Assembly (NCBI GenBank): GCA_020853975.1
Contig: JADYXW010000043.1
Span: forward strand, 16,045-80,044
Reading direction: 5' to 3'
Length of the DNA stretch: 64,000 nucleotides
Source of the DNA: Phycisphaerales bacterium
GTDB lineage: Bacteria; Planctomycetota; Phycisphaerae; Phycisphaerales; UBA1924
The position numbers were made by a program, and so were the translations under genes. Numbering within the stretch: position 1 is the first letter of the stretch; each line of letters opens with the position of its first letter. Positions 1-64,000 of the stretch are shown in pieces. The notes below the pieces were generated by a model. The model saw nothing but the letters and a program-made list of their open reading frames with translations, searched no databases and was not told the origin of the DNA.

Positions 1-221
1 AGATGGGCGTGAGGCTGACGGGCTATGGAGAAGATGCCGAGGTGCGTGTGATCGGGACGCTCTCTCCCGGACCGATGCTGGACGCGCTGCACGCAAGGAC
101 CCAGGCGAGCTATCCGGGCGGGCCGAGGCTGCTGGCACCGTGGGACGGGCCGCTGACTGACGGGATGACGGAGCGCACGCCCGCGCGAGTGGAGCGGGCG
201 GTCACGGGACGGGCGGCCTGA
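1..221 (+). CDS. 3' end of an unidentified gene (partial, starts before window)
   Basis: Open frame from the window edge to TGA at 219-221 with GC-rich codon usage; no recognisable motif. Confidence 0.4.
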   Translation, partial: MGVRLTGYGEDAEVRVIGTLSPGPMLDALHARTQASYPGGPRLLAPWDGPLTDGMTERTPARVERAVTGRAA

Positions 222-307
222 GGGGCGGGGGCTGAAGGGTTCATGGCGCGGGCGGGCGGGCGCGGGGCGCCGGGCTCTACACTCCCGGACACTTCGGAGC
301 ACCGACC

Positions 308-1555
308 ATGGCAACGCCGAGCTTTTATTCGAGAACCCAGACGCTGCTGGCGCAGCTCAGCCGCGACGGGCTGTACAAGCACCTCCAGATGCTGGAGGGG
401 CCGATGGACGCGACGGTGCGGATGCGCGGCGCCGACGGCAAGGTGCGGGAAGTGGTGTGCTTCTGCTCGAACAACTACGCGGGGCTGGCGAACCACCCGG
501 AGGTGGTGGAGGCGGGGCTGAAGGGGCTGCGTGACTTCGGCGCGGGGACGGCGAGCGTGCGGTTCATCTGCGGCACGTTCTCGCCCCACGAGGTGCTGGA
601 GAGGGCGATCGCGCGGTACATGGGGACCGAGGCGGCGTACACGTTTGTCTCGTGCTGGAACGCGAACGAGGCGGTCTTTCCGACGCTGTGCGAGCCGGGC
701 GACATCGTGATCTCCGACGAGCTGAACCACGCGTCGATCATCGACGCGGTGCGGCTGGCGACGGTCATCAAGAAAGGCCTGCACAAGTCGATCTACAGGA
801 ACAACAGGCTGACCGGGGAGGACTCGCTGGAGCAGAGGCTGGCGGAGGCGGCGGCGAGCAAGGATGTCACCGGGCAGATCTGGGTTGTGACCGACGGCGT
901 GTTCAGCATGGAAGGGTCCATCGGCGACCTGAAGAAGATGCGGGCCCTGTGCGACAAGTACGGCGCGCTCCTGGTGGTGGACGACTCGCACGGGCACGGC
1001 GTGATGGGAAAGACCGGGCGCGGGACGCACGAGCACTTCGGGATGATCGACGCGCTGGACGCTGCGCCAACCCGCGAGGGGCGGGTGGACCTCTTCACGG
1101 GCACGCTGGGCAAGGCGTTGGGAGGGGCCGCGGGCGGGTTCGTCGCGGGCCGCAAGGAGGCGGTGGAGCTGATCGTGCAGCGAGGGCGGCCCACGCTGTT
1201 CAGCAACGCGCTGCCCGTGAGCGTGACGTGCGGGGCGACCAAGGCCATCGAGATACTGCTGGGGGAGCCGGAGCGCGTGCAGCGGCTGCGCGACAACGTG
1301 GCCTACGCGCGGGAGAGGCTCAAGGCGGCGGGGTTTGACGTGCTGCCCAGCCCGACGGCGATCTGCCCGATCATCGTGCACGACACGGCGAAGGCGATCG
1401 CCATGAGCAAGCGACTGCTCGAGCTGGGCGTGTTCGTGATCGGCTTCGGCTATCCGGTGGTGCCCGAGGGGCACGCGAGGCTGCGGTGCCAGGTTTCCGC
1501 GGCGCACACGCGACAGCACGTGGACGCGCTGGTGGACGCGCTCGGGCGGATGTGA
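308..1555 (+). CDS. kbl: Glycine C-acetyltransferase (2-amino-3-ketobutyrate CoA ligase), PLP class II aminotransferase
   Basis: FCSNNYAGL, GTASVRFICGT, SDELNHASIIDA, DDSHG, TLGKALGG (PLP Lys), RLRCQVSAAH; GGAG RBS and TACACT at 278-283. Confidence 0.9.
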   Translation: MATPSFYSRTQTLLAQLSRDGLYKHLQMLEGPMDATVRMRGADGKVREVVCFCSNNYAGLANHPEVVEAGLKGLRDFGAGTASVRFICGTFSPHEVLERAIARYMGTEAAYTFVSCWNANEAVFPTLCEPGDIVISDELNHASIIDAVRLATVIKKGLHKSIYRNNRLTGEDSLEQRLAEAAASKDVTGQIWVVTDGVFSMEGSIGDLKKMRALCDKYGALLVVDDSHGHGVMGKTGRGTHEHFGMIDALDAAPTREGRVDLFTGTLGKALGGAAGGFVAGRKEAVELIVQRGRPTLFSNALPVSVTCGATKAIEILLGEPERVQRLRDNVAYARERLKAAGFDVLPSPTAICPIIVHDTAKAIAMSKRLLELGVFVIGFGYPVVPEGHARLRCQVSAAHTRQHVDALVDALGRM

Positions 1556-1576
1556 CACGCCGCGGGTGCCGGCGGG

Positions 1577-1759
1577 TCAGGGGCGGCTGCTGAGGTGCCG
1601 GCTCCAGATGTCAACCCAGCGCTCGCGCTTGCGGGCGTTCCATTGGTCGATCTCCTGCTGCTGGGCGTCGGCCCGCGGGGGTGCGGACGCGCAGCCCGGC
1701 AGGGGGGCGGCGAGGAGCGTGAGCACGAGGAGCGCGGCGAAGGCCCGAGGCTTGGACAA
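1577..1759 (-). CDS. Small putative lipoprotein (60 aa)
   Basis: K/R N-terminus, hydrophobic stretch, LPG|C lipobox-like site; TTG start preceded by GGAGG overlapping the upstream stop codon. Confidence 0.55.
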   Translation of the reverse strand: MSKPRAFAALLVLTLLAAPLPGCASAPPRADAQQQEIDQWNARKRERWVDIWSRHLSSRP

Positions 1760-1761
1760 GG

Positions 1762-3036
1762 CTACCTCCGGGGGTTGCGGGGCGTGCCCGTGCGGATGCT
1801 CGCGGGCGGGCGTGGGGGGAAGGGTGAGCGGGCCCGGTCGGGCTCTGCGAGGGCTGCATCGGGCGCTGCGTCGGCGGAGGCCTCCGCGGACGGCTGTCCC
1901 ACGGGCGGCTGGGCCTCGGGGGTGACGCCGGCTTCTTCCGCGACGAGCCGGGCGAAGATCATGCGGCCTGCGGCGGTCTGGAGGCTCGACTGCACGGTGA
2001 GGGTGACGGTCTCGCCGATGTGGGGCTGGCCGTCTTCCGCGACGACCATGGTGCCATCGGGCAGGTAGCCAACGGCCTGGCCGGCCTGTTCTCCCTGGCG
2101 GAGGAGGCGAACGGTAACGGATTCTCCCGCGACCAGGGAGAGCTTCATGGCGTTGGCGAGCTCGTTGAGGTTGAGGACCTGGACGCTCTGGATGGACGCG
2201 ACGCGGGCGAGGCCGCTATCGGTGGTCATGATGAGCGCCCCCATGGAGCGGGCGAGCTCGACGAGGGCCGCGTCGACGGCCTTTTGCTGGACTGGGGTGT
2301 CGTCGATGGTGACATCGAGTCGCGGCGCGCGCTGGAGGCGGGCGATGAGATCGAGGCCTCGTCTGCCCTTGTTGCGGGTGAGCGCATCGGTGCTGTCGGC
2401 GAGGAGCTGGAGCTCGCCGATGACGCTGCGGTGGATGACGAGAGAGGACTGGAGGAAGCCTGTGGCGGCGATGTCGGCGATGCGGCCATCGATGAGGACG
2501 GAGGTGTCAACGAGGATGGCCCGGACGCCCCGGAGCTGCTTGGCGAACTCGACGTAGGGGATGACGAGGCGGAAGTCGTCCTGTGTCTGCAGGACGGTGG
2601 TGACGCCCAGGTAGCAGAGGGTGATGCCCAGGAGGATCTTCATGGCGCTGACGACGGGCTCGAGGGCCTTGACGGCGCGCTCTTCCATCCAGGTCTTGAG
2701 GAGCAGCTCGATGATGAAGCCGAGCGCGAGGGTGGCGAGCATGCCGACCATGACGCCCACGACGACGCCCGTGAGTGTGGCGATCTTCTTGCGTGGGGTG
2801 AGGAGGTCTACGCCCAAGGCGAAGCCGAAGAGCGCGAGCGAGAAGCAGAGGGGGATCCACCACTGCTCGGCGAGCATGCGCGAGAGGTCGTCCTGCGCGG
2901 GGCGGAGGATGCTGAGGAGGGTGAAGGTGACGGTGAGGACGAGGAAGGCGGCCCGGATGAGGCGGATGATGTTGACCCGCTGGCGGGCGGCGGCCTCGAG
3001 CGGGTGGAGGTCGGCGTTGGGGGTGGGCTTGCTCAC
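1762..3036 (-). CDS. Membrane-anchored PIN/TRAM domain protein (YacL-like)
   Basis: Four N-terminal TM segments; PIN motifs ILVDTSVLIDGRI, ELQ, RGRRGLD, VDAALVELA, MTTD; TRAM GQAVGYLPDGTMVV and LQTAAGRMIFA. Confidence 0.9.
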   Translation of the reverse strand: MSKPTPNADLHPLEAAARQRVNIIRLIRAAFLVLTVTFTLLSILRPAQDDLSRMLAEQWWIPLCFSLALFGFALGVDLLTPRKKIATLTGVVVGVMVGMLATLALGFIIELLLKTWMEERAVKALEPVVSAMKILLGITLCYLGVTTVLQTQDDFRLVIPYVEFAKQLRGVRAILVDTSVLIDGRIADIAATGFLQSSLVIHRSVIGELQLLADSTDALTRNKGRRGLDLIARLQRAPRLDVTIDDTPVQQKAVDAALVELARSMGALIMTTDSGLARVASIQSVQVLNLNELANAMKLSLVAGESVTVRLLRQGEQAGQAVGYLPDGTMVVAEDGQPHIGETVTLTVQSSLQTAAGRMIFARLVAEEAGVTPEAQPPVGQPSAEASADAAPDAALAEPDRARSPFPPRPPASIRTGTPRNPRR

Positions 3037-3083
3037 GGTCAGGAGAGTGTACGGGCGGAGGTGGCCCGGGGCTGCGGGCTTCC

Positions 3084-3089
3084 TATTCT
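3084..3089 (+). promoter_or_regulatory. Putative -10 element (TATTCT) of the SRP RNA gene
   Basis: TAnnnT hexamer about 20 nt upstream of the SRP hairpin, in GC-rich context. Confidence 0.5.
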
Positions 3090-3110
3090 TGGGGCGTCTT
3101 CCGTCCCCCC

Positions 3111-3221
3111 GGTCGACGGCCGGGCCCGGTGCAAGGGCATCGCCGTGAACCTGGTCAGGGCTTGACCGCAGCAGCCATAAGCGGATGGTGTTCGGTGCTG
3201 CCGGTGTCCTGGCCGTCGACC
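3111..3221 (+). ncRNA. ffs: Signal recognition particle RNA (bacterial small/4.5S type)
   Basis: Helix-8 signature CCGTGAACCTGGTCAGG-(10 nt)-AGCAGCCATAAGCGG inside one long hairpin closed by GGTCGACGGCC/GGCCGTCGACC (11 perfect bp) plus further stems. Confidence 0.85.
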
Positions 3222-3236
3222 GTGGGGATGGGAGGC

Positions 3237-4403
3237 TCAGGCGGTCGCGGGCGGATCGAGCACGACGCGGCGCTGGTCCCAGAGCTTGTCGAAGCGTTCC
3301 GTGAGGGACGGGCCGGCGCCGAGGCGCTCGCCGCAGGCGATGAGCAGGTCGACGAGTCCTTCGAAATCAGAGAGGCCGATGCACTCGCGGGCGACGCGGG
3401 GCGGGGTGGTGTTGGAGCCGGCCTGCACGGCGTCGAGGTCGCCCATGTTGTGGTAGTTGCCCAGGGGCAGGCAGACGCAGGTGGCCTCGAAGCCTGCCTG
3501 ACAGAAGACGGAGGCCTCGCAGGCGCCGCCGGCCATGAGCTTGCGCTGCCACTTCCACCCCGGGTTGGAGGAGGCGCGCTCTTCGGCGCGCCGGGCGACG
3601 GCGGCGGTGAGGGCCGGGGAGAAGATGCTGAGGCGGTCGCCCACGCGGACGATCGGGCCGGCGCCGATGGGCGAGTCGGCGAAGGCGCGGCTGTTCTCGA
3701 GGGCGATGAGGCGCGAGCCTCGGGGGATGGTCGCGGAGCGGCAGGCGCCGATGGCGCCGACGAAGCCGATCTCCTCCGCGCGGGTCAGCAGGAGGCGGAC
3801 GCACTCGGTGGGGGAGGCGCGGAGCAGCACGTCGAAGGCGGCGAGCGCGGCGGCGAGCGCGGCGAGGTCGTCGCAGGACAGGGTGTGGACCCGGCCATCG
3901 AGCACCTCCGCCGCGGGCACGTCCCACACGGCGACGTCGCCCGGGGCGGCCTGGTGGGGCGACTCGGTGATCGCGGTGTAGATGGGGAAGAGGTCGGCGG
4001 GAGAGGCCTGGGGCTTTTTGCCCGTGAGGCGGGCGCGGATTGGGCCGGGGGCGGCGTGGAGGGTGACCGAGGCGTCGGAGAAGTAGGCGTCCATGACGCC
4101 CCCCCGGAACGAGAGTTCGAGGGTGTCGGCGCCTGTGACGTGTTCGACCGCGAAGGCCGGGTGGTCGAGGTGGGCGGTGAAGTAGAGGGGAGAGGCGGAG
4201 GGGGGTTCGTCGATGCGGCGGAGGGTGAGGTTGCCGCAGGCGTCGGCGGAGATCGCAACGAGCGGGCGCTCGGCGGCCCAGCGGGTGATCCAGTCGATGA
4301 CGCGGTGTTCGCGACCGGCGGCGGTGGGGACCTGGGTGAGGTGAAGGAGCCACCGGAGGTGGCGGGCGCGGTCGTCGGCGCTTGGGCAGAGAGCGTCGGG
4401 CAT
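3237..4403 (-). CDS. M20/M42-family metallopeptidase/hydrolase
   Basis: AHLDH, CDDLA, RAEEIG, GGACEAS, GNYHN metal-ligand motifs; start moved to ATG 4403, which has TACGAT 6 nt upstream. Confidence 0.75.
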   Translation of the reverse strand: MPDALCPSADDRARHLRWLLHLTQVPTAAGREHRVIDWITRWAAERPLVAISADACGNLTLRRIDEPPSASPLYFTAHLDHPAFAVEHVTGADTLELSFRGGVMDAYFSDASVTLHAAPGPIRARLTGKKPQASPADLFPIYTAITESPHQAAPGDVAVWDVPAAEVLDGRVHTLSCDDLAALAAALAAFDVLLRASPTECVRLLLTRAEEIGFVGAIGACRSATIPRGSRLIALENSRAFADSPIGAGPIVRVGDRLSIFSPALTAAVARRAEERASSNPGWKWQRKLMAGGACEASVFCQAGFEATCVCLPLGNYHNMGDLDAVQAGSNTTPPRVARECIGLSDFEGLVDLLIACGERLGAGPSLTERFDKLWDQRRVVLDPPATA

Positions 4404-4409
4404 CGAGGG

Positions 4410-4419
4410 ATCGTACGGT
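4410..4419. promoter_or_regulatory. Overlapping divergent -10 boxes (TACGAT minus 4410-4415; TACGGT plus 4414-4419)
   Basis: Each hexamer lies 6 nt before the start codon of its own divergent gene. Confidence 0.6.
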
Positions 4420-4425
4420 GCGGGG

Positions 4426-4857
4426 ATGGACGCGACGGGCGGGCATGGCGTGAGGCTGGCGCCGGGCGTGGAAGTGCCCGAGGCGGCGCTGCGCTTTGCG
4501 TTTACGACGTCGGGCGGGCCGGGCGGCCAGAACGTGAACAAGGTCGCCACGCGGAGCGTGATGCGGGTATTGCTCGCGGACCTGCCCCTGCGGGACTGGC
4601 AGCTCGCGAGGCTGCGGGAGCTGTCATCTCACCTCCTGACTGCGGAGGGGGAGCTGATCATCAGCAGCGGGGAGCACCGGTCGCAGAGCCGCAACAAGGA
4701 CGAGTGCGTGGAGCGGCTGGGGGAGCTTGTGCGGGCGGCGATGGTCAGGCCGAAGGTCAGGCGGGCGACCAAGCCGACGAGGGGATCGAAGGAACGGCGG
4801 TTGAGCGAGAAGAAGAGACGTGGTGATGTGAAGCGTGGTCGGCGGGGCGAGGACTAG
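4426..4857 (+). CDS. arfB: Alternative ribosome-rescue peptidyl-tRNA hydrolase ArfB (YaeJ)
   Basis: SGGPGGQNVNKV (GGQ), HRSQSRN, basic C-tail RRATKPTRGSKERRLSEKKRRG. Confidence 0.92.
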   Translation: MDATGGHGVRLAPGVEVPEAALRFAFTTSGGPGGQNVNKVATRSVMRVLLADLPLRDWQLARLRELSSHLLTAEGELIISSGEHRSQSRNKDECVERLGELVRAAMVRPKVRRATKPTRGSKERRLSEKKRRGDVKRGRRGED

Positions 4858-4881
4858 GGACGCGGGACCGGAGGAGCGAGC

Positions 4882-6489
4882 ATGATGTACGTGCTGTGGG
4901 CGGCGGCGTTGGTGCTGGGGCAGGTATCGGGCGAGCCGGACCTGAGGACCACGGCGGAGCGGACGGAGTATCGCGAGACTTCCGCCCACGCGGAGATCGT
5001 GCGCGTGCTGGACGGGATCGCGGCGGGCTCGAAGGTCGCGCGGCGCGTCAGCCTCGGGGCGACCACGAACGGGAAGGAACTCGCGGTGATCGTGCTCGCG
5101 GAAGATCCGGTCGCGAGCGCGGCGGAGGCCCGGGCGCAGGCGGACGCGACGGGGAAGGTCATTGTGGTGGCGATCGGGAACATCCACGCGGGCGAGGTGG
5201 AGGGTAAGGAAGCGCTGACGATGCTGGCCCGGGACCTCGCGGGCGAGGGCGCGGGCAGCTCGGTTCTGAAGGGCGCGATCGTCGTCATTCTGCCGATCTA
5301 CAACGCGGACGGCAACGAGCCCATGAGCCCCACGAATCGCGCGCACCAGAACGGACCGGCGGCGGTGGGGGTGCGGGCGAACGCGCGCGGGCGGGACCTC
5401 AACCGGGACTTCATCAAGCTCGAAGAGGCGGAGACACGGGCGCTGGTCGCGTGCTTCAACGAGTGGGACCCGCACGTGTTCATCGATTGCCACACGACGG
5501 ACGGGAGCTACCACCGCTACGGCATTACGTACGCGGGGCCGAAGTCGCCCGCCGGAGACCAGTCGCTGGTGGCGTACTCGCGGGATACGTTCCTGCCCGC
5601 GCTGTCGCTGGCGGTGGAGGCGGGCACGGGGAAGCCGACGTTCTGGTACGGGAGTTTCGAGGGGGAGTTTGACGCGGGGCCCCGTGGGCACAGCCGCTGG
5701 GAGACTTTTCCTGCCGATGCGCGGTTCGGCACGACGTACGTCGGGCTGCGGGGCAGGCTGAGCATCCTGAGCGAGGCGTACGTCTATGACCCGTTCCGGG
5801 AGCGGGTGGAGAACACGCGGAACTTCGTGCGGGTGGCGCTGGAACTGGCGGCGGAGAACCGGGCGACGCTGCGGGCGCTGACGGCGGAGGCGGACCGGCG
5901 GGCGATCGAGGCGGGGAGCGCGCTGGGCGAGCCGGACGATCTGGTGGCGATCCGATGGAAGGTCGTTCCCGCCCCCAAGCCCGTGCGCGTGCTGGGGTAC
6001 GAGGAAGAGGTGGTGGACGGCAAGAGCGTCCGGACGGATCGGCAACGGGAGTATGAGTGCGAGTTGTGGGACACCTATGTGCCTGAACTCTCGGTGGTAA
6101 GGCCCTGGGGGTATGCGCTGCCCGACACGCCCGAGACGAGGGCGGCGGTGGAGGCGATCCGTCGTCACGGCCTGCGGGCCTGGAAGCTGGACGCAGCGCG
6201 CAACGCCGAGGTGGAGACGTATGAGGTGGTGAGCGCGACCCCGGCCAGCCGCGAGTTTGAGGGGCACGTGCTGGTGACTAGCGAGGTGAAGTCGGCGCGT
6301 GGCAAGCGCGAGGTGCCCGCGGGTTGGCTCGTGGTGCCCACGGGGCAGGCGCTGGGGAACCTCGCGGTGTACATGCTGGAACCCCAGTGCAACGACGGGT
6401 TGGCGGCGTGGAACGCCTTTGACCCATGGATGCAGGTGGGCAAGGAGTTCCCGGTGTGGAGGCTGATGAGCCCGGTGGAGGCCGAGTGA
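4882..6489 (+). CDS. Secreted M14-family zinc carboxypeptidase
   Basis: Signal-peptide-like N-terminus; NIHAGEVEGKE (HxxE), YNADGNE, DLNRDF, DCHTT; GGAGG RBS. Confidence 0.85.
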   Translation: MMYVLWAAALVLGQVSGEPDLRTTAERTEYRETSAHAEIVRVLDGIAAGSKVARRVSLGATTNGKELAVIVLAEDPVASAAEARAQADATGKVIVVAIGNIHAGEVEGKEALTMLARDLAGEGAGSSVLKGAIVVILPIYNADGNEPMSPTNRAHQNGPAAVGVRANARGRDLNRDFIKLEEAETRALVACFNEWDPHVFIDCHTTDGSYHRYGITYAGPKSPAGDQSLVAYSRDTFLPALSLAVEAGTGKPTFWYGSFEGEFDAGPRGHSRWETFPADARFGTTYVGLRGRLSILSEAYVYDPFRERVENTRNFVRVALELAAENRATLRALTAEADRRAIEAGSALGEPDDLVAIRWKVVPAPKPVRVLGYEEEVVDGKSVRTDRQREYECELWDTYVPELSVVRPWGYALPDTPETRAAVEAIRRHGLRAWKLDAARNAEVETYEVVSATPASREFEGHVLVTSEVKSARGKREVPAGWLVVPTGQALGNLAVYMLEPQCNDGLAAWNAFDPWMQVGKEFPVWRLMSPVEAE

Positions 6490-6492
6490 GCG

Positions 6493-8091
6493 CTACTCGC
6501 GCCGGCCCGCCATGTAGTTGGGGCTTTCCTTCGTGATCGTGATGTCGTGCGGGTGGTTCTCGACGACGGTGGCGCCGGAAACGCGGCAGAAGCGGGCGTG
6601 GGAGCGCAGGTCGTCGATGGTGCGGCAGCCGGTGTAGCCCATGGCGCTGCGGAGCCCGCCCACGAGCTGGTAGGTGAAATCCGCGAGGGAGCCCCGGTAG
6701 GGGACGAGGCCCTCGACGCCCTCGGGGACGAACTTCTGGGTGGGCTTGCCGTCGGCGCCGATCTTCTCGGCCTGGCGGTATCGGTCGGCGGAGCCGGCGT
6801 TCATGGCGCCCTCGGAGCCCATGCCTCGGTAGGACTTGTATCGCCTGCCGTGGGTGATGACGACTTCGCCCGGGGACTCATCGAGGCCGGCGAAGAGCGA
6901 GCCCATCATGACGGCGTGGGCGCCGGCGGCGAGCGCCTTGGGGATGTCTCCCGAGTGGCGGACGCCGCCATCGGCGATGATGGGGACCTCGCTGCGGATG
7001 GAGGCGAGGGCGCGGGCGACGTTCATGATGGCGGTGACCTGCGGGACGCCCACGCCCGTGACGACGCGGGTGGTGCAGATGGAGCCAGGGCCGATGCCGA
7101 CCTTGACCGCGTCCGCGCCGGCCTCGGCAAGGTCGATGGCGGCTTCGCCCGTGGCGATGTTGCCCGCGACGATCTGCACGCCCGAGCGTGCGACCTGGGG
7201 GAGGTCGCGGATGGCGCGGACGGTCTGGAGGACGTTCTCGCTGTGCCCGTGCGCAGTGTCGACGACGAGAACATCGACCTCGGCGGCGAGGAGCGCCTCG
7301 ACGCGGTCCATCTGCCGCGGGCCGACAGCCCCGCCGCAGCGGAGGCGGCCCCGCGAGTCTCTGCAGGCGCGGGGGAACTGGCTGAGGCGGTCGATGTCCT
7401 TCATGGTGATGAGGCCGGCGAGGCGGCCCTGGTCATCGACGATGACGAGCTTTTCGACCTTGTTGGCGTTGAGAATCTTCTCGGCCTGTTCGAGGGTGGT
7501 GCCGACGGGGCCCGTGACAAGGCTCTTTCCCCGGGCCGGGCCGGACATGACGTCGGCGACACGGGTGGCGAGGTCCTCGACGAACTTGAGGTCGCGGCGG
7601 GTGATGATGCCCAAGACCTTGCCCTTGCCCCGGAGGTTGTTGGCGCCGTCCTCGGTGACGGGGAAGCCGGAGACGTGGTGGGCACGCATGAGCTCTTTGG
7701 CGCGGGCGACGGAGTCTTCGGGGCCGAGGGTGATGGGGTCGATGATGACGCCGTTGGCGGAGCGCTTGACCTTGGCGACCTCGCGGGCCTGGGCCTCGAC
7801 GGAGAGGTTCTTGTGGATGAAGCCGATGCCGCCCTCCTGGGCGAGGGCGATGGCGAGGGCGGACTCGGTGACGGTGTCCATGGGGGCCGCGAGCAGAGGG
7901 ATGTTGAGGCCGATGGTGCGCGTGAGGCGCGTGGAGGTGTCGGCGTCGGCGGGCATGATGGCCGACCGGCGCGGGACCAGCAGGACGTCATCGAAGGTGA
8001 TGCCGTCGAAGATGATCTTGTCATCGCCGAGGCCGGAAGCGGGCGGGATGTGGGCGGAGACGGGCGAGGTGGGAAGCGTGATGGCTGCCAT
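6493..8091 (-). CDS. guaB: IMP dehydrogenase with tandem CBS domains
   Basis: [38 protein letters not shown] (catalytic Cys), IIADGG, YRGMGS, VPEGVEG; true start MAAITL at 8091. Confidence 0.95.
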
Positions 8092-8096
8092 GGGAT

Positions 8097-8140
8097 AGGG
8101 TAGGGAGGCAGGCCGGAGGGGGCGCGGCGGGGTGTAGACT
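8097..8140. promoter_or_regulatory. Divergent -10 boxes for guaB (TACCCT minus 8097-8102) and the debranching enzyme gene (TAGACT plus 8135-8140)
   Basis: Both lie 5 nt before their start codons; no SD sequence. Confidence 0.55.
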
Positions 8141-8145
8141 GTGGC

Positions 8146-10158
8146 ATGACACTGTTCGACATCCAGCCCGCGGGGCAGGCGGGGGAGCGCGAGTGGCTGC
8201 TCGCCAACGGCCTGGGCGGGTTCGCGATGGGCACGGCCAGCGGCGTGCCCGCGCGGCGCTATCACGCGATGCTGATCGGGGCGACGACGCCCCCGGTGGG
8301 GCGCGTGGTCGGGCTCGGGGGTGTGGCGGACCTGCTTGAGGCGGAGGTGCAGACTCCGAGGGGGCCGGCGCGCGAGAGGCGGGCGCTGAGCTCGTTCGCA
8401 TTCAAGGACTGGGGCGGCACGTTTGCGCCCGCGCCGGTGCGGTGCTGGGGAGGGGTGGGCGAGGTGTCGTGGGAGTTTCGGCCTTGGGGGGCCGCCCGGC
8501 CCGGGCGCGTGGTGCGGACGCTGAGACTGGCGGACAAGCGCAACGCGGCGGAGGTGAGCTATCAGGTGGACGCGCCGGGCCCGGCGTGGCTGGAACTTTC
8601 GCCCTTGGTCGCGCTGAGGAACTTTCACGACCTTGTGGAGGGCAGGAGCGAGGACGGGGAGTTCCGCGTCGAGGCCGAGGGCGCGCACGGGCTGGTGGTG
8701 CGCCGGGGCGGGTGGGCGGTGCACCTTCGGGTGCCGGGGGGCCGGTTGGCGCTGAGGCGAGACTGGTGGTGGAACTTCGAGTATCGGCGCGACCGCGAGC
8801 GAGGGCAGGATTTCACGGAGGACTTGTTGTGCCCGGGGTCGTTCACGGCGCCCGCGGGAGGGGGCGTGACGCTGCTGGCGTGGATGGACGAGGACGCGCC
8901 GCCGGTGCGCGTGGACGTGGGGGCGCTGCGGGCGCGTGTGGCGAAGAGTGCCGCGGCGCTGGGGGGCGAACCCGAGGTGGCGACGAGGCTCGCGACGGCG
9001 GCGGATCCCTTTGTGGTGATGCGGCGCACGGGGACCGGGAGCGGGGCAACGAGCATCATCGCGGGCTATCCCTGGTTCAGCGACTGGGGGCGAGACACGA
9101 TGATCGCTCTGCCGGGGCTGCTGCTCGCCACGGGGCGGCACGGGGAGGCGAAATCGGTCCTCGTCGCGTTTGCGGGGATGCAGAGGCGGGGGCTGGTGCC
9201 GAACTGCTTCGAGGATGCGGGCGGGGAGGCGCAGTACAACACGGTTGACGGCTCGCTGTGGTTCGTGCACGCCTGCCTGGAGTACCTGGAGGCGTCCAAG
9301 GACCGCGCGGGCTTTGGGCGGGACCTGCTCCCGGCGTGCCTGGGCGTGGTGCGGGCCTATCGCGAGGGGACCGACTTTGACATCCGCATGGACGAGACGG
9401 ACGGGCTGATCGCCGCGGGCACTGGGGCGACGCAGCTCACGTGGATGGACGCGGCGCGGGACGGTGTGGTGTTCACGCCGCGCGCGGGCAAGCCCGTGGA
9501 GATCGCGGCGCTGTGGGGCTCGGTGCTCGGAAGACTGGGGGCGGTCGCGCCCGAGGCGGACGCGAAATCGCTGCGCGACCTGGCGGCGGAAGTGGCTGCG
9601 TCCGTGCGAGTGCGGTTCTGGAACCCGTCCCGCGGGTGCCTGTTTGACCGGCTGGAGCCCGACGGCGCCGGGGGGTGGCGCGGGGTGGACGAACTGAGGC
9701 CCAACCAGGTCTTCGCGGTGAGCCTGCCCGGGTCGCCCCTGTCGGCGCTCCAGCAGCGGAGCATCGTGGACATCGCGCGCGCGTGGCTGCTGACGCCCGT
9801 GGGCCTGCGGAGCCTGGACGCGGGCGAGGCGACCTATCTCGGGAGATACGAGGGGCCACTCTTCCAGCGGGACCGGGCGTATCACAATGGCACGGTGTGG
9901 CCGTACCTGATCGGCGCGTACGCGGAGGCGGTGCTGCGCGTGGGAGGCTTTGGTGTGGATGCGCGACGCGAAGCCCTCAGCGTGATCTCGCCCCTGGTCG
10001 CGGCGCTGGCGGGCAAGTACGAGGGGCGGGGTCCGGCGGCGTCGATCTGCGAGGTGTACGACGGCGACGAACCCCGGCGGTGCGAGGGCTGCCCGATGCA
10101 GGCGTGGAGCGTGGCGGAGGTCGCCCGGGTCTGGGCCCTGGTGGGGCGGCGCGCATGA
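8146..10158 (+). CDS. Amylo-alpha-1,6-glucosidase / glycogen debranching enzyme (GDE_N + GDE_C)
   Basis: EWLLANGLGGFAMGT, RRYHAML, IIAGYPWFSDWGRDTMIALPGL, QLTWMDA, RAGKPVE, AYHNGTVWP, CPMQAWS. Confidence 0.9.
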   Translation: MTLFDIQPAGQAGEREWLLANGLGGFAMGTASGVPARRYHAMLIGATTPPVGRVVGLGGVADLLEAEVQTPRGPARERRALSSFAFKDWGGTFAPAPVRCWGGVGEVSWEFRPWGAARPGRVVRTLRLADKRNAAEVSYQVDAPGPAWLELSPLVALRNFHDLVEGRSEDGEFRVEAEGAHGLVVRRGGWAVHLRVPGGRLALRRDWWWNFEYRRDRERGQDFTEDLLCPGSFTAPAGGGVTLLAWMDEDAPPVRVDVGALRARVAKSAAALGGEPEVATRLATAADPFVVMRRTGTGSGATSIIAGYPWFSDWGRDTMIALPGLLLATGRHGEAKSVLVAFAGMQRRGLVPNCFEDAGGEAQYNTVDGSLWFVHACLEYLEASKDRAGFGRDLLPACLGVVRAYREGTDFDIRMDETDGLIAAGTGATQLTWMDAARDGVVFTPRAGKPVEIAALWGSVLGRLGAVAPEADAKSLRDLAAEVAASVRVRFWNPSRGCLFDRLEPDGAGGWRGVDELRPNQVFAVSLPGSPLSALQQRSIVDIARAWLLTPVGLRSLDAGEATYLGRYEGPLFQRDRAYHNGTVWPYLIGAYAEAVLRVGGFGVDARREALSVISPLVAALAGKYEGRGPAASICEVYDGDEPRRCEGCPMQAWSVAEVARVWALVGRRA

Positions 10159-11126
10159 TCGTGGACGTGTCGGCCAGGCTGCCCGAAACGCTGGAGGATC
10201 TGCTGGGTCCAGGGCTTGCGGGCCGCTTGGACGCGCTGGATGTGGTTAGCCGCAAGGTGATGGCGGGGAAGATGCCCGGTGAGCGGCGGAGCAAGCGTCG
10301 GGGACGGAGCGTGGAGTTCGATGACTTCCGCGAATATGTGCCGGGGGATGATCCGCGGCACATCGACTGGAACGCGTGCGCCAGGCTGGACCGGCTGATC
10401 GTGAAGCTGTTCAGGGAGGAGGAGGACCTGTCGCTGCGCCTGATCGTGGACGCGTCGGCGTCGATGCAGACCGGGGCGCCATCGAAGCTGACCTTTGCGA
10501 TGAGGCTGGCGATGGCGCTGGCGTACGTGGGGCTGGTGAAGCAGAACAGGGTGAGCGTGGCGGTGTTCGGGAGAGAGCGCTGGCCCGGGGGTGTGCGCGC
10601 GCTCGCACCGCTGCGCGGGCGGGCGGGCGTGCAAAGGGTCGGCGCGTTCCTGCTGACGGCGGCGGCGGACATCCGCGCGAGCGGGCCGGGGCCGGCGGGG
10701 GCGCCCGCGGAGGCGCTGCGGGCGATCCTGCGTGGGAGGGCGGAGCGGGGCGTGAGCCTGCTCGTGAGCGACTTTCACTGGGACGAGGGCGCAGCGCCGG
10801 CGCTGGCGTACCTGGGCGCGGGGGTGGGGCTGGGCGGCGCGGACGCGTACGCGTTGCGCGTTCTGTCACCCTCGGAGCTGGACCCGGCGGCAGAGCCGGG
10901 GTTGTCGGGAGATCTGCGCCTGACGGACGTGGAATCGGCGCGTGCGGCGGAGGTGACTGTGACGCCCGCGAGCGTCGCGGCGTATCGCGCGGCGCTGGAG
11001 GCGGACACAAAGCGACTGCGGGTGACGAGCGCCGCCAGAGGCGTGGCGCTCGTTCGGGTGAGGTCCGACGCGCCGGTGGAAGAGGTCGTGCTTGGTTCGC
11101 TGCGGCGGGGCGGGATGCTGGGCTAG
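10155..11126 (+). CDS. DUF58 family (vWA-related) protein
   Basis: GRSVEFDDFREYVPGDDPRHIDWN, VKLFREE, MIDAS-like VDASASM; ATG overlaps the upstream TGA (ATGA). Confidence 0.85.
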   Translation: MIVDVSARLPETLEDLLGPGLAGRLDALDVVSRKVMAGKMPGERRSKRRGRSVEFDDFREYVPGDDPRHIDWNACARLDRLIVKLFREEEDLSLRLIVDASASMQTGAPSKLTFAMRLAMALAYVGLVKQNRVSVAVFGRERWPGGVRALAPLRGRAGVQRVGAFLLTAAADIRASGPGPAGAPAEALRAILRGRAERGVSLLVSDFHWDEGAAPALAYLGAGVGLGGADAYALRVLSPSELDPAAEPGLSGDLRLTDVESARAAEVTVTPASVAAYRAALEADTKRLRVTSAARGVALVRVRSDAPVEEVVLGSLRRGGMLG

Positions 11127-11656
11127 CTGCCCGAGGCGGCGTCGAGCCAGCGGAGCACGCGGGACGCGCGGGCGGCCTCGCTGTTCCAGATCGTGAGGGG
11201 AGGCAGCGACGGGCCGTGCGAGACGGTCGGCGCCGTCTCACGCGGGGGCTCGCGGTCCGAGGCGGAGTAGTCCGGCCTTACGCGGGAGAGGGCGTCCGGG
11301 TCCGGGCCGGGCGTGGGCTGGAAGCCGCCCTCGATTCGGAAGACCGTGCCCGCCGGGATGGCGGCGAGCGTGGCGAGGGTCTGCCCCTCCTTCTCGATGC
11401 TCCAGTATTCGGATCGTTCGAAGTACGCCGTCACGGCGCCGGCGCGTCTCGCGAATCGGGGTTGGCCCACGACCAGGGGCGAGGGAGAGTCCACCCGGTA
11501 GACGCGTTCGAAGGCGCCGTCCTGCCTCAGGTCCAGCGGGACCATGAGCGCGTCGATGCGGAGGGGGGAGGCGTCGACCGAGCCCGCGTTGATGGGGATC
11601 AGGTCCGAGGGCGGCTCCGCCAGAAGTGCCATGAGGATGAGCGCCGCAAAGCTCAC
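11123..11656 (-). CDS. Hypothetical exported protein (177 aa)
   Basis: GTG start with TAGAGT 5 nt upstream; hydrophobic N-terminus; protein-like composition in this frame; no family recognised. Confidence 0.6.
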   Translation of the reverse strand: MSFAALILMALLAEPPSDLIPINAGSVDASPLRIDALMVPLDLRQDGAFERVYRVDSPSPLVVGQPRFARRAGAVTAYFERSEYWSIEKEGQTLATLAAIPAGTVFRIEGGFQPTPGPDPDALSRVRPDYSASDREPPRETAPTVSHGPSLPPLTIWNSEAARASRVLRWLDAASGS

Positions 11657-11661
11657 GGACA

Positions 11662-11706
11662 ACTCTATCGGCGGTTTGGGGCCGGGGCGGCGAGCGTCCG
11701 TACAGT
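11662..11706. promoter_or_regulatory. Divergent -10 boxes (TAGAGT minus 11662-11667; TACAGT plus 11701-11706)
   Basis: 5 and 6 nt before the respective start codons. Confidence 0.55.
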
Positions 11707-11712
11707 GGCGGC

Positions 11713-12252
11713 ATGGGCGAAGTGGACCTGCTGCAACGTGCCCCGGTGTGGCGTGACTACCCCGCGATCCTGGCCGGGCACGGGCTGGACGTGGAGCGGC
11801 CTCTGGCTCCGGAGAGTTCGGAGGCGGCGAAGCGTCGGGCGGTGGAGATCCTCTGGGGGGCGCTGCGCGACACGGGCGTGTCGTGGATCGGGTTTTACGA
11901 CAAGGTGCCCGGCGCGCGGGAGATGGTGCTGGTCTGCCGCGAGCCGAAGCCGGCGTGCTCGCCGATCGGGCTGCACGGGATGTGCGGGAGGTGCTGGCAG
12001 GAGCGGGCGCCGGTGGTGGTGAAGGACGTGAGGACGCTGGGCGACGGGTACATCGCGTGTGACCCGAAGGATCTGTCGGAGGTGGTTGTGCCGCTGCTGA
12101 CCTCCGAGGGTGAGTGCCACAGCGTGCTGGACGTGGACAGCCACGAGGCGGGGGCGTTTGACACCCACGACGCGCAGGGCCTGACGAAGGTGCTGGTGGC
12201 GCTGGGGCTGACGACGTCCGGGGCCCTGGGGCTGAAGCCTCTGGTCCTGTGA
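11713..12252 (+). CDS. GAF-domain protein, free methionine-R-sulfoxide reductase (MsrC/YebR)-like
   Basis: SWIGFY, PAC..I...GMCG, YIACD...SEVVVP, VLDVDS....AFD: the three fRMsr-type cysteines appear retained. Confidence 0.8.
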   Translation: MGEVDLLQRAPVWRDYPAILAGHGLDVERPLAPESSEAAKRRAVEILWGALRDTGVSWIGFYDKVPGAREMVLVCREPKPACSPIGLHGMCGRCWQERAPVVVKDVRTLGDGYIACDPKDLSEVVVPLLTSEGECHSVLDVDSHEAGAFDTHDAQGLTKVLVALGLTTSGALGLKPLVL

Positions 12253-12258
12253 GGGTGG

Positions 12259-12915
12259 TCAGAAGGGCGTGGGGCTCTCGAAGCGCACGGCGTCGCCGGT
12301 CGCGGGATCGGTGAACTGCAGGACGGCGGCGTGGAGCATGAGCCGCGGGGCCGGGGAGCCGTCGCCATAGAGCGGGTCGCCCAGGATGGGGCACCCCAAA
12401 CCTCCCGGTCTGCCGCAGGGAAGTGTGGGGGGGAGCGCCGCGTGCACGCGGAGCTGGTGGCTTCTCCCCGTGAGGGGCTGGAACCAGACGCGGGTCGTGG
12501 CGGCGCCGCGCTCGAGAACGCGGAATCGCGTGTGCGCGGTCTTGCCCTGGGTGAAGTCCGCGATCTGGTGTGGGCGGCGGTCGACGTCGAGGCGGATGGG
12601 CACGCGGATGTCGCCCTCGCTTTGGGTGACGCGTCCGGAGAGGAGCGCGGTGTATTCCTTGTGAACACGGCGCTCCTCGAACTGGAGGGAGAGGTCGCGC
12701 TGGGCCGCGGCATCGAGGGCGACGAGCAGGAGGCCCGAGGTGTCCATGTCAAGGCGATGCACCATGAGGGTGCCGGTGGCGCCGGGGAACTCGCGGCGGA
12801 CGCGCGCGACGACGCAGTCGGCCTTCTCGGGTCCCTTGCCCGGGACGCTGAGCAGGCCCGAGGGCTTGTCGATGACGATCCAGAGCGGGGTGGACCTGAC
12901 GATGCGGAGCGGCAC
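12259..12915 (-). CDS. RluA-family RNA pseudouridine synthase
   Basis: IDKPSGLLSVPG, VHRLDMDTSG (catalytic Asp), PLTGRSHQLRVH, ILGDPLYG, LMLHA; GTG start at 12915 with TACCTT 5 nt upstream. Confidence 0.9.
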   Translation of the reverse strand: MPLRIVRSTPLWIVIDKPSGLLSVPGKGPEKADCVVARVRREFPGATGTLMVHRLDMDTSGLLLVALDAAAQRDLSLQFEERRVHKEYTALLSGRVTQSEGDIRVPIRLDVDRRPHQIADFTQGKTAHTRFRVLERGAATTRVWFQPLTGRSHQLRVHAALPPTLPCGRPGGLGCPILGDPLYGDGSPAPRLMLHAAVLQFTDPATGDAVRFESPTPF

Positions 12916-12920
12916 GGGCG

Positions 12921-12926
12921 AAGGTA
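12921..12926 (-). promoter_or_regulatory. Putative -10 (TACCTT) for leaderless RluA-family gene
   Basis: 5 nt before the GTG start. Confidence 0.5.
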
Positions 12927-12950
12927 GGCGTGCGGGGCCCGTGCACGGGG

Positions 12951-13553
12951 TCAGTCGAGGCGGCGCGGGTTGACGGTGGAGACCAGCCGGATGGTGGGGG
13001 CCTCGAGGTCGGCGTGGAACGCAGCGTCCTGGTAGTCGTTGGCCCGGACGGTGATGTCGACCGTGGCGCGGCGGAGGCGCGGGCCCACGTCGTACTCCAA
13101 GGTGAAGCGGAGGTCGGCGACGCCGGTGAGCATGGGTCGCTCGATGGGGGTCTGGGCGACGCCGTTCACGAAGTCGGTCTGGACGTACCACAGCTCGTAG
13201 GGCCCCCGCTCGGCGGTGGAGGGGTCGCGGCGCTCGATCTGCACGACCTGGCGGTTGCCCGCGCCGTCGTCGCGGGTGAGGAACTCGATGGAGGTGCTGG
13301 AGAGGGGATTGGCGGAGGTGTCGTAGACGTCGTCGGGGTAGGGGCCGAAGTCGGTGCCGGTGCGGATCATGGTCATCATGCGCTGCATGACGAGGCGTGA
13401 GACGACGTTGGTGCTCGCGCCCTCGGTGGTGACCTTGTAGCTGCGGTAGGAGGTGTCGAGGGCAGTGAGGGTGGCGGTGAGCAGGGTGGCGGTGATGGTG
13501 AGGGCGATGAGCATCTCGGCGATGCTGAAGCCCGTGGGGCGGCGCGTGTTCAT
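12951..13553 (-). CDS. Type IV prepilin-like minor pilin (PilW/GspJ-like)
   Basis: Class III signal RPTG|FSIAEMLIAL (E5); start overlaps the upstream stop codon. Confidence 0.85.
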   Translation of the reverse strand: MNTRRPTGFSIAEMLIALTITATLLTATLTALDTSYRSYKVTTEGASTNVVSRLVMQRMMTMIRTGTDFGPYPDDVYDTSANPLSSTSIEFLTRDDGAGNRQVVQIERRDPSTAERGPYELWYVQTDFVNGVAQTPIERPMLTGVADLRFTLEYDVGPRLRRATVDITVRANDYQDAAFHADLEAPTIRLVSTVNPRRLD

Positions 13554-16432
13554 CGGTAACCCTCCCGGTAGGTGCCAGCGATGGGGGTGATCTGCATGGG
13601 GAGCATGATGCCGTCGGGGAGTTTCATGTTCGGGTCGAAGCGGAGGCGGATGCGGCCGTAGCCGTAGAACGGCACGGCGGTGGAGCCGCTGGGCTGAGCC
13701 TGGTCGGCGTTGACATCGGCCAGGCCGTCGCCGTCGGTGTCCCAGCCCGCGATGCGCTGGCCGTTGACGATCGGGAGGGTGGAGGGGTCGACGGACTCGG
13801 CGTCGCCGTCGGCGGAGCCGAAGTAGCCGAGGGTGGTGTTGAAGTCGGCGGGGTTGCCGACGGCTGCGCCGGTAACGTCGATGAGTGGCGCCTGGCCATA
13901 GGTGGGGGTGAAGGTGAGCAGGAGTGCGCCGTCGATCTCGACGTTGCCCCGGGCGTCGAGGACTCCGGCGATGATGGCGCCCTTGAGGTCCAGGTTCTGC
14001 GCGGGCGGGCTGTTGAAGGAGCCGAGGTCGACTGAGTAGTTCGGCAGCATCATGGAGGTCTTGGCGATCTCGCGGGCGTCTGCGGGGTCGGGGTTGTAGT
14101 TGGAGTTGTCGGGGTAGGCGGGGTGCTTCTGCGAGAAACGTGTGGCGCCGGTGAACTGGACCTTGTTGCGGGTCTGGGTGTAGCCGGTGGGCGCGTCGCT
14201 GATGATGCTGCCGACAAAGAGGCAGTCGTGGAAGCGGAGGTTGTTGGATCGGCCGCGGGTGTCGGTGATGCGTTTGCCGCTGATCACCAGGGGGTCGGGG
14301 AGGAGGTCATAGCCGGGGCGCGTGGTCTGGGTGCTGTCGAGGTCGGCCTTGTCGAGGGGTGTGGAGGCCATGAGGATGGCCTGGTTGGGCGGGATGGCGG
14401 TGGAGGGGAGCATGGTGGGGTAGTTGGTCCCGCCGTAGATCGTGCGCGGGATGGAGAGGGCGGGCGCCGCGGGGCTTCCCGAGAGGGTCATCTTGCCGTA
14501 TTCACCCCAGAGGCGGTTGGTGTTGCTGGTGTCGGTGCGGACCCAGGTGACGCCAACGAAGGTGCAGCCGACGAACAGACCGTTGTTGCCCATGGGGATC
14601 TGCACATCGCGGAAGGTCATGTTGTAATAGACGGGGCGGAAGTAGACGTCGGAGTAGGACGGCGAGTTGTACGGCATCTTCTCCCAGTAGGCGGTGGAGG
14701 CGTTGGCGGGGAGGCTGGTCGCGTCGGCGATGGCGTCGAGGCGGCGGAACCACGGTGCGCTCTGGTTCGCGGGGCGGGGCGCGGCGTAGGTCGCGAGCTG
14801 CGCCTCGGAGACACCGAGCTGCTGGGCGACCTGCGAAGAGAACGATGAGCCGTTGACTGCGTTCTGCAGCGCGGTGTGCTGGCCGGTGAAGACGCTGACG
14901 TCGACGGCCGGGAGATCGGTGTTGCCCACGCCGAAGGACGCGGGCGCGGTGCCCGCGGGTGGGGCGATGGGCCCGCGGAGCTTGGGGTTGAGGTCGCCCC
15001 GGTTGGATTCCCAGTCAGACGCGCCGACGCGGAACTTCAGCCCGCCCGAGACCTTGGCGTACTGGTCCTTGCGGTCGACGACGCCGTCCCGATAGCCCAG
15101 GACCTGGTCTCGTGCGAGGCCGTTGGCCGGGTCGAGGTCGGCGAAGATCTCGCCTGAGTCCCACTTGCCGTTGACGTTGGCGTCGAGGAATCCGTACACG
15201 CCGTTGCGGTTCCGGTCGGGGTTGTTGGAGTCGATGAGGAGGGCGAGATCCTCGTCGATGGCGGTGCCTCCCGAGCCGACGAACTCAGCGGCGAGGTTGG
15301 AGTGTGGGGTTCCGGCGCGGAGGGCGTCGGAGAGCGCGACCTTGCCGTCGTGGTTGCTGTCGAAGCGGTTGATGAAGATGTCGAGCTCGTCAACGTAGCC
15401 ATCGCCGGTGACGTCGGAGAAGAGGTCGTCGACCTGGCCGTCGCCGTTCACGTCCTGCGCGTCGGGGACCGCGGCACCCTCGACGGAATGGGCGGCGCGG
15501 AGGCGGTTGTCACCATCGACGTCGCTGGAGTTGACGGCGGAGAAGAAGGTGGTGAGGGCGGCGGTGAGGAGGGCGTCCTTGCCCATGAAGTCGGAGCGGA
15601 GGAGGAGGGGGTCGCCGTTGTTGAAGGTGACGGCGTCGAAGCGAGCGCCGATGTCGCCCGAGACCATGACGTTGGAGCCGATCATGATGCGGCTGGAGGA
15701 GACGATGGCGTTCTTGACGGACTTGGAGAGGCGGACGTCCTGCGAGATGGTGCGGGTGATGGGCGTGCCGCCCCGGGAGTAGCCGAAGTCGTAGCCCGTG
15801 GCGATGATTCGGATGTCGGTGCCGTTGGCGAGCGGGGCGTAGGTGAGCTGGTAGGCCAGGGGCGGGTCGTTCTCGCCGCCGGTGCGGGGCTCGAGCGCGA
15901 CGCCCGGGGTGAAGACCCAGTTGGTGTCGGCGAAGTCGCTCGCGCTGCCCGCCGGAGCATTGCCGACGGTTGGGGTACTGATACCGAGGCTGGAGACGAT
16001 GTCCTGATCAAGGCTGTGAGACTGCGCGACCGCGGAGGCGAGGCCCGCGGGTGTGGAGAGGTCGAGCCGCCCGGTCTTGGGAGGCAGGACCTGCACGGTG
16101 CCCAGGGGGCCGGTGTTGCCTGTCCAGAAGTTCCAGCCGAAGGTGCCGTCGACGTCGCTGCCGGAGATGAGGAAGCGCGAGGCGGCCTCGGCGATTCGGG
16201 CCTTGCCCACGGCGAGCCCGGTCTCCGCGGCGGACTGGGCACGGTTCACGTGCAGGTGGGTGGCGGCGGTCGTGACGTTGCCCTTGCTGGCGATGGCCAT
16301 TGCGGCTGCGAGGGACCCGAAGAGCACGATGAACATCATCGCGAGCACGGCGGCGACGCCCCGGCGCGACCGGAGCATGCGCCGGGCGTAGCCGCGGGCG
16401 AGGCCAAGAGCGGACGTGTCGGGGGTGGTCAT
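13550..16432 (-). CDS. Very large PilX/GspK-like minor pilin (960 aa) with multiple DxDxDG Ca-binding loops
   Basis: SRRG|VAAVLAMMFI (hydrophobic, no E5); PilX-like AQSAAETGL..G; loops DVDGDN, DVNGDG, DVTGDGYVDELD, DSNHDG, DANVNG, DTDGDG; GGAG RBS before ATG 16432. Confidence 0.8.
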   Translation of the reverse strand: MTTPDTSALGLARGYARRMLRSRRGVAAVLAMMFIVLFGSLAAAMAIASKGNVTTAATHLHVNRAQSAAETGLAVGKARIAEAASRFLISGSDVDGTFGWNFWTGNTGPLGTVQVLPPKTGRLDLSTPAGLASAVAQSHSLDQDIVSSLGISTPTVGNAPAGSASDFADTNWVFTPGVALEPRTGGENDPPLAYQLTYAPLANGTDIRIIATGYDFGYSRGGTPITRTISQDVRLSKSVKNAIVSSSRIMIGSNVMVSGDIGARFDAVTFNNGDPLLLRSDFMGKDALLTAALTTFFSAVNSSDVDGDNRLRAAHSVEGAAVPDAQDVNGDGQVDDLFSDVTGDGYVDELDIFINRFDSNHDGKVALSDALRAGTPHSNLAAEFVGSGGTAIDEDLALLIDSNNPDRNRNGVYGFLDANVNGKWDSGEIFADLDPANGLARDQVLGYRDGVVDRKDQYAKVSGGLKFRVGASDWESNRGDLNPKLRGPIAPPAGTAPASFGVGNTDLPAVDVSVFTGQHTALQNAVNGSSFSSQVAQQLGVSEAQLATYAAPRPANQSAPWFRRLDAIADATSLPANASTAYWEKMPYNSPSYSDVYFRPVYYNMTFRDVQIPMGNNGLFVGCTFVGVTWVRTDTSNTNRLWGEYGKMTLSGSPAAPALSIPRTIYGGTNYPTMLPSTAIPPNQAILMASTPLDKADLDSTQTTRPGYDLLPDPLVISGKRITDTRGRSNNLRFHDCLFVGSIISDAPTGYTQTRNKVQFTGATRFSQKHPAYPDNSNYNPDPADAREIAKTSMMLPNYSVDLGSFNSPPAQNLDLKGAIIAGVLDARGNVEIDGALLLTFTPTYGQAPLIDVTGAAVGNPADFNTTLGYFGSADGDAESVDPSTLPIVNGQRIAGWDTDGDGLADVNADQAQPSGSTAVPFYGYGRIRLRFDPNMKLPDGIMLPMQITPIAGTYREGYR

Positions 16433-16475
16433 GGACGGTCTCCACTCACGCGGGCAGAACACCGGGCGGGCGCGG

Positions 16476-17156
16476 TTACTGGGCGGGCACGATCCAGGTC
16501 AGGCGGGTGACCTCGTCCCACTGCGTTGAGTTGGTTTCCTGGTGCTCGACGAGGACGGTGACGCGGAGTGGGAAGGCGTCGACGCCGATGGCGGGAACCT
16601 GGGAGGTCGCGGCCTGCGTGTAGGCGACGGCGCGGGACTGGCTGAAGTTGTACGGGTCGACCTTCTCGACAGTGATGCGCTGGCGCCAGCCGACGAGAGG
16701 GATGACCTCGCCGTTGTCCGTGAGGACCACGCCATTGAGGTCTGTCTGCGGGACGATTCCGCCGAAGGCGTCGATGGGCCCGGTGAAGTCTCCGCCGGAG
16801 CCGAAGGTGAGGCCGTCGAGGTCGTCGAGATCATCGAGGTCGTCGAGGTCGGTCTCGCCCTCTTCGGGACCCCAGCCGACGACGGTGGCGCCGGAGCCCG
16901 AGCCCTGCAGGGCAAGGCCGGTGACGCGGTCGTGCCTTGGGAAACGGGAGGCCATCTCGCGGACTTCGTTGGCGAGGAGCATGCCGGTGGCGGCGTGGCT
17001 GGACCAGTTGTTGGAGCGTGTGAACGCCGCCTGGGCGTCGACGAAGGCGAGAACGCCGACGGCGATGATGATGAGCGCGAGCATGGCCTCGAGGAGGGTG
17101 AATCCCCTTCGGGCGACTCCCCTTGCCCGGCCCGAGAACGAACGGACGGTCGTCAT
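16476..17156 (-). CDS. Type IV prepilin-like minor pilin (PilV/MshD-like)
   Basis: ARRG|FTLLEAMLAL; acidic DLDDLDDLDDLDG motif; GGAGG RBS before ATG 17156 (alternative GTG at 17204). Confidence 0.85.
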   Translation of the reverse strand: MTTVRSFSGRARGVARRGFTLLEAMLALIIIAVGVLAFVDAQAAFTRSNNWSSHAATGMLLANEVREMASRFPRHDRVTGLALQGSGSGATVVGWGPEEGETDLDDLDDLDDLDGLTFGSGGDFTGPIDAFGGIVPQTDLNGVVLTDNGEVIPLVGWRQRITVEKVDPYNFSQSRAVAYTQAATSQVPAIGVDAFPLRVTVLVEHQETNSTQWDEVTRLTWIVPAQ

Positions 17157-17200
17157 GGCTCCTCCCGCCGGGCGAGTCCCGGCCCGGTGGAGAGCATCGG

Positions 17201-18427
17201 TCACTTGACGATCTGGCTCATCTTGAAGATGGGCAGGATGATGGCCATGGCGATGAAGCCGACGACTGTGCCCATCATGAGGATCATGATGGGCTCGATC
17301 ATGCCGGTAACCGCCTTGATGTGGTCCTTGAGCTGGCGCTGATAGAACGCGGCGATCTCGTCGAGGACCTCGCCGAGCTTACCGGACTCTTCGCCGGCGG
17401 CGATCATCTGGGTGACGGCGCGGGGCAGGACCTCGGCCTGGAGCAGGGGTTGGGTGATCTTCTTCCCCTGCTTGACGCTGGCGTGGACCTTCTTCCAGAG
17501 GCCCTTGAAGATCTGATTGCCCGAGATCTCACCCGTGATGGAGATGGTGTCGAGCATGGGCACGCCGGCGTTGATGAGCTGGCCCATGGTCTGGAGGGAG
17601 CGGCTGATGTAGAGGGAGCGGAACATGGTGCGGAGGATGGGGACGCCCAGCTTGAGCTTGTCGACCCAGAAGGAGCCGAGCTCGGTACGGGTGAAGGCGT
17701 AGATGCCGCCACCGACGCCCAGGATGCCGCCCAGGACGAGGTACCAGTTGGCGACCATGAACTTGGAGAGGCCCATGAGGAACTTGGTGGCCCAAGGGAG
17801 GACCTCTTCCTTGCCCTCGAAGACGCCGGCGAACTTGGGGAGCACGAAGGTGAGGAGGAAGATGGTGACGCCGACGGCGAGGCACCCGATGATGACCGGG
17901 TAGATGGCGGCACCGACCACCATCTTGCGGGTTTCGAGCTGCTGGGTGATGTAACCGGCGATCCGGTCGAGCATCTTGCTGAACGAGCCGGACATCTCGC
18001 TGGCGCGGACCATGTTGACGTAGAGCGGCCCGAAGAGCTTTGGGTGCTTGGCGATGGCCTCGCTGAACTGCTTGCCGCCCTCGACGTCGTGCTTGAGGCC
18101 CTGGACGACCTTCTTGAAGGCGGGGTGGGTGGTCTGTTCGCCGATGCCGTCGAGGGCCGCGCGAAGGTTGATACCGGCGCGGATCATGACGGCGAGCTGG
18201 GTGGTGAAGTCCAGGACGTGCTTCTGGGAGGGCTTGCCCTGGTTCATCTCCTTGAAGCGGGTCATGAGCCCGCCCGTGTCCAGGCCCGCGACGGTGGTGC
18301 TCAGCGAGAGCACGTGCGACCCCTGGTTGCGGAGGATGGAGGCGGCGCTGGCGGCGGTGTCCGCGGCGATGACGCCCGACTGGAGCTGACCGTTGCTCGT
18401 GCGGATCTGGTAGCGGTAGTTGGGCAT
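17201..18427 (-). CDS. pilC: Type II secretion F / type IV pilus platform protein PilC
   Basis: YRYQ...G N-terminus, FTTQLAVMIRAGINL, GKQFSEAI, YVNMVRASEMSG, AAIYP, MIAAGEESGKL, IEP....MG..VGFIAMAIILPIF. Confidence 0.93.
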   Translation of the reverse strand: MPNYRYQIRTSNGQLQSGVIAADTAASAASILRNQGSHVLSLSTTVAGLDTGGLMTRFKEMNQGKPSQKHVLDFTTQLAVMIRAGINLRAALDGIGEQTTHPAFKKVVQGLKHDVEGGKQFSEAIAKHPKLFGPLYVNMVRASEMSGSFSKMLDRIAGYITQQLETRKMVVGAAIYPVIIGCLAVGVTIFLLTFVLPKFAGVFEGKEEVLPWATKFLMGLSKFMVANWYLVLGGILGVGGGIYAFTRTELGSFWVDKLKLGVPILRTMFRSLYISRSLQTMGQLINAGVPMLDTISITGEISGNQIFKGLWKKVHASVKQGKKITQPLLQAEVLPRAVTQMIAAGEESGKLGEVLDEIAAFYQRQLKDHIKAVTGMIEPIMILMMGTVVGFIAMAIILPIFKMSQIVK

Positions 18428-18585
18428 GGGTCAGGAAGGCGCTGGGCGAGGTGAGCTTGGGGGTCCTGGTCTGTCGCGCACCAGCTCGGGCCTTCGGTTC
18501 TCCTGCGGGGGGTGCGATCCGTTCACGAACACCTGGGCTGCACGACGAACGCGCCAGTGCCCAGCGTCTGGCGCGCGACCCCTCG

Positions 18586-19641
18586 CTAGGCCGCGAGCTG
18601 GCGCTCGAGCTTCTCGGGGTGTGCGGACTGGGCGACGGCGTCCTCGCGGCTGATGAAGCCGTTGAAGTAGAGCTCCGCGATCGAGCTGTCCAGGCTGCAC
18701 ATGCCGATGGCGCGGCTGGTCTCGATGACGTTGGGAATTTCGAAGGTGCGTGCCTCGCGGATCAGGTTCCGCACCGCGGGCGTGCAGAGCAGCACCTCAA
18801 CGGCGGGCACCATTCCGGGGCGGTCCACGCGGCTGAAGAGCGTCTGGCTGAGCACCGCCTGCAGCGTGTTGCTGAGCATCGAGCGGATCTGGTTCTGCTG
18901 CCCGCCCGGGTACATATCGATGATGCGCTCCACCGTCTGGCTCGCGCTGCAGGTGTGCAGGGTCGAGAGCACCAGGTGGCCGGTCTCTGCGGCGGAGATG
19001 GCGAGCGCGGTCGTCTCGAGGTCGCGCATTTCGCCCACGAGGATGATGTCCGGGTCCTGACGCAGCGCGTGCTTGAGGCCGCTGGCGAAGGTCGGCATGT
19101 CCTGGCCCAGCTCGCGCTGCTCCAGCACGCACTGCTTGCTCTCGAAGACGTATTCGACCGGGTCTTCGAGCGTGATGATGTGCTTGCGGTAGCGCTGGTT
19201 CATCGCCTCGATCATGGCGGCGAGCGTCGTGGATTTGCCCGAGCCCGTGTCGCCCGTGACCAGCACCAGCCCGCGTGGCAGGTACGTGAGCCTCGCGATG
19301 ACCTCGGGCAGGCTCAGCGCCGAGAGCGGCGGGACCTTGGTCTTGATGATTCGCATGGCCAGGCCGACCATGCCCTTCTGCATGTGGGCGTTCACGCGGT
19401 AGCGGGCCAGCCCTTCGGCCTGGAACGAGAAGTCCGCGTCCTTCTGCCGCTCGAACGTCGCGAGCGCCTCGGGCGGGGCCATCTGCTCGAGGAACTTGCG
19501 GGCCACCTCCCGGGTGAGCACCGGCATCTCGAGCGGGGTCATGACCTGGTGGATGCGGACCGTGGGCGGCTGCCCGGCGATCAGGTGCACGTCCGACGCG
19601 TCCGCCTCGAACGCAGCCTTGAGAATCTGAGTCAGTTCCAC
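18586..19641 (-). CDS. pilT: PilT/PilU-family type IV pilus ATPase
   Basis: ASDVHL, RYRVN, Walker A GDTGSGKST, TLEDPVE, ALRQDPDIILVGEMRD, GHLVLSTLHT, AVRNLIRE; GGAGGA RBS before GTG 19641. Confidence 0.92.
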   Translation of the reverse strand: MELTQILKAAFEADASDVHLIAGQPPTVRIHQVMTPLEMPVLTREVARKFLEQMAPPEALATFERQKDADFSFQAEGLARYRVNAHMQKGMVGLAMRIIKTKVPPLSALSLPEVIARLTYLPRGLVLVTGDTGSGKSTTLAAMIEAMNQRYRKHIITLEDPVEYVFESKQCVLEQRELGQDMPTFASGLKHALRQDPDIILVGEMRDLETTALAISAAETGHLVLSTLHTCSASQTVERIIDMYPGGQQNQIRSMLSNTLQAVLSQTLFSRVDRPGMVPAVEVLLCTPAVRNLIREARTFEIPNVIETSRAIGMCSLDSSIAELYFNGFISREDAVAQSAHPEKLERQLAA

Positions 19642-19800
19642 GTCGGTTCCTCCAGCGGGGCGATTCCCCGGGAGGGATGATCGGTCCGACCCGGGGCGGG
19701 CTGGAACCCGTGCCCACAGGCGGCCCGGGCGTTCAGGCGGCACGGGCCGCACAGACCGACCAGGCGGCGCCGGCGGTGGGCGCGTCGGGGGGCCCGGGGC

Positions 19801-20265
19801 TCAGCCCTGCTTCATGAGCTCGCGGATGTAGGCCTCGAACTCGTCGTGGAGGATCTTCATGGAGGGCTTGTTCCACATCTGGCGGAACGAGGGCTCCCGC
19901 TCGATGACCCGCATGCGCTTCTCCCAGGAGGCGAAATAGCCGTCGCCCAACTGACCCATGCGATGGCTGAACCAGGCGATCTCGAAGACCGAGAGCTGCA
20001 TGAGGTTCAGGAAGTACAGGCGGATCTCCTCGTCGCTGTTCAGGCCCTCGACGTCGTGGGAGTGGACTTTGGCGAGCTCCGGGTTGTCGACGCGGAGGCG
20101 GCGGAGGGCCATCTGGAGTTCGACGAGCTTGGTGAAGTTCGCGACCTGCTGGGCGCGGTGCCAGATGCGGAGCTGGTGTCCGGCGTAGATGACGGAGGTG
20201 ACGATCGCGCCTGCGGTCACGGTCTGCAGGCAGATCTGGATGACGAGCAGTGTGGAGGGGTCCAT
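19801..20265 (-). CDS. Hypothetical protein, single N-terminal TM helix plus helical domain (DUF4760/DUF6082-like architecture)
   Basis: Strong C/G third-position bias; TM segment LVIQICLQTVTAGAIVTSVIYAG followed by QLR; family call tentative. Confidence 0.72.
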   Translation of the reverse strand: MDPSTLLVIQICLQTVTAGAIVTSVIYAGHQLRIWHRAQQVANFTKLVELQMALRRLRVDNPELAKVHSHDVEGLNSDEEIRLYFLNLMQLSVFEIAWFSHRMGQLGDGYFASWEKRMRVIEREPSFRQMWNKPSMKILHDEFEAYIRELMKQG

Positions 20266-20477
20266 GGAGGTGGATTGTTGGGCCCCGGGCCCGTGGCGGC
20301 GGATCGAACGGATGAGAAGCGGTGGCGGAACACGCGCCCTCTTTCGAGAGAATCACGCGCCCACGGCGGGCTCGCGCGCGCGTCGGGTTGCGGTGGCGGA
20401 ATACACAGGAGATGCACATCCTGAAATACTCGGTGGGCGTGCTGCCTCGGCCGGGCCCGTTGGACCTTCTTCATGCG

Positions 20478-20951
20478 TCAGGTGTGGGGCCTGGCTGTTG
20501 AAATAGAGACAATGATGTCCCGGAGCGTCTGCGGCAAAGGCACCTTGGCTTTGGCGACGTAGTCGTAGGTGACGATCGTTCCCTCACCGAGGGCGACGAC
20601 CTCACTCTGGGCCTTGCTGATGACCTCGTGGCGGAGTGTGAAGCGATCTTCCCCGATGTCGCCGAGTCGTGAGGTGACCGAGAGGGTGTCCGGGTAGAAA
20701 ACTGGGCGGCGGAACCGGCACTGAACGGACTGAAGGATGAACCCGACGCCCTGCCGTCCCAGGTGCCCAGACCCTTGTTCGGGGGCCTTCCAGCCCAGGC
20801 GCCGGATGAACTCGACTCGGGCGGATTCGAGGTAACGGAAGTAGATGGCGTTGTTCACGTGGCCCAGGGCGTCCATCTCACCCCAGGCGACGGGGATCTC
20901 GATGGCAAGGGCAGCGGAAGCGAGAGCCGAGGCCGGGTCATGGATGGGCAT
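20478..20951 (-). CDS. Acyl-CoA thioesterase, 4HBT/YbgC (hot-dog) family
   Basis: VAWGEMDALGHVNNAIYFRYLESAR, CRFRRPVFYPD; start ATG 20951 with TAGCTT 5 nt upstream. Confidence 0.88.
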   Translation of the reverse strand: MPIHDPASALASAALAIEIPVAWGEMDALGHVNNAIYFRYLESARVEFIRRLGWKAPEQGSGHLGRQGVGFILQSVQCRFRRPVFYPDTLSVTSRLGDIGEDRFTLRHEVISKAQSEVVALGEGTIVTYDYVAKAKVPLPQTLRDIIVSISTARPHT

Positions 20952-20956
20952 GTTGA

Positions 20957-20962
20957 AAGCTA
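20957..20962 (-). promoter_or_regulatory. Putative -10 (TAGCTT) for leaderless thioesterase gene
   Basis: 5 nt before ATG. Confidence 0.5.
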
Positions 20963-21179
20963 CGCTCACGGAGCCGGATTCGCGACGCCGGAACGGTCGC
21001 TTGACAGCGTGGATATGCTTGTGCGGGCGTTGTTCGCCGGAGGAACTGAGCCCGCGAAGGCAACTTCGCCGGCCGGCGGACGAACAGAACGGTGGTGTCG
21101 GCCGCTCCCGAGGGGGGGCGGGCTGGCGTTTTCTTTCCCGCACTCGGCGGGTCGGGCGGCTGAAGAACGGAGCCAGTGC

Positions 21180-22313
21180 ATGAAGACGACGCGTCGGACG
21201 GGGGCGGGAATGAACGGTCTCCGGGCCTTCAGTCTCATCGAGTTGCTGGTGGTGATCGGGATCATCGCGCTGGTGATCGCCATCGTCGTGCCCGCGCTCG
21301 GGTACGCCCGGGATGCGGCTCGGAAGAGCGAGACGACAAACGTTGCGAACCAGGTGTCGCAGGCGTGCCTGACGTTCCAGCAGTCCGAGGGGCGACTGCC
21401 GGGCTTCTTCTCCGCGCGGGCGATGGCGCACACGGAGAACTCCACGCGGGGCTTCACCGCGATGCAGAACGCCATGCTCGACCTGATGGGGGGTGTCGTG
21501 GATACGGCGACGCCGCCCGCGGCGGATGAGATGGTGGTCGGGCCGTCGACCACGGACGTGGTGAAGGTGAAGCCCAGCCTGATCGGGACGAACTCGGCGG
21601 GCAACAAGGCGTACTTCACCCCCTCGGGCAAGTACTTCAAGGTGATGAACCAGGCGCTGCTCGGGTTCGGGCGCACGGGCGCGGGGTACGGCTGGACCTC
21701 CAACGCCGCGGGCGCGGGCACGGCCCAGGGCGGCTATGGCGAGGTGGTGGACGCGTGGGGCAACCCGCTGGTGCTGTGGTCGATCGACGAGTCGCAGCAG
21801 GGTGAGATCGTGGGGGCGACCCCCGCCGCGAACAACTTCTCTCAGGTGCGTGCGCCGGCGAACGCGAACCAGCCCTCGGCGCGGTTCTACTGGAACGCCA
21901 ACGCGGCGGTGTTCACAACTGCCCAGTACGCGATGAACGGGGCGAAGCCTGGTGCGGCCAGCCTGCTCGACAGCGGCACGGGCGACGATGAGAAGCGCGT
22001 GAACCTGATGGGACTCCTGGGAAACCCCGCCTCGCCCAAGGCGCTCGTGAACGCGGCTGGTAACGCGCTGACCGCGGCCCAGATCCTGCCCAGCGCGGGC
22101 CGGGGCACGGTGATCGTGCACTCCGCGGGCAATGACCGGACGTTCCTCTCCACGCTGGACCGGGGCGGGAAGCGAGCGGGCGGTTCGAGCCCCCGAAACC
22201 TGTACTACGGGCTGAACTTCCGCGCCAACGCCACGTCGACGGCGGACCTGCCGGGAGGGCAGTCCTCCGACATCATGAACGAGTTCGACGACATTCTGAT
22301 CCCCGGCGGCTGA
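21180..22313 (+). CDS. Prepilin-type / GspG-like pseudopilin (377 aa)
   Basis: GLRA|FSLIELLVVIGIIAL; F...GRLP; VDAWGNPL (GspG DPWGNPY-like); VHSAGND; GGAG RBS. Confidence 0.85.
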   Translation: MKTTRRTGAGMNGLRAFSLIELLVVIGIIALVIAIVVPALGYARDAARKSETTNVANQVSQACLTFQQSEGRLPGFFSARAMAHTENSTRGFTAMQNAMLDLMGGVVDTATPPAADEMVVGPSTTDVVKVKPSLIGTNSAGNKAYFTPSGKYFKVMNQALLGFGRTGAGYGWTSNAAGAGTAQGGYGEVVDAWGNPLVLWSIDESQQGEIVGATPAANNFSQVRAPANANQPSARFYWNANAAVFTTAQYAMNGAKPGAASLLDSGTGDDEKRVNLMGLLGNPASPKALVNAAGNALTAAQILPSAGRGTVIVHSAGNDRTFLSTLDRGGKRAGGSSPRNLYYGLNFRANATSTADLPGGQSSDIMNEFDDILIPGG

Positions 22314-22345
22314 GCCCGGAGCGACGCCGAATCCGAAGCGTGCAC

Positions 22346-22374
22346 AAGTCCCGGCCATTGCGGCGGGGCTTTTT
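22346..22374 (+). terminator. Rho-independent terminator after the pseudopilin gene
   Basis: AAGTCCCG(G)CC/GGCGGGGCTT stem followed by TTTTT. Confidence 0.65.
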
Positions 22375-22421
22375 CGTTGGTAGCCTGACGCGACGGCGGG
22401 GGCCGGGGCGGAGGTGCCGGG

Positions 22422-25028
22422 GTGCGGAAGATCGGCTTGATGTTGGCGGGGGCCTGGGTGTGGGGCTGGGCGGCGGCGGCGCCCGCGCAGCTCGTGGTTG
22501 GCAATGACCTGCTGAGCGGCGCGACGATCTGGCTCGTCGACGTGACAGGCGCGAGGCCGCCCAGGGCCCTGGTGACCGGCACCGCCGCCCGCCTGCGGGG
22601 CCTCGCGGCGGACGACGCGGCGGGTGTGCTGTACTGGATTACCCCGACGGGGTTGTACCGGGCCGACTACACGCCCAGCGGCCCCTTGGCGCCTGTCTCG
22701 CTCGGGCCGATCACGGGGATCACGCGCTCGGTGTACGGGCTCGGGTACGACGCTCAGGGAGCCAGACTGATCGGACAGACCCAGGACGGGCTGGTGCAGA
22801 TCAACCCCGCGACGGCTGTCGCGTCGCCCATCTTTTCGCTCGCAGCCCAGGACCTGGGGGGTCTGGACTTTGAGCCTGTCACGGGCGTCCTCTACGGCTG
22901 CAACGACAGTGTGCTCAGCGGGCCGCTGGGCACGCGTGGGGTGTACCGCCTGAACGGGCCGCTGGAGAGCCCCACGTTCACGCGGGTCGCGGCGTACCCG
23001 GGAACGATGACGGACTTTGACGGGTTGGCGGCGGGTCCGGGCCGGGTGTACCTCGTGTATCAGACTTCCGCAGAACCCATTCACGTGCTGGACCTTCAGA
23101 CGGGACAGTGGGTGCAGACGCTGCCCAACCCTCTCGTGGGCACCGCGACGAGCGCCGGCGCGACGTGGGCCCCGGGGCTCATGGCGCTCGGGCCTGCCGC
23201 GGACATCGAGGTCGCGGTCGCGGCGCCACCGTCTTGCACGCTGCAGCCCGGCGAGGTGGGGGAGTTCGCGGTCGTGGTGACCAACCACGGGCCGCAGTCG
23301 GCGAGCGTCGCAGTGGCGATCACGCTGCCGACGACGGCGCCGTTTGCGAGTTCGACTCCACCCCTGACACCCGTTGCGGGGGTGCTGCATTGGCAGACGG
23401 CGGCGCTGGCATCCGGAGGGTCGGCGCAGGCCAGGGTGCGCGTAGTGCCGCAGACGCCGGGTGTTGTGCAACTGGGGGCGGCAGCGGCCGGCTCGCTCGA
23501 GGACCCGATCGGTGGGAATAACGGGGCGTCGGGGGAGACGGTGGTGCGCGCCCCGATGCCGGCGAGCGCTCGGGCGCGTGGGGTGCTGGTGGAGGGTGCG
23601 CCGGTGCCGGGGCTGCCCGGGGTCATCATTGCCGCCGGTGGGCTGGGACGCCCGACGCCGAGCCCGGATGGCCGTTGGTGGGTGGTGCGGGCCGGGATCA
23701 CGGATGGCGGGGCGGTGCTCTTGCGGGGCGAGGGCGAGGTTGTTGAAGTCGTCGCGAGAACGGGTGGATGGCCTCAGATTCCCTCGGCGCTCGGCGGCGC
23801 GTGGCCTCCCCGAGCGATCGATATGGCGGCCGCGGTGGACAACGCGGGGCTTGTGGCTTTCTCGGGAGAGACGACGGAGCCGGCGTCCCTGGACTCGTTT
23901 GTGGCGAAGCAGACGCCGGGCGGGTGGGTGCGGGTCGCGCAGGAGGGTGTTGCCGTGCCGGCTCTGGGGCCGAACGTGTGGTACGGCGCCTCGCGGGGCG
24001 GCGTCACGCTCAGCGCGTGGGGGGACACCTCGTTCTACGCCTCGCTTCAGGGGCCCGGGACCACTCCAACGACTCGGGAGGCGCTGCTCGCATTGGATGG
24101 CGGCCAACTCCTGGCGAGGTCCGGGGTGATGCTCCCCGCGGGTCAGGTCAACGGGGAGTTTGCGGCGTACCGCACCTTTGGCGTGGTCGGCGATCCACTC
24201 GGTGTCTTTGCCGCAGACCCTTGGGGCGCACGCTGGATGGCGAGGTGCTCTCTCGACGCGGATGCCTCGCACGATGAGGTGGCGGTGATGAACGGCGTGG
24301 TGGTGGCGCAGGAGGGCGCGCCCGGTCTGGAGCCCGGGTGCGTGGGCGCTGCGAACGGGCCGGCGGAGTTTGTGGGTGTGGACGCGGCCGGGCGATGGTG
24401 CCTGGTGGGCGCGTGCGCGACGGGCGGCTCGTGGGTGGCGCTGGAGGGGCAGGTTCTTGAGAGGAGCGGGGGGGCCATTCCCGGCGGATCGGGAGAATCG
24501 TGGGCGGGCGGGGGAGCCGTCTTTGTGCTCGCGGCGAGCGATGCGGCTGGCGGGCTGTTCGTCGGCGGGCGCACCGCCTCGGGCGGGCTGACGGGGCAGT
24601 GTGTCGTGGCGCCGGGCGGGATGGTGGTTCTTCGGTCCAACGACGCGGTGGACGTGAACGCCGACGGGTCGTTCAACGACGGCGCGTTTGTGCGCGGGCT
24701 CGTGCCGCACCTCGGGTTTGTGGATGATGCGAACCGTCCGTGGGCGGTGGTGGAGCTGCGCGGCGCCGACGCGGCGCTCTGCGGCGGGCCGGACGTGGTC
24801 GCCGGTCGGGCGCTCGTGGTTGTCACCGGGCTCACGCCTCCCGCGTGCGACCCGGATCTGAATCAGGATGGGAACGTGGATCAGGACGATGTGGCGTACC
24901 TGATCGACGTGGTGGGGGGCGGGGAAAACCCGAACGATATTGACCCGGACTTCAGCCGGGACGGGAACGTGGATCAGGACGACATCTCGGCGCTCATCAA
25001 CGCGGTGGGGGGGGGCGGGTGCCCGTAG
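22422..25028 (+). CDS. Secreted multidomain protein: propeller-like N-domain, DUF11-like domain, NxxGxxAF-type repeat region, C-terminal dockerin-like tag
   Basis: Signal peptide ...AAAAPA|Q; VVVTNHGP (DUF11-like); DNAGLVAF; terminal CDPD..NQDGNVDQDD x2..GGGCP. Confidence 0.8.
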   Translation: MRKIGLMLAGAWVWGWAAAAPAQLVVGNDLLSGATIWLVDVTGARPPRALVTGTAARLRGLAADDAAGVLYWITPTGLYRADYTPSGPLAPVSLGPITGITRSVYGLGYDAQGARLIGQTQDGLVQINPATAVASPIFSLAAQDLGGLDFEPVTGVLYGCNDSVLSGPLGTRGVYRLNGPLESPTFTRVAAYPGTMTDFDGLAAGPGRVYLVYQTSAEPIHVLDLQTGQWVQTLPNPLVGTATSAGATWAPGLMALGPAADIEVAVAAPPSCTLQPGEVGEFAVVVTNHGPQSASVAVAITLPTTAPFASSTPPLTPVAGVLHWQTAALASGGSAQARVRVVPQTPGVVQLGAAAAGSLEDPIGGNNGASGETVVRAPMPASARARGVLVEGAPVPGLPGVIIAAGGLGRPTPSPDGRWWVVRAGITDGGAVLLRGEGEVVEVVARTGGWPQIPSALGGAWPPRAIDMAAAVDNAGLVAFSGETTEPASLDSFVAKQTPGGWVRVAQEGVAVPALGPNVWYGASRGGVTLSAWGDTSFYASLQGPGTTPTTREALLALDGGQLLARSGVMLPAGQVNGEFAAYRTFGVVGDPLGVFAADPWGARWMARCSLDADASHDEVAVMNGVVVAQEGAPGLEPGCVGAANGPAEFVGVDAAGRWCLVGACATGGSWVALEGQVLERSGGAIPGGSGESWAGGGAVFVLAASDAAGGLFVGGRTASGGLTGQCVVAPGGMVVLRSNDAVDVNADGSFNDGAFVRGLVPHLGFVDDANRPWAVVELRGADAALCGGPDVVAGRALVVVTGLTPPACDPDLNQDGNVDQDDVAYLIDVVGGGENPNDIDPDFSRDGNVDQDDISALINAVGGGGCP
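24846..25028 (+). repeat. Dockerin-like tag copy 1 (60 aa + stop)
   Basis: C-DPDxNQDGNVDQDD...DPDFxxDGNVDQDD...GGxCP. Confidence 0.9.
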
Positions 25029-25219
25029 GGCGGCGAAAGGTTTGACTTGCGTTTGGGCGGGGGGTTGGTATACCTAGTGTGCGACGGTCGCCTCGAAGCG
25101 GCCGTGGACGTCGCGTGATCGGACCGAGCGGCCCCGCGGCCGGCGATGCGCGACGGGTGTCCCCGTAGGGGTGTCGATCTGTTCCGGCGACCGGTGAGAA
25201 CGAACGGAAAGGCTCAGGC

Positions 25220-28200
25220 ATGCGAAGCGCGAAACTCGGCATGGTGGTGACGGCGGCGGCGTTGTTCGGCGCTTGCGGCTTGGCGATGGGTCAGCATGCC
25301 CACTCCGAGAGCTGCGAGCATTCGGCAATGGACTTTGGTCTGCCCCAGTTCGACGTCCGCGAGCAGGCGGACGGGAGCGTTTCCAAGGGCGTGGCGGCGT
25401 CGATGGCGGCGTACCGCGGCTCGACGCAGTGGCAGAAGAGGCAGGCCTCGGCCGACGCCCTGCGGGCGATGGTCCCCAGCGTGAAGATCGACACCGACCC
25501 TCGCTATGGGTCGCCCCAGTTCGTGCGTTCCGTGTGGCAGTTCATGACCGGGCCCACGAAGGACACGCCCCGCGACGTGGCCCGGGGCTTCGTCAATCAC
25601 TACTCGGACCTCTTCGGCATCTCCTCGGCGGACCTGGACCGCTCCCGCGTCTCGCGTGACTTTGAGACCTCCGAAGGCCTCATGCACCACCTGACGTTCC
25701 AGCAGATGATCGACGGCATCGACGTCTATGGCTGCACGCTTATCGCGAACGTGACGGGCCGGGGCGAGCTCATCACCATCGGCAGCAAGATGGTGCCCAA
25801 CCCCGCCTCGGTGGACCCATACCAACTCGACGCGCACCAGGCCCTGCGGGCCGCGGCGGCGGCGTGCGGTGTGGCGATCACCACCATGCCCGAGCCCGGC
25901 GAGGCCAGCGGCGCCAACGAGCACCGCAAGTGGGTCAACTCCGCCGATTTCGCGAACGGCTACGAGATCGAGACCAAGAAGGTGTACTTCGCCAAGAGCC
26001 GCGGAGAGGTGGTCCCCGCGTGGTGGGTGATCGTGCCCGTGAAGGGCCCCGGCAACCAGTACGAGACGATCGTGGACGCCCGCACGGGCGAGCTGCTCTT
26101 CAGGCACAACCTGACGGTGTGGGAGACCACCCAGCCCGCGACGTACCGCGTGTACCCGCTGGACTCTCCGGCGCCGTGGAGCCCCGGCCCGGCGACGCCC
26201 GACGGGGCGCAGGCACCCTTCGTCGAGAGGCAGCTCATCACGGTGCAGCCCCAGGAGATCGCCCCGTACTCGCCCAACGGCTGGATCAACGACGGCGACA
26301 ACCGCACCGTGGGCAACAACGTCGACGCGTACTCCGACGCCGCCAACGATAACACGGCCAGCGACGCGGACCGCGCCGTCGGCACGGCGGCGCCGGGGCG
26401 GGTCTTTGACTTCGTGCACGATGTCAACCAGGCTCCGGGCGGCTTCAAGGACGCCGCGGTGACGAACCTCTTTGTCGCGTGCAACAGCTACCACGATCGG
26501 CTGTTCGCCATGGGCTTCAACGAGGCCGCGGGCAACTACCAGACGCTCAACCTGTCGGGCCAGGGCGTCGGTGGTGACGCGGTGCGGGCTGAGGCGATGG
26601 ACGGCAGCGGTACCAACAACGCCAACTGGTCCAGCACGGGTGCGGACGGCAGCGCGGCCCGCACCCAGATGTACATCTTCACCGGCCCCTCCCCCCAGCG
26701 AAACGGCACGCTCGATAACGACGTGGTCTACCACGAGCTGTCGCACGGCGTCTCGATCCGCCTGCACAACGGGCTGAGCGGCAACCAGAGCCGAAGCATG
26801 GGCGAGGGCTGGGGAGACTTCTACGGCACGTGCCTCAACGCCGAGCCGACCGACGATTTCAACGGAGTTTACACCACCGGCGGCTGGGTGACCAAGCAGT
26901 TCCTTTCCGCGACCTACCTCACCAACTACTACTACGGCATCCGGCGGTTCCCATACTCCACGGACATGCTGAAGAACCCGTATACGTTCGCGGACATCGA
27001 TCCGAATCAGTACGCGATCGGGAACGTGGGGACGCCCCCCAATCCGGTGATCGGCTCGACCTCCGGCTCGGCGAACGAGGTGCACAACGCTGGCGAGGTG
27101 TGGTGCAACGCACTGCTGGAGGCCCGCGCCTCCATGGGCATCGATGAGGGCTACGCGGCCAACCAGATCATCATGCAGCTCGCGGTGGACGGGATGAAGC
27201 TCGCGCCCGACGGCACACCGGACTTCCTGGACGAGCGCGACGGCATCCTGCTCGCGGACCTCACCCGCTATGGCGGTTCGCACCAGTTCCGGCTGTGGCA
27301 GGCGTTCGCAAAGCGCGGCATGGGCGAGAATGCCCTGTCGCCCGACTCGTCGACCAACGGCATCGTCGAGTCCTTCGATCTGCCGGTCCGCGTGGACTTC
27401 TCGTTCCCCGACGGAACGCCCGAGCAGTTCGGCGCCGACGGGCCCACGTCGTTCCGTGTCCTCGCGGAGCCCTTCAACCTGACCATCAACCCCGGGCCGG
27501 GCACGCTGTTCTACTCGATCGACGGCGGGGCGTTCAACTCCTTGCCCCTGCCACAGGTCGCGTCGGGCGAGTACCTCGCGTCGATCCCGGCCTCGCCGTG
27601 CTTCTCGACGGTGAGGTTCTACCTGGCGCTGAGCACAAACGTGGGCCAGCAGACCGGGCCCCGCAATGCGCCGGTCGGCTACTTCCAGGGCCTGACTTTC
27701 TCGGGCACCACGGAGTTCGCGAACCAGACCTTCGAGACCGACCCGGGCTGGACGGTGCAGAACACGGCGGTGCCCTCCACGCTGACGGTCCTTGGCGGCT
27801 GGACGCGGATGGACCCGGAACCGACGTTTAACGGCGCGCAGCTCTTCCAGCCCGGTGATGACCACACGCCTGACCCCGGCAGCATGTGCTGGGTGACCGA
27901 CGGCCGTGCGGGCACGACCGTGGGCCAGTGGGACGTGGACAACGGGTACACCGTGCTCACGACGCCGACGATCGACCTGTCGTCGGCCCCGCTGGTGGTG
28001 GTGGAGTACTGGCGCTGGTTCGCGTCGTTCTCCGCCGGCGCCACCGGGCACCTTGATCCCTTCACGGTGGAGGTGTCGAACAACAACGGCGCCACGTGGC
28101 AGGTGGCCGACAGCGTGGCGGTGGGCTCGCCCGTGGTCTATGACTGGGTGCGTTCGCAGTTCACCATGTCCGCGGCGACCATCCCGACGAGCGCGCAGGT

Positions 28201-28489
28201 CAAGTTCCGCTTCCGGGCGGAGGACACGGGAACGGCCCAAAACTTTGTCGAAGCCGCGATCGATGACTTCAAGATCTTCCGCTACGAGTGCAGCACCGGC
28301 CCGTCGTGCGACCCGGACTACAACCAGGACGGGAACGTGGACCAGGACGACGTGCGGTATCTCGTGGGCGTGATCGCGGGCGGGCCCAACCCGACCGGGC
28401 GCGACGCGGACTTCAACCAGGACGGGAACGTGGACCAGGACGACTACGCCGCGCTGGTGAACGTGGTGGCGGGTGGCGACTGCCCCTGA
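25220..28489 (+). CDS. Secreted M36 (fungalysin) metallopeptidase with FTP/PepSY propeptide and dockerin-like tag
   Basis: Signal peptide; HHLTFQQMIDGIDVYG (FTP); YETIVDARTGE (PepSY); TVGNN; HELSHG; GEGWGDF; GIRRFPYS; VHNAGEVW. Confidence 0.92.
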   Translation: MRSAKLGMVVTAAALFGACGLAMGQHAHSESCEHSAMDFGLPQFDVREQADGSVSKGVAASMAAYRGSTQWQKRQASADALRAMVPSVKIDTDPRYGSPQFVRSVWQFMTGPTKDTPRDVARGFVNHYSDLFGISSADLDRSRVSRDFETSEGLMHHLTFQQMIDGIDVYGCTLIANVTGRGELITIGSKMVPNPASVDPYQLDAHQALRAAAAACGVAITTMPEPGEASGANEHRKWVNSADFANGYEIETKKVYFAKSRGEVVPAWWVIVPVKGPGNQYETIVDARTGELLFRHNLTVWETTQPATYRVYPLDSPAPWSPGPATPDGAQAPFVERQLITVQPQEIAPYSPNGWINDGDNRTVGNNVDAYSDAANDNTASDADRAVGTAAPGRVFDFVHDVNQAPGGFKDAAVTNLFVACNSYHDRLFAMGFNEAAGNYQTLNLSGQGVGGDAVRAEAMDGSGTNNANWSSTGADGSAARTQMYIFTGPSPQRNGTLDNDVVYHELSHGVSIRLHNGLSGNQSRSMGEGWGDFYGTCLNAEPTDDFNGVYTTGGWVTKQFLSATYLTNYYYGIRRFPYSTDMLKNPYTFADIDPNQYAIGNVGTPPNPVIGSTSGSANEVHNAGEVWCNALLEARASMGIDEGYAANQIIMQLAVDGMKLAPDGTPDFLDERDGILLADLTRYGGSHQFRLWQAFAKRGMGENALSPDSSTNGIVESFDLPVRVDFSFPDGTPEQFGADGPTSFRVLAEPFNLTINPGPGTLFYSIDGGAFNSLPLPQVASGEYLASIPASPCFSTVRFYLALSTNVGQQTGPRNAPVGYFQGLTFSGTTEFANQTFETDPGWTVQNTAVPSTLTVLGGWTRMDPEPTFNGAQLFQPGDDHTPDPGSMCWVTDGRAGTTVGQWDVDNGYTVLTTPTIDLSSAPLVVVEYWRWFASFSAGATGHLDPFTVEVSNNNGATWQVADSVAVGSPVVYDWVRSQFTMSAATIPTSAQVKFRFRAEDTGTAQNFVEAAIDDFKIFRYECSTGPSCDPDYNQDGNVDQDDVRYLVGVIAGGPNPTGRDADFNQDGNVDQDDYAALVNVVAGGDCP
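28307..28489 (+). repeat. Dockerin-like tag copy 2; contains a perfect 31-nt direct repeat (28321-28351 / 28414-28444)
   Basis: CAACCAGGACGGGAACGTGGACCAGGACGAC twice, 93 nt apart. Confidence 0.92.
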
Positions 28490-28513
28490 GGTCCGTACCC
28501 AGACGCTTTTCCC

Positions 28514-28544
28514 GGGGTCGGCGCGTAACGGCGCCGACCCCTTT
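28514..28544 (+). terminator. Rho-independent terminator between the two M36 genes
   Basis: Perfect 11-bp stem GGGGTCGGCGC/GCGCCGACCCC followed by TTT. Confidence 0.7.
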
Positions 28545-28790
28545 GCGTAGTGAAGTGTCGTGGTGATTCGCTCCGTCTCCCGGGGCGACTGTCGGCGGCC
28601 GGGTTTCGCGGGGTTGAGGAGGTTTCCAGAGGTTCGGCTCAAGCATGTCCGGTAACGAAGCGATGGAACCCGGTGTGTTCCGGGTCGGGGGTGGGACTCG
28701 CGATGTGAGCATGTGCGGTTTGTGTGACGTTTGGCTCCAGTGGGGAAATGAACTGCCGGGTCCTGTTCGCAGGGCCGGAAAGGGGAAGCG

Positions 28791-31700
28791 ATGAACGGAG
28801 AGATCAGGGGTCGTCGGGTGCTGGCGTCCGTGGTGACGGTGCTGGCGCTCGCGGCTGGAACGGCGGCGGGCGTGAGCGGGCCTCAGGGCGAGGAGGGTGT
28901 GGACCCGAAGTACGGGCTGCCGTTCTTTGACATCAAGCTCGGCCAGCAGGACATCCCCACGCAGGCGGCGCTGGCAGCGGTCGCGAACTGGAAGAAGTCC
29001 CCGGCCTATCAAGCGAAGCTGGACGACGAGGCGGCGCTGCGGGCGACCGTCCGCGACATCCGCATCGACGAGCACTGGGCGCTCGGCTCCGCGCAGTACG
29101 TCCGCTCCACCGCCTCGTTCCTCACTGGTCCCTCCAAGGCGGCACCCCGCGACGTGGTGCGTGGCTGGTTCGCGGCGCACCAGGGCCTGATGGAGCTCGA
29201 CCTCGCGGAGCTGGATTCCTTCCCCCTCACGCGCGAGTTGGACACACACGACGGGCTGATGCACCACTTCACGTGGCAGCAGCGGATCAACGGCCTGGAC
29301 CTGTACGGCGCGGAGTTGAAGGCCAGCGTCACGGGCCGGGGCGAGCTGATGAACGTCGGCAGCACGATGATCCCCACCAAGGGGCTCCCGATCCCCGCGC
29401 CGGTCCTGAGCGACCTTGACGCGGTCCGCGTCGCCGCGGCAAACGTGGGCATCGCGCTCACCGCCGAGCCGACCCCCGGCCCCGCGTCTGGCGCCGAGGA
29501 GAAGCGCACGTGGACGGCGTCCAAGGACTTCGGGAACCAGGACCCCATCGAGTCGCGGCGTGTGTACTTCGCGCGCAACCGCGGCGAGGTGGTGCCCGCG
29601 TGGTACGTCGTGATCCCCGCGCCCGGCCCCGGCAACACGTATGAGATGGTGGTGGACGCGGTGAGCGGCGAGACGCTCTATCGCTGGAACCGCCTGCACT
29701 GGGACACCACGCAGTCCATCACGATGCGGGTGTATCCGAAGGACAGCCCCGCCCCGGGCTCGCCCGGCCGCGCCCTGCCGGACGGCGGACAGTTCGCGCA
29801 CGTCGCGCGCAGCCTCATCACCGTGACTCCGGCGCAGATGTCGCCTTTCTCGCCCAACGGCTGGATCAACGACGGCGACAACCGCACGGTCGGCAACAAC
29901 GTCGACGCGTACACGGACGCGGCCAACGACAACACAGGCAGCGATGCCGACCGCGCCATCGGCACCGCTGCGCCGGGCCGCGTCTTTGATTTCACGGCGA
30001 ACATCGGCTTTGAGTCGGGCGACGCGCCGAGCGTCTACCGCGACGCCGCGATCACGCAGCTCTTCTACAACAGCAACCACTACCACGACCGCCTCTACGC
30101 CTTCGGTTTCAACGAGGCGGCCCGGAACTTCCAGACGACGAACTTCACGGGCCAGGGCGTGGGCGGCGACCCCGTCCGCGCCGAAGCCCAGGACGGCAGC
30201 GGCACCAACAACGCGAACTTCGGCACCAGCGGCACCGACGGCTCGAGCGCCCGCTGCCAGATGTACGTCTGGACCGGGCCCACGCCCGATCGCGACGGCG
30301 ACTTCGACACCGAGATCATCTACCACGAACTCTCCCACGGCCTCTCGATCCGCCTGCACGGCGGCGGGCTGACCGGAACGCAGGGCGGCGGCATGGGCGA
30401 GGGCTGGGGCGACTTCTTCGGCGCCTGCCTCAACGCCGAGCCCGCGGACGATTTCTCCGCTGTTTACGCCATGGGCGGCTACGGCACGTACCTCGGCGCC
30501 GCCGGGTATACCAACAACTACCACTACGGCATCCGGCGCTTCCCGTACTCCATCGACTTTGCCAAGAGTCCGCTCACCTACGCCGACGCTGACGTCGGCC
30601 AGTACAACGCCGACGGCGTGGCCCGCGGGCCCTTCGGCTCCGCGACCGCCAACGCGGTGCACAACCTGGGCGATATCTGGTGCAACGTGCTGCTGGGCGT
30701 GCGGCGCGAGGTCGCGCTCAGCGAGGGCTTCGCCGCCAACGACATCCTCATGCAGCTCGTCGTCGACGGCATGAAGCTCGCCCCATCGGCCCCCAACATG
30801 CTCCAGGAGCGAGACGGCATTCTGCAGGCGGACTTGACCCGCTACGGCGGGGCGCACCAGGCGGCCCTGTGGCGCGGGTTCGCACGGCGCGGCCTTGGCT
30901 TCAGCGCCTCCAGCCCAACGGGCGGCGCCACCGCCGGCATCGTCGAGGCCTTCGACACGCCCCAGCGCGTGGATATCACCTTCCCCGCCGGCACTCCCTC
31001 GCAGCTTGACCCCGGCTCTGCAAGCAGCTTCCAGGTCCGCTTCACGCCGGTGGATGTCACCGTCACCTCCGGCACGCAGCAGCTTTTCTATTCGGTGAAC
31101 GGCGGCGGGTTCACGGGCGTCGCCATGGCGCCCCTGGGCGGCGAGTTCTATCAGGCGACCATCCCCGGCCTCGCCTGCTTCGACAACGTCCGGTACTACG
31201 TGCAGACGGGTTCTTCCATCGGCAACCAGGTCAGCCCCTCGGGCGCTCCCGCGAGCACCTTCTCCGCGACCGTGCTGACCGGCACCAACGTCTTCTTCTC
31301 CGACGACATGGAGATCGACCGCGGCTGGGTCGGCGGCCAGCCCGGCGACACCGCGGCCACGGGCATCTGGGGCCGCATGGACCCGGAGGCGACCGCCGCC
31401 CAGCCGGGCGACGACGTCTCCAACCCCGGCACGATCTGCTGGGTGACCAACGGCGTCGCCGGCGCCTCTGTGGGCGCCAACGACGTGGACGGCGGGTTCA
31501 CCACCCTGCTCTCCCCGGCCCTCGCCCTCGCGGGCCAGCCCGACGCCACGATTTCCTACTGGCGCTGGTACTCCAACAACGCCGGCAGCGCGCCCAACGC
31601 GGACACCTTCCGTGTGGAGATTTCGGCGAACGGCTCCACCAACTGGGTGGCGCTCGAGACCGTCGGGCCGGTTGCCGAGTCCAGCGGCGGCTGGATCTTC

Positions 31701-32030
31701 CACGCCGCCCGTGTTGGCGACTTCGTGACGCCCACGAACACCACCCGCGTGCGCTTCATCGCCGACGACAGCGGCACGGGGTCGATCGTCGAGGCGGCGG
31801 TCGATGAGTTCCGCGTCGTGCAGCCCGTGTGCGTGCCGCCCCAGCCCTGCGATCCGGACTTCAACCAGGACGGCAACGTCGACCAGGACGATGTGAACTA
31901 TCTGATCAACGTGATCGGCGGCGGGGCGAACCCCAGCGGTGCCGACCCCGACTTCAACCAGGACGGCAACCTCGACCAGGACGACGTTTCGGCCCTCATC
32001 GACGTGGTCGCCGGCGGCGACTGCCCCTAA
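28791..32030 (+). CDS. Second secreted M36 metallopeptidase (paralog) with dockerin-like tag
   Basis: Same architecture; HELSHG, GEGWGDF, GIRRFPYS, VHNLGDIW. Confidence 0.92.
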   Translation: MNGEIRGRRVLASVVTVLALAAGTAAGVSGPQGEEGVDPKYGLPFFDIKLGQQDIPTQAALAAVANWKKSPAYQAKLDDEAALRATVRDIRIDEHWALGSAQYVRSTASFLTGPSKAAPRDVVRGWFAAHQGLMELDLAELDSFPLTRELDTHDGLMHHFTWQQRINGLDLYGAELKASVTGRGELMNVGSTMIPTKGLPIPAPVLSDLDAVRVAAANVGIALTAEPTPGPASGAEEKRTWTASKDFGNQDPIESRRVYFARNRGEVVPAWYVVIPAPGPGNTYEMVVDAVSGETLYRWNRLHWDTTQSITMRVYPKDSPAPGSPGRALPDGGQFAHVARSLITVTPAQMSPFSPNGWINDGDNRTVGNNVDAYTDAANDNTGSDADRAIGTAAPGRVFDFTANIGFESGDAPSVYRDAAITQLFYNSNHYHDRLYAFGFNEAARNFQTTNFTGQGVGGDPVRAEAQDGSGTNNANFGTSGTDGSSARCQMYVWTGPTPDRDGDFDTEIIYHELSHGLSIRLHGGGLTGTQGGGMGEGWGDFFGACLNAEPADDFSAVYAMGGYGTYLGAAGYTNNYHYGIRRFPYSIDFAKSPLTYADADVGQYNADGVARGPFGSATANAVHNLGDIWCNVLLGVRREVALSEGFAANDILMQLVVDGMKLAPSAPNMLQERDGILQADLTRYGGAHQAALWRGFARRGLGFSASSPTGGATAGIVEAFDTPQRVDITFPAGTPSQLDPGSASSFQVRFTPVDVTVTSGTQQLFYSVNGGGFTGVAMAPLGGEFYQATIPGLACFDNVRYYVQTGSSIGNQVSPSGAPASTFSATVLTGTNVFFSDDMEIDRGWVGGQPGDTAATGIWGRMDPEATAAQPGDDVSNPGTICWVTNGVAGASVGANDVDGGFTTLLSPALALAGQPDATISYWRWYSNNAGSAPNADTFRVEISANGSTNWVALETVGPVAESSGGWIFHAARVGDFVTPTNTTRVRFIADDSGTGSIVEAAVDEFRVVQPVCVPPQPCDPDFNQDGNVDQDDVNYLINVIGGGANPSGADPDFNQDGNLDQDDVSALIDVVAGGDCP
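31848..32030 (+). repeat. Dockerin-like tag copy 3
   Basis: CDPDFNQDGNVDQDD...DPDFNQDGNLDQDD...AGGDCP. Confidence 0.92.
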
Positions 32031-32124
32031 GTGATCTTCCACGCCCGGGAGGGGGGAAGCCCCTTCCGGACGCTTGCAGCACCGCTATTTCAGTCACCCG
32101 TCGCACGCCCCGAGAGGACGATTC

Positions 32125-34446
32125 ATGCGCACTTCCCTCACGCTCGCGCTGGCGCTCGCTGCCGGCACCGCCGCCGCCCAACCCGACCTTGGCTTCGACG
32201 AGTGCGGCTGCGGCAAGGCGCACATGCTCCGTCAGCTCGAGGAGCAGGGTTTCGAGATTCACGAGCAACGGCCCGCGGGATACTCCAGCCGCGAGGCATT
32301 CGCTGACACCGACCTGCTGCACACCGATCTTGATATCGAGATCGTGCCTTCGACGGACAACATCTCCGGCTCGAACGTCATGCGGGTGAAGTCGCTCTCG
32401 CCCAGCCTGACGCAGTTCACGTTCATGCTGCGGAGCAACTTCACGATCTCGTCGCTGACAGTGGACGGCACGCCCGCGACGGTCTCCGGGCCCAGCGGGA
32501 ACAGCTACGCCCGCACCGTCACGCTCCCCAGGGTGTACGGGCTGAACGAGGAGTTCACCGTTTCGATCACCTACGCGGGCACCGCGGTCTCCCGCGGGTT
32601 CGGGTCCATCACCTTCGGCACGCAGAACGGCGTGGATCTCGTGAGCACCCTCAGCGAGGCGTACTACGCGGCCACGTGGTGGCCCATCAAGGATGGCGAC
32701 GTCTTTCTCCCGGGCAACAACGGCGACAAGTTCACGCTGTCGCTCGCCGTGACGGCACCCTCGGGGCTGCGCACCGTGTCCAACGGGCTGCTTGCCCCGG
32801 GGTTCCCCCAGACGCTCAGCGGCGGGCGGAGTAAGTACAAGTGGCAATCGGGCATCCCCATCGCGCCATACCTTGTCGCGTTCTCCAGCACCAACTACAA
32901 CACATGGACGCGCACGTACTCCTACCCGCTGGAAGGGGGCGGGACGGGGAGCATGCCCGTGGAGTTCAACATCTACCCCGCGAGCGACACCGGCGGCAAC
33001 CGGGCCGCGTGGGAGAAGTGCCTCGACATGCTCGCGGCCTATCGCCCCGTCTTCGGTGAGTACCCGTTCGTTTCGGAGAAATACGGTATTTACCAGTTCT
33101 CCTTCGGGGGCGGGATGGAGCACCAGACCAACACCGGGCAGGGCACGTTCTCCGAGAGCGTGACGGCCCACGAGCTGGGGCACCAGTGGTGGGGGGACAA
33201 TGTGACCTGCAAGACGTGGAACCACATCTGGCTGAACGAGGGCTTCGCCACCTTCAGCGAGGCGGTGTGGGAGGAGCGCAAGCCGGGGTCCTCCGGGCTG
33301 CCCGCCTATCTCGCTGCGATGGTGGCGCGCAAGCCCGCGCAGGTGGGCGACAGCGTGTACGTCTATGACACGTCCAGCATGAACCGCATCTTCAGCAGCA
33401 CCTACACCTACCGCAAGGGCGGGTGGACCCTCCACCAGCTCAGGAAGCTCATGGGCGACGCGGCGTTCTTCGAGGCGCTGAACGAGTACCGCCAGGAGTT
33501 CCAGGGAGGCGCAGCGACCACCGAGGACTTCTTCAACATCGCTTCGGCGGTCGCGGGGCAGGACCTGACGTGGTTCTCGCAGCAGTGGGTGTACGGCGTG
33601 GGGGCGCCGGCGTATTCGTACGGCTGGCAGAACGTCAGCATCAACGGCCAGAACTATCTCGCGATGAGCCTCTCCCAGACGCAGGACGCGGCGTGGCCTG
33701 GGTCGCCCGCGCAGTCCGGGTACTTCCGCGCGGGCATCGACGTGCGGGTCGATACAGCGGGCGGCCCGGTGACGGTTCCCGTCCAGAACGCCGCCCGCTC
33801 CCAGTGGTACCTGCTGCCCATCCCCGCGCCCGCCACGGGTGTCACGCTCGACGAGTTTGATTGGGTGCTGAACACCGAGAAGACGGCGGGTTCCTATCAG
33901 AACGGGCCGCCCAAGGTGGTCGCGGTGAGCCCCGCGCCCGGGACGGCTGGCCCAGCGGCGCCGAGCACGGTCACGGTCACATTCAGCGAGCCCGTCACGG
34001 TGCCGGGTGGCTCGGTGACTCTGACGGGTCCAGGGGGCTCCGTCGCGGGCAGCGCCTCGTACGATGCGCCGACGCGGACCGTGACCTTCACCCCCGCCTC
34101 CGGGCTTGGTCCTGGGGCGTACACGCTCTCCGTGGGCTCGACGGTCACTTCGTCCGCGGCGGGCCTTCCGCTCGATGGCGAGTTCGCGGGCGTGCTCCCC
34201 TCGGGTGATGGCTTGCCGGGGGGCGTGGCGTCCTTCGGGTTTGTGGTCGAGCCCGCGACGGGCTGTGATCCGGACGTGAACCAGGACGGCAACGTCGATC
34301 AGGACGACGTGTCGTACCTCATCAACGTCGTGGGTGGGGGCGAAAACCCGACCGCGATCGACCCGGACTTCAACCAGGACGGCAACGTGGACCAGGACGA
34401 TGTCGCGGCGCTGATCAACGTCGTGGCCGGGGGCGCCTGCCCCTGA
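32125..34446 (+). CDS. Secreted M1-family aminopeptidase with Ig-like (Big_5/SbsA-like) domain and dockerin-like tag
   Basis: GGMEH; HELGHQWWG..(18)..WLNEGFA; TYRKG; PKVVAVSP...VTFSEPV; GAGGA RBS before ATG 32125. Confidence 0.92.
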   Translation: MRTSLTLALALAAGTAAAQPDLGFDECGCGKAHMLRQLEEQGFEIHEQRPAGYSSREAFADTDLLHTDLDIEIVPSTDNISGSNVMRVKSLSPSLTQFTFMLRSNFTISSLTVDGTPATVSGPSGNSYARTVTLPRVYGLNEEFTVSITYAGTAVSRGFGSITFGTQNGVDLVSTLSEAYYAATWWPIKDGDVFLPGNNGDKFTLSLAVTAPSGLRTVSNGLLAPGFPQTLSGGRSKYKWQSGIPIAPYLVAFSSTNYNTWTRTYSYPLEGGGTGSMPVEFNIYPASDTGGNRAAWEKCLDMLAAYRPVFGEYPFVSEKYGIYQFSFGGGMEHQTNTGQGTFSESVTAHELGHQWWGDNVTCKTWNHIWLNEGFATFSEAVWEERKPGSSGLPAYLAAMVARKPAQVGDSVYVYDTSSMNRIFSSTYTYRKGGWTLHQLRKLMGDAAFFEALNEYRQEFQGGAATTEDFFNIASAVAGQDLTWFSQQWVYGVGAPAYSYGWQNVSINGQNYLAMSLSQTQDAAWPGSPAQSGYFRAGIDVRVDTAGGPVTVPVQNAARSQWYLLPIPAPATGVTLDEFDWVLNTEKTAGSYQNGPPKVVAVSPAPGTAGPAAPSTVTVTFSEPVTVPGGSVTLTGPGGSVAGSASYDAPTRTVTFTPASGLGPGAYTLSVGSTVTSSAAGLPLDGEFAGVLPSGDGLPGGVASFGFVVEPATGCDPDVNQDGNVDQDDVSYLINVVGGGENPTAIDPDFNQDGNVDQDDVAALINVVAGGACP
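34264..34446 (+). repeat. Dockerin-like tag copy 4
   Basis: CDPDVNQDGNVDQDD...DPDFNQDGNVDQDD...AGGACP. Confidence 0.92.
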
Positions 34447-34467
34447 GGCTGATCTCTTGAGGCCGGA

Positions 34468-35673
34468 TCAGGGGTCCACGAGCATCACGGGTGCCCGCAG
34501 GACTACACGGTCCTGTACCGCGCCCCCCTTGCCCGGGTCCACGATCATCCTGAGCCTTGAGAGGCCCTGAGGAAGATCGAGCCGGAACGATGCCTCCGGC
34601 GCTTCACCTGTCAGCCGCTGCTCCCACAGCACGGCGCCGTCGCCCGCGAGGATCGAAAGCGTGCAGTCCCCCCAGACCCGGCAGGCCGGGGGAAGATCCG
34701 CGTCACCCGCCAGCACACGGGCGCCCTGGGGCACATCCCACTCGACAGACATGGGCCCGGGGAGCTCGATGTCGGCCGCGAAGAGGGCCGCACGGGCCGG
34801 GTCGCCTGCGACGGGCGGCGGGGTCCACCGCCGGGTGCTGCCTGGGCAGGGGCCGACATTGTTCCAGGGGACGGTCGCCAGAGCGCGAACGCGCGAGGAA
34901 TCAAAGACGATCGCGCGAACGTTCGCGAAGGGTGTGGTCTTTGGCTCGGCTCCGCCGAAGGATGGGACAAAGGCGGCCTGACCCGAGGGGTCGAGGGTGA
35001 GGGACTCGACGGCGGAGACCACGTCCGAGACGAGCCAGATCATGCATCCGGCGGGGGGTACGCCCGGGTTCGAGAAGATCACGCCCCTGGTCCGGTCGAT
35101 GGGGAGGATGGTGGCGTCCCGCTCGCCCTCGATGCGGATGACGCCTCCCACTTCCGCGACAAACCCCTCGACGCTGTCGCCGTTGGCCAGCAGCACGCGG
35201 TCCGCGGCGCCCGGGGTTCTCTCCGTGGCGGTGAGGGGCGCGAGCGAGACGGAAGCAACGCGGTCGAGCGGGAGCGTCACGGGGCCCCAGCCGGGCACCT
35301 CCCAGCGGAGGAAGTCCGGCGCAGCGGGCTGAGACGCCGGGGCACCGGGGAACAACTGACCATCGACGAGGCGCACACGAGGCTGGTGAGTTGGCGCGAC
35401 CCGGTCTTCCTGGCTTGGAGTCTCGCGGACGCCCTCCTGCCGGGTGAGGATCGCCAGCACCGAAGCCCGGGGCAGGGTGAGGCTCCGGCCCTCGGCGTCG
35501 CGGGCGCGGACTTCGGTCGCGGACAGCGAGACGACCTCGACAGGCGTGGCGCGGAAGTTGAGGTCGAGCAGCACGCGCGAGGGCGTGCCGGCCGCGGGCT
35601 GCGCATGGCACATGCCGGCGGCGAGCACGAGGGTCAGCAGACTGATCGGGGCTGAGGTCACCGCTTGCTCCAT
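34468..35673 (-). CDS. Exported protein with probable C-terminal NPCBM/NEW2-like domain
   Basis: Signal peptide; repeated 'L.DG..F.G' and 'LANGDSVEG' units; C-terminal beta-sandwich ..LRMIVDPG.GG.VQDRV. Confidence 0.65.
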   Translation of the reverse strand: MEQAVTSAPISLLTLVLAAGMCHAQPAAGTPSRVLLDLNFRATPVEVVSLSATEVRARDAEGRSLTLPRASVLAILTRQEGVRETPSQEDRVAPTHQPRVRLVDGQLFPGAPASQPAAPDFLRWEVPGWGPVTLPLDRVASVSLAPLTATERTPGAADRVLLANGDSVEGFVAEVGGVIRIEGERDATILPIDRTRGVIFSNPGVPPAGCMIWLVSDVVSAVESLTLDPSGQAAFVPSFGGAEPKTTPFANVRAIVFDSSRVRALATVPWNNVGPCPGSTRRWTPPPVAGDPARAALFAADIELPGPMSVEWDVPQGARVLAGDADLPPACRVWGDCTLSILAGDGAVLWEQRLTGEAPEASFRLDLPQGLSRLRMIVDPGKGGAVQDRVVLRAPVMLVDP

Positions 35674-35722
35674 ACGCACGAGCGTCGCCCGGGGGGCACG
35701 CATTCCCGGAGAACCAGCCACG

Positions 35723-36805
35723 CTACTTCTGGAAGATCGGCAGGTACCGCTTGGGCATTTGCAGAACAATGATGGCCATGGCGGTCCCGTAATCGTCTCC
35801 AGCGCTCGAATCGGCCCACATCCCGTCGTCGCGCTGGGCCTGCATGAGTTCTCGGCGGATGGCGGGCCACCATCGGGACCACGACCGCCCGCCCGCCAGG
35901 AAGCAGGCCTGGACGGCGTAGTAGTGGCCATAGAAGTAGTGGATGGCCTGTGTGTCGGCCCGGCCGGGCATGGCGTTGGAGAAGAGATACGCGAGGCCGG
36001 AGTCGATCGCACGGTCCGAGTAGATGCCCGCGTACTGCAGGCTGGCGATCCCGGCGGCGGACCTGGGCCAGGCGCTCGGGCCGGACATGGACTGGTAGCG
36101 GAACCCGCCGTCGGGGTTTTGGCAGGCGCGGACATACTCCACGGCCTTGTCAATGGTCGCCTTGGGGACGTCGAGACCGGCGTTGCGGGCGGAGCGAAGC
36201 CCCATGATCTGGCAGATGGTCACGCTGACGTCCGCGTCGAACGGCACGGGGTTGTAGCGCCAGCCTCCCTCGTCGTTCTGGCACTGCTCGATGAGGCGGA
36301 CGGCTCGGGAAAGGGCCGAATGGACTCGCAGGGCGCGGGCGTCGTCGCCCGGGCCCGTCATGCCGTAGACCTCACCCAGGAAGAGCGTGGCGAACCCGTG
36401 GCCATACATGGGGCTGTTGGCGCTGGGCGTGGCGATGAGCCCGTTCTCGCTGACGTTGGCGAGGATGTAGTCGAGCCCCTTGGAGACGTTGTCGGCGTAG
36501 GCCCCGCGGCCCGGGAGGTTGCCGTCGGCCATGAAGGCGATGCAGGCGAGTGCCGTGACGGCGACGGTTCTGCCGAACTGCATCTCGCCCCAGGACCCGT
36601 CGGCGTTCTGGGTCCGGGCCAGGGCGGCGAGACCCCGGGCGACGGCGCGGTCGAGCTCCGGGGACATCTCGTCCTGCAGGGGCTGGTCGGTGGCGGTCGC
36701 GTGGAGGGGCTCGGGCTGCCATGTGGCGGGCGCGAGCCTGGCGGGGTCGAGCACGCCACCCATGGAGACCGCGAGCGAGCAGGCCATGCTCGGGAAGACG
36801 CCCAT
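35723..36805 (-). CDS. Prenyltransferase/squalene-oxidase repeat (alpha/alpha barrel) protein
   Basis: QW-like repeats QNADGSW, QNDEGGWRY, QNPDGGFRY, QRDDGMW; MYGHGFATL; YFYGHYY; start overlaps upstream TGA. Confidence 0.85.
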   Translation of the reverse strand: MGVFPSMACSLAVSMGGVLDPARLAPATWQPEPLHATATDQPLQDEMSPELDRAVARGLAALARTQNADGSWGEMQFGRTVAVTALACIAFMADGNLPGRGAYADNVSKGLDYILANVSENGLIATPSANSPMYGHGFATLFLGEVYGMTGPGDDARALRVHSALSRAVRLIEQCQNDEGGWRYNPVPFDADVSVTICQIMGLRSARNAGLDVPKATIDKAVEYVRACQNPDGGFRYQSMSGPSAWPRSAAGIASLQYAGIYSDRAIDSGLAYLFSNAMPGRADTQAIHYFYGHYYAVQACFLAGGRSWSRWWPAIRRELMQAQRDDGMWADSSAGDDYGTAMAIIVLQMPKRYLPIFQK

Positions 36806-37473
36806 CAGCGGGGGCCCTCCGAGCGGTCTTCCGCGAGTCGCCGGTAGTAGCGTTCCGTGAGCTGCTGGTAGAGGGAGCTGAAGCGGTCGCTGCGGCCTTG
36901 GGTCAGCGCGTTTCGCACGTGCTCTGGCAGGTTGCCCCACGAGGCGGCGCTGCCCGCGGGCGGGGCCCGCAGCGCGCCGTCCTGCCTGGGGACGTTCGGG
37001 TCGCCCGCTTGGTTGGTCTGGGCCTGCTGCTGCGCCTGCTGACTCTGCTGCTGCATCTGCTGGGCCTGCTGCTGCTCCTGCTGCTGGCGAGAGCGGGACC
37101 GCTGCCTCTGGTTCTGTTGGTTCTGTTGTGCCGCGTCGATAAGCGCATCGAGCTTGGTCAGAATGTCCTGCTGGAGGCGCTGTGTCTCGAGCCCCGCGTC
37201 GCTCTCCTGGTTGAGCCTGGCGACGACGTCCTGCATGAGCGCGACCGCCTGCTCGAACGGCTCCCCCGGATCCTCCGCGCCCAGGGCGCGATTGAGTGCG
37301 GCGTCGTGGCTCGCCACCCCGTCGTCGCCCGGAGCCCGGGCCAACCCCAACAGCTCATCGAGCGTGGGCTCCTTCGCGGCCGGAGCCGCGGGGGGGTCCG
37401 CTGGCGCGGCCTGCTGTGCGAGGGCTGTTGAGGCGATCAGCAGTTGAAGGGCGAGCCGCACGGCGGCGTTCAC
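36805..37473 (-). CDS. Gln-rich exported helical hypothetical protein
   Basis: Signal peptide; Q-rich linker; C-terminal WGNLP...YQQLTERYYRRLAE. Confidence 0.75.
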   Translation of the reverse strand: MNAAVRLALQLLIASTALAQQAAPADPPAAPAAKEPTLDELLGLARAPGDDGVASHDAALNRALGAEDPGEPFEQAVALMQDVVARLNQESDAGLETQRLQQDILTKLDALIDAAQQNQQNQRQRSRSRQQQEQQQAQQMQQQSQQAQQQAQTNQAGDPNVPRQDGALRAPPAGSAASWGNLPEHVRNALTQGRSDRFSSLYQQLTERYYRRLAEDRSEGPR

Positions 37474-40400
37474 TGGCCACCCCCTTCTGGTGCCTGGGGC
37501 GTCGGCCCGGCGTCGGGCGCAGACTGTTCCTGCATGTGCTTCAGGAGCAGGGCGCCCTCGCCCGCGAGTTCGGACTGGAGGTCCCGCAGAGCCTTGCCCT
37601 CGTCCCCGGTGAGGGGCAGGCCGGATTCCGCGATGAGGCGGGTCAGCTCCGCGGCTTCGGCCTGCATGGAGCGAAGCAGCTTGAGCTCTGCGACGGGCGG
37701 GATGAGGGGCTGAGGCTGGCCGGGCCCGCCGCCGCCACCCCCGCCTCCACCACCCCCGCCGCCGCCACCATCGTCCTCGCGGAAGTCGCGCTTTTGCATG
37801 GAGTCGGAGAGGGCCTGGATGAGCTGCTGGAGGCCCCTGATGGCGCCGGCATGGTCCGCGGCGAGGGCGGGCGTGGTGTTGCCCGAGGTCAACCTCTGGG
37901 CGGCGCGGGCCATGGCGTCGTCGGTTCGCCGGTGTGCGAACATGAACACCCGGGCCTCTTCCATGCCCTCCGCCTTGGAGCGGAGTGCATCCATCATCGC
38001 TCGAATCTCGCCCTGACGTTCGCCCAGCTGCCTGGCGGTCACGCGCTCGCGGCGGCTGAGCTCCTTGCCCGTCAGCGGCATCGCCTCTGTGGCGAGCGCC
38101 GCCTGCTGCTCGAGGATCGCGGCGTATTCCTTCTTGAGTTCCGCCCGCTTGTGCTGAGACTCCCGCTCGTCGGCCTGTTCCTGCAGCTTCTCGGCGGCGG
38201 TGATGGCCTCGTTCAAATTCGCAAGGCTCGTGCGCTCGTCCGCGTCCGCCTTGCCCTGGTCGCCCGCGCGGAGGAAGCCGATGGCGCTGCCCTGGGCTTG
38301 ACCCGCGGCGGCGAGAAGGGCGGCGACCTCTTCGCCCCCGCGCAACTGGGCGCGAACCGTGTCCGTCACGCTCAGCGTGTTCCGCTGCAGCGTGATCATG
38401 CCCGCGTCTGCGAGGTCTCCCTTGGCGAGGGTCGCGAGCTGGGCCTGCTGGGCCGCGACCAGCCCCCGGATGGACTCCATGAGGTCCGCGAGGACGCGCC
38501 GGAGTTCCTCGTCGCGGGCGGCCTCGGTGCGTTCAAGCTCTTCGAGCATCTGCTGGAGCGTCTGCTCCGCCTGCTGCTGCTGCTGCTGGGCGGCGCCGGT
38601 CTGGTTCTCGCGGACCTGCCGGGCGGCCTCTTCCTGGCGCTCGCGAATCTGGTTCTCCCTGGCGCGCTCGGCGGCGTTGCGGAGCGCCTTGGCGGCCCCG
38701 GGGTCGGTCTGCTGCAGCCTTGCGGCCTGCTGCTCGAGGGACTCGATAGCGGCCGCGGTCTGCTGGGCGACCTCGCTCTGGCGCTGGGCGGCGCGCTCGA
38801 GGTCCTCTCGCTCGTTGCGAGAAAGCTCCTCGGTGGACTTGCCCCTGGTGGATTCGCCCAGGGCCTCTGTCTGCCGGCGGACCTGCTGCTGCTGGGTGAT
38901 GAGGCGCTCGAGGGTGCGCCGGGCCGCCCAGGTGTCGCGGCCCTGGTCGAGCATCTCCGCGATCTGCTCCAGCGAGCGCTGGGCCTCCTGCTGGGCTTCG
39001 GAGGCTTGCTCGCGGTGCTGCGGAGCCTGCGGGGCGTCGCTGCCCGCGTCCTGCAGCGACTGCTCCGCGAGGTCGGACTGGCGCCCGGCCTCGTCCAGCA
39101 GTTCCTGGGCGTCGCGGAGCGTCGCGCCGAGCGAGTCGTCCTCCAGCCGGTTGCGGGCCGCCCGCCGCTGGAGGCGTTGCAGCGTGTCGCCCATCGGCGT
39201 CATCCGGTCGCCGATCTGGCGCTGGTCTCGGGAGATCGCATCGGTCTGCGTCGCGTCCGTGGCGGCCCGGGTCCGGTCCGTCGCACGCTGCTGGTCTTCG
39301 GCCAGCCTCTTCGCGCTCTCGCGGACCGCGGAGAGCTCTGCCCGCATCTGCTCTATCAGCTCGCTCTCTGCGATGATGCGGATGCGCCGGACGCCCGAGG
39401 AGGCGGGCTCGCGATCGCCCGCGGCGGCGATGAGGTCCGCCGCGCGGGCAACCAGCCACAGTTCGTCGCCCGGGCGGGCGTCCGTGCTCTGCAGGTCGAT
39501 GCCCGCGAGTGCCCGGACCAGGGTGAGCGCCGCGCGCTCGTCGCTCTCGGGAACCGCACGCGTCAGCCGTGCGGGCTCGCCCATGGGTTCGGGAGGGGCG
39601 CCGGACGAGCCCTGGGGCGGCCTGGCGATCCGCTGCTCAAGGTCGACCCAGGCAAGGCCAATGTCGTCGCGGCCCTCGGCGATGACGCTGAACGCCGCGG
39701 TGGGCAGCACCGACTCGTCCTGCGCGGGGTCCACGATCGCGACTCCGGGGACACGGTCCTCGACGACCTCCAGGCGATACGCGGATTCCTCGCTGGGTGT
39801 GATCCCAAACTCGTCGCGCACGACCACCGGGAAGCGGGTCGAGCGGTCGGCCCTGAACGACACGACCCACGCGCGGTCGGTGAGCGCGGCGTGCAGGTCC
39901 GGCGCGGCCTCCAGGCCCTGCAGCGAGCCCTGCGCCCACGCGCGGATCGCCTCGTCGTCCGAGGGCGGGACAGGGATGGGCTTGTTGAACTCGAACCGCA
40001 GCGTGACCAGCGAGCCGGCCAGCACCGGTCCCAGCACCGCTCGCTCGTCGCGGCCCGGGCCCAGCTCACGCGCACCCCTGACAACGTCCTGGGCGCCGGC
40101 GATGGCCTGGGTCGCGTAGGCGGGGGGCTGGACGGTCGCGCGAGCCGCGACGATCGCCGGGGGCTCCACCAGCCTCACGACGGATTCGGGTGTGGCGTCG
40201 TCGTCGGTCTCGTAGCGGATGGCCACAGAGATCTGCGCCCGGGGGTCACGGGCGCCCGCGGGCACAAGCGACTCGGTGTCAAGCAGGCGCTCGTACAGCT
40301 CGCCCGGACTGTCCTGCCGCTCGGGGGTGTCCTGCTGGAAGGTGAGGAGCACGCGTCGGGCGGGCTCGGGCGCGCCATTGATCGTGACGCGGAAGACGGC

Positions 40401-41168
40401 GCTCACGTCGGTCCGTCCCGCGGGATTGTCAGACCTGGTGAGGATGGCGCGGAGCGGGAGCGCGGTTCCCCGGGCATGGGCCGCGGGGTGCGGGGCCGCC
40501 TGCACCGCGGTGCGCTTGGGCCAGGAAGCGTCGACCCAGGGAAGCAGGATGCGTGCCGTCCCGATCGTCAGGAGTTCACCCCGGACAACGCCCAGCGCCA
40601 GCACCGGAACTCCCACCGCGACCATGGCGGCAACCGTCCGGCGCAGGGGCTTGAGGTTCAGAACGCGGAGCGGCCTGCCGAACGCGGCGGCGGTCTGGAG
40701 CGCGCGGCCGACGGCCAGCGCGGCCAGCTCCGATGCTACCGGGGTCTGCTCGGGCCTCTCCCCCAGCTCGAGACCGGAGGCAAGCGTGCCGCGCAAACCC
40801 GCCTCGGCGCCGGCCTGGGTCTGCTCGAGCCTCAGAGCGAGGTCCGATGGCCGGGGACGGAATCGCAGCGCGGGCCAGACGCTCCGGGCGAGCCAAACCG
40901 TGGTGCTGATGAGCGCCACCGACCACGCGCCCAGCCGGGCCGGGGCCGGGAAGCGGAACCAGTAGTCGATCAGGCCACCGAGCACTGCTGCAGCGAGCAC
41001 GCACGAAGCAACCCACCCGGCGCGCTGAAAGACGAGCATCGCGCGAATCAGCAGCGCGAGTTGGGCCAGGGACGAGCGGACGCGGCGCAGCCCCGCCGCG
41101 GACCCCGGTTCGGAGCCCGCGGACGGAACGGGGAGATCAGGAGCCGACTGGTTGCCTTGGGCCTGCAT
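37470..41168 (-). CDS. Large membrane-anchored coiled-coil protein (DUF4175-like, 1232 aa)
   Basis: N-terminal TM helices, central beta-rich part (V.D..G, D.P...I..P, AEGRDDIGL), long Q/E/A heptads, poly-Gly; GGAGG RBS. Confidence 0.75.
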   Translation of the reverse strand: MQAQGNQSAPDLPVPSAGSEPGSAAGLRRVRSSLAQLALLIRAMLVFQRAGWVASCVLAAAVLGGLIDYWFRFPAPARLGAWSVALISTTVWLARSVWPALRFRPRPSDLALRLEQTQAGAEAGLRGTLASGLELGERPEQTPVASELAALAVGRALQTAAAFGRPLRVLNLKPLRRTVAAMVAVGVPVLALGVVRGELLTIGTARILLPWVDASWPKRTAVQAAPHPAAHARGTALPLRAILTRSDNPAGRTDVSAVFRVTINGAPEPARRVLLTFQQDTPERQDSPGELYERLLDTESLVPAGARDPRAQISVAIRYETDDDATPESVVRLVEPPAIVAARATVQPPAYATQAIAGAQDVVRGARELGPGRDERAVLGPVLAGSLVTLRFEFNKPIPVPPSDDEAIRAWAQGSLQGLEAAPDLHAALTDRAWVVSFRADRSTRFPVVVRDEFGITPSEESAYRLEVVEDRVPGVAIVDPAQDESVLPTAAFSVIAEGRDDIGLAWVDLEQRIARPPQGSSGAPPEPMGEPARLTRAVPESDERAALTLVRALAGIDLQSTDARPGDELWLVARAADLIAAAGDREPASSGVRRIRIIAESELIEQMRAELSAVRESAKRLAEDQQRATDRTRAATDATQTDAISRDQRQIGDRMTPMGDTLQRLQRRAARNRLEDDSLGATLRDAQELLDEAGRQSDLAEQSLQDAGSDAPQAPQHREQASEAQQEAQRSLEQIAEMLDQGRDTWAARRTLERLITQQQQVRRQTEALGESTRGKSTEELSRNEREDLERAAQRQSEVAQQTAAAIESLEQQAARLQQTDPGAAKALRNAAERARENQIRERQEEAARQVRENQTGAAQQQQQQAEQTLQQMLEELERTEAARDEELRRVLADLMESIRGLVAAQQAQLATLAKGDLADAGMITLQRNTLSVTDTVRAQLRGGEEVAALLAAAGQAQGSAIGFLRAGDQGKADADERTSLANLNEAITAAEKLQEQADERESQHKRAELKKEYAAILEQQAALATEAMPLTGKELSRRERVTARQLGERQGEIRAMMDALRSKAEGMEEARVFMFAHRRTDDAMARAAQRLTSGNTTPALAADHAGAIRGLQQLIQALSDSMQKRDFREDDGGGGGGGGGGGGGGGPGQPQPLIPPVAELKLLRSMQAEAAELTRLIAESGLPLTGDEGKALRDLQSELAGEGALLLKHMQEQSAPDAGPTPQAPEGGGQ

Positions 41169-41345
41169 GCTCCTCCCGGGCTCGCCGAGCCCCGGCAGTA
41201 CATCGACACAACCGGACCCTCTCGCGCGGGCACCTTGCTCGATGGCCTGGCCCGGCGTCTCCGTCCATCAAATGTACGCGAAAGCCCTGTTTGAGGTGCG
41301 ACCGGCGTGCCACAAGGGGTACCGATCAGAGCCCGGACATGCCCG

Positions 41346-42473
41346 TCAGTCGCCGAAGCAGGTGCCCACGGCCCGGGCGGCGTCGATGAGCGGCTCCGCG
41401 GGCGTCACAAGGCGCTGCTTGCCCGCAGGTTCGGTGAGGTCGATGTCGGTGAGGACGCCGTTCTGGACCGCGACCATGCGGCCGACCTTGCCCTCGCGGA
41501 GCAACTTCATGGCGTGATTGCCCAGCATGGTGGCGAGCACGCGGTCCGCGGCGACAGGCGTTCCGCCCCGCTGCACATGCCCGAGCACCACGTAACGGCT
41601 CTCGACCCCGGTGGACTCCTCGATGGTGTCCGCGAGCCACTTGCCGATGCCTCCGAGACGGATGGGGTCGGGGCTGGTTGGGTCGACCTTTGCGACGATC
41701 TGGGCCCCCCCGGCGGGCTTGGCGCCCTCGGAGACGCAGATGAGGCTGGAGCGCTTGTGGGCCTTGCTGCGGCTGAGGATGCGGGTGTAGACCTTTGTGA
41801 GGTCAAAAGGAATTTCGGGGATGAGGATCACGTCCGCGCCCGCCGCCACTCCCGCGTGCAGCGCGATCCAGCCGGCGTTGCGGCCCATGACCTCGATGAC
41901 CATGCAGCGGTGGTGGCTGTCGGCGGTGGTGCGGCAGCGGTCCATGGCCTCGGTCGCGGTGGCGACGGCGGTCTGGAACCCGAAGGTGATCTCGCTGCCA
42001 ACGATGTCGTTGTCGATAGTCTTCGGAACGCCCACGCAGGGCATGCCGAGCTTGGAGAAGGTGGCGGCGGAGGTGAGGGTGCCGTCGCCCCCTATGACGA
42101 CCAGCGCCTCAACGCCGTGCTGGCGGAGATGGGTCATGCACTTGGCGGTGACATCGGCGTAGATGGGCTTGCCGTCGCCCTTGGGGGGTGTGGGGTTGTA
42201 CCCGACGACGAACCTGGAGGGGTTGGACTTGTTGTTGGAGCCGAGGATGGTGCCGCCCTGCTGGAGGATTCCGGCGAGCTTGTCGTCGGTGATCTCGCAG
42301 AAGCGGTTTTCGATGAGGCCGAGGTAGCCGTCCTCGACGCCGACGACGGACATGCCGCACTGGAGGGCGTCCTTGGAGACGGCGCGGATGACGGCGTTGA
42401 GGCCGGGGCAGTCACCGCCGCCGGTGAGCACGCCGATGCGACGGATGACCGGGCAGGTGTCGGAGAGGGACAT
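41346..42473 (-). CDS. pfkA: 6-phosphofructokinase (PfkA family, group III-like)
   Basis: LTGGGDCPGLNAVIRA, GGTILG, IGGDGT, GVPKTIDND, EVMGRNAGWIAL, LGHVQRGG. Confidence 0.93.
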   Translation of the reverse strand: MSLSDTCPVIRRIGVLTGGGDCPGLNAVIRAVSKDALQCGMSVVGVEDGYLGLIENRFCEITDDKLAGILQQGGTILGSNNKSNPSRFVVGYNPTPPKGDGKPIYADVTAKCMTHLRQHGVEALVVIGGDGTLTSAATFSKLGMPCVGVPKTIDNDIVGSEITFGFQTAVATATEAMDRCRTTADSHHRCMVIEVMGRNAGWIALHAGVAAGADVILIPEIPFDLTKVYTRILSRSKAHKRSSLICVSEGAKPAGGAQIVAKVDPTSPDPIRLGGIGKWLADTIEESTGVESRYVVLGHVQRGGTPVAADRVLATMLGNHAMKLLREGKVGRMVAVQNGVLTDIDLTEPAGKQRLVTPAEPLIDAARAVGTCFGD

Positions 42474-42478
42474 GCCGC

Positions 42479-42562
42479 ATGGTATCGGACGTGGCGGGCG
42501 GTGCGGTGGCGGGAATCCGGGCGGATGGGAATGGACCGCGGGGTGCGCAAGTCCGATAGCAT
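42479..42562. promoter_or_regulatory. Mirror-image divergent promoters GTCCGATACCAT (minus) and GTCCGATAGCAT (plus)
   Basis: -10 boxes at 42479-42484 and 42557-42562, 5 and 6 nt before the start codons. Confidence 0.6.
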
Positions 42563-42568
42563 CTGGGA

Positions 42569-43594
42569 GTGAGCGAAGTGCCCCGCATGCCTGAGCAGGC
42601 GCCGCGTCCGCCCGAGGTGGACGCCTCGCTGTACCTGCACCCGCAGACGCTGGCGAGGCTGGGATCGCTGGAACTGCGGGCGAAGATGATCGTGGAAGGC
42701 TTCGCCTCGGGCCAGCACCGCTCGCCCTACAAGGGCTCGTCCGTGGAGTTTGCGCAGCACAGGCCCTATGTCGCGGGCGACGACCTGAGGCACCTGGACT
42801 GGAAGGTGTATGGTCGCACGGACAAGCTGCACCTCAAGCAGCACCAGCAGGAGACGCACCTGGACCTGGTGCTGCTGGCGGACGCGTCCGGGTCCATGAT
42901 GTACGGCAGCCGCTCGTTCGAGGACGCCAGCGGCGAGGGCGTGAAGGCGAGCATCGACGGGCGGGCGGCGTGGAGCAAGTTCGATCACGCGACGGCGCTG
43001 GCGGCGGCGATGGCGTACATCACGATCCAGCAGGGCGACCGGGTGGGCCTGGGCATCTTCGCGGAGCAGATCATCTCCATCATCAGGCGCAGCAGCAGTT
43101 CCGCGACGTGGAGGCAGATCGTGGGCGCGCTCGCGACGCACCCCGTGAACCCCGCGCACGCCGGGCGCAAGGCGAGCCTGGTGCGCGTCATCGACCAGAC
43201 GCTGGCGAAGGTGACCAACCGGTGCCTGGTCGTTCTGCTGAGCGACCTGTTCATGGACATCGAGGAGTTCCGCGAGGGGCTTGCGAGGCTGAAGCACGCG
43301 GGGCACGACCTGATCGTCTTTCAGGTGCTCGATCGGCGCGAGGAGACCTTCGATTTCACCGACGCGGCGCCGTTCGTGGGCTTGGAGGGCGAGGACGCCC
43401 TCCGCGTGGACCCGAGGTCGCTGCGCAAGGCGTACCTGGAGGTCATGGCGGGGCACACGTCGGAGGTGCAGAAGGCGTGCCTCGGGCTCGGCTTTGACTT
43501 TCAGCGCGTCTGCACGCACGACTGGCTGGGCCCGCCCCTGGCCGCGTATGTCGCGCGGCGCAACGCCATGATCAAGCGGGGCAAGTTCGGCTGA
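42569..43594 (+). CDS. DUF58 family (vWA-related) protein
   Basis: GQHRSPYKGSSVEFAQHRPYVAGDDLRHLDWK, ADASGSM, LLSDL, GHDLIVFQVLD. Confidence 0.88.
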   Translation: MSEVPRMPEQAPRPPEVDASLYLHPQTLARLGSLELRAKMIVEGFASGQHRSPYKGSSVEFAQHRPYVAGDDLRHLDWKVYGRTDKLHLKQHQQETHLDLVLLADASGSMMYGSRSFEDASGEGVKASIDGRAAWSKFDHATALAAAMAYITIQQGDRVGLGIFAEQIISIIRRSSSSATWRQIVGALATHPVNPAHAGRKASLVRVIDQTLAKVTNRCLVVLLSDLFMDIEEFREGLARLKHAGHDLIVFQVLDRREETFDFTDAAPFVGLEGEDALRVDPRSLRKAYLEVMAGHTSEVQKACLGLGFDFQRVCTHDWLGPPLAAYVARRNAMIKRGKFG

Positions 43595-43605
43595 ACGGTG
43601 ACGCT

Positions 43606-45798
43606 GTGACACTCCTCAACCCCATCCTGTTCTGGGCCGCCTCGGCGTGCGTGAGCATCCCGGTGCTCGTCCACCTGCTCATGCGCCGGCGCCGGCGGCC
43701 CGTCCCGTGGGGCGCGATGCAGTTCCTTCTGCAGGCCTACCGCAAGCAGCGAAGACGGATGAAGCTCGAGCAGTTCCTGCTGCTCGCGGGGAGGTGCCTG
43801 CTTGTGCTTCTGCTGGCGGCGGCGCTGGGCAAGCCCGTGCTGGGGGCTGCGGGGCTGGCCGGAGGGCGCCCGGCGCGCACGGTTTACATCCTGATTGACA
43901 ACTCCATCTCCTCCGGTTCCGTGCTCGATGGCCAGACCGACCTCGAGCGGTCTGTTGTGCTCGCGCAGGCGACGCTCGACGGGCTGGACGGCGGGCGTGG
44001 CGACCGGGCTGCGGTCCTGGCACTGGGCGGTCCCGCGGATGTGGTGGTGTGGCCTCCGTCGCGAGACGCGAGCTCTGTGCGGGAGGCGCTGCGGGACCTG
44101 AGGCCGACCGACAGCCGCGCGGATCTTTCGGGGGCGCTGGATCGGGTGCGGGGCGATCTGCCCGGCGCGCAGGGCACGGGCGAGGTGGAGGTTGTGCTGC
44201 TCTCGGCGTGGCGCGAGGGGTCGGCGGACCTGAGCGCGGCGCTGCAGGCGCTGCCCGGGCGCGTTCGCGTGCGGGCCTCGCCCGCCGCGGTCGCGGAGCC
44301 GGACAACATCGCCGTGGCGGAGGTGAGGCCCCTGCGCAGCGTGGTGGTCGCCCCCAACTCCGGCGAGGCCCCGGTGCCCGTGAGGCTTGAGGTTACGCTC
44401 AAGCGGACAGGGGCCGGGGTTTCGGGGGGCGTGAGCGTGCCGCTGGTGGTGCGAGCGGGCGACGAGGGCGAGTCAACGACCACGGAAGCGGTGTTCGCTC
44501 CAGGGCAGGCAGCGTGGACGCGCGTGGTCGAGGTTGAGTTTTCCGCGTCGCGGGCCAGCCAGGGGGCGCTGCGGGCTATCGCGAGCGTGGCCCCGGACGG
44601 GCTGGCGGGCGATAACACCCGGCGCGTGCTGCTGGAGTCTCGCGAGAGGCTCCGCGTGGTGGTGCTCACCGCAGACCGGCTGGGCGTGGCGGGAACGATC
44701 GACCGCTACACCCCGGCGGACTGGCTGGCGCTCGCGGTCGGTCCGGACGCGGACGTGGGAGTTCGGCGACGGCAGGAGGGGGACCTGACGATCGAGACAC
44801 AGGACCCGGCACGCGCGGGCGGCGCGGGGGTGCTCGCGGGCGCCGATGCGCTGCTTGTCCCAAGGCCAGACCTGCTGGACGATGCCGGCTGGCGGGCAGT
44901 GGGTGAGTTGCTCAGTGCCGGGGCGCTGGCCGTGGTCTTTCCGCCGCCCGCGGCTCAGACGCACCTGTGGCCCGATGCCATGGCGAAGGGCCTTGGGGTG
45001 GATGTGGCGTTCGCGCGAGAGGAGGTGGTGCATGCGCCGGCGGCGGCGGTCTCGCCCGTGACCAGCAGCCGCGGACTACTCGCGCTGGTCGGGCCCGAGC
45101 TCCCCGAGTTGGCCAAGCCGGTGGCGGTGCTCAAGAGCCTGCCGCTGTTGCCGGGCGGGAGCTCCGAGCCCCTGCTGCAGTTTTCCGATGGCGCGGTCAT
45201 GCTCGCGTCACTGCCTGCGGGGGGTGGGTCGTCGCGCGGCTTGCTGGTGCTCTCAACCGTGGCGATGGATCTGTCGTGGACGGATCTGCCCACCAAGCCC
45301 CTGATGGTGCCCCTGTTACAAGAGGTCGTGAGGCAGGGCGTGGGGCGGGCAGCGGGGAACGGGGCGTGTGAGGCGGGGGCGGGGCCCGTGCTCGGGCCCG
45401 GCGTCGTGGAGCTTGTGCGGATAGGCGCGGGTGAGGGCCCGCAGCGGTCTGCGGTGACCCAGGGAAGGTTGGAGGACCCGATCCGTCACGCGGGGTTCTA
45501 CGGGGCGAGGGGCGCCACGGGGGTCTCGACGGGCGAGATCGCCTTTGACCCGGACCTGGTCGGGGCGAGGCTGGCGCCGGCGGAACAGGGGCAGCTCTCG
45601 CGCTGGCTGGCGGGGCTGGGCGCGGAGCCGCAGTGGCTCGGGGACGACACGAGGGCGCCGGGCGGAACCGGGCCCGCGCAGCCGCCGCCCATCAGCCTCC
45701 CGCTGCTCGCGGCGGCGCTGGTCCTGGCGGCGGTGGAGGCGGCGGTCGCCCGTTTCGCCAGCCACGCCGGCCTGGGCAGAGAGGAGCCGGCCCCGTGA
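43606..45798 (+). CDS. BatA-domain / vWA membrane protein
   Basis: BatA N-terminus IPVLVHLL.RRR...W.AMQFL....LLL.GRCL; MIDAS IDNSIS; C-terminal TM. Confidence 0.85.
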   Translation: MTLLNPILFWAASACVSIPVLVHLLMRRRRRPVPWGAMQFLLQAYRKQRRRMKLEQFLLLAGRCLLVLLLAAALGKPVLGAAGLAGGRPARTVYILIDNSISSGSVLDGQTDLERSVVLAQATLDGLDGGRGDRAAVLALGGPADVVVWPPSRDASSVREALRDLRPTDSRADLSGALDRVRGDLPGAQGTGEVEVVLLSAWREGSADLSAALQALPGRVRVRASPAAVAEPDNIAVAEVRPLRSVVVAPNSGEAPVPVRLEVTLKRTGAGVSGGVSVPLVVRAGDEGESTTTEAVFAPGQAAWTRVVEVEFSASRASQGALRAIASVAPDGLAGDNTRRVLLESRERLRVVVLTADRLGVAGTIDRYTPADWLALAVGPDADVGVRRRQEGDLTIETQDPARAGGAGVLAGADALLVPRPDLLDDAGWRAVGELLSAGALAVVFPPPAAQTHLWPDAMAKGLGVDVAFAREEVVHAPAAAVSPVTSSRGLLALVGPELPELAKPVAVLKSLPLLPGGSSEPLLQFSDGAVMLASLPAGGGSSRGLLVLSTVAMDLSWTDLPTKPLMVPLLQEVVRQGVGRAAGNGACEAGAGPVLGPGVVELVRIGAGEGPQRSAVTQGRLEDPIRHAGFYGARGATGVSTGEIAFDPDLVGARLAPAEQGQLSRWLAGLGAEPQWLGDDTRAPGGTGPAQPPPISLPLLAAALVLAAVEAAVARFASHAGLGREEPAP

Positions 45799-48137
45799 GC
45801 GCGTGGCTCGACCGGATGTTGTCGCTGAAGAACCTCTCCGCCGGGTCGGCGGGGGTGGAGTTTGAGCTTGCGCGCCCGATCCCGGGGTGGGCGTGGCTGA
45901 TGATCGGGGCCTGCTGCGTCGCGTGGGCGTCGGCGACCTACATCCGCCTGCTGGGCCACAAGGGTGCGCGGACGGGGCTCGCAACGCTGCGGACGCTCCT
46001 GCTGCTGCTGATCGCCCTGCTGCTCGCGGGCCCCCAGCTCGTGAGGCAGAACGAGCGCGTCGAGCCGGATTGGGTCGTAGTGCTGCTGGATAGATCGGCG
46101 TCGATGGGTGTCGCGGACGTGGAAGGTCCGGACGGTTCGCGCGAGAGACGTGAGACGCAGCTCCGCCGGGCACTCGCCTCGGCGATGAAGCCCCTGGCGG
46201 ACCTCGCGCACGCGAGGCGGGTGCTCGTGCTGGGGTTCGACGCGGGCGTGCAGGAACTGGCGATGGGCGACGACGGATCGATCAGTCTCGCCGAGCCGGC
46301 GGGCGCTCGGACGTCGCTGGGCCCGGCCCTGGAGCAGGCGCTCCGCCGCGTCGCGGGCCGACCCCTGGCGGGAGTGGTGGTGCTCTCCGACGGGCGTTCG
46401 GTGGAGCAGCCGACGCGGGCGCAGCTCCGCCCGCTGCAATCCAGGCAGGTGCCGGTGATCGCGGTGCCGGTGGGGTCTGCGAGCGCACCGACGGACTTCT
46501 CGATCGCGCGCGTCGAGGCCCCGGGGCTTGCGTACGTGCGGGACCTCGTGCCCGTCTCGGTGACGGTCGATCGGCGGGGCGGATCGGCCATGCCCGCGCG
46601 CGTGAGGCTGCTCGATCGGCTCACGGGCGAAGTGCTCGACGAGCAGAGGCTGCCCCCGGACGCCACGGACCAGCACACCCTCACCCTCACCGCCAAGAAG
46701 GACGACCCGGGCGATGGCGACTGGCGGGTGGAGGTGCTCCCAGACCTTCCCGACCTCTCGGGGGAGAACAACACGGGCGATGTGCGCGTGGAGATCGTGG
46801 ATCGTCCGATCCGCGTGGTCTACATCGATGGGTACCCCAGGTGGGAGTACCGGCATCTCAAGGACATCCTCGTGCGCGAGCCATCCATCCGCTCCGCGAC
46901 GATGATGCTCGCGGCGGACAGACGGTATCTGCAGGAGGGCACCGAGCCGCTGGGCGCCATCCCGCGTTCGCGCGAAGATTGGAACGCCATCGACGTCATC
47001 GTCATGGGCGATGTCAGGCCCTCGCTCTTCAGCGAGCAGCAGCTTGATGACCTGCGCAGCATGATCGCGGATCGGGGGGGCGGGCTGATCTGGATCGGCG
47101 GACCGGGGTACACGCCCGGGGCGTGGCGCGGCACCCCGGCGTCGGATCTCCTGCCCTTCTCGCTCGCGGCCGACGGCGGCTCCCTCGCGGCGGGCGGGCC
47201 CAGGCCCTGGGCGGGGCCGGTGGTCATGAAGGCGGCGCCGGCGGCGGGCCGCTACGCGCTCCTCCAGCTGGGCGAGAGTTCGGCGGACCCATGGCCCGGA
47301 GAGCTCTCAGACCCTTCGCTCGGGTGGACGACGCTGCGATGGGCGCAGCGCATCGAGCCCTCAACGCTCAAGCCCACGACCGAGGTGCTGGCGACAGCGC
47401 ACAGCGCGGGCGGGGGCAACGAGTCGGCCCCGCTGGTGATGACGATGAGGTACGGCGCCGGGCGCGTGGCGTATGTTGCGACCGATGAGACCTGGCGGTA
47501 TCGCTATGGCCGGGGCCAGGCGATGATGGAGCGGATGTGGATCCCGCTCGTGAGGCTGATGGCGCGGGAGAGCCTGGGAAGGAGCGGGAAAGCCGCGGTG
47601 CTCTCGGCCTCTCCGGACCAGGCGGTCAGCGGGCAGCAGGTGCAGATCACGCTGCGGCTGGTGGACCAGGCGCTGATCGAGAAGCGTCCGGAGCAGGTGC
47701 GGGTGCGAGTCAGCCGCACGGGGAGCGCGGGGAGGCCCACCGAGGTCACGCTGCGGCCTTCGGGGCAGGGCGAGTCGGCGCCGGCGGTGTTTCAGGGCGC
47801 GTGGTCGGCGTCGGACCCGGGGATGTACGAGATCGACCCGGACGGCGCGCTGCTCGCGGGGATCAAGGCCACGGTGCGGGTCTCGCTGCCCGAGGACGAG
47901 CTGCGCGTGCCGCAGTCTGATCACCCGGCACTCGCGGCGCTGGCGGACGCGACGGGTGGGATCGTGCTGCCCCCGGATCGATTGGGGGAGCTCGCGTCGC
48001 ACCTGCCCAACCGCGAGCTGAGGCTGCTGGGCCAGCCGGACGTGGAAACGCTCTGGGACAAGCCCATCGCCTGGGTGCTGCTGATCTCGCTGCTCGCGAT
48101 GGAGTGGGTCGGGCGCCGGCTGATCAAGCTGGCGTAG
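45795..48137 (+). CDS. vWA + glutamine-amidotransferase-like domain membrane protein
   Basis: LLDRSASMG; LSDG; NN..D; IDGYPRWEYR; GGGLIWIGG; YGAGRV...TDETWR; C-terminal TM; GTGA overlap. Confidence 0.82.
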   Translation: MSAWLDRMLSLKNLSAGSAGVEFELARPIPGWAWLMIGACCVAWASATYIRLLGHKGARTGLATLRTLLLLLIALLLAGPQLVRQNERVEPDWVVVLLDRSASMGVADVEGPDGSRERRETQLRRALASAMKPLADLAHARRVLVLGFDAGVQELAMGDDGSISLAEPAGARTSLGPALEQALRRVAGRPLAGVVVLSDGRSVEQPTRAQLRPLQSRQVPVIAVPVGSASAPTDFSIARVEAPGLAYVRDLVPVSVTVDRRGGSAMPARVRLLDRLTGEVLDEQRLPPDATDQHTLTLTAKKDDPGDGDWRVEVLPDLPDLSGENNTGDVRVEIVDRPIRVVYIDGYPRWEYRHLKDILVREPSIRSATMMLAADRRYLQEGTEPLGAIPRSREDWNAIDVIVMGDVRPSLFSEQQLDDLRSMIADRGGGLIWIGGPGYTPGAWRGTPASDLLPFSLAADGGSLAAGGPRPWAGPVVMKAAPAAGRYALLQLGESSADPWPGELSDPSLGWTTLRWAQRIEPSTLKPTTEVLATAHSAGGGNESAPLVMTMRYGAGRVAYVATDETWRYRYGRGQAMMERMWIPLVRLMARESLGRSGKAAVLSASPDQAVSGQQVQITLRLVDQALIEKRPEQVRVRVSRTGSAGRPTEVTLRPSGQGESAPAVFQGAWSASDPGMYEIDPDGALLAGIKATVRVSLPEDELRVPQSDHPALAALADATGGIVLPPDRLGELASHLPNRELRLLGQPDVETLWDKPIAWVLLISLLAMEWVGRRLIKLA

Positions 48138-48174
48138 GCCCTACGGGCAGCCGCCGCCCGGGGCGCAAGGCTCT

Positions 48175-49335
48175 CTAGCGGACCTTGAGCGAGGCCAGGC
48201 CCACGACGACGAGGATGACCGAGATGATCCAGAGCCTGGCGACGATCTGCTGCTCTGGCCAACCTCCGAGGTGGAGGTGGTGGTGGAAGGGGGCGCAGCG
48301 GAGCAGGCGTTTGCCGCCCGTGGCCTTGAAGAAGCCGACCTGAGCGATGACAGAGGCGATCTCGAGGGCGAAGACGCCGCCCATGAGGAGCACGACGAAC
48401 TCCTGGCGGACGATGATCGCCAGGTAGCCGATGATGCCGCCCAGCGAGAGCGCGCCGGTGTCCCCCATGAAGACGCGGGCGGGGGAGGCGTTCCACCAGA
48501 GGAAGCCCAGGCACGCGCCGGCGGTGGCCCCGGCGAGCACGGCGAGCTCGCCCGCGCCGGGGATGTGCGGCACGAGCAGGTACTGCGCAAAGCCCTGATC
48601 GCCCGCAACCAGGCACATGACGAACAGGCCCACGCAGACAATGCCGCTGATCCCGCCAGCCAGCCCGTCCATGCCGTCGGTGATGTTCACGGCGTTGGAC
48701 ATCCCGCAGATCATGAGCGTGGCAAAGACCATGAACATGGGAAGGTTGAGGTAGAAGAGGGCGGGGTTGAGCTGGCCCGGCGCGGTCCAGGTTTTTTGGA
48801 AGGGGAGATTGAGAACGTGCTGGAGCTGGCTGTCTCCCGAGTGCTTGAACGCGAAGTAGCCGACGATGAGGCCGATGCCGATCTGGAAGATGAACTTTTC
48901 CCATGCGTACAGGCCCTGGCGAGAGCCCGTGCCCCGGCGCTGGGCGGTCAGCTTCAGCCAGTCGTCAAAGCCGCCCAGGACAGCGTGCCAGAGCACGACC
49001 ACCAGGCCGAGGTAGACGTAGAACTGGCGGACATCGGCCAGGAGGAGCACGCTCACGAGGATGGCGCCGACGATGAGCACGCCCCCCATGGTGGGGACGT
49101 TTGCCTTGGCGCCGGCGTGGGCGCGAAGGGCCTCGGCGTCGGTGGCGCCGCTGTCGCCGATCTTCTGCCGGAGCAGCCAGCGGATGGTCGCCCTGCCGAA
49201 GCCCATGACCAGGGCGAACGAGCAGAACGCGGCGGCGAGTGCGCGGAACTGGATCTGGTCGAAGACAGAGACGAAGCGGTAGAGGTCGTGCTCGTTGAGC
49301 CAGTCCTTGAGGATGTCGAGCAGCGCGTAGAGCAT
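48175..49335 (-). CDS. mraY: Phospho-N-acetylmuramoyl-pentapeptide transferase
   Basis: PTMGG, GGFDDWLK, SNAVNITDGMDGL, FLWWN..PA.VFMGDTG, APFHHH. Confidence 0.95.
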   Translation of the reverse strand: MLYALLDILKDWLNEHDLYRFVSVFDQIQFRALAAAFCSFALVMGFGRATIRWLLRQKIGDSGATDAEALRAHAGAKANVPTMGGVLIVGAILVSVLLLADVRQFYVYLGLVVVLWHAVLGGFDDWLKLTAQRRGTGSRQGLYAWEKFIFQIGIGLIVGYFAFKHSGDSQLQHVLNLPFQKTWTAPGQLNPALFYLNLPMFMVFATLMICGMSNAVNITDGMDGLAGGISGIVCVGLFVMCLVAGDQGFAQYLLVPHIPGAGELAVLAGATAGACLGFLWWNASPARVFMGDTGALSLGGIIGYLAIIVRQEFVVLLMGGVFALEIASVIAQVGFFKATGGKRLLRCAPFHHHLHLGGWPEQQIVARLWIISVILVVVGLASLKVR

Positions 49336-49338
49336 GCG

Positions 49339-50799
49339 TCAGGTGTGGTGAAGGGCCGGAGGTCGCGGTTCGGACGTGAGGCCCGCGGCGCGATGGGCCG
49401 CGAGCACGTTCTCCAGCGCCATGCCCCTGGAGCCCTTGAGGAGCACGGCGTCGCCCGGGCGGAGCATCGACGCAAGACCAGCCGCGTCCTCCCCGCGGGC
49501 GGAGGCGATGGTGACGATCGCCAGCCCGGGCAGGACGGCCCGGGCGGCCTCTGCGGCGTGGTGCATGAAAGGGCCCACCAAGATCGCAAGATCGGGCGAA
49601 GTCCGGGCGAGGGCGGCGCCGATCTCCGCGTGCACGCGCGGGGCCGCGTCACCCTGCTCCAGCATGTCGCCCAGCACGACCACGCGGCGGCGGAACCGGG
49701 CATCGGCGCTGACTTCCGCAAAGGTCGTGAGCGAGGCCAGCACGGACTCCGGATTGGCGTTGTAGGCGTCGTTGAGGAACCAGACGCCCGAGGACTCCGC
49801 GGGCTCGAGCCGCATGGGCGCGCCCGCCGCGGCGCCGAGCCCGGTGGCGATGTCCTCGTGCGAAAGGCCGAGCCTGCGGGCGACGGCGACGACCGCCGCA
49901 GCGTTCAGGGCGTTGTGCCTGCCAAGCAGACCGACGCGGAACTGCTCACGCTGGTTCAGCGTGAATGTGGTCCCCGCGGCCCCGGCGGAGACGGCGCTCA
50001 CGCGCAGGTCCGCCTCGGCGCCGCCGCCAAAGGTCAGGCCGGACGCCCGTTGTGCCGCGAGCAGGGGGCGGAGGGCGTCGCGCAGTTCGGGAGAGTCGGA
50101 GGTGTAGACCAGCACGCCCCCCTCGCGCAGCCCCGCCGCGAGCGACGCCTCCTCTCGCACGACGCCTTCGAGGGAGCCGAAGCCCTCCAGGTGCTCGCGT
50201 CCGATGCTTGTGATGACGCCGATGTCGGGGGCGAGGGTCTCCGTGAGCGGGCGGAGCTCTCCCGGCGCGTTGGTTCCCACCTCGCAGATGAGGAACTGGT
50301 CGGTGCGCCTCGAAGCGAGCACTGTGAGAGGCACCCCGATGTCGTTGTTGAAGCTCTTGGGGGAGGCAAAGCCCCGCAGGCAGCGGCCGAGCACCTGCTC
50401 CAGCAGGCGGACGGTGGTGGTCTTGCCGTTGCTGCCACCCACCGCGATGACGCGGGTCGCCTCGAACGTGCGCCGGTACGCGGCGGCGAGGCGCAGCAGG
50501 GCCGCGCGTGCGTCCGGCACGCGGAGCACGCCCCGGGCCGGGGCCGAGGGATCCGTGGCAGAACCGAAGTCGGGCCGGTCGACGACGACCAGGCCGGCGC
50601 CGCGGAGGAGCGCATCGCGGACGAACGCGTGCCCGTCGGCCTTGTCCGTCCGGAGCGCGAAGAAGACCTGGCCCTTCGAGAGCGTGCGGCTGTCGGCGGA
50701 AGCTCCGAACAAGTCCACCCCGGGAGAGGAGGCATCCGGCCTCTGGAGCCACGCGCCGCCGATCGCGGAGCGCACGTTTTCGGGCGTCCAGAAGGTCAT
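49339..50799 (-). CDS. murF: UDP-MurNAc-tripeptide:D-Ala-D-Ala ligase
   Basis: DSR, DGHAF, GSNGKTT, SFNNDIGVP, EVGTN, EHLEGFG, NDAYNANPES, LGDMLE, LKGSRG; ATGA overlap with murE. Confidence 0.93.
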   Translation of the reverse strand: MTFWTPENVRSAIGGAWLQRPDASSPGVDLFGASADSRTLSKGQVFFALRTDKADGHAFVRDALLRGAGLVVVDRPDFGSATDPSAPARGVLRVPDARAALLRLAAAYRRTFEATRVIAVGGSNGKTTTVRLLEQVLGRCLRGFASPKSFNNDIGVPLTVLASRRTDQFLICEVGTNAPGELRPLTETLAPDIGVITSIGREHLEGFGSLEGVVREEASLAAGLREGGVLVYTSDSPELRDALRPLLAAQRASGLTFGGGAEADLRVSAVSAGAAGTTFTLNQREQFRVGLLGRHNALNAAAVVAVARRLGLSHEDIATGLGAAAGAPMRLEPAESSGVWFLNDAYNANPESVLASLTTFAEVSADARFRRRVVVLGDMLEQGDAAPRVHAEIGAALARTSPDLAILVGPFMHHAAEAARAVLPGLAIVTIASARGEDAAGLASMLRPGDAVLLKGSRGMALENVLAAHRAAGLTSEPRPPALHHT

Positions 50800-52376
50800 C
50801 CGTGGGCCGCCCCGGCGACGAGCCGCCTCTGGTCCAGCCAGCGACCGGCGACTTCGCGGTCGTCGAAGTGCGTGCGAACGATCCCCCCCGCTCCGTCGGA
50901 CAGAATCTGCTCGGTCTCGTGGCCCTTGCCCGCGATCACCACAACGTCGCCCGGGCTCGCGGCCTCGATGGCGTGGCGGATGGCCCGCTCGCGGTCGACC
51001 TGAACAGTGAGCCGGCCCCGGGACTCGCCGGGGATGCCCGCGAGCACCTCCGCGATGATGTCGCCCGGGCGCTCGGTGCGGGGATTGTCGCTGGTGAGAA
51101 CGAGTTCGTCGGCGCACTCGGCGGCCGCCAGGCCCATGCGGGGCCGCTTGGTCCGGTCGCGGTCCCCGCCGCAGCCGAACACGGCCCACAGGCGGCTGCC
51201 CTGCGTTGCCTCTCCCGCAGCCCCCGCGGCGGTGGCAAGCCGCTCGCCTTTGTGCCCCCGCCCGGGCATGGCGGCCCCCACGGTGCGGAGAACATTGCGC
51301 AGCGAGTCGTCGCTGTGGGCGTAGTCCACGAAGACGAAGATGCGGTCCGCGGGGGTCGAGACCCGTTCGAGCCTGCCGGGGGGCGCTGTCACCCCCCGCA
51401 AGGCTACCTCCAGGTCCCCCGCGGTGAGCCCGAGCGCATGGCACGCGGCAGTGGCCTGCAGGACATTCATGGCGTTGTAGTTGCCGATGAGCGCCACACG
51501 CGTCGTGAACTCCCCCCACGGGCCGCGAAGCAGGAGCGTCATGCCGTCCATGTCGCTGCCGGTGATCTCGGCGGTGCAGTCGGCGGCGGTGTCGCGCCCC
51601 GCGATGGCGCAGGTCCAGATCGGCGCCCGGCACGTCGCGGTCACGCGGGGCGTCCAGGGGTCGGTCAGGGGCACGATCGCCCGGCCGCCCTGGTCCAGCA
51701 GGCCAAAGAGCCGGGCCTTGGCGTCCGCGTAGGCCTCCATGGTCTTGTGATAGTCGAGGTGGTCGCCCGTGAGATTCGTGAAAACCCCCACGCGGAAGCG
51801 GAGGGCATCTGCCCGCTTCTGGTCCAGCGCGTGGCTGGAAACCTCCATCGCCAGCGCCCCGCACCCGCCCTCGACCATCGAGGCGCACAGGCGGCTGAGT
51901 TCGACGGCGGGGGGCGTGGTCATGCTGGCCGGGCCCACCTCGCGCCCGTCGTCGACCAGCACCGTGCCGATCAGGCCGCAGCGCCGCGCTCGGGCGTTGA
52001 GCATCTGCCAGACCAGGAAAGAGATGGTGGTCTTGCCGTTGGTCCCTGTGACGCCCACGAGGCGCAGCGCGCTGGTCGGGCAGCCGTAGAACCGCTCGGC
52101 GAGTGCCCCGCTCACTCCCATGATGTCCGAGGCGTGGAGGACTGGCACGCGGTCGCAGGCCAGGTCCGGGTCGTCGGTGACGATGGCGGCTGCCCCCGCG
52201 GCGCAGGCGTCGCCCACGAACTTGCGCCCGTCGGCCACGCGCCCCGACCGGGCGACGAACAGCGAGCCGGGCAGAACCGTCCTGCTGTCCTCGGTGAGGT
52301 CGCAGATCCGCACGCTGAGGTCGCTCCCTTGCGGTGCGCGGAGCGTGAGGCCGGAAATCAGGTCGCGCAGCAGCAT
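50796..52376 (-). CDS. murE: UDP-MurNAc-dipeptide:meso-DAP ligase
   Basis: GVTGTNGKTT, MTTP, MEVSSHALDQ, FTNLTGDHLDYH, VDYAHS, FGCGGDRD, SDNPR, AGKGHE; GGAGG RBS. Confidence 0.95.
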   Translation of the reverse strand: MLLRDLISGLTLRAPQGSDLSVRICDLTEDSRTVLPGSLFVARSGRVADGRKFVGDACAAGAAAIVTDDPDLACDRVPVLHASDIMGVSGALAERFYGCPTSALRLVGVTGTNGKTTISFLVWQMLNARARRCGLIGTVLVDDGREVGPASMTTPPAVELSRLCASMVEGGCGALAMEVSSHALDQKRADALRFRVGVFTNLTGDHLDYHKTMEAYADAKARLFGLLDQGGRAIVPLTDPWTPRVTATCRAPIWTCAIAGRDTAADCTAEITGSDMDGMTLLLRGPWGEFTTRVALIGNYNAMNVLQATAACHALGLTAGDLEVALRGVTAPPGRLERVSTPADRIFVFVDYAHSDDSLRNVLRTVGAAMPGRGHKGERLATAAGAAGEATQGSRLWAVFGCGGDRDRTKRPRMGLAAAECADELVLTSDNPRTERPGDIIAEVLAGIPGESRGRLTVQVDRERAIRHAIEAASPGDVVVIAGKGHETEQILSDGAGGIVRTHFDDREVAGRWLDQRRLVAGAAHG

Positions 52377-52559
52377 CCATCCTCCGGGAGCGACAAGGGT
52401 ATCGGCCACAACGCACGGGGCTCGCGCGAATTTGACATGGCCCGGGAGGGCTCGGTCGGGCTGTCCGGGGCGCGCTAGACCTAACCTTGGGCCCGCGCCT
52501 CGGCGCGCCGCCCAGAGGGGGCGGCGCCGAGCCCGGGGCGCCCGGAGGAATGCCCATCC

Positions 52560-53846
52560 ATGGCCGACGGCTACAAGAAGTACCAGCGGTTCTTCGAGAG
52601 ACCCCCCGCGATTGTCGTGGAGTGGCACGACGACAGGACCGATGCGCAGGGCTGGCTCTGCATCGACTCCCTGACGGGCGGCGCCGCCGGGGGTGGAACG
52701 AGGATGAGGGACAGGGGCTCACGCGAAGAGGCCGTGTTCCTCGCCAAGACCATGGGCGTCAAGTTCCGCGTCTGCGGCCCGGCCATCGGGGGCGGCAAGT
52801 CCGTCATCCGCTTTGACCATCTCAAGCACGCCCGCGACAAGCGCGGGGTCCTGGAGCGCTGGTACAAGCACGTCGCGCCGTACCTCCGGCACTGCTACGG
52901 GACGGGCGGGGATGTCAACGTCGACGAGGTCAGCGAGGCGACAAAGATCATCAGCGAGGTCGCGGGGCTCGATCATCCCCAGCACGGCATCTGCGCGGGG
53001 CACACGGCGCCCGCCGATGGCGAGGACATCGCCGCCAAGGTGGGGAGGCTCCGCCACGGGTGCGAGGCCCGGGTGGTGCTCGAGGGCCTGCCGGGGCCCC
53101 GGGACGGGGCGTGGATGGTCGCGGACGTCGTGACGGGCCTTGGTGTCGCCCGCGCGGTCCAGCGGTACTACACGGCGCGGGGCATGGAGTTGAAGGGCCA
53201 GCGGGCCGTGATCGAGGGATTCGGCGCCGTGGGCGCGTTCGCGGCGTACTACCTCGAGAACATGGGCGTGAAGCTGGTCGCGACCAGCAGCAAGGACGCC
53301 AAGGGCTTCCGTGTTGCGATCAACACAGACGGGTTCGACGCGCGGGCGCTGATCGCCGGGCGACAGGGAACGGGGCTCGGGGCCGCGGGCCGGGGGAAGA
53401 AGGCCCAGGTGCTGGGCAGCGAGACCGCGGATGAGATCTTCGAGGTCGGGGCGGACATCTTCATCCCTGCGGCGGCGTCGCACACCCTGAATGCCCGACG
53501 CATCAAGCAGCTCCGCAAGGCCGGCGTACAGGTGTGGTCGTGCGGGGCGAACAACCCGTTCGCGTTCAAGACCAAGCGGCACGACGTGGCGGCCTGGGTG
53601 AGTGAGATGGCAGACCTGCAGCGCAAGGCGGACAAGCACTTCGCGATCATCCCGGACTTTGTCGCCAACTGCGGCATGGCCCGCACGTTCGCGTACCTCA
53701 TGGGCGCCGGGGCCACGGTGGACGCGGCGAAGATCCTCGCGGACACGGAGCAGGCGATCGATCAGGCGGTGGACCGCCTGCTGGATGGGTACAAGAAGCC
53801 CACCGGCCTTCTCGGCCGCGGGTACGAAGTGTTCGTGCCGGAGTGA
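52560..53846 (+). CDS. Glu/Leu/Phe/Val dehydrogenase family protein
   Basis: GGGTRM, AKTMGVKF, IGGGKS, GFGAVG (Rossmann), CGANNPF, IPDFVANCG. Confidence 0.88.
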   Translation: MADGYKKYQRFFERPPAIVVEWHDDRTDAQGWLCIDSLTGGAAGGGTRMRDRGSREEAVFLAKTMGVKFRVCGPAIGGGKSVIRFDHLKHARDKRGVLERWYKHVAPYLRHCYGTGGDVNVDEVSEATKIISEVAGLDHPQHGICAGHTAPADGEDIAAKVGRLRHGCEARVVLEGLPGPRDGAWMVADVVTGLGVARAVQRYYTARGMELKGQRAVIEGFGAVGAFAAYYLENMGVKLVATSSKDAKGFRVAINTDGFDARALIAGRQGTGLGAAGRGKKAQVLGSETADEIFEVGADIFIPAAASHTLNARRIKQLRKAGVQVWSCGANNPFAFKTKRHDVAAWVSEMADLQRKADKHFAIIPDFVANCGMARTFAYLMGAGATVDAAKILADTEQAIDQAVDRLLDGYKKPTGLLGRGYEVFVPE

Positions 53847-53864
53847 TCCGGGCGGCGGGCGACG

Positions 53865-54827
53865 TCAGTTGCCCGCGGGTCCGCCAAAGTCCGTGCCCTC
53901 GAGCTTGCTCCGGTTGAGCATATAGAGCCCGACCAGCCAGTTGCCCATGACGTAGGGCTTGACCTGAAAGACGCCGGTCACGTTGCCGGCGATGGCGTAG
54001 CGGTTGTTGCCGCTGGCGGGCTTGGCGAGCGTGACCTCGAGCGCGTCGTAGGGTGTGGGGGGCACGCCGATGCAGCAGCCGTCCCACTGGTTGAGCATCG
54101 CGAGACACTCGCGGGGCTCTTCGACCATCAGGGGGAAGGAGATGTAGCCGGAGATGCGCACGTGCTTGTCGTGCAGCATCGCCACGCGTTGAGGGATCCT
54201 CTTCTTGCCCGACTGGGGGTCGAAGGAATCCGCGGCGGAGGTGAGTTGTTCCCACGAGACCTGGAACGGGTCCTCGGGAGTTCCCGCGCCCTTCACGACG
54301 TACTTGCCGTCGACGAACAGCGAGCCGTCGGGCTTTTGCTCGACGGTGCCGGGGGCCACCTCGTACTCACCGATCTTGGCGGGGTCCGCGATGGGGCCGG
54401 AGGGAGTGGTGGGGCCCTGGGCCGTGGTGGGGGTTGCGGCTGGGGTCGGTGCCGGGGTCGCGGCTATCGCGGGGTCCGGCACCGGAGCAGCGGCGTCGGG
54501 CTTCACGACGGGTTCGGTGGCGGGCGGGAGGGTCACGGGGCTAGCCTCTGGCGCGGACGCCGGGGCCACACCTGCGGGAGCCTCGGGAACGGGGGGTGTC
54601 GGCTGAGCCTTTGCGGTCTCGGGCGGTGCGGCCCGCAGGGCCTCGTTCTCCGCGGCGGTGGCGGCGACCTCCGCCGCGAGCCGGGCCTCCTGCTCCGCCG
54701 CCTTCACCTGGGCCGCGGTGGCCTGCGCGAGAGAGTCCATCGTGCGGCCCTGCCGCATGAAGGTGTAGCCGATGGCGGAGACCGCCAGGATGGCGACCAG
54801 CCCGATCAGTACCCAGAACACACGCAT
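53865..54827 (-). CDS. Membrane-anchored DUF3299 (ZrgD-like) protein
   Basis: N-terminal TM, Pro/Ala linker, L..K.VRISGY..., WDGCCIGVPP, V.G...; GAAGGAG RBS. Confidence 0.72.
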   Translation of the reverse strand: MRVFWVLIGLVAILAVSAIGYTFMRQGRTMDSLAQATAAQVKAAEQEARLAAEVAATAAENEALRAAPPETAKAQPTPPVPEAPAGVAPASAPEASPVTLPPATEPVVKPDAAAPVPDPAIAATPAPTPAATPTTAQGPTTPSGPIADPAKIGEYEVAPGTVEQKPDGSLFVDGKYVVKGAGTPEDPFQVSWEQLTSAADSFDPQSGKKRIPQRVAMLHDKHVRISGYISFPLMVEEPRECLAMLNQWDGCCIGVPPTPYDALEVTLAKPASGNNRYAIAGNVTGVFQVKPYVMGNWLVGLYMLNRSKLEGTDFGGPAGN

Positions 54828-54900
54828 GCCACGGCTCCTTCACAAGCTCCGCGAAGATCGTAGGAGGACTTGCACGACGCCCAGCGGGCGCGGCCAGGTC

Positions 54901-56244
54901 TCACGCGACGGGCCTCAGGTTGCGCCACACGCTGGTGCGGTAAGCCATGATGGCGGGGACAAGGCCTGCGAGGACGGAGAGCGCCAGCGTCATCAGGAAG
55001 ATGTACGCGAGGATGAGGGGCGAGGTCTCTGGTGAAATGGAGATGCCGAGCCTGACCCGGAGCACGCCGGTGGCGATCTGGGCGCCGATCATTCCGACGC
55101 CAAGGCCCACACCGGCGCCAAGCACACCGATGAACGCGGACTCGGTGATGATGAGCCCGAAGATGCGGCCCCTGCTCGCGCCCAGGACCCGCAGCACGGC
55201 GATCTGGCGCTGCCTCTGCTGCATGGAGTTGTACAGGGCGAGCATGATCCCTACGCCGCTGGAGGCCATGACGACCGCCGCCATGATGACGAGCAACTGG
55301 TTGATGTTCCCCACGATGGCGTCGAGACGTCGGATCTCCTGCACGGGCCCGGCGACCGTGAGCGGCGCCGCCTGGAACTCAGGGTGCCGCCTCAGGTGCT
55401 CCATCACGACCGGCACCGCCGCGGAGGCGTCCTGCCCCGGGCGGGTCGCGACGCGAAGGTAGATGTTCGTGATTTTGCGATCGGCGTCGATCAGGTCCTT
55501 CTCGCTGACGGACGCGTGGTCGTGGTGCTCGTGGTCGTCCATGTCGTCATGCTCGCCCGCGGCGTGCTCTCGCTCCAGGCGGTCGACCGCGTGGATGAGC
55601 CACGAGCTGTTGAGGTTGGAGAACAGCGCACGGTCGTGGGGTGTGCCCGTGGGCTCGAGCACGCCCACCACGGTGTACTGGAACTCGCCGTGCTCGTGCC
55701 CTGCCACCCCGCTCGCGCGGCTGGACGCCGCCCCGTGCGTCAGCACCACGCGCGAGCCGATCCGGAGCCCCGTGGCCCTGGCCGCGGCGGCGCCGACGAC
55801 GAGCTCAAAGTCCTTCGCGAACGCGGCGCCCTGCGCGAAAGTCCACGTCGCGTCCTCCGCGGGCCGGAACTTCGTGAAGAACTCTGGACTGGTCGCCAGC
55901 ACGGGCCACTGGCCCTTGTAGCTGTCACCAAGCTGCACGGGCACGGCCCACTCCAGGGGCAGGCTCCCCGCGATGCGTTCGTACTCCGCGTAGGTCACCG
56001 GCTTCAGCGGGGCGCCCGCGTAGAACATGCCGTTGAGCACGCTCACCAGACCGCTCGCGTCTCGGCTGACCAGCAGGTGCACGTTGCCGGTCCCCCGCTC
56101 AAAGGCCTTGCGTCCGGAGGCCTGCAGCATGAGCAGCACCAGCATGAGGCCGACAGCGACGGCGACGCTCACCACGGTGGTCGCCGTTGAGAAGAACCGG
56201 GTGCGGAGGCTGCGGGTGACAATGGTCCAATCCGTCATCGCCAT
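54901..56244 (-). CDS. ABC transporter permease, FtsX/MacB family (ZrgC-like), with His/Asp-rich loops
   Basis: MacB periplasmic core LGDSYKG, VGVLEPTGTPHDRALF; ERQRQIAVLRVLGA-type motif; HEHG and EHDDMDDHEHHDH. Confidence 0.85.
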   Translation of the reverse strand: MAMTDWTIVTRSLRTRFFSTATTVVSVAVAVGLMLVLLMLQASGRKAFERGTGNVHLLVSRDASGLVSVLNGMFYAGAPLKPVTYAEYERIAGSLPLEWAVPVQLGDSYKGQWPVLATSPEFFTKFRPAEDATWTFAQGAAFAKDFELVVGAAAARATGLRIGSRVVLTHGAASSRASGVAGHEHGEFQYTVVGVLEPTGTPHDRALFSNLNSSWLIHAVDRLEREHAAGEHDDMDDHEHHDHASVSEKDLIDADRKITNIYLRVATRPGQDASAAVPVVMEHLRRHPEFQAAPLTVAGPVQEIRRLDAIVGNINQLLVIMAAVVMASSGVGIMLALYNSMQQRQRQIAVLRVLGASRGRIFGLIITESAFIGVLGAGVGLGVGMIGAQIATGVLRVRLGISISPETSPLILAYIFLMTLALSVLAGLVPAIMAYRTSVWRNLRPVA

Positions 56245-56255
56245 GGCGGTCTCCG

Positions 56256-56936
56256 TTACAGGGCTGCTCCGGCGATGGCGAGCGACTCACGCCTCGTGAA
56301 GCGGGATGCGATTGTGGGGTCGTGGCTCACGCACAGGAGCGACGCGTTGCGGGCCTGGCAGGCCTTCTCCAGCAGGTCGACCGCGTTCGCCGCGTTCTCC
56401 GGGTCCAGGCTGGCGGTGGGCTCGTCCGCGAGCACGATCACCGGGTCGCACGCGACGGCCCGGGCCACCGCCACGCGCTGCTGCTGACCGACGCTCAGGT
56501 TCTCCGCTTCCTCGTGCGGGTTGGCGATCCCCAGCGATGCGAGGAGTTCAAGGGCGCGGCCCCGATGCTCCGAGGCGGGGATCGCGGAGAACATCATGGC
56601 GGCCATCACGTTCTCCGCTGCGGAGAACCCGGTGAGCAGGTTGAAGGTCTGAAAGACCATGCCGATGCTGCGCCCGCGGAAGCGGTCTCTCGCCGGGCCG
56701 CGGAGCGCGTGGATGTTCTGGCCCGCGATCTCGATGCTGCCCGAGTCCGGGTCCATCAGGCCGCAGATCAGGTTCAGCAGCGTGCTCTTGCCTCCACCGG
56801 AACGGGCGGCGAGGAGCATCTGCTCTCCCTGTGCGAGCGAGAGCGAGGGCATCGAGAGCTCGAAGGCTTCGCCCTCGCGGGGCGCCGGGTACCTGAATCG
56901 GAGGTCCGTGATCTTCAGCGCGGGAGTGTCGGGCAT
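56256..56936 (-). CDS. ABC transporter ATP-binding protein (LolD/ZrgB-like)
   Basis: Walker A RSGGGKST, Q-loop VFQ, signature LSVGQQQRVAVARA, LADEPT, VSHD. Confidence 0.9.
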   Translation of the reverse strand: MPDTPALKITDLRFRYPAPREGEAFELSMPSLSLAQGEQMLLAARSGGGKSTLLNLICGLMDPDSGSIEIAGQNIHALRGPARDRFRGRSIGMVFQTFNLLTGFSAAENVMAAMMFSAIPASEHRGRALELLASLGIANPHEEAENLSVGQQQRVAVARAVACDPVIVLADEPTASLDPENAANAVDLLEKACQARNASLLCVSHDPTIASRFTRRESLAIAGAAL

Positions 56937-57035
56937 GGAATGGTCCGCCTGTCTGGTGCGTGGGTGCGGTGTGCGGGCAGCATACCCGCGCAAAGCCGGG
57001 CCCGGGCGCTTCCGCCGCGGACTCGGAAAGAGGTC

Positions 57036-57345
57036 TCAGGGGCAGGAGCCCCCGGCGACCACGTCGATGAGCGACGAGATGTCGTCCTGGGCGGCGTTGC
57101 CGTCCTGGTTGAGGTCCGAGTCGCACGCCTGCGGGAGCAGGTGTTCCCGCACCCGGGTGATCGCGGCGTCGTGCGTCGGCGTCTGCCGCTTGGGCGGGTT
57201 GGAGAGAGCGGACGTTTGCGAGGACGCGGATCGCCCGGGCGGTTTGGCGTGCCTTGCCCGGCGCGGGCAGCAGCAAGCCGATGAGCAGGGCGATGAACGC
57301 GACCGCGACCAGCAGCTCGATGAGCGTGAAGGCTCGAACGCGCAT
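57036..57345 (-). pseudogene. Decayed chimera: prepilin 5' fragment, out of frame with a half-deleted dockerin-like 3' end
   Basis: MRVRA|FTLIELLVAVAFIALLIGLLLPAPGKARQTAR... in one frame; CDSDLNQDGNAAQDDISSLIDVVAGGSCP* (57036-57125) in another. Confidence 0.75.
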
Positions 57346-57502
57346 GGAAATGATCCCAACGTGCGGATCGATCGGTGCGATGTGGGTTGAGAGGGACCGG
57401 GTTACGGGCGGCTCGGCGCGCTGTGGCGTGCTCCCGGGGTGGATCTTGCGGCAGAGCGTCCCCCGGGCATGAAGGGGAATCCGCGCGGCGGAGGTCAGAG
57501 GG

Positions 57503-58603
57503 TCAGCGCCCGCCCTCGCCCGCGATGGAGGACCGCATCTGCGTGTCCGCCTGGACGTTCTGCATCTTGTAGTAGTCCATGATGCCCAGCCTCCCGGAGC
57601 GGAAGGCCTCTGCCATGGCCTTTGGGACCTCGGCCTCGGCGAGAACGACCAGGGCCTTGTTCTCCTCGATCTTGGCCTTGTTCTCCTGCTCAAGGGCCAT
57701 CGCCAGGGCGCGGCGTTTCTCGGCCTCGGCCTGGAATCGCTTCTTGTCTGCCTCTGCTTGTGCCGCCTGGAGCTGGGCGCCGATGTTCTCGCCCACGTCC
57801 ACGTCCGCGATGTCGATGGAGAGGATCTCGAAGGCGGTGCCGGCGTCAAGGCCGGACTTCATGACGGTCTTGGAGATGTCGTCGGGGTTCTCGAGCACCG
57901 CCTTGTGATCGTGCGCGGAGCCGATGGTGGAGACGATGCCCTGGCCGACGCGGGCGATGATGGTCTCTTCGGTGGCGCCGCCCACGAGCCTCGCGATATT
58001 GGTCCGCACCGTCACGCGGGCCTTTACCTTGAGCTGGATGCCGTCCTTCGCGACCGCGTCGATGGTCTGCCTCTGCCCCTGCACCGCGGGGCAGTCGATG
58101 ACCTTCGGATTCACGGAGGTGTGCACGGCGTCGAGAATGTCGCGGCCCGCGAGGTCGATGGCGGTCGCGGTGTTGAAGGGCAGGTCGATCTTCGCGCCGC
58201 GGGCGGCGATCATCGCCGAGATCACGTTGCTCACGCGCCCGCCCGCGAGATAGTGCGTCTCGATCAGGTTGGTCGGGATGTCCATGCCGGACTTGACCGC
58301 CCGGATGCGGTTGAGCACGACGGTCCGCAGATCGACCTTGCGGAGCTTCATTCCCACCATGTCCCACAGTCCCACGCGGGCGTTGCTGGTATATGCCTGG
58401 ATGTAGAGGTTGATGAACTGGACCAGGAAGATGAACACCAGCAGCAGGATGATGCCGACGATGACGATGGCGCCGATGATGACGGCGTCGAGGATGCCGG
58501 GCCCGCCGCCGCCACCGCCCCCCGCGGGCTGTGCGAGCGCGGGCGCCGCGAACGCGGCGAGCAGGAGCACGGACGTGGCGGTCTTCGAGAGGCGGTTGGT
58601 CAT
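57503..58603 (-). CDS. floA: Flotillin-like protein FloA (YqfA family)
   Basis: [82 protein letters not shown]. Confidence 0.93.
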
Positions 58604-58650
58604 GGGTCTTTCCCCGGAGTGCAAGAGGCCGCGGTACGCGGGCGTCGTGG

Positions 58651-58656
58651 AGTATA
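58651..58656 (-). promoter_or_regulatory. Putative -10 (TATACT) for an internal floA promoter
   Basis: Near-consensus hexamer in the 84-nt gap upstream of floA. Confidence 0.5.
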
Positions 58657-58687
58657 CGTGCGCGTGCGTCCCACCGCCCGCGTCGGG

Positions 58688-59209
58688 TCAGGCCCCGCCC
58701 CCAGCGTCGACGCGCCGGACTTTGATCTGCGCCACGTCCTGCCCCGTGACGCGCACGCGGGCGCCCGCCGGGAGGATGAACGCCTCCGAGATCGCGTCAT
58801 AGCGCCTCCCCTCGATCTCAACGGTCCCCACGGGCCGGAGCTCTGTGAGTGCCACACCCTCCCGGCCGATCATCGAGCGGGCCGCCGCCGCAGCCTCTGC
58901 CTCGGTCTTTGCGGCGCGGGCACGATCCTCTTCGCTGGGTGTGCCGATGATGCGGCGCCCGAGCGGGGTGTGGGGCCAGACCCTCAGCCCGTACGCCAAC
59001 GCGGCGGGTCCCATCACCAGCACGCTGAGCGTGCCCGTGAGGCCCCAGGTCCGGCCCGCGCCGACCCAGAGCACAACGACGCCCGCGATGGTCGCCACGA
59101 TGGCGGTGAGGCCGAGCGCGCCGCCTGTGGGGATGAAGAACTCCGAGACCATCAGGACAAGGCCCAGGGCGATGAGGACCCAGCCCCAGACAAGCGGATT
59201 CTCCATCAT
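58688..59209 (-). CDS. Short NfeD-family protein (TM + C-terminal OB fold)
   Basis: EFFIPTGG, G.EGVALTELRPVG.VEIEG.RYDA. Confidence 0.85.
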   Translation of the reverse strand: MMENPLVWGWVLIALGLVLMVSEFFIPTGGALGLTAIVATIAGVVVLWVGAGRTWGLTGTLSVLVMGPAALAYGLRVWPHTPLGRRIIGTPSEEDRARAAKTEAEAAAAARSMIGREGVALTELRPVGTVEIEGRRYDAISEAFILPAGARVRVTGQDVAQIKVRRVDAGGGA

Positions 59210-61041
59210 GCCGTCGTCCCCCGCTCGGGCTCCACGCCCACCCTCATGCCGTCCACGCTCGTGATGCGCACCGACGTGCCTGCCTCGATCATCCCGAACT
59301 CGGCCACCGCGTCGACGATGGCGCCCCGGATCTCCACCCGGCCCGCGGGCCTCATCACCGTGATGGCGACGCCGACCTCGCCGATGGCCGGCGCGTCGGG
59401 CGCCGCCTCCGCGAGGGCGTCCAGCGTGCCGGGGCCGTCGTCATCGCCGGGGGCATCCCGCAGCACGAGGCGCGAGAGGCCCGGGATGGCCCTCAGGTTT
59501 CGTGCGACGAGCGCGATGCCGGCGGCGGCTGTCACCATCGCCAGAAGCACCGTGGCGCCGTAGTACAGGAGATCGGTGCGGCCCTCGGGAGAGCTTGGTA
59601 CCAGCCCGTTGCCGCTGGGCGCAAAGACGCCGACCAGCCCCAGGAACAAGAGGATCAGGCCGAAGATACCCGGCGCGCCGAAGCCGGGCACCACGAACAC
59701 CTCGAGCAGCAGCATCCCGATGCCGCAGATGATCGCGACGACCGCCCACCAGCTCGCCATCCCGATGAGCATGGGCGGCGCGACCAGCCCGGCCAGGGCC
59801 GCGACCGCGATGATGCCGGGGAGGGCGGCGCCAGGGTGCGTGATCTCCAGGAACATCGCGATGAGGAAGATCACCACCAGCACGAAGCGCGTGGCGATGT
59901 GGGTCATCACCAGCACCAGGCCCTCGCTCCACGACGCCTCGTAACGGACCAGCCTCTTGGCCTGAAAGAACGCGACCAGATCATCGTCGGTGCGGACGGG
60001 GTCCGCGACCGTGCGTCCGGAGGCGTCCGTGGTCGTGTTGGCGGCGAAGCCGAAGTAGACCATGTCGTCGGCCTTGAGGAGCGCGGGGCCCGAGCCGTCC
60101 AGCACCTTCTCCTCCAGCTCCCACGAGTCACGATCGGAGGCGGAGAACTTGGGCCGCCTGGTGGAGACCGAGCCCCCCGAGAGCCGGGCGACCACGGCGT
60201 CCGCCGCAGCGGCGAGCTTTGAAGAGCCGGAGGCGATGCCCTCCGCAGGCGGCGGGTCGGCCGGGGCGGAAGGGCCCGCCGAGGAGAGCGAGGCCAGGCG
60301 CGTAGCGCCGCCCGGGTCCGCGCCCTCTCCGAACAGCAGGCGGAACTCGTGCGGATCGATGCAGACGCGCTCGCCCGTGCTCTTGTTCCGCACCGCCCAC
60401 AGGCGCATGTCGTCCACGATCATCGCCTTCGCCAGGTACTCATCCCAGTCGTAGCTGCCGGCGAACTCGTTGTGACGTCGCACGGACTCCGTCACTTCCG
60501 CCACCAGCGGGGGCAGGATTTTCTTCAGAAGGTCGTCGGGAATCCCCTGCGGGAGGATGCCGAGCGGGCCGCCCGAGATCGGCTTCGCATCGCCGAACGA
60601 TACGGGGTCGTTGATCACGATCTCGCGGCAGGCGAGGGCGACGATCGCGCCTCCCGAGTAGGCGTCAGAGTTGATCCACGCGACGGTGTTCCGCACGCGG
60701 GAGCCTTTGATGGCGCGGCACATCTGCAGGACGGCGTCCACAGAGCCGCCCGGGCTGTCGATCTCGATGACGATCGCGTCGGCGCCGGCCCGCTCCGCGA
60801 GCGCCAGCCGCCGGCGCAGACTGGTGGCCATCACACCCCGGTCGTCGATCTCGCCCCGCAGGGGAATGACCACGACCGTCCGGGCGGCCCGGAATGCGGG
60901 TGGGGGGGTGGTTGTCGTCGTCTGGGCCCAGAGATGGCCGACGCCAAGCACGAGCAGCAGCAACCAGCACAGGGCGCGCACCACGGCCCATCGTGACCCC
61001 GTGAAGGTCCGGCCCGAGTTGACGCCTTGCCACGACCTCAT
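59206..61041 (-). CDS. Long NfeD-family protein with ClpP-like protease domain
   Basis: IDSPGG, AYSGG, EITHPG, LEVFVVPGFG, G.AITVMRPAG.VEI.G..VDA; start position uncertain. Confidence 0.85.
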   Translation of the reverse strand: MRSWQGVNSGRTFTGSRWAVVRALCWLLLLVLGVGHLWAQTTTTTPPPAFRAARTVVVIPLRGEIDDRGVMATSLRRRLALAERAGADAIVIEIDSPGGSVDAVLQMCRAIKGSRVRNTVAWINSDAYSGGAIVALACREIVINDPVSFGDAKPISGGPLGILPQGIPDDLLKKILPPLVAEVTESVRRHNEFAGSYDWDEYLAKAMIVDDMRLWAVRNKSTGERVCIDPHEFRLLFGEGADPGGATRLASLSSAGPSAPADPPPAEGIASGSSKLAAAADAVVARLSGGSVSTRRPKFSASDRDSWELEEKVLDGSGPALLKADDMVYFGFAANTTTDASGRTVADPVRTDDDLVAFFQAKRLVRYEASWSEGLVLVMTHIATRFVLVVIFLIAMFLEITHPGAALPGIIAVAALAGLVAPPMLIGMASWWAVVAIICGIGMLLLEVFVVPGFGAPGIFGLILLFLGLVGVFAPSGNGLVPSSPEGRTDLLYYGATVLLAMVTAAAGIALVARNLRAIPGLSRLVLRDAPGDDDGPGTLDALAEAAPDAPAIGEVGVAITVMRPAGRVEIRGAIVDAVAEFGMIEAGTSVRITSVDGMRVGVEPERGTTA

Positions 61042-61056
61042 CGCCCGGTAGGGTAC

Positions 61057-61536
61057 TCAGGTTGAGTCGGCGCGTCCCCCGGGGCGGGGTTGAGCCGCTT
61101 CGACGAAGTCGCGCAGGATCGCCGCCGCCGCGAGGGCGTCCCGGCGCTTCTTCTTCTGCCCGTGGGTCAGGCCTGACCGGGCCATGGCCCAGTCGGCGTC
61201 CACGCTGGTCAGACGCTCGTCCTGAAAGTGCACCACGCGGCCTGCGAGGGCAGCGAGCCGGGCGCCCAGCGCCCTGACCGCCTTCGCTCCCGGGCCCTCG
61301 CTCCCGTCCATGTTGAGGGGCAGGCCCAGGACGATCTCGCCCGGGGCGGGCGGGTCACCCAGGTGCTCACGCACCGCCGCGGCGAGCGAGCCCAGGTATT
61401 CGCTTCCCGCCGGTCCTCCGCCTTGGGCGTCGCTCGGGACATCGAGCACGTTCACCGGCGTCACCACGCGCGTGATGGTGTCGCCGACAGCAACGCCGGT
61501 TCGCTTTCCGCCGAGATCAAGGCACACGTACCTCAC
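61057..61536 (-). CDS. ruvX: YqgF/RuvX family (pre-16S rRNA processing nuclease / putative Holliday junction resolvase)
   Basis: CLDLGGKRTGVAVGD, IVLGLPLNMDGSEG, QDERLTS, DALAAAAIL; GTG 61536 has TATTGT 5 nt upstream. Confidence 0.92.
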   Translation of the reverse strand: MRYVCLDLGGKRTGVAVGDTITRVVTPVNVLDVPSDAQGGGPAGSEYLGSLAAAVREHLGDPPAPGEIVLGLPLNMDGSEGPGAKAVRALGARLAALAGRVVHFQDERLTSVDADWAMARSGLTHGQKKKRRDALAAAAILRDFVEAAQPRPGGRADST

Positions 61537-61541
61537 GCTGG

Positions 61542-61547
61542 ACAATA
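61542..61547 (-). promoter_or_regulatory. Putative -10 (TATTGT) for leaderless yqgF
   Basis: 5 nt before GTG 61536. Confidence 0.55.
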
Positions 61548-61557
61548 CGGCAGCTCC

Positions 61558-61596
61558 AAAAAACAGAACCGCCCCGGACTGACCCGTTCCGGGGCG
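61558..61596 (-). terminator. Rho-independent terminator downstream of the small ORF
   Basis: GCCCCGGA/TCCGGGGC stem, then GGTTCTGTTTTTT on the minus strand. Confidence 0.75.
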
Positions 61597-61628
61597 ATCT
61601 TGTTTCGGAGTATCGAATGGGAGGCGGC

Positions 61629-61754
61629 TCAGCAGTCGAGGCCGTCTTCACGCATGCCGTCTTCGCCGCGGGTGGTGAGAGCCTCCGCCGCGAGGGCCGG
61701 GATCATGAACAACGCCGTCAACACGAGCCGGAAACGACTGACGATCACCTGCAT
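61629..61754 (-). CDS. Small 41-aa protein MQVIVSRFRLVLTALFMIPALAAEALTTRGEDGMREDGLDC (below ORF-track cutoff)
   Basis: GAAGGAG RBS 6 nt before ATG, basic-then-hydrophobic N-terminus, dedicated terminator. Confidence 0.6.
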   Translation of the reverse strand: MQVIVSRFRLVLTALFMIPALAAEALTTRGEDGMREDGLDC

Positions 61755-62005
61755 GGCACGCTCCTTCACGCGACGTCACGCTGGATTGGAGGAGAGAGTT
61801 CCAATCCCGCCGCACCCCACACCCGACCAACGCAATCGGACGTAGCGCCACCCTAAACATGCCACACGCGGCGCAGACTGCCAGCAAAGTGGCGAGAATA
61901 AACGCATCCGGCTTGACATTCAGTACTTCCGGAATGGTCGGACCGCGTTCGGTATCACCCGGGTCGGGGAGCCCCTGGGCGCTTCAGGCTGCGAGGCCGC
62001 TGAAA

Positions 62006-63172
62006 TCAGCGCTTTCGCGCGGCGGCATAGCGGAGCGCGCCTTCCAGCCCATCCACCATCTTCGAGATGGTGTAGTCGTGCTCCACCGTGGCCCGGGCAG
62101 CCGCCGAGAGCGTGCGCTGGAACGCCTGGTCGGAGAGCACGCGGTCGAGCGCGGCGGTCATCCCCTCCAGATCATCCTGAGGGAACCCCAGGCCGTTCTC
62201 GCCATCTCGGAATGCCTCGATCTCGGGGTTCTGCGCCCGTTGCTCGCGGCTGGTGACCACCGGCACGCCGTAGATCAGCGCGTGGATCAGGCTCAGGCCG
62301 ATGTTCGCGGGGTAGCAGAAGGCGTGCGCGGAGAGGAACCAGGGCGCGAGCTGATCCTCGCCATAGATCGCCCCGGTGAACTTCACGGTGTCATCGAGGC
62401 GGAGCTCGCGGGCGAGTGCGCGCAGCGGGTCGGAGGCGGGCCCGTCGCCCACGATCGCCACGCACAGGCCGGGGTGCTTTGCCCGCAGCGCCGCGGCGGC
62501 CCGGATCAGCATGTCGGTGCGGTTCCAGGGCTGCAGACGCGAGACAAACAGCACAACCGGGCGGCCCTCGAGCCCGTTCGCCTTCTGGAACTCCGCGAGC
62601 CGCGCCGGCTCGGCGAGCCAGGCGTCGCGGACGGAGCGGATCGGGGCCTGGTCGATGGTGTTGAGCGCGACGAAGAGCTGCTCGGGCGGTGCGTACCCGG
62701 AATCGATGTACATCTGGGCGGCGGTGTGGTTGTAGAACAGCAGCGCGTCGGCGAGGCTGGCGAGCGTGGCGCGGGTGCGGTCGCGCAGGCGCGTCTCGGC
62801 CTTCGAATAGCCGTGGCCCCACAGCACGGTCCGCACGCCGTTCCACCGGGCCTTGATGAGCCCCGGGAGCAGCGAGAGGTACCGTGTGCTCCAGGAGAGC
62901 AGCACAACATCGGCCTTGTCCTTGGTGCAGAAGTCGATCTGGGCATCGTGCCAGCGGAAGGCCTCGGAGCCCATGACGCGCTCGCGGAGCGGGACGAGTT
63001 GCGTGCGGAAGCCGTCGGGCTTTGCCGTCGGCATGTTGGTCTCTTCGCCGTGCACCACCAGCAGGTCGATGCCCGGGCGAGCGGCGAGCTCGCGGAAGAC
63101 CGGCACGCGGTACTTCGTGAGGGTCGGCTGCGTCAGAACGACGCGGACGGTCTGTCGGGCGGCGAGCGGCAC
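62006..63172 (-). CDS. Glycosyltransferase family 4
   Basis: YRVPVF, WGHG, NTID, FVSRL, IVGDGP, GLSLIHALIYGVPVV. Confidence 0.9.
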   Translation of the reverse strand: MPLAARQTVRVVLTQPTLTKYRVPVFRELAARPGIDLLVVHGEETNMPTAKPDGFRTQLVPLRERVMGSEAFRWHDAQIDFCTKDKADVVLLSWSTRYLSLLPGLIKARWNGVRTVLWGHGYSKAETRLRDRTRATLASLADALLFYNHTAAQMYIDSGYAPPEQLFVALNTIDQAPIRSVRDAWLAEPARLAEFQKANGLEGRPVVLFVSRLQPWNRTDMLIRAAAALRAKHPGLCVAIVGDGPASDPLRALARELRLDDTVKFTGAIYGEDQLAPWFLSAHAFCYPANIGLSLIHALIYGVPVVTSREQRAQNPEIEAFRDGENGLGFPQDDLEGMTAALDRVLSDQAFQRTLSAAARATVEHDYTISKMVDGLEGALRYAAARKR

Positions 63173-63211
63173 TCCGGAGCATCTCCCCTGGGCTTGGTCA
63201 CTGTACGGGCG

Positions 63212-64000
63212 TCATGCCCCTCGCACGCCGTGGCGCACATAGGCCTCCAGGCTGCGCCGTGCGATCACGGGCCACGTGAAGCTGGACTCGACCAGCACTC
63301 GCCCCCGCCTTCCCATATCGCCCGCCTCAACCGGGTTGGCGAGCAGGGCGCTCAGGGCTCGGGCGACCTCGGCTGCGTCGAGCGGCACCACCCGCCCCGC
63401 GCCCGCCGACGCCACCTCCGGGAAGTGGCATGCGGCCGACACCACGACCGGGCGAGCGCAGGCCATCGCCTCGGTGATGGCCATGCTGAAGCCCTCCTGC
63501 CTGCTGGAAAGGCAGAAGGCGGTGCAACCGGTGAGCGCCGCGAGCTTGTCCCGCCCGTAGAGCGGGCCCACGAGGTGCACGCGCGGCGCGATCCCCAACC
63601 TCTGCACCTGCGCCGTGAGAGGCCCGAGCGCCCCGCCGTCGGGCCCGGCGACCACCAGCCGGGCCTGGGGGTGCTCCTTGAGCACGAGCGTGAACGCCTC
63701 CGCGAGAATATCCAGGCCCTTCTTATGGTGCAGGCGGCTGAGGAACAGCACGAACGGGTCCTTCTCCAGGGCTGGGTTTGCCACGCGAAACTCGTCCGGC
63801 CCCGGCAGGTTCGCGAACTCGTCAAGGAAGACGCCGTTGGGTAAGACCTCGCAGGGGGGCGTCAGCCCGAGGGGTGCCATGCCGGCCTGCTCGTCGGCGT
63901 TGAGGGTGTGGAAGAAGGCGGCGTGGTTGAGGATGCGCCGGAAGGTCAGGGCCATCGCGATGGACTTCTTCACGCGCTTCGCGGGCGTGGCCCGCATCGA
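63212..64000 (-). CDS. Glycosyltransferase family 4 (partial; start outside window)
   Basis: PNGV, FLSRLHHKKGLD, VAGPD, SRQEGFSMAITEAMACARPVV. Confidence 0.9.
   Translation of the reverse strand, partial: SMRATPAKRVKKSIAMALTFRRILNHAAFFHTLNADEQAGMAPLGLTPPCEVLPNGVFLDEFANLPGPDEFRVANPALEKDPFVLFLSRLHHKKGLDILAEAFTLVLKEHPQARLVVAGPDGGALGPLTAQVQRLGIAPRVHLVGPLYGRDKLAALTGCTAFCLSSRQEGFSMAITEAMACARPVVVSAACHFPEVASAGAGRVVPLDAAEVARALSALLANPVEAGDMGRRGRVLVESSFTWPVIARRSLEAYVRHGVRGA

Follow-up and report, generated by a model that had tools for sequence, protein, structure and literature searches.

In an uncultured planctomycete of the Phycisphaerales, four tandem genes share one 60-residue C-terminal tag, which, as judged from its predicted structure, is a dockerin-fold module with two predicted calcium loops. 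About 100 further secreted proteins of the genome carry the tag, which points to a general surface-address tag and not to the mark of a dedicated protease complex. We propose that the tag is a genus-wide C-terminal address label of the Sec-exported exoproteome that would dock on one surface receptor, and we put the probability of this reading at about one half. A preliminary description of the window, by which we mean the whole stretch of 64,000 nucleotides analysed here, had interpreted the tag as the basis of a cellulosome-like protease complex; that interpretation is partly supported by the present analysis.

The four co-oriented open reading frames lie where the preliminary description had placed them. 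It had also described their protein bodies as unrelated apart from the M36 pair, and coordinates, domain content and alignment agree. Sec-type signal peptides can be read at the N-termini of all four proteins. The first contains a DUF11 domain at residues 261-370 (30.8 bits, Pfam) and a weak NxxGxxAF-type repeat, for which the TIGR05002 score falls under the cut-off of the model. Its homologues are confined to the genus, at 78-92% identity (78% for the orthologue in G002), with the exception of one at 28%. Both M36 proteins combine an FTP propeptide with a Peptidase_M36 domain (E 7.9e-86 for gene 2 and 2.2e-96 for gene 3); they are paralogues with 51% identity, and the G002 orthologue of gene 2 is 93% identical. 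Gene 4, 790 residues long as the listed reading frame, matches Peptidase_M1 (E 7.1e-29) and Big_5/CopC, and is the only tagged M1 among the three M1 genes of the genome. Its translation likelier begins at the ATG at 32125 (MRTSLTLALALAAGTAAAQ) than at the TTG that opens the listed frame. The genes are separated by 191, 301 and 43 nt, gaps that do not establish a single operon, and promoter and terminator scans of the island were uninformative. The island is conserved within the genus, with a pseudopilin gene at its head that is syntenic in a congener. The grouping of M36 and M1 enzymes is thus a real, conserved proteolytic island.

Table 1. Genes and tag copies in the window (positions counted from its first nucleotide).
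Feature	Coordinates	Strand	Basis
Gene 1, 868-aa secreted orphan protein, C-terminal 60-aa tag	22422..25028	+	ORF list, Pfam DUF11
Gene 2, 1089-aa secreted M36 (fungalysin-type) metallopeptidase, FTP propeptide, C-terminal 60-aa tag	25220..28489	+	Pfam
Gene 3, 1079-aa secreted M36 metallopeptidase, C-terminal 60-aa tag	28791..32030	+	Pfam
Gene 4, secreted M1 aminopeptidase-type metallopeptidase, Big_5/CopC-like Ig domain, C-terminal 60-aa tag	32074..34446	+	Pfam
Tag copy 1, 60 aa and stop, CDPDLNQDGNVDQDD...DPDFSRDGNVDQDD...GGGGCP-stop	24846..25028	+	Alignment, tag HMM
Tag copy 2	28307..28489	+	Alignment, tag HMM
Tag copy 3	31848..32030	+	Alignment, tag HMM
Tag copy 4	34264..34446	+	Alignment, tag HMM
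Short ORF with a one-repeat (half) tag at its end, ...CDSDLNQDGNAAQDDISSLIDVVAGGSCP-stop	57036..57359	-	Partial HMM match

The four tags of the island follow the pattern C-DPDxNQDGNVDQDD...GGxCP-stop, 60 residues or 183 nt including the stop codon. Their alignment needs no gap between the first Cys and the CP-stop and shows 67-76% identity and 39 invariant columns. Each of two tandem segments of about 22 residues consists of a predicted 12-residue calcium-binding loop (D-x-N/D-x-D-G-x-x-D/N-x-x-D) and a following helix. The sequence is very acidic and both loops are canonical, with Gln and Asp at loop positions 10 and 11 in all eight loops, as had been noted before. An AlphaFold model, built from an alignment headed by tag copy 4, had a pLDDT of 94.3 and placed helices at residues 17-27 and 48-58, directly after the loops. 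The best 31 Foldseek matches of this model in the PDB were dockerins without exception (probability 0.9-1.0, TM 0.57-0.71), and a profile built from 92 tags matched solved dockerins at E 1e-6. The dockerin architecture suggested in the preliminary description is therefore borne out by both profile and predicted fold. The first Cys and Cys59 are present in all 82 ungapped tags of the genome, and a disulfide probably joins these first and second-to-last residues.

Among curated models the tag is best matched by NCBIfam NF041540, 'GC-type dockerin domain-anchored protein' (dockerin_GC; 67 positions, cut-off 29 bits), the family that the preliminary description had named. The island tags score 14.5-21.2 bits against it (copy 1 highest, at 21.2), and at an E-value equivalent to about 29 bits all 92 genome tags tested fell short of the cut-off. 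The tag shares with this family a Cys at the start and a Gly-Cys near the C-terminal end. Both are Cys-bracketed two-loop modules, present in large paralogous sets per genome, that form the very C-terminal end of numerous secreted but otherwise unrelated Phycisphaerae proteins. The 60-residue tag differs in its Cys-Pro end, its GG-x-NP linker and its NQDGNVDQDD loops. We regard it as a sister subtype of the GC-type dockerin. The preliminary description knew of no established partner for that family, and in the literature searched we found neither the term 'GC-type dockerin' nor localisation, proteomic or binding data on any such module.

The duplicated F-hand fold is that of type I dockerins from clostridial and ruminococcal cellulosomes (PF00404; PDB 2VN5/2VN6, 6KGE, 1OHZ, 5LXV), with which the tag also shares an internal twofold symmetry like that on which dual-mode binding depends, as well as lineage-specific variation near loop positions 10/11. 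In contrast to these, the tag has a Cys clasp at both ends and about 100 copies with no detectable cohesin, its host is a Gram-negative planctomycete, and it is carried by proteases, lectins and oxidases rather than by glycoside hydrolases. Its match to Pfam Dockerin_1 is borderline: scanned alone, copies 1-4 scored 22.5, 24.9, 23.0 and 29.3 bits against a gathering threshold of 22.9. On the full-length island proteins only M1 passes (23.2), with one of the two M36 proteins at 17.2 and the other two proteins unlisted, and across the genome Dockerin_1 was found at E<=1e-4 in 25 of 96 tagged proteins. NCBI and Pfam thresholds thus miss or barely catch this subtype, so that such proteins are annotated without the tag. 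The nearest public copy, a protein 98% identical to gene 3, is named only 'M36 family metallopeptidase [Phycisphaerales bacterium]', unlike members of the GC-type family.

The preliminary description had treated the tag as a feature of four genes and had proposed counting it genome-wide with an HMM. Built from the four island tags, this model recovered them together with about 100 more in the 3.1-Mb genome, at E 1e-25 to 1e-37, values that exclude a chance likeness. A total of 109 reading frames carry the tag, 101 of them in full, and 88 of these 101 end exactly at the CP-stop. Sec-like N-termini were seen in about 79 tagged frames. Contig ends truncate 18, and all tagged proteins whose N-terminus is complete appear to be Sec-exported. 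The cargo is very mixed, with 17 peptidases among 96 proteins scanned (eight M36, three M12B, two M10, two S8 and one each of M1 and M14) and about 80 proteins of other kinds, including lectins, Ig/PKD, LTD and CotH proteins, di-haem peroxidases, a multicopper oxidase and propellers. When the cargo of each half of the 96-protein set was listed by family, the 25 most frequent families included no glycoside hydrolase. One small genome therefore spends about 100 genes on a single dockerin-type tag, among them every one of its eight M36 proteases, and the proposal that the tag marks a protease complex does not agree with this range of functions.

Comparison of the copies suggests what keeps them alike. 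The 82 ungapped tags show 72% protein identity, and where two tags agree in a residue they also agree in its codon with a frequency of 0.663, against 0.605 expected from codon usage. Gene conversion can be rejected as the cause of the uniformity, since synonymous sites are near random, and it is selection on the protein sequence that keeps the tag uniform. Gln10 and Asp11 are invariant or nearly so in both loops. Positions 10 and 11 of EF- and F-hand loops are not calcium ligands. All eight genomes of the genus carry 57-117 copies of the 60-residue subtype, and sister genera carry 20-111 canonical NF041540 tags per genome in its place; within the genus the canonical GC-type tags have been replaced wholesale. 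At the family level of the order, three families (f1, f2 and f6) are rich in tags and three others (f3, f4 and f5) have none. In a Tepidisphaera metagenome-assembled genome (MAG) all members of an orthologous M12B-M36-M1-Ig island are tagged with that genome's own variant, whose diagnostic differences, found in every tag and in each of the two repeats, fall on loop positions 7, 11 and 14. The C-terminal module of M36 proteins is itself exchangeable: about 73 of the best 120 homologues have Cys-ended dockerin-like tails, which belong to many subtypes; a different C-terminal domain stands at the end of 23, and yet another at the end of 20. NCBIfam models for M36 carry the names myxosortase-, rhombosortase- and T9SS-dependent. 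Taken together, the selection, the genus-wide replacement, the Tepidisphaera variant and the swapped M36 modules suggest that the tags share a partner which evolves together with the lineage. The selection, the repeat-symmetric lineage changes and the subtype switch narrow the likely nature of this partner, and the comparative pattern names specific tag residues for mutation. The preliminary description had suggested one shared, possibly dual-mode partner; the symmetric conservation fits this suggestion, which we likewise put forward as an inference.

This raised the question of what the tag might bind. Pfam Cohesin gave no match and no candidate in the genome, which is 95% complete, or in seven congeners, and the absence of a recognisable cohesin that had been reported for the 64-kb window extends to the whole genome. 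Three of 40 relatives do have a Pfam Cohesin match, and those three have few or no tags of the 60-residue subtype. The cohesin-HYR-dockerin protein of one relative (G012) found no match in our genome as a query. An HMM of five cohesin modules from relatives, together with phmmer searches for each module, gave a best E of about 0.005 over all six-frame reading frames, in short spurious ones, and in hhalign comparisons of that profile with the 96 tagged proteins and with 36 PEP-CTERM proteins no probability exceeded 1.1%. It is possible that the partner in this genome is a protein of cohesin fold without sequence similarity.

Other candidates were sought among surface and repeat proteins. Alongside the tag, the genome encodes about 36 PEP-CTERM proteins together with an exosortase, and so already contains a second surface-sorting route. 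An exosortase was found in every one of 41 relatives, tagged or tag-less alike, and was rejected as a discriminating partner on account of this universal presence. No Pfam fold family was detected in ten PEP-CTERM proteins considered as candidate receptors. A screen of untagged proteins for internal repeats returned a TPS-domain giant, a giant secretin, housekeeping proteins, a fibre-like Gly-rich protein and a Cys-rich-repeat protein (G000:C86:29281-30351). The last has a signal peptide, six Cys-rich repeats (6-17 in its orthologues) and a different dockerin-type tail, and is the only scaffoldin-like architecture from the screen. It occurs in 17 of 41 relatives and is missing from many tag-rich ones, a distribution that fits the tags poorly. 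The search for a cohesin-like or scaffold protein proposed in the preliminary description thus returned no cohesin and one scaffoldin-like protein.

In the reading that we prefer, the signal peptide would direct each tagged protein into the periplasm, where the tag would undergo oxidative folding and load Ca2+. The folded protein would then cross the outer membrane, and its tag would dock in a calcium-dependent manner on a single abundant, lineage-specific receptor at the cell surface, one that is not a sequence-recognisable cohesin. The two M36 endopeptidases, the M1 aminopeptidase and the genus-specific orphan of the island would be displayed beside the rest of the tagged exoproteome. On the surface, endo- and exopeptidases would then be neighbours only through a general display system and not through a dedicated complex. 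Docking is a proposal, as none of the methods tried found a receptor. The strict C-terminal placement of the tag is equally typical of secretion signals, and the genome already has the PEP-CTERM route for surface sorting; both count against docking.

The tag could instead be an export or sorting signal, read by an outer-membrane translocation or processing machinery in the manner of the T9SS C-terminal domain and followed by release or covalent transfer. We think this reading unlikely, but the sorting signal that the preliminary description had offered as its alternative does lie nearer to the evidence than the protease complex. T9SS C-terminal domains and PEP-CTERM/exosortase signals are likewise found at the very C-terminal end of large groups of secreted proteins that are otherwise unrelated. 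The strictly terminal CP-stop, the Sec-exported look of the cargo and the empty cohesin searches would all suit such a signal, as would the T9SS, myxosortase or rhombosortase signals that M36 proteins bear in other phyla and the other, unnamed C-terminal domains that they bear in other planctomycetes. The machinery could be a type II-like system with a giant secretin, given that a 3872-aa secretin, in which 34 Secretin_N stretches were counted, and 32 prepilin-type reading frames are encoded in the genome, besides the pseudopilin at the island head. However, this association is circumstantial, dedicated machinery for the tag was not identified and exosortase, being universal, fails as tag-specific machinery. 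The helical dockerin fold also differs from the beta-sandwich of T9SS and the transmembrane helix of PEP-CTERM, and known dockerins are binding modules rather than translocation signals. A twofold symmetry with symmetric lineage changes classically signals dual-mode cohesin binding; it would be unexpected in a secretion signal.

We are more doubtful that the tag acts without any protein partner, as a calcium-binding, disulfide-stapled stabiliser or as a Ca2+ bridge to substrate surfaces or to anionic surface polymers such as LPS, capsule or exopolysaccharide. Its acidity, its canonical loops and the failure of the searches run to find a protein receptor would be consistent with this, and according to Peer et al., as cited in PMC6461901, dockerin-like modules are widespread across life even where cohesins are lacking. 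A pure stabiliser, however, would need neither the invariant, non-liganding surface residues Gln10, Asp11 and Asn7, nor changes that run in parallel through the two repeats of every tag in a genome, nor the wholesale replacement of one subtype by another between genera. A dedicated complex, in which a scaffold gathers the two M36 enzymes, M1 and the orphan into one surface protein-degrading machine, seems improbable to us. The idea was published in 2019 as the unproven 'planctosome' hypothesis for the Nemodlikiaceae, another Phycisphaerae family (Andrei et al. 2019, ISME J, PMC6461901), in which dockerin-bearing Zn peptidases (M12B, M14) would assemble on the planctomycete surface and degrade peptides there; the term itself occurs in six papers of the literature searched. 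Our tagged cargo likewise includes M12B, M14 and LTD-domain proteins, the island is conserved, the Tepidisphaera MAG keeps an M36-M1 pair with an M12B peptidase, all tagged, and the share of peptidases, the lack of glycoside hydrolases among the commonest families and the scaffoldin-like Cys-rich-repeat protein would be in keeping with such a machine. The planctosome model was built on an LTD anchor and a cohesin-HYR-dockerin adaptor, both with cohesin modules that could be recognised (PMC6461901); in contrast, neither was found in our genome or genus, although some family relatives have the adaptor, and neither HMM nor hhalign detected a cohesin. The tag is moreover common to the roughly 80 non-peptidase proteins, the spacing of the island genes does not prove one operon, and the Cys-rich-repeat protein, not found in many tag-rich relatives, is at most a putative tag binder. 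The present data thus support the published idea weakly.

What the cohesin-less dockerin-like modules that are common in bacteria and archaea bind is a long-standing question. Finding the receptor, if the docking reading is true, would explain how protein-degrading exoenzymes are retained on the cells of these abundant aquatic and phototroph-associated planctomycetes and would give protein engineering a compact, disulfide-stabilised docking pair. A bolder version, which we offer as a long shot, is that the tag and a non-cohesin receptor constitute a lineage-wide 'exoproteome docking' of Phycisphaerales that would address some 3-4% of all genes to one surface receptor, with specificity set by loop positions 7, 11 and 14 of both repeats and re-tuned wholesale between genera. 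The scaffold or receptor could then be the Cys-rich-repeat protein or one of the approximately 36 PEP-CTERM proteins of unknown fold, and would represent a new class of dockerin partner. Within the window itself the island tags are joined by one further trace of the module, the one-repeat tag on the reverse strand, which covers positions 32-63 of the tag HMM and is probably a decayed or deleted copy.

Four adjacent genes (see table) encode proteins with an N-terminal Sec-type signal peptide and a shared C-terminal tag. The four tags align without gaps from a cysteine to Cys-Pro-stop (60 amino acids, 183 nt including the stop codon), with pairwise identities of 67-76% and 39 invariant columns; the protein bodies are unrelated apart from the M36 pair, and each of the eight loops has Q/D at positions 10/11. 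The preliminary description of these genes was accurate in every detail, from coordinates and signal peptides to tag length, unrelated bodies and the Q/D pairs. Translation of the M1 gene more plausibly begins at the ATG at 32125. Elsewhere in the window a short ORF with a partial match to the tag HMM looks like a decayed gene from which one repeat has been deleted.

Scanned alone, the four tags scored 22.5-29.3 bits against Pfam Dockerin_1 (threshold 22.9) and 14.5-21.2 bits against the NCBIfam 'GC-type dockerin' model NF041540 (cut-off 29). A profile of 92 tags from the source genome matched solved clostridial and ruminococcal dockerins (E ~1e-6), and AlphaFold2 modelled the same alignment (pLDDT 94.3) with two helices, each directly after a loop. 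In a Foldseek search of the PDB, dockerins made up 31 of the 31 best matches. We conclude that the feature is genuine and that its assignment to the dockerins, proposed earlier from the loop and helix architecture, is sound; profiles and predicted structure point to a dockerin-fold module related to NF041540, the family named in the earlier proposal. As none of the 92 tags reached the NF041540 cut-off, they form an unmodelled sister subtype. The term 'GC-type dockerin' did not occur in the literature searched, and the closest protein in public databases (98% identity) is named only 'M36 family metallopeptidase [Phycisphaerales bacterium]'.

An HMM built from the four tags identified 109 tag-bearing ORFs in the source genome (3.12 Mb, 110 contigs, 95% complete). 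The tag is full in 101, of which 88 stop exactly at the last model residue, and many contig breaks fall inside tags. By our own heuristic, the N-terminus is Sec-like in about 79 tagged ORFs; contig ends truncate 18. Pfam annotation of 96 tagged proteins revealed peptidases (M36 x8, M12B x3, M10 x2, S8 x2, M1 x1, M14 x1) together with legume-type lectin, Ig/I-set, PKD, LTD and CotH domains, di-haem peroxidases, a multicopper oxidase, sortilin/BNR and several propellers. The lists of the 25 commonest families, one list per half of this set, contain no glycoside hydrolase. The genome has eight M36 genes, every one of them tagged, and three M1 genes, of which only the window copy is tagged. This mixed cargo makes the tag a general exoproteome label, peptidase-rich and without peptidase specificity. 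The survey confirmed peptidases among the cargo but extended the tag to other proteins and far beyond the four genes. Several subtypes occur side by side. Besides about 75 canonical copies, a CEECCDxD subtype is found on six further M36-like proteins, and a PYCDGDFNWDGN...ADYNRDGNEDQDD subtype on ~260-aa proteins encoded immediately downstream of them. The two genes overlap in a cassette present in at least seven copies, where contig breaks are frequent; the ~260-aa secreted protein is unassigned to a family.

Coordinates of features in the window and on contigs (C) of the source genome
Feature	Location	Strand	Basis or remark
378-aa GspG/DUF1559-like pseudopilin (FSLIELLVVIGIIALVIAI...), directly upstream of island	window 21180-22313	+	syntenic in congener G002, 93% identity
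Gene 1, DUF11 protein (orphan)	window 22422-25028	+	ORF, Pfam DUF11
Gene 2, FTP + Peptidase_M36	window 25220-28489	+	ORF, Pfam
Gene 3, FTP + Peptidase_M36	window 28791-32030	+	ORF, Pfam
Gene 4, Peptidase_M1 + Big_5/CopC-like Ig domain	window 32074-34446	+	ORF, Pfam
Short ORF with one-repeat half tag (CDSDLNQDGNAAQDDISSLIDVVAGGSCP*)	window 57036-57359	-	partial tag-HMM match
M36-like/~260-aa cassette copies	C99:23978-29344, C39:1-4785, C67:3-3934, C14:24919-28325, C107:1-3617, C76:40884-44299, C75:155-1858		
PEP-CTERM example loci	C13:17192-19043, C47, C9:58338-63636		
Cys-rich repeat protein	C86:29281-30351	+	locus L058/L073
Divergent gene upstream of Cys-rich repeat protein	C86:27295-29142	-	DsbA/thioredoxin-like motif at end
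Secretin, 3872 aa	C77:24003-35621	+	locus L054, outside window

The earlier proposal that the four proteins form a cellulosome-like protease complex had already been published as a hypothesis, since a protease-assembling 'planctosome' of cohesin and dockerin modules was suggested for Nemodlikiaceae in 2019 (PMC6461901); we found no later test of it in the literature searched. The planctosome is defined by a cohesin scaffold, whereas none was found in our genome. Pfam Cohesin had no match there, extending to the whole genome what had been noted for the window, and none in seven congeners. Three other relatives carry cohesins within cohesin-HYR-dockerin proteins of the planctosome type, of which no counterpart was found in our genome. 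An HMM built from the relatives' cohesins had no match in it either, and hhalign of a cohesin profile against PEP-CTERM and tagged proteins gave probabilities of at most 1.1%. Given the non-peptidase cargo and the negative outcome of these cohesin searches, a tag dedicated to a protease complex is very unlikely, and that description should be replaced by one of a conserved protease island inside a genome-wide dockerin-tagged exoproteome.

The search for a repeat scaffold yielded one scaffoldin-like architecture, a protein without Pfam match that combines a signal peptide with a tandem array of six Cys-rich repeats of 45 aa (GACC..C..L....C....G.YRG.G..CG.D.C) and a dockerin-type tail of another kind (CPCDWNHDG...AGCG). 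The repeat number varies among orthologues (6-17), and the tail is retained across genera. The repeat is present in 17 of the 41 relatives, none of them among the 12 genomes of families f3-f6; f3-f5 are essentially without tags and f6 has few. Its absence from many tag-rich genomes makes this protein a weak lead as partner. Plausible candidate receptors are about 36 small PEP-CTERM-type proteins (200-300 aa, VPAPG...LLGLGGL...RRRR) without a Pfam fold; the genome encodes one exosortase, and exosortase is likewise present in each of the 41 relatives. Eight of these proteins form a family sharing WFWYR and FFQYSDFDLGG motifs.

Among 82 ungapped tags mean protein identity is 72%, and identical residues share a codon in 66.3% of pairs; codon usage alone would predict 60.5%. 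Synonymous sites are therefore near random, which rules out gene conversion as the source of uniformity and indicates that the protein sequence is held by selection. Positions 10 and 11 of EF/F-hand loops are not Ca ligands, and the near or complete invariance of Q10 and D11 in each loop of these tags argues for a conserved interaction surface. A tag that binds without a protein partner, or purely stabilises, is quite unlikely; pure stabilisation would leave this surface unexplained.

The window subtype has 57-117 matches per genome in all eight genomes of the genus and 0-20 in the family's other genera; canonical NF041540 has 0-8 and 20-111, respectively, and three families of the order have neither. 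In congener G002 the genes for the pseudopilin, the orphan, M36, M36 and M1 form a syntenic block of five, with identities of 93, 78, 93, 93 and 90%, respectively. In a Tepidisphaera MAG (GCA_016124375.1) the island reads M12B-M36-M1-Ig-unknown protein, and every member carries that genome's own variant, NQDGVADQGD...GGxCP. Over 60 positions, tags of the two genomes agree better with others of their own genome (45.8 and 49.6 matches) than with their orthologues (41-42). Loop positions 7, 11 and 14 are diagnostic, and they change in parallel in both repeats, which would suggest specificity determinants tracking one shared partner while a twofold, dual-mode surface is kept. We consider Ca-dependent docking of the tag on a putative lineage-specific surface receptor the most likely mechanism (probability about 0.5). 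An export or sorting signal would fit the position of the tag; we regard it as unlikely.

Among the 120 closest M36 homologues (identity >=42%, coverage mostly >90%), about 73 carry a dockerin-like tail with two repeats and a terminal Cys, in many subtypes (loop 10/11 pairs QD, QG, GA, GD, GF, PD, VQ, SD and others), 23 end in a second kind of C-terminal domain and 20 in a third. NCBIfam M36 models are defined as myxosortase-, rhombosortase- or T9SS-dependent, so the tag occupies the place of a surface-sorting or anchoring module. Two recurrent replacement domains, on orthologues from other Planctomycetota (P0025-P0119), end in ...SNA.E..FLP and ...YYRD..FC..N.TNG...W.P and are probably further unnamed address modules. 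As to export, a secretin places 34 Secretin_N stretches (PF03958, 1044 bits) ahead of one C-terminal Secretin domain, a number of N-domains well above that of usual T2SS/T4P secretins. This protein could form a long conduit across the periplasm, through which folded tagged proteins might leave. A prepilin-type motif occurs in 32 ORFs of the genome. The gene 1 orthologue in the congener (contig C52, locus L069) has the NCBI organism label 'Leptolyngbya sp. PLA1'; this Phycisphaerales bin seems to carry a cyanobacterial label, a hint that members of the genus inhabit cyanobacterial consortia.
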